A DNA stretch of 64,000 bases from Salpingoeca rosetta (taxonomy: Eukaryota; Protista; Choanoflagellata). The notes beneath the pieces were generated by a model. The model saw only the letters and a program-made list of their open reading frames with translations, did not search any database and was not told where the DNA came from. This document shows positions 1 to 64,000 of this stretch, in pieces. A program made the translations under genes and the position numbers. The DNA lies in the NCBI GenBank assembly GCA_033442325.1, contig JAWQFM010000012.1, forward strand, positions 1,411,793 to 1,475,792. The letters are read 5' to 3'. The stretch's first letter is position 1. Every line of letters begins with the position of its first letter.

Positions 1-281
1 TATTCTCACGTAGATTACTCCGCCCGATACGGCCACTATTCATCCGGTAATATTTGTTAGCGGTTCAAGGCCTTCTGGGGTGCACTACAAGTCTAATTTC
101 CCTCCACTACTTCGCTTGCATTTAACTTACATACACACCTAGATCTAATAAATCAAGCTTTTCTGTTCGCTGTGATAGCGATCAATCATATCCCAGTATA
201 TTCTCCCCCATCGCACACATCCACTTCACTACAGCGCAAGCAATACATGTTATTGGCCGCTGTGTAGGTCACGTCTCAACA
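1..281 (+). mobile_element. Possible 3' end of an LTR (copia-like), truncated by the window edge
   Basis: Repeat-free and more AT-rich than the flank. AATAAA at 147-152. Ends in ...TCTCAACA (CAACA at 277-281), the typical copia LTR terminus (TGTTG...CAACA). The partner end and TSD are not visible. Confidence 0.3.
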
Positions 282-560
282 GATCCTACTTTCATGGGAA
301 ATGGTGATGATGATGATGCCACAGAGCAAAAGTCGATTAGTTGGGAAAAGGAGGAAGGGGATTCGGTTGGGGGAACCCACACACGTCCGCCTGCAGCCAC
401 GCACACACGCACACGCACATTGAGTTGTGTGATTCATGTGAGACACACGTCAGTGCCACCACCCCGCAGCCAATGTCTGCTCTGGGGTGTTGGCATGCAT
501 GTGTACATGCGTGTACGTGCGTGCGTATGTGTGTGTGCCACCACTCTACCCATCACCCCA

Positions 561-632
<72 letters not shown>

Positions 633-3190
633 CCCCAGCGTCTCACCTGGTGCCTTCTTTTCTTGCACATTTGTGTGTGCGTGTATCGCCCTGCTCGTGT
701 CATGGGGGGCTTGGGAAGAGAACGGCCACCGTCCTGTGCAAAATCACACACATGCACACATGCGCAAGCACAAACAGCAAATCAGCAAGAATGACATGAC
801 GCAGTGAGCCAGCATGGCAGAAACAAACCACGCCCACCTCCTTGTGCCTCATTCACATCACCCACATCACCGCCTGTGCACACACATGTCACATCCTCAC
901 ACACAGACACCACCACCATAAGCACCACCACAAGCAGCACATCTGCACATGCGTGTGCGTGCACCGTCCACATCCACCACAAATTACTCACCATCATCAT
1001 CATCGTCGTCATGCGAGGCAACGGCACATCGACGTACATCACATCGACGTACATCACATCCTGTTTGTGTGTGCGTGTGGAGAAAGAGGTGAGTTGTCAC
1101 AGAATCGGGCTGTCAACGACAACAAAACCCGTTGCCACCACCAACAGACCCAACGACATCCAACCAGCACTTCACAATCAAACACATACATGCTGATGTT
1201 CACACCCAACACATCACACACCACCCACGTCACCACCACCACCATCATTCATCTCACCTCCACATCCATGGCCGCAGCCGCTGCTGTTGGTGACCAACGA
1301 CGACGAGGTCGAGGAGGTGGAGATGGACGAGAGACGGAAAGCCAGTTCATCCAAATACAGCAATACATCAGCTGTTTCTGGTGATGGTGGAAACGGTGAA
1401 AACAAACGGCCCCTTGCCACGCCGTGCCCTTTGCTTGCTCGCTCAGCTGCTTGGTTAGTCGGTTGGATGCAGACGGATGCATGGCCCTGTGTCCAAACCA
1501 AGTGCACAAAGGGCGAGAAGAAGAAAAAACATATGAGCGGACAGAACGTACCAGGAAAGTGAGAAGCGAAGGAGGGAACACAGCGTGTCCACCACACACA
1601 CACACACACACACACATCAGTCGGCCTCTCACCTCCAGCACTTGTCATCGTCATCGTCGTTGGTTCCACTGCTTCATGCGCCTCCTCAACGCTGTGAAAC
1701 GTGTGTGCACAGACACAAGATGGGAGAGAATGCAGGGGTGAGGTTGACAGCGAAGCATCATCAACCACACGCCAGCCCCATCCAACCACCCGCACTGACA
1801 CACATTCACACGCGCGCGCACGCACACGCACATTGCTCACCTCTTCGTCAGAGCGAGTGACATGTGCAATATCTGCCTCACGCCAGATCAGGGCTGACGT
1901 CGGCCGGAGTGTGGTGTCGGCCGGCGTGTGATGGCGATGGTGAGGGCGGTGGTGACGGCCGAGCTGAGGTGGAAGAGAGACAAAGGAGAGAGAAATGGGG
2001 AAGGTTGATGTTGATGCTGATGGGTCGTTCATGGCGGCTTCCTTCCCCTCCTCTGATGTGGCCCTGGTGCGCATGCAACCAACACACAACGACAAGACAC
2101 AACGATACCATCACACACAAGGCACGGGTATGGCATGTGAGCACAGCAAGCGTGTTCACCTTCCTGCTGGCCCCTCTCTTTTGCTTTCCTCCTGTTCGCC
2201 CCACCATCACCGCACACACACACACATACACACACATCTGCGCCTGACAGTGTCGCTGTGGTTGGATGTGCCCACCATGACCATGGACGTGTGTGTCCAC
2301 AGCTGCTCCTCCCAACCCATCATGTGTGCACCCGCCCATCATCATCCTCCAACGATCCTTAGGCAGTCGCTCCCTGCATCCACAAGCACACACACATGGC
2401 ATGTGAGCTGCACAGCTACACTGGTGCACAAGGCACAGCAAAAGCAAGCACCCACAGCAGCAACACCAACACATGCGCCATGCGCCAACCAAAGCATCCA
2501 TGATGGCATGTGCGTGGTTGCAGGGAATGTGGATGGGAATAGAACACAATAGGCAGACAGCAGGCCATCACGTCAGCACAGCAGAACGAGTGATGGACAC
2601 CACATTCACACGTGTGCGTGTGTGTCAGTGTGTGTGACCATCATCTCCATCAACCCTTCTTCCACTTGTTCGCTTCATCGCGCCCCAGCACCGTCCCCAC
2701 ACTCCATCACACACCAACCAACCAACCACTCATCACCACCCACATACCATGTGTGAGGCGAGTGCAGCTGGCACGCGTGACAAGTATCCTTGACATTTCC
2801 CTCATCCTGCTTGTGCGTGTGCATCGCCTGTAAGTGTGGTTGTGTGCGAGCACCAATATGGTGAGTGTGTGGGAGGGAGGAAGGGAGCATGGATATGTGC
2901 GCAGCTACACCGCTGCTGATGCCACTGCTGATGTTGTGCATGCATGTGGGTGAAGGAGGAGAAAGGGAAGAGAGAGAAAACAGAAAACAGAAGGGAAGGA
3001 ACAAGACATGCTGCACCCCATCCATCCATCCATTCATCTTCCCCACACCACCGCCACACACCACCATCCTCTGTCACCAGCCAGCCAGTCACACCACACC
3101 AGACTCACCCAGCATCCCCCACCCCACCTCATCCCATCCATCCATCCATCCAACACACAACTCCTCTCCGTTTCCCTCTGCTTCACGCCC

Positions 3191-4366
3191 TCACCTCTGC
3201 TGCTGCTGCCCGCCGAAAATGCAACTTGTGCTGTCGCCTCCTGTTACCAGCTGCAGGCAGCCAGCTTCCGCCATCAGCAACGGGCGATGGGTTGGTTGGC
3301 TGGTTGGTTGGTCGGGGAATGTGTTCAGCAGCAAGTGGTGGTGGTGGTGCATTCTCTGCTGCTGCTGCTGCTGCATCGGCGGTGGAGGGTGTGTTGGCTG
3401 CTGCTGTTGTTGTTGTTGTTGTGATGGCCGCGAGGGAGGGCGAGGAAGAGAGGGGAAGATAAGCAGCAGCTGCAAGGTGGAGAATGTGCAGGTCTGCAAG
3501 CAGTTGTGTGTGAGAACGAAGAATGAGACAGCGCATCAAGCAAAGCAATACAGGCAGCCACACCACACACATGGATGCACATTGATGTGGGACAACAAGG
3601 GGAGACAGGGGCAACACAGACAGCGACCACAAAACACGCACACTGCCGCTGTGCACATCACACACATGCAGTGGTGCACTCACGTTGCTCATCGCTTGCT
3701 TGCTTTGTGGTGTGAGTTGCTGCTGTTGCTTCCACAGCCGCACAAGCGTGGCTAGATGGTCATCGCATGGCAACGCTCGTCTGTTCATCCCATCAGAGCA
3801 GTGGTGGTTGGTGCAGGAGGGGGTGACATCTGCTGGCTCAAGGGTCCTCTGTGTGCGGCGACAGCAGAAGGAAGGAGAAGCAAGGGTGAAGGGCAGTGAT
3901 GGTGGTGTTGAGGATGGGAAGGGAAGGATGTGAGCAAACACAAGAAAATGAGGAGGCGGTGGCGACGGCGTGTGGGGTGGGTAGAAAAGAGAACCCGCAC
4001 GTCGACACACACACACACACACACAAACACGCTCACCTGCCACGCGTTGTCGCCAATGAACAGGTTGATCCTGGCAGACTCCAGCGGCGCTGACAGCAGC
4101 AAATAGCGCAGACAAGACACACGAGTTGGCAGATGACGAGAGTGGTTGAACGGACACGAGAACAAGCGAGCCACGCACACACCACACCACAAACATCACC
4201 ACCCTCACTCGACAGCCGCCTGTCCCAATGACTCACTCCCTCACCTGTGTGCACTTGGGTGGAGAGGGACTTGAAGAACTCCCCATACACAAACACAACG
4301 CGTCTCTGCATCATCTCCACCACCTCATCAGGGATTGACCGCAGGATCCTCGGAAGCTGAACACAG

Positions 4367-4407
<41 letters not shown>

Positions 4408-4657
4408 CGACGTGGCATATAAGCTATTACCGACCACAATCCCCATTTAAACCACATCCCTCCTCACGCATCACTTCACATCCCCATGTCACCGATCTGT
4501 CACCACACCTCGAGGAGCCTGTGCTCGGGAATGCGGATGCTGAACGTCCCCCAGTCCAGCAGGTCCTGGTAGGGCTGCAAGTGTACAAAAAGCAAACACC
4601 ACAACATCACATTGCAGCACCATGAGTGACGGGAGGGGTACATCCACACAGTGATGT

Positions 4658-4715
<58 letters not shown>

Positions 4716-4785
4716 AAGTGGCATCCATACGCACCAGCACGTAGTGATCGACGACAATGACGGGGATGGCGCCCGTAGCCATGAT
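3191..4785 (-). pseudogene. Exostosin-family (GT47) glycosyltransferase, C-terminal fragment only; 5' part absent
   Basis: Spliced exons 4785-4735 (IMATGAIPVIVVDHYVL), 4574-4509 (PYQDLLDWGTFSIRIPEHRLLE), ~4356-4246 (LPRILRSIPDEVVEMMQRRVVFVYGEFF...), then APLESARINLFIGDNAWQ. This matches the GT47 C-terminal signature G.IPVI..D...LPF...LDW..FS..I.E. The 3' end is uncertain: exon-like segments continue to ~1200 but their phases do not join consistently. Confidence 0.6.
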
Positions 4786-4812
4786 CTATGAGGCATGAAA
4801 GGTGACAGGAGA

Positions 4813-4858
<46 letters not shown>

Positions 4859-4912
4859 ACACACACAGCACACATCGCACACACTGCTCGCTGTCCTCCG
4901 CAAACACAAACT

Positions 4913-7387
4913 GGGTCGGGTTCAGTTCGAACAAATACTAAGTTCGAAAATACGAGTTTTGAGATAGAGGCGATTCTTTGCTTGGTGGCGAGTTTGGGGT
5001 GTGGAGACCAAAGTTGTGCGGCATGCGGAGTACCATCGATTGGTCGGGGAGTCAGGTTCGCCAGCCCTTGCTTGGCTGAGATACAAGCGATTCTTTATTC
5101 TGGCAGTGAGATGACCCTCACCACCCAATATGGACGTGGATCAGGATGGACCAGGGGTTGAACCAAACAAATTGTGAAAAAAATTTGGATTATTAGGAAA
5201 GTGCCGGTCAAGATTCTTTCGCAAGTAGTCCTCGCGATTGGCAGAACCACGATCAGGGGAGGGAAGTTGGTTGAGAGGGGTGATGGGAAGAGGGGTGGGG
5301 TGGAGGGAAGGGTATGTGGAGAGAACATACGCAGGGTCCACATCAGGCTTCAACAAATGCACTAAACTGCCAGGTCCGTCACCGTCTTGCACCATCACGC
5401 TGCCAGGGAATGCAGCCGAGAAGCTGAAGGTGTGGTACTCACTCACCCCAGGCACCACTTTCACAAAGAAGCGGTCAAACATCTCACCCCAATCCACAAA
5501 CGCCACCTCATCCGTCTTGCCACACGCTGTGTACCCCCTGGTGCAGGTGCGAATGCGCTCTTCCAGCTCCGGCGGCGTTAGCGCGCCCTCCCTGTTCACC
5601 GCTCGCTTCAACACCCCAAACTGTGCGTCACACACGTTCTTGGTGTGCCCGCGAAGCAGGAAGTGCAGCGTCACCTCATCGTAGCGTTCCAGCAGCACAA
5701 GCAGGGCACAGTAGCGTACCATGTTGCGGTTCTTGTTCTGCGACGCAGCGTTGTCAGCTGAGAGATGCAGCTTCCTGTGAGGCGGCACTGCAGTGCATAA
5801 TGTGTGGTTCAGGAGGCTGACGGTGCAGTTCGAGTCCTTCTTGCCCGGCCATCGCCCCTCAACCAGAGGGTACACGGTGTTCACATGTGTGTTGCTGACG
5901 CAGACACCAAAAATGTCCACCTTGAGCCCAGTCACGTAGAAGATGCGCGCCGGCTCTCGGTTAAACGACGGAAGAAGGTAGTGCTGCGCAAAGTCGATGG
6001 TCAGATGCGTGAAGTCGCAGTCGGGAAGCAGTGCGCTGGCGCGGAGTGCGTTGTAAATGCTGCGCCTTGCCTTCGCCTGCGTGATGTGCCGATCAAGCTC
6101 CTGCAACAGCTCCGGGCGCACGTTTGGAGACTTGCTTGCCTCCCTGGCCATGGTGCAGAAGTCACAGAAGTCGGATCCCGTCGCCAGCACACGGACCTGT
6201 GGCACATGCTCGCGCCACACACGTCCAAAGCCTTGCAAGGAGAGCTGCGTCACGGGAGCCGAAACGTCGTTGTGGTGCTTGAAGACAGTCACCCACAAAG
6301 GGAATGCCTGTTTGTACACCTTGTGTAAGGCCATTTTGGTGGTTTCTCGTGGGAGGTGGATGATGGGTGCACCCGGACTGGAGCCGCGTGCGGATGAGCA
6401 CGGTTCGCCGAAGAATGCAGCGTAGCCCAGGATAAAGTCGACGGCCGCACGGACACGGAGTGTTTGCCGGCCCAACGAGCTTGTGCCGCGCTTGCTCTCC
6501 ACCTTCTCGGCGTCTATGCGCAGGGCAAGGTCTCTTGTAAGGTGCTTCACCGTGACGTCTGACACTTGCATGATCGCACAGAAGGCGGCCTTACACAAGC
6601 GAGTGCCGCGGAAGCAGTAGGCCACAGTGGTGCGGGCTGGTGCCGATGGGCCGTGCGTCTCAAGAAGCGCGTTGTACCGCCCTGGCGGTGCAGCAATTGC
6701 GGATAAAATGCTGCGCACAATGCTCAGCCGTCTCTCCTCGGTTAGGGCCCGATGCGCGATCGCCCAGTCAAGAGCATCCGGCATGTGGCAGCGTGGCTCG
6801 CACTTGCATTTTGCCATGTTCCTGGTGAAACACGCCTCCGCCTCCGCGCGAGCCAGGACTCGGGACGCCTCCTCCTTCTCACGGGCATCAGCCGCTGGGT
6901 GGGGCTTTCGCCCACGACGCGTTAGCACGGTGCCATCTGGTGGTCGCATCGGCTCAAGACCTCGGTGATCGTACCACGCACAAAAGTGCTGCAGTCGCAA
7001 GTATTCCTTCTCCACCACTAACGCACCATCATCATCATCACCATCTTGGGGTGTGCTGCTGCTGGCTTGAGTTGCATCGGCATTTCCCACTCCATGAGAT
7101 TTTTCGGTTTGTCCCGTGAGTGTCCGGCGCGCCAAAACTGGTGGCGAACCCTGGTTGGCAGAACCGTCGATTGTTTGCGTCACCAATATCTCGCTTCCCG
7201 TTGACATTTGGTCTGAGCTGTCGAACGAACCACCCCTCTTTGCCCGCTTCATCGTGGAGCGCATAGTGATCGCACAGCCACGAAAGTGGCACCAATCGAA
7301 AGCTTGCTCTGCGCGCTTTCCAATGGTACCCAGAACTCATATCATCAGAATAATAAATAAGGTATTTATTCGAACTGAACCCGACCC
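4913..7387 (-). mobile_element. Sola-superfamily (Sola1-like) DNA transposon, full length, 2475 bp
   Basis: Left TIR GGGTCGGGTTCAGTTCGAACAAATAC (4913-4938) matches the reverse complement of the right TIR (7362-7387) at 25/26 positions. A 4-bp TSD AACT lies at 4909-4912 and 7388-7391. The element has one uninterrupted transposase ORF and no CA repeats. Confidence 0.92.
5141..7264 (-). CDS. Sola1-type DDD transposase, 707 aa, intronless
   Basis: Motifs TIDFAQHYLLP, LSADNAASQNKN and FLLRGHTKNVCDAQFGVLK give the D-D-D triad typical of Sola1. Cys motifs CKCEPRC, LCKAAFC and DFCDFC precede them. The ORF is enclosed by TIRs. Confidence 0.9.
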   Translation of the reverse strand: MRSTMKRAKRGGSFDSSDQMSTGSEILVTQTIDGSANQGSPPVLARRTLTGQTEKSHGVGNADATQASSSTPQDGDDDDGALVVEKEYLRLQHFCAWYDHRGLEPMRPPDGTVLTRRGRKPHPAADAREKEEASRVLARAEAEACFTRNMAKCKCEPRCHMPDALDWAIAHRALTEERRLSIVRSILSAIAAPPGRYNALLETHGPSAPARTTVAYCFRGTRLCKAAFCAIMQVSDVTVKHLTRDLALRIDAEKVESKRGTSSLGRQTLRVRAAVDFILGYAAFFGEPCSSARGSSPGAPIIHLPRETTKMALHKVYKQAFPLWVTVFKHHNDVSAPVTQLSLQGFGRVWREHVPQVRVLATGSDFCDFCTMAREASKSPNVRPELLQELDRHITQAKARRSIYNALRASALLPDCDFTHLTIDFAQHYLLPSFNREPARIFYVTGLKVDIFGVCVSNTHVNTVYPLVEGRWPGKKDSNCTVSLLNHTLCTAVPPHRKLHLSADNAASQNKNRNMVRYCALLVLLERYDEVTLHFLLRGHTKNVCDAQFGVLKRAVNREGALTPPELEERIRTCTRGYTACGKTDEVAFVDWGEMFDRFFVKVVPGVSEYHTFSFSAAFPGSVMVQDGDGPGSLVHLLKPDVDPAYVLSTYPSLHPTPLPITPLNQLPSPDRGSANREDYLRKNLDRHFPNNPNFFHNLFGSTPGPS

Positions 7388-7601
7388 AACTGTTGAAAAA
7401 AAAACCAGCCACCTCCATCGATTCGACGCATCTTTAACTGTCCTGTGTGCGCATTAGTCGCACGTCTGCCTCCCTGTGGTGGATAGCCCATCTGCTGCCA
7501 CGACTCGCCCACAATTTGTTTGCATTCCAGTTGTTGGCGGAAGTGAAGTCGGATACACAGGCGACAAACCACACCCAGTCCACACCTCGCTCGTCATCAC
7601 C

Positions 7602-8274
7602 ATGGCCGGAGTTGCGGGAACGACGAGCACGTTCACGTGCCTGTTGCCCACAGGCATGATGGTGCAGGTCCGGTGCCCTGTCACGGACACCTTCAACGAT
7701 CTCAAGGAGGTCATCTGGAAGGAGGCCGCTCGCCTTCCCTTTTACGCAGAGCTCAAGGTGCGTCATCGCTTCAACGTTTGGTGGGGCTGGGTGTGGCTTG
7801 TTTTTTGGTAGTGCATGTATTGATGGTGCCCCTCTGCCACGAAACAACGCTCACACCTTGCTCACCACACTCATCCCACGGTTTGCAGGATCCAAACGGC
7901 TACAGTATTCAGTATGTGAACAACAGCGGCGAGCTGACTGAACTGGAGGATGAGCAGCACGTCGTCAACGTTCAAGCCTACAGCAACTTCCTCAAGGTGA
8001 GAGCGTGTGCGTATGTATGCGTTTGTGTTGATGTGTGCGTGCGTGTGTGCATGTGCGTGCGTGTGTGTGTGTATGTTTGTGTGTTGATGTGTGCGTGCGT
8101 GTGTGCATGTGCGTGCGTGTGCGTGCGTGTGCGTGCGTGTGCGTGTGCATGTGCGTGATCACGCGCAGTGTTTGTGTTTCCTTCATGTCCCTTGTCCGTT
8201 TCGTTAGCTGCGTGGAACCTGCGGCTCTGCTGAACTGCCTCGACGATCATGCGTTCATCACCCCCCTTCTCCAA

Positions 8275-8320
<46 letters not shown>

Positions 8321-9331
8321 TGCTCACGCCAATGCGTAGCTCGTGGAGCGCAAGGGAAGCAAGGAGGAGCAAAAGTTCAACGTGCGGGTGGGCAACCTGA
8401 TTTCAAAGCATCTGAGCGACTTTGACGGCATGCGCGATTCAGAAGTCACAGCCTTCCGCCGCAACATCCTCAGCGTCTGCTACGTGCGTTCCCAGCGTCG
8501 CTCACTGCACATGTCACGACGCACGCTGCGCAAAGCGCACCGCGTTCCCTTGTTCTGCTATTGCTGATGGCTGCATTCCCTTGTCCCTCGGGTTCTTCGC
8601 TCACCCCTGTCCTTGCTCGTTGGTTATGCCATTTCTTCCACCTGTCGCGCCTTGTTCGGTTGGCCACTGGTCGGGTATTCGGCCTTGCTTCCACCGCAAC
8701 AGGAGGTGGCGTCTGCTCGCGACCACGCCGGGCGCGAGGGCTACGCCCTGCATCGGTTCCCACCGAGCATTGTTAGGACACCGCTGCCCATGCATCTCCA
8801 GAAGAAGCTGCAGAAGAACTCCGTCTTTCTCTGCAAGATTCGCATCAACGACACGCAAGAGAGCACGTGAGTTGCTCCCTCGGCCTTGTACTTGCACATT
8901 TCATTTGTCACGTATCTGGTGCTGTGAATTGCAGGCGTCCTTGCATGTACATTGCCGTTCTGTTCTCTGTGTCGAACCTCTTCTCCCTTGCACCGCGCTT
9001 CCGTGCAATCCTTGCACGCAACTCACTCATTGTGGTCGTGCTGCTGCTTGCCAACCATAGCGTGAAGTGCGATGTGCACTACACACCCACGAAGCTCATC
9101 GCGAATGTGATCCGCACCAAGCACGTGGGCCAGCTCATGGGCTCGAACAAGGCTGACGACTACGTCCTCAAGGTGCCCGAGTGTCGATGATTGCACATGC
9201 AGAACATGTAGAGCAGTGGGAGAGAAGTGCATTGCATGTTTGCAGCGTGTAGAGCGGTTTCACACACACCCATAACCCCCCCCCACACACACACACACAT
9301 TCTCTCTCTCTCTCTCTCTCTCTCATACACC

Positions 9332-9381
<50 letters not shown>

Positions 9382-9401
9382 ACCACACACACACACACAC
9401 A

Positions 9402-9456
<55 letters not shown>

Positions 9457-10782
9457 ACCCACACACACACACACACACACCCACCCGCACACCCACCATG
9501 CGCACACGTTTTTCACCTTGTATTTTTGACTGCTGCAGGTGTTTGGGCGGGAAGAATATCTGCTTGGGAACCACAAGATGCACGAGTACAAGTACATTCG
9601 GCACTCACTGACCCAGGCTATGGGCAAGAAGAGCCTGTCAGACATTCCCGTGTGCCTTGGTAAGCATCACCCTCATCTTTGTACCTGATGCAGACACAAT
9701 CTTGTGGGCTCTGTCATCCCAACGCCCATTTCATCGTACACAGCATCAAATGCTCATCAGCACTGACTCGCACGCACCCCCGGTATTGTTTTTTTTTTTT
9801 GGTCGCGTGCAGTGCTTGAGACAAAGACGGCCATGCTGCAGAAGGTCCCCGACACCGATCGTACGCAGCTCGAGCTCCTGCAGCGCAGGCCAGCCCCGAT
9901 TGAGGAGTAAGTGCGGGCGTTGGGTCTTACGTCTTTTCAGCAGTCGCCATCACACACACACACACACACACATGAGCGCTTGCTTGCTGCAGCAATTCGT
10001 TGCCTCTTGTAACAACCCCCTAACCTCCACGGTCTCGTCACTTCCCCTCCAAACCACCACCATGCTGCTGTCACCGCTGCAGGCGCACGGGCGGGCTTGA
10101 GGACTCCATGTGGTTTGGCACATATGCCGAGAACAAGTTCCGTGTCAAGATTGTGGAGGCGCAGAATCTTGTTGCAGACCGCCTGTTTGGCATCGGCGTC
10201 AAGGCCTGTGAGTGCAACTGTCGCTCGCGTGCATGCATGTGTGTACGTGTGCGTACGTTCATGCGTGCGTACGTGTGTGCGTGTGCATGAAACTTGTCCT
10301 CGTGTGTGTTGTGTTGTTCTATGCGACTTTGTTTGCGACTTGTGTCGTGGAAAGTTCCCTCTGCTCCCCCCTCCAAAGACTCACCGGGTGATGACTCACC
10401 TCTCCGCCATCCACAGGCATTTACCTCGGGAGCGAGCGGCTGTGCAGCGCGGAGATGACGCGTTACGTCCCGCCCAGCGACAACCCCGTCTGGTGCGCAA
10501 CACCTGGCACGCACATCCACGCAATACCTGCATAAGCACACGCACATACATACATACATACTTGTGCATGCACGTGCACGTGACCTTTACTGACTACATC
10601 GCCCTAACATCACTGCAGGGGCCAAACTTTGGAGTTCAACATGCCGATCAAGGACATTCCGCGAAACGCGCGGCTCTGTCTCGCCCTGCACGGCGTGTGG
10701 AGCAACCCGCTCAGGGTATGCATTGCACTTGCACGCACAACACACGCACACACACGCACACACACGCACACACGAACACACG

Positions 10783-10858
<76 letters not shown>

Positions 10859-11858
10859 ACATCATTCTTTTCTCACAGTTTCCACGTGCTCATGCTGTGC
10901 TTGTGACAGACGAAGAAAAAGTTCAAGTACAAAAATGAGTTTCCGCTGGCGTGGGTGAACGTCAGCATCCTCGACTTCAAGGCCAGCCTGCGACAGGGCC
11001 AGATGCAGCTCACGGTATGCGCCTCCTCATCACATCACACACACATGCCCGTGTCTGCTGTGTTAATTTTTGCATGAACTCCCCTCCCTGCTCACGTATT
11101 CGCCCCACCCCTCTCATCTATCCCTCCCAAACCACCTTCCCTGCCACCACCATCTCAGACGTGGCAATACGACGACGAAGAGCCCGAGAAGCTGCTGCAG
11201 AGCGACGACAACGCGCAGAACAAGCTCTTCTACCCGCTCGGCACCACAATCACCAACCCCATCAAGAACGCAACCCCGATGCTCACCATCGAGTTTGACT
11301 CGGTAAGTATGAAGTGTGCGTGTGTGCTTTTGCGTATGTGTATGTTTTACTCGTGCTTGCGTGTGTGTACATATTTTGTTGTTTTGTTTGCGTGTACGTG
11401 TTTGTGTTTGCTCTCAAAAGTGATATGCTTCATCGTCCTTCCATCCTCCCCATTGTTTGGCCCGCGCCTCGCCTTCCTGCTCACCCACAACCCCCAACAT
11501 TCGCCGCCTTACGCCATCAACGCAGTACCCGCACGAGATGAAGTATCCTGGGCAGGAGATGATTGGGCGGAATGTGCGCGGGGCGGTGCAGGCCAACCCG
11601 GCCGGCCGCGTGGCGCTCGAGCTCAAAGAGATGGAGCCCGTCGTCAACTCGGACCCGCTCCACCAGTTTACCGACAAGGAGCTGCAACTCCTCAGGCAGT
11701 ACAAGGTGCTGTACTGCATCGAGGAGAAGGGCAGACACGAGGGAGGCACTCACTCGCATGCAAACGTCTGCCTTTCATGTTGTTTGCTGCCCCCCTCTCT
11801 CCCATTGTGTCGCCTGTGCCATCACTCACTCACTCACACACACACACACACGCACTCA

Positions 11859-11927
<69 letters not shown>

Positions 11928-12178
11928 NNNNNNNNNNNNNNNNNNNNNNNNNNNNNNNNNNNNNNNNNNNNNNNNNNNNNNNNNNNNNNNNNNNNNNNNN
12001 NNNNNNNNNNNNNNNNNNNNNNNNNNNNNNNNNNNNNNNNNNNNNNNNNNNNNNNNNNNNNNNNNNNNNNNNNNNNNNNNNNNNNNNNNNNNNNNNNNNN
12101 NNNNNNNNNNNNNNNNNNNNNNNNNNNNNNNNNNNNNNNNNNNNNNNNNNNNNNNNNNNNNCGCACACGCACATGCAC

Positions 12179-12239
<61 letters not shown>

Positions 12240-12944
12240 ACACAACACAACACACACACACAACACAGGTGAATGCGCTGCGCGGAATTGAGGAGATTAC
12301 GCTGCAGATCAAGGACAAGGCGATCCGCAACAAGAGGGAGTATGCACGGGAGCGCATGGACAAGCTGAAGCTCGAGTCGTTCCAGCTGCCGCTCGACCCC
12401 TCGCTGCAGATCCACTCGCCCACGGTGCAGAAGATCTTCGGCTCTGCGCAGAAGCCGATGTGGATCAAGTTCAAGGTGGCCGGCAGTGACACTGACTACA
12501 ACGCCATCTTCAAGGTTCGTCAAGACAACAGCGGTGGGCCCTCGGTGTTTGGTTGCGTGAGCGCGTGCGTGCAAATGCATGTGCACGTGCATGTGTGCAT
12601 GCATGTGTTTGCATGCGTGTGCACATGTGTGTGTGTGTGTGTTCGTGACCGTCTTCCTCTCATTCTTTCCCCCTCTCTCACTCGTCGTGCCGCACACCTC
12701 ACCAACAACACGTCATCATCGGCTCGTGGTTGCAGAACGGGGATGACCTGCGCCAGGACATGCTGACGCTGCAGCTGATCAGCATCATGGACCAGCTGTG
12801 GCAGGAGGATGGCCTCAACCTGCAGATGAACTGCTACCACTGCCTCTCCACGGGCGACATGGTCGGCCTCTTGCAGATGGTCACAAACGCCGACACTCTC
12901 TGGCACATCCAAGGTGCGCCAAAGACTCTGCGCGTGTGCGTGTG

Positions 12945-12993
<49 letters not shown>

Positions 12994-14208
12994 TGCGCAC
13001 GGGACGTTACACCTCGAACGACTGTGATGATGGTTGCACGACCCACATGACGCCGCCGTGCACGTATGTGCGTGCCTATTACTATTTTTACTTAGTCATC
13101 CTCTTATGTCTCTCTTCCTGCGTGTGCCACCACAACCACCCATGGCAGGCAAAGTGCAGAAGGTGCTGACGAGCACGGATGTGCTGGACAAGTGGATTCG
13201 TGACAAGAACCCGACGGACACGGAGTACAACCAGGCGTGCACCAACTTCATGCTGTCGTGTGTCGGCTACTCCATCGCCACGTATGTGCTTGGCATCGCT
13301 GATCGCCACAACGACAACATCATGGTCAAGGAGAGCGGACAGCTCTTCCACATTGACTTTGGCCACTTCCTTGGCAACTGGAAATCAAAGTTTGGTGCGT
13401 TGAACAATAATGCGTGCATGTGTGTGTGTGTTGCTTGTGTTTGCATGCGTGCATGTATGCGTGTGTGCTTGCGTATGTGTGCATGTACGTTTGCTTTTGT
13501 TTTGCGCGCTGTACCTTTGCATGCGTGCCATGGTTCCTTTGTACTCCCGTTACTTTTGGTCTCGAGCGTCGCCCAGATTGCCAAGCCACATCCTCACCCC
13601 GCCTCGTTGTCGCCTCGTTTTGACCACCCCCATACCCACCGCCGCACTGCAGGCATCAAACGCGAGCGCGTCAAGTTCATCCTCGTCCATGATTTCGTGG
13701 AAGTCATCACGCAGGGCCAGGGCACCACCAGTCCACGGGTACGTGTTGCTCAGCCCGACCTCCCCTGCGCTGTGGCACAAGTGGCACAAGTGGCAGCCAC
13801 CTCGTGCATGCCGATACCGCCACCTCACCACCTCACTGCTTCTTTCGCGCCCCCTCGCTCCACTCACCAAGCACCAACCAACCACCCACACCACTCACTC
13901 ACTCCATCTACTCGCACCAACCACTCACACCTACTTACTCACACCATGCAGTGGGCCGAGTTCAAGGAGCTGTGTGCGCGCGCGTTCCGCATTGTGCGGC
14001 GCAAGGCCAACCTGTTTATCAACCTGCTGAACATGATGCTGTCCACGGGCATTCCCGAGCTCAAGTCGCACGGGGACGTGGCGTATCTGCGCAGCACCCT
14101 CTTCCTCGACGACTCCGAGGAGGTTGCCGTCGACAACTTCATGAAGGAGGTGCGCTCCTCGCCGCAATTTTGTTTGAACAGGACATGTGTTGTTGTGTAT
14201 GTGCGTGC

Positions 14209-14260
<52 letters not shown>

Positions 14261-14402
14261 GCGTGTGTGTGTGTGTGTGCGTGTGCGTGCATGTGCGTGT
14301 TGATTGGATGTGCTTGCGAGCACCACTCGCGCCATTTTCAAGGCTGCCTCGATGTAAACTGCTCACTCACTCAACTGTTTAACACGACACAACACACACA
14401 CA

Positions 14403-14492
<90 letters not shown>

Positions 14493-14570
14493 GTTCAGGT
14501 TGATATTGCGCTCAAGGACAGCAAGAGTGTGAAGGTGAACTGGGCCTTCCACGGTGCCAAGCACGGCTAA
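7602..14570 (+). CDS. PIK3CA-like: Class I phosphoinositide 3-kinase catalytic subunit (p110-like), multi-exon
   Basis: Adaptor-binding domain [13 protein letters not shown]...[13 protein letters not shown]. Ras-binding domain [17 protein letters not shown]2 domain [15 protein letters not shown] and FPLAWVN. Kinase motifs [22 protein letters not shown] and [30 protein letters not shown]-terminus [11 protein letters not shown]. Most of the helical domain falls in the N gap. Confidence 0.95.
11928..12161. other. Assembly gap (234 N) inside the PI3K gene
   Basis: N run flanked by (CA)n. Confidence 0.99.
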
Positions 14571-14800
14571 ACAAGGACCGAGAACATGCCCACTCCCGCT
14601 GCTTGCTTGCTTTGTGTGCATCTCTGCTCCCACCTCCCCCACTCCCAACCCACTGTTTTGTTCTTTCCTCATGCGATTGTTTCCCTGGTTTTGAGTGCTC
14701 TGCTTCTTTGCTGACTGCCAATGAACAGCGGCGACGAGACAAAGCAAGGCAAGCCAGCAGCGACCCAAGAAGCTTGCAACGCACCAACGATGAGTTGCAA

Positions 14801-14860
<60 letters not shown>

Positions 14861-14865
14861 GGTGG

Positions 14866-15772
14866 CTACAACATCATGAGGAGCAGGTAGAGGAGCCCGG
14901 CAAGGGCACACAGGGCAGTGAGAGCAATGCATGTATTGAGGGAGAGAAAGCGATTTGCGTCGCGGTAACCGGGCCATGGGAACTCGTGCGCGTGGTTGAG
15001 CAGCAGCGAGCATCCAGATCGCGTGATAACGGTGCCGTCTGAGCGCAGCAGAATCAGGGTCGGCAGCATCCACACACGGAAGAACGCAAACAGTATGCTG
15101 GGGGAAGCAGGGAAGTCTGGAAGCGTCAGCCATGGCATGCTGGAGAAGTAGCCCACAAAGTCATGCTGGGACGTATCCCCACTCACAAACACCATCTCAA
15201 AGCTGCGATTTCTTCGTCGAAGGTCATTGTACACCTCGACCAGCTTCGGCGTCATCTTTCGGCACGCCGGGCACTACAGTGCAGTGTGCATGTGCGCACG
15301 TGTACATACGTGAGCGTGCGTGTGTGTGTGCGCACGTGTACATACGTGAGCGTGCGTGTGTGCGTGTGTGCGTGTGAACATGTGCGTGTGTGCGTGAACA
15401 TGTGTGTGTGTGCGTGAACATGTGCGTGTGTGCGTGAACATGTGTGTGCGTGAACATGTGTGTGTGTGTGTGTGTGTGCGTGTAAGAGGAGGGCGTGGCC
15501 GCTGTCTCACCATCTGGGTGCACCAGTCATATTCAGAACGCGCAGAAAGCCAGCTCCGCCCCGCCCCCCTCCTCCGTCTTCGCTCCCAGATCGCTGCTCA
15601 TCCCCCCCCCGCGTCTGTTCTGCTTGAAACGTACCGAATATGATGAGAAGTAGAGTCCCACAACCTCATTCTGCTCCAACACCTCGGAGAACTGCTTGTG
15701 GTTGTATGCTGCGTCCACCACTGTCGGGCACCGCCTTGTCAACTCAACAACAGCACCCGCGATCTTCGCCAT
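14866..15772 (-). CDS. Nucleoredoxin/tryparedoxin-like thioredoxin-fold protein with a C-terminal transmembrane tail, 2 exons
   Basis: Exon 1 MAKIAG...NEVVGLYFSSYS joins in phase 0 to CPACRKMTPKLVEVYNDL...FEMVFVSGD...YFSSMPWLTLP...PTLILLRSDGTVITRSG...FPW. This is the nucleoredoxin pattern LYFSAxWCPPC. The protein ends in hydrophobic CIALTALCALAGLLYLLLMML*. Confidence 0.85.
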
Positions 15773-15842
15773 CTTGGTTGGACGGTGTTTGTAGAAATGT
15801 GTGCGAAGATTTCCGTTAATACTCGGCGGACAGCGGAACGTG
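15773..15842. promoter_or_regulatory. Putative compact bidirectional promoter
   Basis: Only 70 bp separate the divergent ATGs of the nucleoredoxin-like gene (15772) and RSAD1 (15843). Confidence 0.55.
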
Positions 15843-16376
15843 ATGAGGAGCGCTGCAAAGCGGCTGTTGTCAGCTCGCACAACCATCGCTCACCAATCTG
15901 CAGCAGCCACGACAGGCGCCGGCTGTTGCTCCCTGCTGTCTGGTGTGAAGAGCCTGTACTTGCACTGGCCCTTCTGCGCTGGTATCTGCCATTACTGCGA
16001 TTTTAACAAGTTCAAGGCGCCCAGGAACGGCGGTCGCGATGGCGTCGTGGAGCAACTCGAACAGGCAATGCTGCAGTGCGCGTCAGACCACTTTAGCCGG
16101 CACGAAGAGGAGTGCCAGGTGCATTCTGTGTTCTGGGGCGGAGGGACACCATCCTTAGCAAGGGCAGAGTTTATAGCAGAGCTTCACAGCCGCTTGCCCC
16201 TCTCTACCGCGACCGAAGTCACGTTGGAGGCCAACCCGACCGCGGGCATTGCTCCCACGCTCACCGCGCTTCACCAAGCCGGCATCAACCGACTCTCGGT
16301 GAGAGTATGCGAGATTGATTGCGTGCATGTGTGAGAGCTTTTGCACGTGTGAGTGTGTTTGTGCGTGTCTGCGAGA

Positions 16377-16416
<40 letters not shown>

Positions 16417-17378
16417 GAGGGCAGGCATTTTGAACGAGTGTACGCGGGGGTGATAACATTGTTTGCTTCACATGCGCGCTTTGATGTGGTGCAAAGATTG
16501 GCGTGCAGTCGTTCCGAGACGCCGACCTGAAGGTGCTTGGACGTCAACATTCGTATAAAGATGCAATCAAGAGCATCGAAGCTGCCACCAGCATATTTGG
16601 AGAAAACAACGTCTCTATTGACTTGTACGTTGCACATTGACAGATGTGGTGTGTGTGTGTGTGTGTGAGTGTGTGTGAGCGTCGTTGACCGACTTCTTGA
16701 TCAAGTGCGTGCGACTGTTCCTGCGCAGACTCACACAAACATACACACCTGCACACACACATGCACACACATGTACACATACACGCACACACGCACACAC
16801 ACACACACACACGCACGCACGCACGCACACATGCACACACATGCACACACAAACTCTCTCACACTCTCAATGTGCTGCGTGTGCAGAATGTATGGTTTAC
16901 CAGGGCAAACGGTGGCCGCATGGGATGAAGTCCTGGAGCTTGCACTGAGTTTCAACCTCGGCCATATGTCCCTGTATGAGCTGACAATCAAGCCTAACAC
17001 TCGCTTCCACAAGCTCCAACAGTGAGTTTGCAGGGCAGAAGTGCAGTTGTGTGAGTGCCATGTGTTACATACGTGTATGTACACACACACACATACACAT
17101 ACACACACACACACTCTCTCTCTCACACACTCACACACTCACTCACTCTCTTTGTCTCTGTGTGTCTGTCTCCGACTCTGTTACTCTGTCTACCGCTGTG
17201 TGCACGCGTTCAATCCGCTGCTCTTCCGCCTTCCGTAGAGCTGGAAAGTTTCATCATGAGCCGCTCGAGGATCTGTACTTCCACGCCGCCAACAAGGTCA
17301 GCGAGCACATGATTTCAACTGCACGCACAGCCTGCTTTGAATAGCACGCCCAAGGACCAGCATTGGCTCACAATTGCA

Positions 17379-17455
<77 letters not shown>

Positions 17456-17719
17456 AACTTGATTGTGGTCTTGCGCAGCTGGTGAGCCGTGGGTATGACC
17501 ATTATGAGGTCAGCAACTACTGCAAACCGGGGCGGGAAGCGCAGCACAACGTGCATCACTGGCAAGGCGGCGAGTATGTTGGCATTGGACCAGGGGCAGT
17601 GGGTCGATACACACGCAACAGCGAGGTGGTCCTCGCTGAACCATACATGAAACCAAAGGTGGGCATGGAGTATGTGCGAGTACATTTGCAACCCTATTAG
17701 TGAGTGCGTGTGTGTGTGT

Positions 17720-17790
<71 letters not shown>

Positions 17791-17805
17791 TGAGTGCGTG
17801 CGTGC

Positions 17806-17856
<51 letters not shown>

Positions 17857-18519
17857 TGTGTGTGTGTGTGTGTGTTCTTGCTTGCCTATCTATCCCCCCC
17901 CCCTCTCCTCCTCCCCATCCGCCCACCGCTCTCTCTCCTCCAGCTCTCCTCCCTCCTCCTTGTTTCCACGCCTCACCTTCACTTGCTGCTGCATCCATTG
18001 CCAGGATTGGATTGCATCTGTGCGCCGTGGCGAGCGAGGCGTCGAGTCCTACACACCGATGCCCAGCGATGAAGTGATGGCATACACACTGGTGAGAGGC
18101 GTGCACGCGTGCCCCGTCAACACAGACTTTGGTGCCCTGACTCTCTCAAGTCCCTGATCAACTGCTCGCATTGACACTTCGCCTACTTCTCAGCTCTCGC
18201 TGCCCCTCATCACTCTTGTTGCGGTGCGCAGGCGACTGGGCTGCGGATGCGATGTGGGGTGTGTCTGCAGCACTTCGGCGCGCGATTTGGCCCGGCCCTG
18301 ACCACGGCGCTCACTTCCTCTCCGCTTGCACGGCAGCTGCTGGAGCTCGGGTACGTTGACGTCGTGGATGGCGCAGGCAACACAGGTGGTGAGGGCCGTG
18401 CCTTTGGGGGTGGATCGTCACGGCAGCGGCTCGTGCCGACGGAGAAGGGGATGGCAGTCGGAGATGCTGTGCAGGAACAGCTGTGCACTGCTGTATTTGA
18501 CGTGTTCGCGCATGCTTGA
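15843..18519 (+). CDS. RSAD1: Radical SAM heme chaperone RSAD1/HemW-like, probably mitochondrial
   Basis: Motifs [20 protein letters not shown] (CxxxCxxC), [45 protein letters not shown] and HYEVSNYC...HNVHHW...YVGIGPGA. The N-terminus [12 protein letters not shown] is Arg/Ala/Ser-rich like a presequence. Confidence 0.92.
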
Positions 18520-18968
18520 ACTCAACGCAACTTATTCAAGCCTGCCAGGCGTATATTTGGCTGTGTGTGCGCGTGTGCGCGTGTGTGCGTGTGTGTGTGT
18601 GTGTGGAGCTGCTTGGGCTGTAGAGGTGCATTATATTGGTGGATTAGCACCTGGAAACGATTGGCTGTTGACACGATTTGCACATTACAGACTGTGTAGT
18701 TGAGATGTTTACTCCTTTGTGAGTGGAGGATGGAAAGAAGGCACAGTAACGACAGAAACAAGCGCACGCCCGAGTACGCATTCACACACACACACAGACA
18801 CACACAGACACGCATTCACACACAGACACAGACACAGACACACAGACACAGACACACAGATTCACACAGACACACACATTCACACACATTCACACACATT
18901 CACACACACTCACACACATTCACACACACACACACACACACGAACACCCCCCCCCTCCCGACCCCATA

Positions 18969-20297
18969 TCAGATGACGTTGTAGAAGTAGTCAAGGCCTT
19001 GGCCAATCTCCCAGATGCAAATGCCAACGCCAAGCTCATTGGCAAGCGCAATGCGTTCCTGGATGGACCGCTCCGTCGGATAGTACAGCGCAACTGGTTG
19101 GCTGCTTGCCGTAGGCTTCACAACGTGTTCCCGCGCACCCTCGTTCCAGGACATGGTGACGTGGTCCTTGGACTCTGCGAGCATGGTCACAAAGTCGCGC
19201 CCAAGGATGGGGCGGCCGCCTTCTGGCGTGAACAGGTTGCCGTAGAAGTTGAGCCCCAGCAGCAGCTGCTCCGGTTTGGCTCGGCCGCGCTGCGTCGCAC
19301 GCAGCAGCGTCTCCAGGGTGGACCGCACCCACTTGTACGGCGCGTTGGGCCCCGCGGTGCCGCCAGCCGAGTAGTCGTATGTGTTGATGCTGAAGTAGCT
19401 CACCGTGGAGGCGAGCTTGTCAAAGTCCGCGTGTCCAAAGCTGCTGCTCACGGGCGGCACCACCAGGATGAGCTCGAGGTTGTTGCGGCGCATACCGTCG
19501 CCCAGGAACGACACGAGCTGGGTCAACGCAGACCGGATCTCCGGCGAGATCTGCAGCCTGCTCCACAGCTCCAGCACGAGGCCGTCAAACTTGTTGCGCG
19601 AGCACACGTCCAAGAGCTTGCTGAGGACCTCCTGTTGCTTGTCTCTGTTTGGGCTGAGGACGCTCATCATGGCGGGGCCCTCCACCAGGATTCGGGGCAC
19701 AACCTTGGCGACGCGGTTTGTGCCCGGCGCCGGCCGCCGCACATCAGCCACCCAGCCCAGGTCTATGTCGTGCTCGCCATTGACGACGAAGCGCCCGCCG
19801 TCCACGTTCAGCTGCAGCCACACGGGCGAGACGTGGCTGAACTTGCCCAAGAACCGCTTGGCCACGTCGTAGCCCTTGTTGTTCCATGGCGTGACGTATG
19901 CCAGTGTTGCGCGCGGATACACGGCTGAGCTGTGCTCGTGCTCCGGGTCCACACGGCTGTGCGTGTCCAGCACGTGCTGGATCAGCGACGGTGGGTCACT
20001 GTCGCCGGCATGCTCGCTGTCGCTGCTTGTATCACCGTCAGCGCTTGGCGATGTGTTGCTGTGCGGTCGGTTGTTGAGGGTTGTGCTGCACCACCACTGC
20101 GCACCCATCCACACCGCAACGCCCAGCACCAGCACTGCCAGCACCACTGACAGCGGGGACAGAGCAGGCGTTGACCCTGCCTGCTTCGCCGCCTTCTTCC
20201 TTCCACCGATGCTGCTGCTACTGCTCTTCTTTGTCTTCTTGGCAGCAGCAGCAGCGGCAGCGGCGGCCCCTGCGTTGCCCTTGCCCTTCTTCGCCAT
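18969..20297 (-). CDS. CHID1: Chitinase domain-containing protein 1 (GH18-like, probably inactive), intronless
   Basis: Motifs TLAYVTPWNNKGYDVAKRF..KFSHVSPVWLQ, HDIDLGW, FDGLVLELW (degenerate DxDxE), TYDYS..GPNAP..WV, LLGLNFYG and IWEIGQGLDYFYNVI*. A basic N-terminal tail is followed by a transmembrane helix. Confidence 0.93.
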   Translation of the reverse strand: MAKKGKGNAGAAAAAAAAAKKTKKSSSSSIGGRKKAAKQAGSTPALSPLSVVLAVLVLGVAVWMGAQWWCSTTLNNRPHSNTSPSADGDTSSDSEHAGDSDPPSLIQHVLDTHSRVDPEHEHSSAVYPRATLAYVTPWNNKGYDVAKRFLGKFSHVSPVWLQLNVDGGRFVVNGEHDIDLGWVADVRRPAPGTNRVAKVVPRILVEGPAMMSVLSPNRDKQQEVLSKLLDVCSRNKFDGLVLELWSRLQISPEIRSALTQLVSFLGDGMRRNNLELILVVPPVSSSFGHADFDKLASTVSYFSINTYDYSAGGTAGPNAPYKWVRSTLETLLRATQRGRAKPEQLLLGLNFYGNLFTPEGGRPILGRDFVTMLAESKDHVTMSWNEGAREHVVKPTASSQPVALYYPTERSIQERIALANELGVGICIWEIGQGLDYFYNVI

Positions 20298-20420
20298 TGT
20301 CCAGTCGTGTTCAGTGTTGTGTGTGGGCTGTGGTCTTTGGTTGTTTATGTGTGGTGGCCGTTGTGCAATCTCAATGAATGCATGGACATGCATGCCTGGC
20401 GCCGATGGGTGATGTTTTGA

Positions 20421-23032
<2,612 letters not shown>

Positions 23033-23225
23033 CCTTTCAAACCCTCACTGACTCACTCACTCACACACGCACAACAAGACAAGAATGGATGGAGAGGAGA
23101 CACAAGCAAGCAAGTAGGTCGTCTGGACAGCAACGTCGGAAGGACAGCGACTGACGAAAATTGTTGGAAATTGTTCACCAGTTGTCAGTACCCGCCACAA
23201 CAACCAACAACAACAACGACAGTCG

Positions 23226-24850
23226 ATGACGGCGAAGCGGAGCAAGGTGGCGCCCAGCGCACGGCTGGGGCAGCTGTACGGCGGCATGAAGTTTGGGGAG
23301 GAGATGAACGTGCTTGAGGAGCACGTGATGAGGACAGGCCTTGCTGACACCATCAAAACCGTCTTGGGCATTGATTTGGTTGGCCCTTGTCAAGTGCTGC
23401 ACAGCGTGGACAAGCCACAAACGAAGGACCTTCACTGCTGGCACAGGCATGTGTGCGTGTGTGGTGGTAGTCTGCGCGTGCGTGTGTGTGGTGGTGGTGA
23501 TTGGGACAGAAACACAGTGGCTTGGTGCAGTCTGTGTGTGTGTGTGTGTTTGTATGTGTGTCTGGGTGTGTCTGTGCTTCTGTGTGAGCTTGTGAACTTG
23601 TTTGTCCTCACATCATGTTACCTGTCGCATCTGACACTGCTACTGCTGCAGATACAACTTTGATCCACCAGAGTGCATGACTGTTGCCGTTCGTAAGTGA
23701 AGTTGAATGCTGCTATGAACTGAATAGCGAGGCCAGTGAAAGGGTCTGCAAGACGGGCTGTTGGTTGTTGTCGTGCTGTGGTTCACTTGTTCGCTCACAC
23801 GCACACACAAAACACACACTTTTACACACACACACACACACTTTCACACACACACACACACACTTTCACACACACGCATACACGCACACACACACACACC
23901 TTCACACACACTTTTACACACGCACACACATTTTCACACACACACACACATTTCCGCACAACACCAACCGCATGCGCATTTCTTTCTCAGGTCATGCAAC
24001 AAAGGAGCACTGGTGCTATTTCAGGGACGACCCAAGTGAGACCCCAGTGATGGTGGTGCATAACAAGGCAAGCGATGGTGGTGTGTATGGCGATGCAGGC
24101 GACTCGATACTGGCATTGCTCGTGGCGGAGTGCAAGGCAGCAGACCGCAAGCGCGACGCGTCAGAGCTCCGACAGAAGCTCCAGGACCTGGCCAAGAAGT
24201 ACAACATACCATTGACGCTGGGAAAAGCGAAGCGGAAACGCAAGGCCAAGGTCAATGCGCCCACGTTCTCCGGCATCGGCATCTGTGTTCCCTTTGATGA
24301 AGACACCGAGATTGGATATCGCCCCCTCTCCGTGAGCGACAAGAAGCTTCGGTCCATCTTGGACGCCATTGTCAAGGCTAAACGCAAGGTACAGTGTGCG
24401 TGCGTGTGCGTGCGTGCATGTACATGTGTGTGCCTGTGTGCGTGTACGTGCGTGCATATATGTGTCTGTGTACGTGTACGTGCGTGTACGTGCGCGTGTG
24501 TTTGTGCGTGCGTACATCTGTGCGTACGTGTCTGTGTCTGTCTGTACATCCGTACATGTTTTCGTCCACTTGCGTCTGTCCGCACGCGTACATCTGTGTG
24601 TGCGCACGTGTCTATCCGTCAGGGTTGTCTCCCTGTCTGTGCCATGTTCTCCCTCCACCTCTCCATGTATCCTTGCTGCTGCTTCCCATGCTCATCTTTC
24701 AGCTGACACGCCACTGCTCGCTTTGCTCGCACGAAAATCAGAACCAAACCCCCGACTATTCGCAGCTTGATCTGCTCGTGCAATACGCCAACATCTCCAA
24801 CGACGAGTTTGACTTTGGCCAGGCCCTCCAGCTCGGTGCGTGCGTGTTTG

Positions 24851-24918
<68 letters not shown>

Positions 24919-25197
24919 ATGAGTGCATGTGTGTGTGTGTCATGTGTGCGTGTGTGCATGCGTGGGTGAGAGGCTTATGGCTTCTGTGTTTTCCCTCCGT
25001 CTCATCTGCATTCCCCTTTGACCGATTCCTCCAGGTCTGGACTTGTATGCCCACTCGCTTATCTTCAAGACGGATGCCCTTCATCTTCTGGCACCAACAT
25101 ACGCCCTGCTCCAAAGGTGCGACACGCACACGCAACAAGAATACACAAATAAATGACACACGCACACACACTCTCTCACTCTTCCACTCTCACTACG

Positions 25198-25238
<41 letters not shown>

Positions 25239-25457
25239 TCACACATTCACATACACATAATACGCACTCACCTCAACCCATCACACCAAAGGGACGTGTT
25301 TGCTGATATCCTTGAGCGGTTTACGCCACGACGCGGGCAGGGGTGGAAGGAAGCGGGGGAGCTGCGAACCCTCGAGGCTGCGCAGCCCGAGCACGACGGT
25401 GACAGTGAAGGCGGTGATGATGATGACGATGATGATGACGATGATGGTGGTGGTTGA
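23226..25457 (+). CDS. HPF1: Histone PARylation factor 1
   Basis: Motifs [42 protein letters not shown] and [20 protein letters not shown] (catalytic ND-E), then [14 protein letters not shown] and an acidic tail. Confidence 0.9.
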
Positions 25458-25551
25458 GGAAGGACGAGGTGAAAATAAATAAAATTGGCCAATCATTTTG
25501 CAGCAAACATTCACCCACGTGGTTGTTGTCGATGTTGATGTGAAAGCGCAC

Positions 25552-31043
<5,492 letters not shown>

Positions 31044-31306
31044 TGTTGATGATGGGTGGTGGTGGTGGTGGTGGTGACGTGACATCGTGCTTGCTTGCTT
31101 GCTTGCTTCTTGCTTCTTGCTTTGTGTGTGAACAATAACAAAGGCTGAATTCAGTTTGATGAGTCATAGAAGTTGTGTGTCACGCTGGCGGAACAAGCGC
31201 ATTCATCGCACACAAGCAAACACCATTCCACACAGCAAACACCACACCACAGCACACTCGACGATACACCCGGCCACCACCCAAACTCGACCTGACGGGT
31301 GCTGTC

Positions 31307-39614
<8,308 letters not shown>

Positions 39615-40348
39615 TTGCCTGCGTGTGTGTGCGCGCGTGATTGATTGATCTGACGTAAGCGATGAAGTGTTTGTTTGACCTGAACCTAATTGTAACATAA
39701 TGTGTAACACATTAAATGACCCAACAAGCAACAATTATCAATGAATCAACTGAATCATGATGAGCTCGCAATACATACATCGAGGTGACGGGCATAATGA
39801 TATGACACTTGCCGTCGGCTACAATCCCACAAGATCAAATCGACACTACACATGGCAATACGTTTCTTTCGTTTGGATTGTTGATACTCACTCGAGGTTG
39901 AGTTTGACAGCAGGAGGGCGCGAACGCCACACCTGCCTGGGCAAAAATTGCCACGTTGAGACACCACATTCGTGATGTTCAGTCAGGTCAAGCTGGGCCG
40001 CGTGCAATGCCCAACTCTCGCCAACCCCGCAGCTGCTGCGTGATCCAGCATGCGAGACGTGCAGGTAAGTATGCCTCTGCTTGCCGTCCTTCCAGCATAT
40101 CAGAAAATTCATTCAGTTTGCACACTTGTGGGTTTCGGCGTGTGACTCAAAGTAAATTTAAATTATTGTTTTGAAGGACCTTTTGTTCACAGTCAGCAGT
40201 ACGCAAGAAGCAAGCAAGAAGCAACGAGCGATCACCATTCACGCCTCACTGACCGCACACTCACCCATCAACCACACATCACCTCACACCCACGTCAGTG
40301 CGCCAGCCAGACTGTTGTACTCCCCACGATCACACACACACACACACC

Positions 40349-42438
40349 ATGAGCGAGCCAAAGCGCGGTGATGAGGAAGCGCGTGAAGCGCAGCCTCCTC
40401 TCACAACAGAGGCAGGCAGGACACACACAGGCACTGGCACGTCTGGGGTGCCACGCATGCCGGGCGATTGGGTGTGCGATCAGTGCGGGGCGCTCAACAC
40501 GGAGCAGCAGTTCCCGTGCACCCAGTGCCGGTACCCCTTGTTCGAGCTGGAGGACGCGCACCGGCAAGAGGCGGGGGTGTTTGAGGGCCGCCACTCAAGC
40601 GTGTCTGTGGAGCCAAACGCACAGAACCCGCACGCCGGGTCCCGCGGTCGGCCACGCGACGCTGGGCCGCCGCAACGGGAGCCCACCACCCCAATCGAGC
40701 GAACATTCGCCCAGCTCTCCGTGGAAGAGAAGGAGGGCCTGGCTGCGCCTGTTCCCCACCTCAACTGGCAGTGCCCCGTCTGCTACGTGATCGGCGCCGA
40801 GGCACCGTGCGTCTGCTGCGGCTATGACCCAGACACCACAGAGCTGCCTGTGCTCGCAGCCGCAGAGGCGCAGGAGGAAGCAGAGGAGGAAGAGCGCTCG
40901 CTCTACGAACAACAGCTCGCAGCCGGCACCAAGATTGTCGGTAAGCCACCTGCGTCCGTGTGCGGCTATAAGTGTCATCCGGCTGTGTTTGTGCGAATGA
41001 ACAAGTTCGCGACCAGTTTGGATCGAGGCGACTTGTCCTGTGCCCGTGGGCGTGTGTTGCTTCCCACTCGAACGTGACACCCTTCCACCTACATTCACAC
41101 ACACACACACCCACACACACACCCACACACCACACACACTCATGGTGTGATTGCATGACAACAAAGAGGTAACCCACGGCGCGCAGGCAGGCCCGATTCC
41201 TCTGCGCAGCGGCGGGTTCCGGTTCCGCGTGTGGGCACCAAACGCACAGCGCGTCTTTGTCATGGGCGACTTCAACAGCTGGAAGGAACGCGACCAGGCG
41301 TGCGAGATGCGCAAGGAAACAAACCTCACGCACTGGCGCATCGACATCCCTGCTGCGCGCACAGGCCACCGCTACGCTTTTCTCGTCAAGTTCAGGCAAC
41401 CGGACAAGGAGTATATGAACATGAAGGACATGACCAGGCACCGCCCCTCGCGAAAGGATCGTTTTGTCTGGCGCGAGGACCCGCGTGCTCCGGTCAGGCA
41501 ACGAGCTGCAATGTCTCTGTATTTGTATTTGTGTGTGAGTGTGTGTATTTGTGTGAATGAGGAGTGAGTGTGTGTGTGTGTGTGAATGAGGAGTGAGTGT
41601 GTGTGTGTGTGTGAATGAGGAGTGAGTGTGTGTGTGTGTGAGTGTGCGAATGAGGAGTGAGTGTGTGTGTGTGTGTGAGTGTGTGTGTGAATGAGGAGTG
41701 AGTGAGTGAGTGAGCACGCGTGTATGTGCGTGTGTGCGTGTGCACCCTGTGATCGCCTCTGTCTGCCAGCCAGTCTGTCTATATCCGTCCGCCTGCCTCC
41801 CCATTCGTCGTTGACTCACTCACTTTCATTTCTCCTGCAACAGATGCTGGTGTCCTGCCATGAGCATCGCCGCCGCCACTTCTACAGCGTCCTTTGTGAG
41901 TTCGGGTTCACAATCTCGTGTACTGTCACTGCCATAACACACTGAACAGTGTGCCATTGTTCAGTGTTCATGTTCACATACGCACACACACACGCACGCG
42001 CGCGCGTGCACTTGACAATGTGCAGACGATCACTCTGAGTTTCCGTGGACTGACGGCGACTTCATACCGCCCCCAATCAACAAGCTCGTCCTGTATGAGG
42101 TGAGACAGCCACCACCGCAACACAATCGCCCATGCACCATGAAATCGATTTCTTCTCGCGCACACATGTGCACCCGTGCTTACCACGTGTACGTTTTGCT
42201 GTGCTGTGTTGGGTTGCGATGATGGGCTGTGACAGCTGCACGTGGCGTCGTTCTCCAAGGCGGACGGGCAAGACCACGGCACATTTGCATCCACCACTGC
42301 GCGTCTCGACTACCTGAAGAGCCTTGGCATCAACGCCATCGCCCTAATGCCCATCACCCACGACGACCACCCCAATGAACACCACAACATGCCGTGCTGG
42401 GGGTGAGTTGTTGTGTGCGTGCATGTGTGTGTGCAGTG

Positions 42439-42480
<42 letters not shown>

Positions 42481-42912
42481 CCTGCAGTGTGCGTATGCGT
42501 GTGTATGCTCTGCACACATTGCACACCACAAGCGGCAACCACACTCACGCGTGAGGGATGTCCTCTTCCCACTACTTGGGCCTGCGACGCTTGCTTCCCC
42601 CATCCGACCGCAGGTACGATCCCATCTCGCTGTTTGCGATTCACCCAAGTTACGGCACACCAAACGACCTGAAGCTGCTGGTCAACACCGCGCACGAGCT
42701 GGGCATGGTGGTCGTGTTCGATTCCGTCTTCAACCACATGCACTCACGCTCCATTCTCCAGTTCTGGGACGGCACAAACCTCTACTTTGAGCAGGGTGTG
42801 TGTGTATGAGAGAGAGAGAGATATAGAGAGAGAGAGTGTGTGTGTGTGTTCGTTTGTGTGTTCGTTTGTGTATGCGCCTGTGTCTTCGTTTGTGTCTTCG
42901 TTTGTGTATGCG

Positions 42913-42965
<53 letters not shown>

Positions 42966-43868
42966 TGGGGTACAACTCTGTGTGGTGTACAACGCGACTG
43001 GCAGCGGGCACACTGATGTCACTTGCACATCGGCCCAGACAACAGCATCCGTCAACGCTCATCATGTTGATGACCACCACACGCTTGTGCAACAGAGGGC
43101 ACGGAATGGGGCCCACGCCCCCGCTTCACATCGCATGGAGTTCAGGATTACATCATCGACTCCATTGTACAGACGATGCTCAGTACACTGTCATGACACA
43201 CACGCACACACATAAACACACATATACGCACATAGACGCACTGTTGCCGTCACATGCGCTCTCTTGTTGCCCTTCCTCCCCGCGTGCTCCACTAACATCG
43301 GTGCCCCAAATACAGGTCTCCTTCTTCCGCGATTATCACATGGACGGCGTTCGCGTCGACTCCACCTCAAATGTCCGCGGTCAGGGCAGCGACATCCCGG
43401 GTGGCTGGCAGCTACTACAGGTGCGCCTCTTTTGGTCGTTGGCTGGTTGGTGTGTTGGTTGGTGTGTCGGTTGGTGTGTTGGTTGTATGTGTTGGTTGTA
43501 TGTGTGCTTGTGCGGCCTCGCGCACACTGACTGCCCACTCATTCCCTCTCGACACCTTCCACGGTGATTTCTACACGCACGCACGCACACACGCACGCAC
43601 AACCCGTTGATCAGCGCATCAACGACGTCGTGCACGAGAATTTCCCGCGCGCGTTCACCATTGCGGAGGATTTGTACGACGACCGGCGGCTCAACACGGG
43701 CGGCGCGTGCTTCGACCTGCAGTGGTGCCAGGGCACATTCAAGGTGATTCGATTGCGCAGCCTGTGCCTTGCAACATTGGTTCTGTCACATGCAGCTCCA
43801 CTTGCTTTCCGCATCGTCATAACACGTGTCCACCAGACTGCTAACCCCACCGCACGCACACACACGCA

Positions 43869-43964
<96 letters not shown>

Positions 43965-44128
43965 CACAGGCGCTGTTTAACGTTGCTGAGCCGACGAAAG
44001 ACGCGCGACGCAACATCGGGGAGCTGGCACAGCACATCAGCCGCTCCCACCCGGGACACATGGGTGGACGTGTGCTCTACACTGAGAACCACGACACAGC
44101 GCCAGGCGACAGGGAAAAGCGGTGCGCT

Positions 44129-44213
<85 letters not shown>

Positions 44214-45300
44214 GCGTCATGAGCGTGAACAGAATTGATGTTGTTCACCAAGGTTACCTAACTCCCACTTGCATTACTTGCCCGTCATCATCCCCTCCCC
44301 CCTCGCGTCTCCTGCTGGTGTGCCAGGATTCCCCTCGCGATTGTGCACGGCGATGAAAAGAGCGTTGGATCGTTCTACGCGGTCATGCGCACCACCCTCG
44401 TTGCCAGCATCATGTTCTGCACACCAGGGGTACCCATGCTGCTCCAAGGTGAGACAACAACACGTGGTGAAAAATGCACCTTGCTGCTTCATCCTCACAC
44501 GATGTGCGTCTTCTTTAGCACCGCCATCGATGACGCTAGACGAATAACACCGTCACCACCACCATCACCACCATCACCACCATCACCACCATCGTGCTTG
44601 CAGGTCAAGAGATCTTCGAGTGCGCGTCACCGGAGTGGCCCGTCGGTCCAACTGTCGACTGGAAGCGCATCTACGAATTCCCGGGCGTCAACCTGTGAGC
44701 TTTGCACTTCCCCACTGCACCTTGATATGTGTTTGTGTGTTGCGCATGTATGCGTGCGTGCTGACCTCTCATTGGAATGCATGCACCACACTGCCCTTCC
44801 CTCCACGCACACGCAAAACCTCACACATGCTCCTGCGTCTCCCATCACCCGTGCACACACGTACGCGCACACGCAGCGTGTTCAGGGCGCTGATTGCACT
44901 GCGCCAGAACCAGCACGACAACACGCTTGGGCTAACGGGCCCATATGTGCGTGTGCATCATCTCAACGAAAGCGATGGCGTCATGGCCATTCACCGCTGG
45001 GCAAAGGTGCAATGACGCCACAACACGAAGACAACCGCATGTGTGCGCGCGTGTGTGTGGAGGGGGGTTGTGTTTGTGTGCTTGTGAGCGCGTGGTTGTA
45101 TTTGTGTGCTTGTACGTTGCTTGGGTTGTGTTCGTGTGGTTTTCCACCTTGCCATTCCTGCAACATTCCAAAGCTATGATGACCTTACATACATTTCTCG
45201 TTGATGGTGTGTGTGTGTGTGCGTATGTGTGTGTGTGTGTGTTCGTGTGTGTGTGTGTGTGTGTGCGTGTGTGTGTGTGTGTGTGTGCGTGTGTGTGTGT

Positions 45301-45363
<63 letters not shown>

Positions 45364-45581
45364 AGGGCGGGCCTGGTGATGATGTGATGGTCGTTGCCAA
45401 CTTCAGCAACAAGAAGTTTTCCAGCTACCGCGTCGGCTTCCCCCGTGAAGGTCAGCCGTTGGGTTCTCTGCGCATTTCGTGCGACACAGTGGGCCTGTTG
45501 TTGACCTGGTCGAGTGTGCACACAGCTTCCAAAACACACAACGCACACGTGCGTGTCGAATCACAGTCTCACACGAACACG

Positions 45582-45680
<99 letters not shown>

Positions 45681-46627
45681 AGGCCGGTGGAGTGTGCGAC
45701 TGAGCACATCGCAGGCGGCGTACAACGATGGGCATCACGACACGAGCATTGACGTGCCGGAGCACATCAACGTGACCACGCACCATCCACGCGACGGATA
45801 CCCGTTTTCGGGCGCCATTGCCCTTTCGCGCTACACCGCCATCTTCCTGTCGCAGAACGGCGAGGCGCGGCTGGTGTTCCGCGTCAAGCAGGAGACGGAG
45901 TGGGGCACCAGCGTCGGCATCTCGGGCTCAGACCCGGCCCTGGTGCGCAGCAATACGTGTGGTCGTCGCTGCGGTTGTGTGTCTACATTTGTGTGTGTGT
46001 GTCTGTGTGTCTGTGTGTGTCTGTGTGTGTCTGTGTGTGTACTTTTGTGCACTTGCGTGTGTCTACTTTTGTGCACTTGCGTGTGTGTACTTTTGTGCAC
46101 TTGCGTGTGTCTACTTTTGTGCACTTGCGTGTGTTTGCGTGGTGTGCATATATTTGTGTGCATGCAGCCAACGTGCTTGTGACCTCACAGCCCACAACGC
46201 ACAACCCACACGTGCACACATCAGGGGAGCTGGACGCGAGCGATTGAGCTGCGAACGGACACTGCAGATGCGCACTACCCCTGGTGGCAGAGCGATCCCG
46301 TTGTCGTGCCCGCACGCACAGAGCTCTCTTACAAGATGGGTGGGTTGCCATCGCGTGTTTGTAGTGCCATGCCGCGTTGTCGTCGTGGACGTGCCGTGTG
46401 GTGCGGCTTTTGTGAGTGTGTCCTGTGTGGGTGGTGTTGCTTGCCTTTCTACACGACTACAATGCCTTGTCACCACCCCATGTCGTGTTTCTCACAACCA
46501 AGCGTGCTGTTGCGATGGTTTGCGATCAACAGTACTGTTGCGCAACGATGAAATCGTGCACTGGGAGGACCGCGATGACCGGACAATATGTCCACCCATC
46601 GGCCGCGTTCGCCTCATCCTCTCTTGA
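40349..46627 (+). CDS. GH13 alpha-glucan-active enzyme (bacterial branching enzyme/trehalohydrolase-like) with two N-terminal RanBP2-type zinc fingers, CBM48 and C-terminal CBM20
   Basis: Zinc fingers PGDWVCDQCGALN..FPCTQC and WQCPVC..APCVCCG. CBM48: FRVWAPNAQRVFVMGDFNSW. GH13: YELHV, LDYLKSLGINAIALMP, WGYDP, YGTPNDLK, DSVFNH, DGVRVD, IAEDL, ENHD and PMLLQGQE, with the D/E/D triad intact. CBM20: VFRVKQETEWGTSVGISGSDPALGSW...YPWW...YK...VHWE. Confidence 0.9.
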
Positions 46628-46973
46628 TCCCGCCGGCTCTGCATGCGCTGTGTGCGTGTGTATACGTGGGTGCGCGTGCGTCTGTATGTCTGTCTGTCTG
46701 TTACTTCAGGCCCACCTTCTTCTGGAATATGGCGTGCGTGTGCTGCCTGTTGTGTGGTTCCTTTCCTTTGCCCTTGTGTTATCAGAATCAAGTACATGCG
46801 TACGTCACGGAGGAAGAGAGGGTTGTTTATTAATGGCAACACCTGCACAAACACAAGACACGACGAACCGAAACTGACGTGCAATGCACCTGTGTGTGTG
46901 TGCGCGCGCGCGTGAGAGAGAGAGAGAGAGAGACAGAGAGGCAGAGACAGAGAGAGACAGAGAGAGAGAGAGA

Positions 46974-47040
<67 letters not shown>

Positions 47041-47122
47041 ATACATGGTCTTTCGGTCCGACCCGCTGGCCTGTCACTTCTTGCTGCTGCTGTTGTTGTT
47101 GTCTTGTCAACTGCCTGTCTCA

Positions 47123-48420
47123 TCACTGCTTACTGTCTACGGCCTGTGCTGTGCTAGTTGTCGTTGCTGTCGCTGCTGTGTGTCGCTGCAAAGTGCGGGC
47201 GATTGCGGCCGCGTACGCCTCTGAGGCACCAGGGTGAATTGGCAGGTACAGATATGGCTCTGTCAGCTCCAGCTCCGACAAGCGGATGCTGCCGTCGTCG
47301 TCCTGCATAATGTCAATCCTGGCGTACAGGCATGGCGGCTGCGTTGCCAGCACGCGGTCCACAAACGCTCGCTCCACCTCCGTTGGTGCTGCTGAGTGCT
47401 CGGGAAAATGGAGCTGGTCGCCCTCAAATGTGGCGCGCTTGTGCACTGCATGGGACAGGGCGCCGTCGAACCAAATGAGGCTGGTCTCTCCGCGCGTGCG
47501 AATGCTGTGCATGAACTTCTGTACCATTGCGTCGCGGTCTGCCAGGAGCGCGTCCAGGTGGGCTTGGGCGGCCTCGTGGTCGGCCGCGCGGAAGTGCTTC
47601 GTCTTGAATGAGCTGGCGCCCACAGCTGGCTTGATCACAACGTCAGACCATCCGCGCTGCTCAACCAGATCTGCCACTGAATGCTTGGTGCCTCTGCTGT
47701 AGTGCGCTGTTGGAATAGTGGGGATGCCCTTCTCCTCCAACTTGGTCAGATACCCTGCGTTGCTCGAACACAGACATGTGCCATGTGCGCAGTTTAGTTT
47801 TGGGTGTGCGTGTGTGTTTGTGTGTGTGGTGGGGGGGGGTGCGAATACATGAGTATGGGAGAGAGGAAGACAGAGAGCGCGCGTGCGTGCGATTACGACT
47901 GTGAAACTGTGCAGTTCCAAAGTGTCGATGGGCCAATCGTTGAAAGAAAAGCAGCGTAAATACGCAACTGTGCAAACACACACAAGCATGCACACAAAGC
48001 ATGCACACAAGCAATTCTGCGCACACGCGCTCCACTACACCTCTTTGCTTGTCCCGCCTCGTTCCTCTCCTGCTTGCCCCTTGATTCACTCACAACACTA
48101 GTAGACACACCTTTGTGAATGTTGGAGCGAAGGACAGAGAGGCTGTTGTGGATGACGAGGTTGCGGCGCTCCACCTCGTCCAAAAAGGCCACAAACTCAT
48201 CGTACTTGAGGTGGTAGTTCCATGGCGACTTGACGATGCCCACATCGCGCTGCGTCCAGTGCTCAAATACATCGGGCGTGTCCCAGGCCAGGTTCACTGC
48301 ATCAACCCCGTGCTTCTCCTTGAGCAGCTTCATCAACAGCGGCGTCTCGTTGTCGTCGCTCGTCCCGCTGGTGGCCGTGATGAACACCACCCGACCTTCT
48401 CGCGCCTCCTCACTCGTCAT
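47123..48420 (-). CDS. ATP-grasp ligase, bacterial RimK/glutathione synthetase-like (DcsG-like) family, 2 exons
   Basis: Motifs AWD, KSPWNYH, NS..VLRSNIHKGYL, VVIKPAVGAS, MVQKF..SIRTRGETSLIWFDG..SHAVHKR and YARIDI..LSELELTEPYLY. Single intron 48110-47755. Confidence 0.88.
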
Positions 48421-48598
48421 CGTGTGACAGTGGTGCGTGGTTGTTGGCGCAGCAAGCAACGTGCAGTGTCCTTCCTTCCTTCGGCGGTCTGCAACTGAAT
48501 TCAGTCTGGTGTGAGTTTTAGGGTGGTGGATGCGCGGTTTTTTGCTGGTTCAGAGGTTTTATGAATGTAACGGCCAAAGGCCCTCCACTCGTGCTGTG

Positions 48599-48620
48599 CC
48601 TTTTTTTTTCTGTCTGCTGG
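48599..48620 (+). promoter_or_regulatory. Putative TCT/5'TOP-type start and non-coding first exon of RPL29
   Basis: CCTTTTTTTTTCTGTCTGCTGG is followed by donor GTGAGT at 48621. The matching acceptor CCGCAG ends at 48949, just before CCATG. Confidence 0.55.
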
Positions 48621-48653
48621 GTGAGTGCGGCGACGATGGGAGGCCGCTTGCTT

Positions 48654-48699
48654 GTGCCGTGTGCCGTGTGCCGTGTGCCGTGTGCCGTGTGCCGTGTGC
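48654..48699 (+). repeat. Heptamer tandem repeat (GTGCCGT)x6
   Basis: Six perfect units plus a partial unit, inside the putative RPL29 5'UTR intron. Confidence 0.9.
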
Positions 48700-48951
48700 A
48701 TGACTGGCTGCCTGCCTGTGCGTGTTTGAATGTGCAGATGTTACGGCCATAATAGCTCTGGGCTGTTACTTTGGGCGTGCACCATACCCTGACCTCCCTC
48801 TCGCGTGCACAAACACCACCCGTCCGCATCATCTCACCACCGTCTCTTCTTGTTCTTCTTGTCCATTGCCGCAACCAACCAACCCTGGCGGTTCCAGCCT
48901 GCACCAACGTCCTCCGTCCCAGACCCACTCACCACCCCAACAACCGCAGCC

Positions 48952-50008
48952 ATGGCCAAGTCCAAGAACCACACAGCCCACAACCAGAGTACGTTTTGGC
49001 CGCTGTTACCGTGTAATCCACCACCTCCACCACCACCATCATGCAGTTGCTGCATGTGCGCGCGCGACCACAACATCCCGAGACGAGCACCCCAGTGAGG
49101 GTTGATACGTTGTTGTTGTTGTTGTGTATGGCATGGCGCCCCTATGTGCCTCCGTGCCATGCGCATCATGGATGAGAACAACGATTGTGCACGCGATGAG
49201 GATGACAACGACGCGGTGCTGGTGGATGATGATGATGATGATGATGGCAGTTGTCGGGGTGGTGGTAATGATTCTAAGCGAATGATGATGAAGGTGGTGC
49301 GAGCGTCGCAATGCTTGCCCGGCAAGAAGGGAGAAAGCGCTGACTGCTGTCGTGTTATCGAGACACCCTCAACGACACCAGCCTGTTGCTGTTGTTGTGT
49401 TGATGGCGGCGCTTCTGTTCCAACCCACGCCACACACGTAACAACACCTCCGCCTGCACCGTACACTTCCACTTCCAAAGCCGCTGCATGTTCTCATGTC
49501 ACCCATTTGTCTCTCCTTTATGCCCTTTCAGACTACAAGGCACACAAGAACGGCCTGAAGAAGCCCAAGCTCCGTCTTGTTCGCAGCCTCAAGGGCGTAA
49601 GTCCTGTGTGTGTTTGTTTGCGTGTGATGAAAACAACCGGGCGTGGGATGTTGTGAGAGGAGAGTGTTTGCTCGGTGTTGTCGTGTGGCAGAGCTTGCAG
49701 TCTGGCTCTGTGTGCCTGTCGCTCTTGCTTGGGTTTTATCTTTGGTTTGAAATGTGCACGCTCTCGCGCGCGATGCACGCGCTGCATACTCGCATACACC
49801 CTTGCGCTTGGCACAGCTCACCTCAACACCGTTGTGTTTGCACCACCCATTTATGCGTGTCTGTGTCTGTGTGTGTGAACAGCGTGACCCCAAGCTTGTG
49901 CGCAACATGCGCTTTGCCAAGAAGGGTTCCATCCGCGCTGCCCGCAAGGAGGCAGCAAGGCAGGCATACCTTGCCCGTGCCGGTTCCAAGAAGACCGAGT
50001 CCAAGTAA
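48952..50008 (+). CDS. RPL29: 60S ribosomal protein L29 (eL29), 3 coding exons
   Basis: MAKSKNHTAHNQN|YKAHKNGLKKPKLRLVRSLKG|RDPKLVRNMRFAKKG...ESK*. Confidence 0.97.
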
Positions 50009-50871
50009 ACTGCCTGTTGCGGTGAGTTCTCAGGAAGAGTACGTGTGTTGTTGTGAGTGCGGCCGGGGGTAGGGACTAATGGACGAGTGGCAGGGCAAGC
50101 TGTGCAGTGAAATTGAGTGAGAGGGCATGAGACAATGTTTGTGTGTATGCATGTATGGGAGCAAGGACAAGGTGCCGCATGCTGTGTACGATTGCTTCGC
50201 TGTGCGAACCTAAGCTCTGTTCTAGACCTCTCTCACTCACTCACTCACACACACACACACACACACATGTTGCCCTCACAACCTGTCGTGCCTGTTTTTG
50301 TGTTCGATGCCTACATGGGGTTTAGGTGGAGGGATGTGAGATAGCAGGGCGTGTTTCCGTTGCGTGTGTGTCTGTGGTGGCTTGTTTGCGTTCTGGATGA
50401 CCTGCATCGTGGATGTTGGCGCTGCTTGCGTGGGGGTGATGATGTGCCAACGAGTGAGCCCGTGCGGCTTCAATGTGCAGCAGAGGCGGGAAAGGGTCCT
50501 GTGAAGCAGTGACACTTGGTCCGTGCTCGTGTTTGCTGTTGTCTGTGCTTGCGATTCTGGTGCGCATCCTTGTGTCTGCGTGTCTGCGTCCCATCTTCCT
50601 TTGTTGTGTCTTCCCCAACAAGTAACACTCCCCAGCTGCACGCCAACCACCACGACAAGCAAGGCGTCAAGAGCGAGCGGGTGCGTGTGGTGTGACATGA
50701 GACAACAGGGGCAACTCAAATCCACACAAAACGTGCAAACAACAACAAGAAGAAGCGAAAGAAAGGACGAGTCCCACCAACCAATATCAACAACAACAAG
50801 CAAGGAGTAGCCCACGTCCTGCCTTGCTTGCTTGTGCTGGGTCGTTGTTGGCATCTGTCCGGCATCGCAAC

Positions 50872-56906
<6,035 letters not shown>

Positions 56907-56984
56907 TGCCGAAGCCGCAGAACAGCGGTGCTTGCGTGCATGCGTGTATGCGCTTATGTTTGTGTGTGTGTGTGTGTGTGTATG

Positions 56985-57190
<206 letters not shown>

Positions 57191-57693
57191 GATGATGATG
57201 ATGATGACTGACTGCTTCCTGCCTTGCTTGCTTGGTTGTTTGGACGACTGTCGTCCCGCTGTTTGCCTCTGCGTCGTGCTTCACGCAGACTGTTACATGA
57301 GCCCGTGTCTCGGTTTCCAATGCTTGCTTGCTCGTTACAATACATATACACGGATGTGTGAGTGCATGGGTGCGTGTGTGCATGTCGTGGGGATAAGTGC
57401 ATGTGTTGGTTCATGTCATCAACAACAACAACAACAAACAACCAACCACAACAACAACAAGACAACTGGAGAGCGACAGCACAAATTGCATCAAGCGCCT
57501 CCATTCTCTTTTTTGTGTGTGCGAGAGACGACGAACCTCTTCGTGCTGTTGTTGTTGTGCTGCGCTGAACCACCCACACTACCAAGCATCCCATCCATCC
57601 ACCCGTCCATCCCTCCATCCCTCCATCCATCCATCCGTCCATCCAGCACACATACACAGATACCGACACATACAAACGCGCGAACCCACGGCC

Positions 57694-59954
57694 ATGGATT
57701 CCATCAAGCGCAACTTTGCCCTGCGGTCTCAGGTTCGTGTTTGAGGCTGAGCTCGTTTTGTGTTCATGCCAGTGTTCGTCCATGGCATGTCCGTGTATGC
57801 CAGTGTTCAATATGTGTGTGTGTGTGTAATTGGCATGATGCTCACTCACACACACACACACACACACACACGCACGCGCGCGCGCCCACACGTACGCACG
57901 CACACACACACGCACACACACGCACACACACGCACACACACACGCACACACACACGCACACACACACACAATTTGCACCTTTGTAGCTGATGATGCTGAA
58001 CCGCGCCACCTCGGACAAGCCGGACCCGACACCAGGATACATGTTCACAGACATTGCCAAGCTGACGTTTGAGTCGTCGCAAATGTCCATGGACCTCATG
58101 GACTACCTGCTGGCGCGCGTCAAAAAGAAGTCCGTGTACACGAAGATCAAGGCCCTCAAGATCCTCAAGTACCTCGTGGAGAAGGGGCACGAGGGCTTTT
58201 TCAAGGACCTGCAGCGACGCAGCGACGACATCCGCCAAGCAATGGGTGCGGAAGCGTCTGTGTGTGTGTGCATATGCATGTGTGTGTGCCTGTAGATACG
58301 TGTGTATGTAGCTCTGTGTGTGTGTGTGTGTGTGTGTTTTTAGTTTTGCCTGCACTCTACACTCCACTACCCCCACGACCACCACGATTATTAACCACTA
58401 ACGCGCGTACCCTTGTTTTCAACTACTCGTGCAGAGTTCAAAGGCGCTGTTGATCCCCTCCATGGGGATACATTCAACAAGCAAGTGCGCGAGCACGCTT
58501 CGGTTAGTATGGAGTTTCCTGCAATCCTGCAACGCGCTGAACATGTCCTCCAAGCGTGATGATCAGCATGACAATGCTTTCACACACACACACCATCACA
58601 CTCACACACCATCACACACTCACCATCACACACTCACCATCACACACACCATCACACACACACACACACCATCTCACACACACACACCAGAAACTGATGG
58701 AGGCGCTGTTCAACCCCAAGTCGACCGGCCCGCGTGCGCCGCCGGATGCAAGCAAGACATCGATTGCGAAGGACGCGTTTGGCAGCTCGGGTGCGTCGTT
58801 CAGCAAGCCGCCGTCCCGGCCCGCGTCGCAGGCCATGTCGTCCACATCGTCGAGCACATCCAACCTCGGGCAGTACTACTACACGGAGACCACCTCCGCA
58901 TCCGGCATGAAGATGTGGGGGATGGGCAGCGGACCAGCAAAATGTGAGGCGCCAAGCGTGTGTATCTGTTTGTGGTGTGTGTCTGTGTGCCTGTATGCAT
59001 GTGTGTGTGTGTCTGTCTGTCTGTGTCTGTGTGTGTACGCGTGTGAACATCTGTGTTTGTGTCTATGCAGTGCTGTTCGACTGTGTCTGCGCCTCCACCA
59101 CCTTGTCATCACCTCACCACCACTCGTACCCAACCACCCACCCACACATCTTGGTACACTGCCTCCTTTCCCAGCGGAGTCGTTTGTTGACAAGATGAAA
59201 GCGCGCGTCTCACAGGCAAAAGACCGCGTCGTCACCGCCCTCAACGACAAGAGTGCGTCCATGACCCATTTCCGCCGTGTCCACACGAGGAGGGCTTGTG
59301 TCTGTGTGTGTGTGTGTGTTGTCTGTGTCTGTCTGTCTGTCTGTGAATGTCTATCTGTCTGTGCGTGCGTGTGTGTTTGTATGTCTGTCTGTCTGTCTGT
59401 GAATGTCTACCTGTCTGTCTGTGAATGTTAATGTAACGATTATAGTATGGTCTTTAATTGTATGCACATGCAAGTTTACCTGGTGCATTGCCGTCATTCC
59501 ACCTTTGTGACCGTGCTCCTGCTTTGCATCAACAGACGAAGAGCCAGCCGGATACACGCCCATGCACAACAACGCACACAGGTGCAGTTCCATTGCTCGA
59601 CCACACCTCTTGCTGCACTTGGCCCTTGCCACCCAATCACATCACTGCAACCATGTCCATCGTGCCACTCACACCGCACTCGGTCACATCATCACCATCA
59701 TCACCACCACTGCCACCATCACCAGCGAGATGGCGCGTGCCTTCCGCACCACGGGCACCCCCTCCACTTCCTCTGGACGCGTTGGAGGGCTGCAGCGGCC
59801 CGGTGGTTCATACCGCGCACCGCAGGAGCCCGCCACAGGGCCAGAGCACTCCTCAATCTCAACGTGTGTGTGCATGGGGTGTATGGGGGTGTGAGGTTGT
59901 GTGTGTTTGTGTCTGTGTGTGCGTGTGTGTCTGTGTGTGTGTGTGTCTGTGTGG

Positions 59955-59991
<37 letters not shown>

Positions 59992-60199
59992 TGAGTATGA
60001 TGAGCAAGTCCTCAACCTATACCCCTCCCTATGTCCTTCCCCTCCCATCTTCCCTTGCCACAACTTTGACGTGCGTGTTGCTGTCATGCGCGGACTGCCC
60101 GTGCAGGGATCCGGACTACATTGATCGCGTCGTGCAGACCATCACCGCACCTGGCGGCGTCAAGGTCCTTGCAACCTGCCATATCACATGGCGTGTCTG

Positions 60200-60286
<87 letters not shown>

Positions 60287-60625
60287 CACACACACACACA
60301 TGCACACACACACACACATGCACGCCACGACATCGTACTCTCCCACTTGCAATCACACGCACACACGTATGCGTTGGCTCACCTCATTCTCCCTGGATCA
60401 CCCCCTATTCTCCTGCGTGCAGGTTGCGCCGCCGCAGCAGGATCTGGATGCGTTTGTGTCCAAGTGCCGGACGCTTGACGGGCACCAGGTCGCCGACGCC
60501 CTGCTCGACCGTATCGACGCTGCAGCCACAGACCGCGAGACCCTGGTGCTGGCACACACAGACACGTGGTGCAGAAGAGGGGAGGGGGCTATGTGTGTGT
60601 GTGTGCGCGTCTGTGTGCAACTTCC

Positions 60626-60681
<56 letters not shown>

Positions 60682-61039
60682 CATGTGCCTTTGAACGTCG
60701 CCCCTTTGCACTTCTCTCTGTTCGTTTCCTGTGGACTTTCCAAGTGCCACCCCCCCCCCCTTGCCTCTTGCAGTGATAATGACCCTCGCTCAATCCTTAC
60801 ATCCGTACACGACCCTCCCTCCCCCCCCCACACACACACACATCTTCTCTCTGCTTCCCTGCACAGCGGATCCTGCATGTGGTGAAGGCGCTGGCCGGCT
60901 CGGACATTATCGGCATCGAGGCGTGCCTTGCCCCCATCAGGGACCCCCTCGAGGTCAGGCTTGGTACCGGAGGGAGACAAGCGATGATGGCCCAACAGTG
61001 CAAGCGTCCAATCATACACTCCACTGCAACTCACGCCCG

Positions 61040-61111
<72 letters not shown>

Positions 61112-61502
61112 CATGTCTGTCACCTTTTCCCATATCTCTCTTCCCCTTCACCCCCCCCCCCTTCTATCCCGCCAGGACTACGTTGCTGGGGACCACGCCG
61201 GCATCAAGAAAAAGGCACGCGAAATCATTCGCATTCTGGATCAGAAGGAGCAGTCTTACCTTTCAAGCAGCAAAGCTGGCGCCACTGACCAACAGCAGCA
61301 ATCGCAGCAGTCAAAGCCAGCGGCTGCGCCAACCAACTTGCTTGATCTGGTGCGCGTTTGTGAGGGCGTCAATGATCCATGCATGTCTGAGTGTGTTGTT
61401 GTCACGCAAGCACGTTCACACTCAAATGTGGACGCGCACACACACACACACTGGCGCATACATGCACACACACATTGGTGCACATTTTTAAATTCACATA
61501 CA

Positions 61503-61568
<66 letters not shown>

Positions 61569-62054
61569 CACACAAACAACCCAGGATGAGCCGGCGCCTG
61601 CAAGTGGCGGGCTGGAGGAACTGCTGGGCGGACAACAGCGACAGCAGCAGAGCGAGCAGACGACGCCAACATCCCTCTTCTCAGGCATGTCGCTTGGCGG
61701 TGCAACGACTGCCACTACCGCCGCCGCACCAGCAGTCACCACAGCACCACAGCAGCAGAGTAGTGGCAGCCTGCTGGACATGGGCGACGACACCACGTCC
61801 ACCACTACAACGACAACGACGACAGGCGGCAGCACGGGGGGATCATCCCTCTTCTCGGGGATGGCGCTGGCAACAGGCGATCAGCAGCAGCAGCAGCAGC
61901 AAGCTGTGGGGGAAACAGTGAAGCAGGAGGTGAATGGCAACCAGGGCAGCGGGAGCCTGCTTGATCTTGGTGATGTCTTCTTGGGCAGCAACAACGCCGG
62001 CAACGCGCCCACACCCCAGCAATCTCACCAGCCAAGGTAGGCAAGGGTATGTGG

Positions 62055-62114
<60 letters not shown>

Positions 62115-62514
62115 TTTGTTTGTCTGAATATGTCTGGGTGGCTCTGTCCACCTGTCTGAGTGCCCGGGTTTGTTCTTGTCGGTTTCTGTGCCATTTTAGT
62201 CACCTTTGTGTCATGCATTCACCACACCTCTGCCACACCCTCGTCACACCTGTGCCACGTCTCCTCGCCCCATTGCTCACACGCTGCTTTGCTGTCTATC
62301 TCGACGGATATTGCAGTGCATTTGCCTCGCTCCTCGGCAACTCTACACAACAGCCACAGCAGCAGCAGACACAGCAGCAGCAGCAGCCGTCGCAGTCCGG
62401 GTTTGACCTGTCGTCACTGTATTCACAGCAGCAGACGCCACAGCAGCAGATGCCGGGGATGATGATGCAGCCCAGCATGCAGCAGCAGATGCAAATGCAA
62501 CAGATGATGATGAT

Positions 62515-62550
<36 letters not shown>

Positions 62551-62728
62551 CATGCAGATGCCCATGCAAGGCGGTGGCATGATGATGCCGGCGATGATGG
62601 CAGCACAGCCGCCAACAACGGCAGCAGCAGCGCAGAACGGGCGAACAAACACATCCACACCCCCAAAGACGAAGAAGGCAGACGCCTTTGATTTCGTTGC
62701 GCAAGAGCTCGCGAAGTCCCGCAAGTGA
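57694..62728 (+). CDS. TEPSIN: Tepsin (AP-4 accessory ENTH/VHS-like protein)
   Basis: ENTH-like: [24 protein letters not shown]...[11 protein letters not shown]...[19 protein letters not shown] motif. tVHS: [23 protein letters not shown]. Two SLFSGM motifs, a Q/M-rich tail and C-terminal DAFDFV. Confidence 0.9.
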
Positions 62729-63193
62729 CCTGCGATTGGTGTGCTTTTTACTTGCTTCCCTCGCCCTCACCAAACCCCTCGTTAGTCGTTCCACCTCCAC
62801 CTTCTCCACCCCCCCCCCCTTCCCTCATCGTTCTGTACAGTGTGTGTAAGTTGGGGTTTGTGCCTCCTCCTGTTCCCACCTCCCCACTTCTATCCACCAT
62901 CTGTACCTGCCGTGTTGGTCTTTGTGTTGTTGTGCTTCAGCCATCCTTCAATGAATAGAACGAACGCGAAAGAACGCCAGTTGCTTGCGTGCATGCGCGT
63001 GTGTCAAGCGATGTACAGCAGAAACTGTTTGTTGGGGGGGGGATAACGAGGGAAAGAGAGCAAGGAGAACAAAACGCTACAGCAAAAGTGCGACAAAAGG
63101 GGCAAGAAGGCCCTTGGCTAAGCGAAGAAGTGGTTGCGTAAGCGCAACACCGCGCATGCACCACGCCGAGCGCAAGAAACGCGCGCGCGTGCG

Positions 63194-63233
<40 letters not shown>

Positions 63234-63349
63234 CGTACAGGTACGCAAATGCATACACACACACACACATGCGTACAGGTACGCAAATGCATACACACAC
63301 TCACACATGCGTGCTGGTACGCAAATGCATACGAGCACACCCAGCCGGC

Positions 63350-64000
<651 letters not shown>

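What the first reader, a model, noticed from the sequence alone, without database searches (positions are those of the whole stretch)
40349..46627. Zinc finger (2x RanBP2-type) + CBM48 + bacterial-type GH13 + CBM20 fusion: candidate glycogen quality-control enzyme
Seen: exon 1 encodes two W-x-C-x2-C...C-x2-C fingers, spliced in frame to a catalytically complete GH13 with a carbohydrate-binding module on each side. The GH13 motifs (GTEWGPRP, RINDVV...TIAEDL...GGACFDLQW, YTENHD) look like bacterial GlgB/TreZ-like enzymes rather than eukaryotic GBE1. Established: RanBP2/NZF fingers bind ubiquitin or ssRNA, and animal polyglucosan control uses CBM20 proteins (laforin, STBD1) together with ubiquitin ligases (malin, HOIL-1). 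Inference: a horizontally acquired alpha-glucan enzyme gained eukaryotic targeting fingers, possibly linking glucan remodelling to ubiquitin or RNA. The fingers lack both the TF ubiquitin-binding dipeptide and the ZRANB2 RNA-binding residues, so the ligand is open.
Basis: partly seen in the sequence, partly recalled or inferred. Interest (0 to 1): 0.7.

Follow-up and report, generated by a model that had tools for sequence, protein, structure and literature searches.

The report
Bacterial-type glycogen enzyme with zinc fingers
The choanoflagellate Salpingoeca rosetta makes one spliced protein (PTSG_02082) that joins two small zinc fingers to a bacterial-type glycogen/starch enzyme flanked by two sugar-binding modules; related species share the fusion, but what the fingers bind is still unknown.

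Summary
Window 40349-46627 (+) is a 17-exon gene whose 915-aa product is identical to the public S. rosetta protein PTSG_02082. Spliced RNA contigs from three studies, plus raw RNA reads, join the finger exon to the CBM48 exon at 40940|41167.

The layout is finger 1, finger 2, CBM48, GH13, C-domain, CBM20.
- Finger 1 fits the RanBP2 pattern exactly. Finger 2 is a shortened C4 variant.
- The GH13 domain keeps its catalytic residues: D503, E541, D608.

Monosiga brevicollis, Choanoeca perplexa and an unnamed fourth genome share the layout. The phase-1 intron after the finger exon is the same in all three genomes examined.

The catalytic core groups with a very large, uncharacterised bacterial CBM48-GH13-C family (31-39% identity, clade support 97/96). 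It passes neither the GlgB nor the TreZ curated cut-off. Its predicted fold is closest to short bacterial branching enzymes (Z 43). S. rosetta keeps a canonical GBE1 elsewhere.

A bacterial origin was probably already listed for the Monosiga ortholog (Yue et al. 2013). The finger and CBM20 additions have not been discussed in the papers I could search.

Enzyme activity and finger ligand remain untested. The ubiquitin / glycogen quality-control idea has no direct support. This is a moderately interesting new variant of a known kind.

The parts
40349..40940 (+). Exon 1 (aa 1-197, ends in phase 1): start codon, both zinc fingers, acidic linker. No signal peptide.
   Evidence: ORF and GTAAGC donor. 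RNA contigs cover 40300-40939 and join to 41166/7.
40469..40528 (+). Finger 1, W41-C60: canonical RanBP2/NZF-type C4 finger.
   Evidence: Unique pattern match in the window. W, 4 Cys, N and FPC..C.YPL are invariant in 4 taxa. Best PDB profile hits are the TAB3/TAB2 NZF fingers. pLDDT about 80, and Foldseek top hits are RanBP2 fingers.
40766..40819 (+). Finger 2, W140-C157: shortened C-x2-C-x8-C-x2-C finger followed by a conserved (Y/F)DP...E.P tail.
   Evidence: 4 Cys, P, D, P, E and P are invariant in 4 taxa. Best PDB profile hits are the HOIL-1L NZF (E 0.03-0.06) and Nup153.
41167..41492 (+). Exon 2: CBM48 (Pfam 41205-41396). There is no in-frame ATG upstream of the module.
   Evidence: PF02922 E 2.5e-12 on the exon alone. 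Joints 40940|41167 and 41492|41844.
41844..41895 (+). Exon 3: 52-nt mini-exon (MLVSCHEHRRRHFYSVL).
   Evidence: Found only through the RNA joints 41492|41844 and 41895|42026.
42026..42099 (+). Exon 4: linker into the catalytic domain (FPWTDGDF...LVLYE).
   Evidence: RNA joints.
42236..42402 (+). Exon 5: start of the GH13 barrel.
   Evidence: PF00128 E 7.8e-08. Joints 42099|42236 and 42402|42614.
42614..42795 (+). Exon 6: GH13 region I (VVFDSVFNH; D440, H445).
   Evidence: PF00128 E 2.5e-10. Residue positions.
43096..43166 (+). Exon 7: GTEWGPRP loop.
   Evidence: Contig coordinate arithmetic and the loose end at 43095.
43316..43420 (+). Exon 8: region II (GVRVDST). R501; nucleophile D503 at 43358-43360.
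   Evidence: Joint 43166|43316. Invariant in a 79-sequence alignment.
43615..43743 (+). Exon 9: region III (TIAEDL). Acid/base E541 at 43666-43668.
   Evidence: Contig pieces. Invariant column.
43970..44121 (+). Exon 10: region IV (YTENHD). H607 and D608 at 44090-44095.
   Evidence: Contig pieces. Invariant columns.
44327..44448 (+). Exon 11: barrel, continued.
   Evidence: The 434-nt contig interval fits exons 10 (end) through 15 (start) exactly.
44604..44694 (+). Exon 12: barrel, continued.
   Evidence: Joint 44694|44877.
44877..45006 (+). Exon 13: end of the barrel and start of the C-domain.
   Evidence: Joint 44694|44877. PF02806 covers aa 716-786.
45366..45450 (+). Exon 14: C-domain.
   Evidence: Contig arithmetic. 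PF02806.
45683..45942 (+). Exon 15: end of the C-domain and start of CBM20 (from 45871).
   Evidence: Contig pieces 45688-45941 and joint 45942|46225.
46225..46339 (+). Exon 16: middle of CBM20 (LGSW..., PWWQ).
   Evidence: Joint 45942|46225. PF00686.
46533..46627 (+). Exon 17: end of CBM20 (IVHWEDRDDR) and the TGA stop.
   Evidence: Model equals P0152. This exon lay outside the 6000 letters laid, so its junction rests on frame, the GT..AG ends and identity with the public model.

Best explanation
Window 40349-46627 is gene PTSG_02082 of Salpingoeca rosetta. It is an expressed 17-exon gene encoding a 915-aa protein that is probably cytosolic.

Shown:
- The core (CBM48, GH13 barrel, C-domain) belongs with a huge bacterial family of about 600-aa enzymes of untested activity.
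- The core keeps every GH13 catalytic residue.
- Its predicted fold is most like short bacterial branching enzymes.

Inferred history: an ancestor of S. rosetta, Monosiga and Choanoeca acquired the core from a bacterium. It then gained introns, a C-terminal CBM20, and an N-terminal exon with two C4 zinc fingers of the RanBP2/NZF kind.

Inferred mechanism:
- CBM48 and CBM20 hold the enzyme on glycogen-like alpha-glucan.
- The GH13 domain cuts alpha-1,4 chains. It either transfers them (branching or another transglycosylation, which I think somewhat more likely) or hydrolyses them.
- The conserved fingers, on a long disordered tether, dock the enzyme to a macromolecular partner that is still unknown.
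- The enzyme acts alongside the canonical GBE1, not in its place.
For: - Gene model and splicing. The model is identical to P0152. Reads indicate the RNA is on the + strand.
- Domains.
- Catalytic residues D440, H445, R501, D503, E541, H607 and D608 are present and invariant across 79 homologs.
- Orthologs with the same layout: M. brevicollis P0049 and C. perplexa P0151, and genomic contig L088.
- The phase-1 intron after K-[IV]-V is identical in three genomes.
- Bacterial family: more than 8000 relatives, spread over about 20 phyla, at 31-36% identity over the full 620 aa.
- The choanoflagellate clade plus this family excludes TreZ with support 97/96.
- The AF2 core model has pLDDT 88.9 and pTM 0.93.
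- Best structural matches are Rhodothermus branching enzymes: Z 43.3 and 41.9 over 561-563 residues. TreZ scores 36.6 and human GBE1 35.5.
- Region II lacks the hydrolase-type K/H. In the bacterial relatives region IV reads ESHDEVANGK, which resembles branching enzymes (the comparison rests on my knowledge of branching-enzyme motifs).
- Two of 12 bacterial loci sit next to glycogen-synthase-type genes.
- A canonical GBE1 lies elsewhere in the genome.
- Fingers.
Against: - No member of the bacterial family has a measured activity that I could find.
- NCBIfam GlgB scores (183 and 179 bits) and the TreZ score (174 bits) are far below their cut-offs of 741, 577 and 539. 'Branching' is therefore only a structural lean.
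- The choanoflagellate versions changed region IV to (T)ENHDT(A/V)PGDRE.
- The choanoflagellate stem is long (1.1-1.5). Its sister changes between trees.
- An AU test does not reject placing the choanoflagellates outside a monophyletic bacterial family (p 0.32). The donor is therefore unresolved, and HGT rests mainly on taxonomic distribution.
- The fingers miss the Pfam cut-off and lack known ligand-contact residues.
- Cytosolic location is inferred only from the hydrophilic N-terminus and the presence of zinc fingers.
Confidence: 0.7

Rival explanations
1. One reading: the fingers are NZF-type ubiquitin binders that bring the glucan enzyme to ubiquitin-marked glycogen or glycogen-bound proteins. 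This would be a choanoflagellate analogue of the HOIL-1 / malin-laforin polyglucosan control system.
For: - The best PDB profile hits of the N-terminus are ubiquitin-binding NZFs. Finger 1 matches TAB3/TAB2 (E 0.02-0.05). Finger 2 plus its tail matches HOIL-1L NZF (E 0.03-0.06).
- Finger 2 keeps hydrophobic residues at the NZF positions 14 and 25: V/F/L/L and C/L/L/C in the four taxa (my reading).
- Laforin is reported absent from M. brevicollis (PMC2714694), so another system could fill that role.
Against: - The T-F dipeptide is absent from both fingers in all four taxa.
- All those E-values are weak. Ran-binding and RNA-binding fingers appear in the same hit lists.
- The UBA-like stretch in the Monosiga model is below cut-off (E 0.023). 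It has no PDB match and is absent from the other orthologs.
Confidence: 0.13
2. The fingers bind single-stranded RNA (ZRANB2/RBM5 type) or Ran-GDP (Nup153/RanBP2 type), placing the enzyme on RNA granules or at the nuclear pore.
For: RBM10, ZRANB2, RBM5, Nup153 and RanBP2 fingers are among the top sequence and fold matches.
Against: The ZRANB2-type N-x-N-(F/W)-x-R-R residues and the Nup153 L-V dipeptide are not present (my knowledge of those motifs). No link between an alpha-glucan enzyme and either ligand is known.
Confidence: 0.1
3. The GH13 core is an ancient eukaryotic gene inherited vertically and lost from all other sampled eukaryotes. It was not acquired from bacteria.
For: The AU test does not reject a tree with the choanoflagellate clade outside a monophyletic bacterial family (p 0.32). 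In one tree its position relative to TreZ is unresolved.
Against: - In a search that includes NCBI and EukProt proteins, the only eukaryotic hits were the three choanoflagellates. The next hits were bacterial, at E 1e-101.
- The family occurs in about 20 bacterial phyla.
- An independent phylogenomic screen lists a bacterial origin.
Confidence: 0.08
4. It is a digestive enzyme for the glycogen of bacterial prey, acting in the food vacuole or secreted.
For: Choanoflagellates eat bacteria. The HGT surveys stress acquired glycoside hydrolases for nutrient uptake (PMC4046809).
Against: There is no hydrophobic signal sequence: the N-terminus is MSEPKRGDEEAREAQ.... Cysteine zinc fingers and a long acidic disordered linker are cytosolic or nuclear features.
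Confidence: 0.05

Closest known systems
Unnamed bacterial CBM48-GH13-C family of about 600 aa. [quoted passage not shown]
   Same: Full-length collinear alignment at 31-39% identity. Same three domains, same catalytic residues and shared family motifs (GPRPDF, IAEDL, VHHLN...HRW..GGPGDDV). They form a clade with support 97/96.
   Different: The bacterial proteins have no zinc fingers, no CBM20 and no introns. Region IV differs: ESHDEVANGK in bacteria, TENHDTAPGDRE here. The activity of the family is untested.
Bacterial branching enzyme GlgB (GH13_9), especially the short Rhodothermus enzymes (PDB 8zqa, 6joy).
   Same: Closest solved fold: Z 43.3 and 41.9, 2.4-2.5 A over about 562 of 623 residues. 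Same CBM48-barrel-C layout. Region II lacks the K/H of hydrolases.
   Different: Only 22-24% identity. The NCBIfam GlgB equivalog scores are 183 and 179 bits against cut-offs of 741 and 577. It falls in a separate clade in every tree.
Malto-oligosyltrehalose trehalohydrolase TreZ (GH13_10).
   Same: Comparable HMM score (174 bits). The exons at the start of the barrel score best against TreZ.
   Different: Below the cut-off of 538.8. Excluded from the clade at 97/96. Lower structural score (Z 36.6, 487 residues aligned). The bacterial loci examined have no treY neighbour.
RanBP2-type / NZF zinc fingers (TAB2/3, HOIL-1L, Nup153, ZRANB2, RBM5/10).
   Same: Finger 1 fits the defining Cys/Trp/Asn spacing exactly. 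Both fingers draw almost only this family from PDB, by profile and by predicted fold.
   Different: Pfam PF00641 is not reached. Finger 2 has shorter loops and no Asn. Known ubiquitin, RNA and Ran contact residues are absent.
Animal glycogen-control proteins with CBM20 or NZF: laforin, STBD1, HOIL-1/RBCK1.
   Same: A CBM20 that should bind glycogen is combined with a protein-interaction module. STBD1's CBM20 is among the PDB hits.
   Different: A different catalytic domain: a glycoside hydrolase/transferase, not a phosphatase or E3 ligase. There is no homology beyond the small modules. This is analogy only.

Membership tests
GH13 (alpha-amylase family) | (beta/alpha)8 barrel with conserved regions I-IV and the Asp nucleophile / Glu acid-base / Asp triad. 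| tested here: met
   PF00128 E 1.7e-23. D503, E541 and D608, plus D440, H445, R501 and H607, are present and invariant. AF2 model pTM 0.93, matching GH13 structures at Z 35-43.
GlgB, bacterial branching enzyme (GH13_9) | Score above the curated NCBIfam equivalog cut-off. | tested here: not met
   NF003811 183 bits (cut-off 741). NF008967 179 bits (577). TIGR01515 142 bits (464).
GlgB, bacterial branching enzyme (GH13_9) | Branching (alpha-1,4 to alpha-1,6 transfer) activity. | not testable with these tools
   Only the closest fold (Z 43) and branching-enzyme-like regions II and IV in the bacterial relatives point this way.
TreZ (GH13_10) | Score above the TIGR02402 cut-off, and membership of the TreZ clade. 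| tested here: not met
   174 bits against 538.8. The TreZ clade is separate, 100/100, and excluded at 97/96.
Eukaryotic GBE1 (GH13_8) | Closest relatives are eukaryotic branching enzymes. | tested here: not met
   Human GBE1 reaches only E 6e-21 and Z 35.5. Bacterial relatives reach E 1e-101. A canonical GBE1 gene lies at G000:C1, about 2.309 Mb.
Bacterial CBM48-GH13-C family of about 600 aa | Full-length collinear similarity and a common clade. | tested here: met
   31-39% identity over about 620 aa. Clade support 97/96. Whether the choanoflagellates sit inside the family or beside it is unresolved (AU p 0.32).
RanBP2-type zinc finger | Pattern W-x-C-x(2,4)-C-x3-N-x6-C-x2-C (pattern quoted from memory). 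| tested here: met
   Finger 1 fits in all four taxa. Finger 2 does not fit: it has an x8 spacer and no Asn.
RanBP2-type zinc finger | Pfam PF00641 gathering score. | tested here: not met
   11.0 bits and 12.8 bits for the L088 ortholog, against 27. The family is not listed at E below 0.1 on the full proteins.
RanBP2-type zinc finger | Zinc-ribbon fold of two short hairpins. | tested here: inconclusive
   Both fingers have pLDDT about 80 with paired short strands. Foldseek's top 30 are almost all RanBP2/NZF fingers at rmsd 0.6-1.0 A over 22-24 residues, but every E-value is 1.2 or higher.
Ubiquitin-binding NZF subclass | T13-F14 and hydrophobic-25 contact residues (from my knowledge of Npl4 and TAB2 NZFs). 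| tested here: not met
   Finger 1 reads GA/HT/TA/GL at positions 13-14. Finger 2 reads YV/FF/CL/LL. Only the hydrophobic character of finger 2 is retained.
CBM48 | Pfam PF02922 gathering score. | tested here: met
   47.4 bits on the exon alone and 43.3 bits on the full protein, against a cut-off of 22.4.
CBM20 | Pfam PF00686 gathering score, and the site-1 tryptophans. | tested here: met
   59.9 bits against 23.3. Nearest PDB matches are the CBM20s of CGTase and glucoamylase. LGSW and HWE tryptophans are present (their assignment to site 1 is from memory).

The most novel reading that the evidence does not exclude
The conserved NZF-like fingers recognise ubiquitin, or another tag, on glycogen particles or glycogen-bound proteins. 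In that way they would direct a bacterial-derived branching-type enzyme to poorly branched glucan. That would be an independently evolved polyglucosan-repair system in the closest relatives of animals, in a lineage reported to lack laforin.
Probability: 0.1. Interest if true: 0.75.

Novelty: new variant of a known kind. Interest (0 to 1): 0.42.

Why it matters
This is a clean, RNA-verified case of a bacterial enzyme being 'eukaryotised'. After transfer it gained 16 introns, a second carbohydrate-binding module, and a separate exon of zinc fingers. All of these features are conserved across choanoflagellate genera.

It also points to a very large bacterial GH13 family whose activity nobody seems to have measured.

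If the fingers turn out to read ubiquitin or another cellular signal, the protein would link glycogen architecture to signalling in the sister group of animals. S. rosetta is genetically tractable, so that idea can be tested directly.

Tried and rejected
- **Exon-by-exon searches.** The joined protein was assembled only inside scripts and never sent to a search tool. Full-length work used the public protein P0152, which a search returned and which proved identical.
- **Big HMMER search with the CBM48 exon.** It did not list the window's own protein. It did give the Monosiga ortholog, which opened the rest of the analysis.
- **CBM20 family search of the genome.** It found nothing, not even this gene, because the module is split over three exons. 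The result is uninformative.
- **Complex prediction** of fingers 30-175 + 2 Zn + S. rosetta ubiquitin: score 0.03 against a mark of 0.34. This is no answer either way.
- **Metagenome scan** with finger patterns: no confirmed relatives.
- **Own-genome search** with the finger region: no paralogous module.
- **UBA-like N-terminus of the Monosiga model.** Pfam E 0.023, below cut-off, and no PDB hit. I did not rely on it.
- **Gene neighbourhoods of 12 bacterial relatives.** Mostly unrelated genes. Only two loci had a glycogen-synthase-type neighbour, which is a weak functional hint.
- **Donor search.** Three trees gave three different sisters: a metagenome protein near Nostoc, an unresolved position, and Saccharimonadota. 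The AU test was not significant. No donor is named.
- **Papers.** Searching by locus tag gave 0 hits. The held part of the S. rosetta HGT supplement lacks this gene, but that file is truncated.
- **The search of earlier findings.** Nothing relevant.

Full report
**What is there.** The + strand between 40349 and 46627 carries a chain of short open frames separated by (CA)n/(GT)n-rich introns. I anchored the conserved peptides and read the junctions. This gave a model in which every intron is GT..AG and every phase fits.

- Spliced contigs came from three independent studies: X4, X6 (one 3149-nt contig) and X12 (2828 nt). Raw RNA reads came from X21.
- They show the joints 40940|41167, 41492|41844, 41895|42026, 42099|42236, 42402|42614, 43166|43316, 44694|44877 and 45942|46225.
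- The contig coordinate arithmetic fits all remaining exons.
- The RNA added a 52-nt exon (41844-41895) that I had missed.
- In X21 the first mates lie on the - strand, as expected for a + strand RNA in a standard stranded library.

The finger exon is therefore part of the same mRNA as the enzyme. Exon 2 also has no in-frame ATG ahead of its CBM48. The last junction, 46339|46533, lay outside the stretch laid.

**Identity.** The joined protein was built only inside scripts.
- The HMMER search with the CBM48 exon returned P0049, a full-length look-alike.
- A word search with P0049 returned P0152, 'hypothetical protein PTSG_02082 [Salpingoeca rosetta]', 915 aa. It is identical to my model.
- The genome size (55.4 Mb) fits what I recall for that species.

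From here on P0152 served as the reference for full-length work.

**Domains.** Pfam on P0152 gives CBM48 (aa 211-274), Alpha-amylase (from aa 352), Alpha-amylase_C (aa 716-786) and CBM20 (aa 823-903, E 2e-16).
- The GH13 residues D440, H445, R501, D503, E541, H607 and D608 are all present.
- They are invariant in a 79-sequence alignment.
- The N-terminus is hydrophilic, with no signal sequence.

**Fingers.** Finger 1 (aa 41-60) fits W-x-C-x2-C-x3-N-x6-C-x2-C. It is the only such match in six frames of the window, and none appeared in 100 shuffles. Finger 2 (aa 140-157) is C-x2-C-x8-C-x2-C, without the Asn.

Pfam's zf-RanBP model is not reached (11-13 bits against 27). Other evidence does point to this family:
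- A profile of the N-terminal region draws almost only RanBP2/NZF fingers from the PDB, 13 of 17 hits.
- Finger 1 aligns with the TAB3/TAB2 NZFs, RBM10 and ZRANB2.
- Finger 2 and its tail align with the HOIL-1L NZF and Nup153 (E 0.02-0.3).
- AlphaFold gives both fingers pLDDT of about 80 in an otherwise disordered region.
- Foldseek's top 30 are nearly all RanBP2-type fingers, at rmsd 0.6-1.0 A over 22-24 residues, but none is statistically significant.

I therefore accept the family-level assignment for finger 1 and regard finger 2 as a shortened relative. The known contact residues for ubiquitin (T-F), RNA and Ran are absent.

**Conservation.** The same layout occurs in three further places:
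- Monosiga brevicollis MONBRDRAFT_28467 (P0049)
- Choanoeca perplexa EP00045_P002355 (P0151)
- A genomic contig of an unnamed organism, L088 from run SRR29340315

In the four sequences the eight cysteines, the Trp, the Asn and the flanking FPC..C.YPL and (Y/F)DP..E.P residues are invariant. The linkers diverge freely.

The intron after the finger exon sits at the same codon position and phase (after K-[IV]-V, phase 1) in S. rosetta, M. brevicollis and L088. The fusion therefore predates their divergence. I found no paralog of the finger module in the S. rosetta genome, and no relatives in a metagenome scan.

**Origin of the core.** Outside these choanoflagellates, the best hits are bacterial proteins of about 600 aa, without introns, laid out CBM48-GH13-C. 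They score E 1e-101 at 35-36% identity. TreZ follows at 1e-39.
- A profile search saturates at 8000 members.
- A scan of reference genomes finds the family in about 20 phyla, all at 31-36% identity to the S. rosetta core. These include Planctomycetota, Cyanobacteriota, Bacteroidota, Actinomycetota, Myxococcota, Chloroflexota and Saccharimonadota.
- None of the bacterial members carries fingers or CBM20.

In a careful IQ-TREE run the choanoflagellate clade (100/100, stem 1.48) groups with this family to the exclusion of TreZ (97/96). A first quick tree agreed (97). A larger quick tree, which included two badly extracted rows, left the node open. The immediate sister differs in each tree. An AU test does not reject bacterial monophyly with the choanoflagellates outside (p 0.32).

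My conclusion is a bacterial-type enzyme, most simply explained by one old transfer, with the donor unknown. Additional file 1 of Yue et al. [quoted passage not shown] This is very probably the Monosiga ortholog, but I could not map the GI number. S. rosetta also keeps a canonical eukaryotic GBE1 at another locus.

**What the enzyme does.** No curated equivalog model is passed. GlgB scores 183 and 179 bits against cut-offs of 741 and 577, and TreZ 174 against 539. The same holds for the bacterial relatives. The nearest solved sequences are remote (E 2e-30).

Several observations lean towards a branching-type enzyme:
- The predicted core (pLDDT 88.9, pTM 0.93) superposes best on short bacterial branching enzymes: Rhodothermus at Z 43.3 and 41.9, M. 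tuberculosis at 41.7, E. coli at about 40.
- These stand clearly above TreZ (36.6) and human GBE1 (35.5).
- Region II lacks the Lys/His typical of hydrolases.
- The bacterial relatives read ESHDEVANGK in region IV, close to the branching-enzyme signature as I recall it.
- Two of twelve bacterial loci lie next to glycogen-synthase-type genes. The other ten show nothing consistent.

I therefore lean towards a glucan-chain transferase (branching-like) acting on glycogen, held there by CBM48 and CBM20. Hydrolysis is not excluded.

**The quality-control idea.** The analogy with HOIL-1, malin-laforin and STBD1 is attractive, and laforin is reported absent from Monosiga. Even so, nothing tested here supports ubiquitin or RNA binding. 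The single complex prediction gave no answer and is recorded only under what was tried.

**Verdict.** This is a real, expressed and conserved gene. It is already in the databases as a hypothetical protein, and its bacterial ancestry has probably been listed before. The new points are the verified and conserved accretion of NZF-like fingers and a CBM20 onto a member of an uncharacterised bacterial GH13 family. I rate it a new variant of a known kind, of moderate interest.

Noticed in passing
L001 (G000:C1:2307743-2310964), minus strand, ORFs 1510-1812 and 864-1322: The same genome has a canonical eukaryotic-type branching enzyme (GBE1-like: ...GIVYREWAPAATAVSLTGDFCDWDR..., ...RIPAWITRAVQP...). 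The window's gene is therefore an extra enzyme, not the only brancher. Part of this locus is withheld (reads N).
   Followed up: partly
L087 (M. brevicollis CH991567.1:386310-397364), around 8055-8136: The annotated Monosiga ortholog ends at 8055, but the S. rosetta CBM20 end (aa 864-889) matches 8059-8136. The public model's C-terminus (aa 841-885) therefore looks mis-called, and a complete CBM20 is probably encoded.
   Followed up: partly
L087 3001 to about 3120 (P0049 aa 1-40): Only the Monosiga model has an extra first exon with a UBA-like stretch (SQLLEMGYPTEDVDQAIRSAG). Pfam UBA gives E 0.023, below cut-off, and there is no PDB hit. It may be real or an annotation artefact.
   Followed up: partly
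window 47123-48010 (-): A convergent neighbour ORF of 295 aa has weak ATP-grasp similarity (Dala_Dala_lig_C, E 0.042). Its identity and gene model were not worked out.
   Followed up: no
window 40331-40347, 42405-42470, 45040-45360 and most other introns: Long (CA)n/(GT)n tracts fill nearly every intron and the 5' UTR. They attract unrelated RNA reads on both strands: depth spikes, loose ends, an 'opposite strands' joint 40331/42412, and an apparent C>T at 42418. These are repeat artefacts, not features of this transcript.
   Followed up: partly
G000:C28:467468-468901 (+): An intronless GH13 ORF (694 aa open frame, PF00128 417 bits). It may be the 'Alpha amylase' PTSG_08827 (PF00128, 666 aa, closest to a Meiothermus DUF3459 protein) that the S. 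rosetta HGT survey marks as foreign (PMC7971027 supplement), which would make it a second bacterial-type GH13. I did not map that tag to these coordinates.
   Followed up: no
L006 1478-2662 and L047 5419-7260: In Nostoc calcicola and Hymenobacter lucidus the bacterial homolog lies beside a glycogen/starch-synthase-type glycosyltransferase (Glyco_transf_5 / Glycogen_syn). This is a hint that the uncharacterised bacterial family works in alpha-glucan synthesis.
   Followed up: partly
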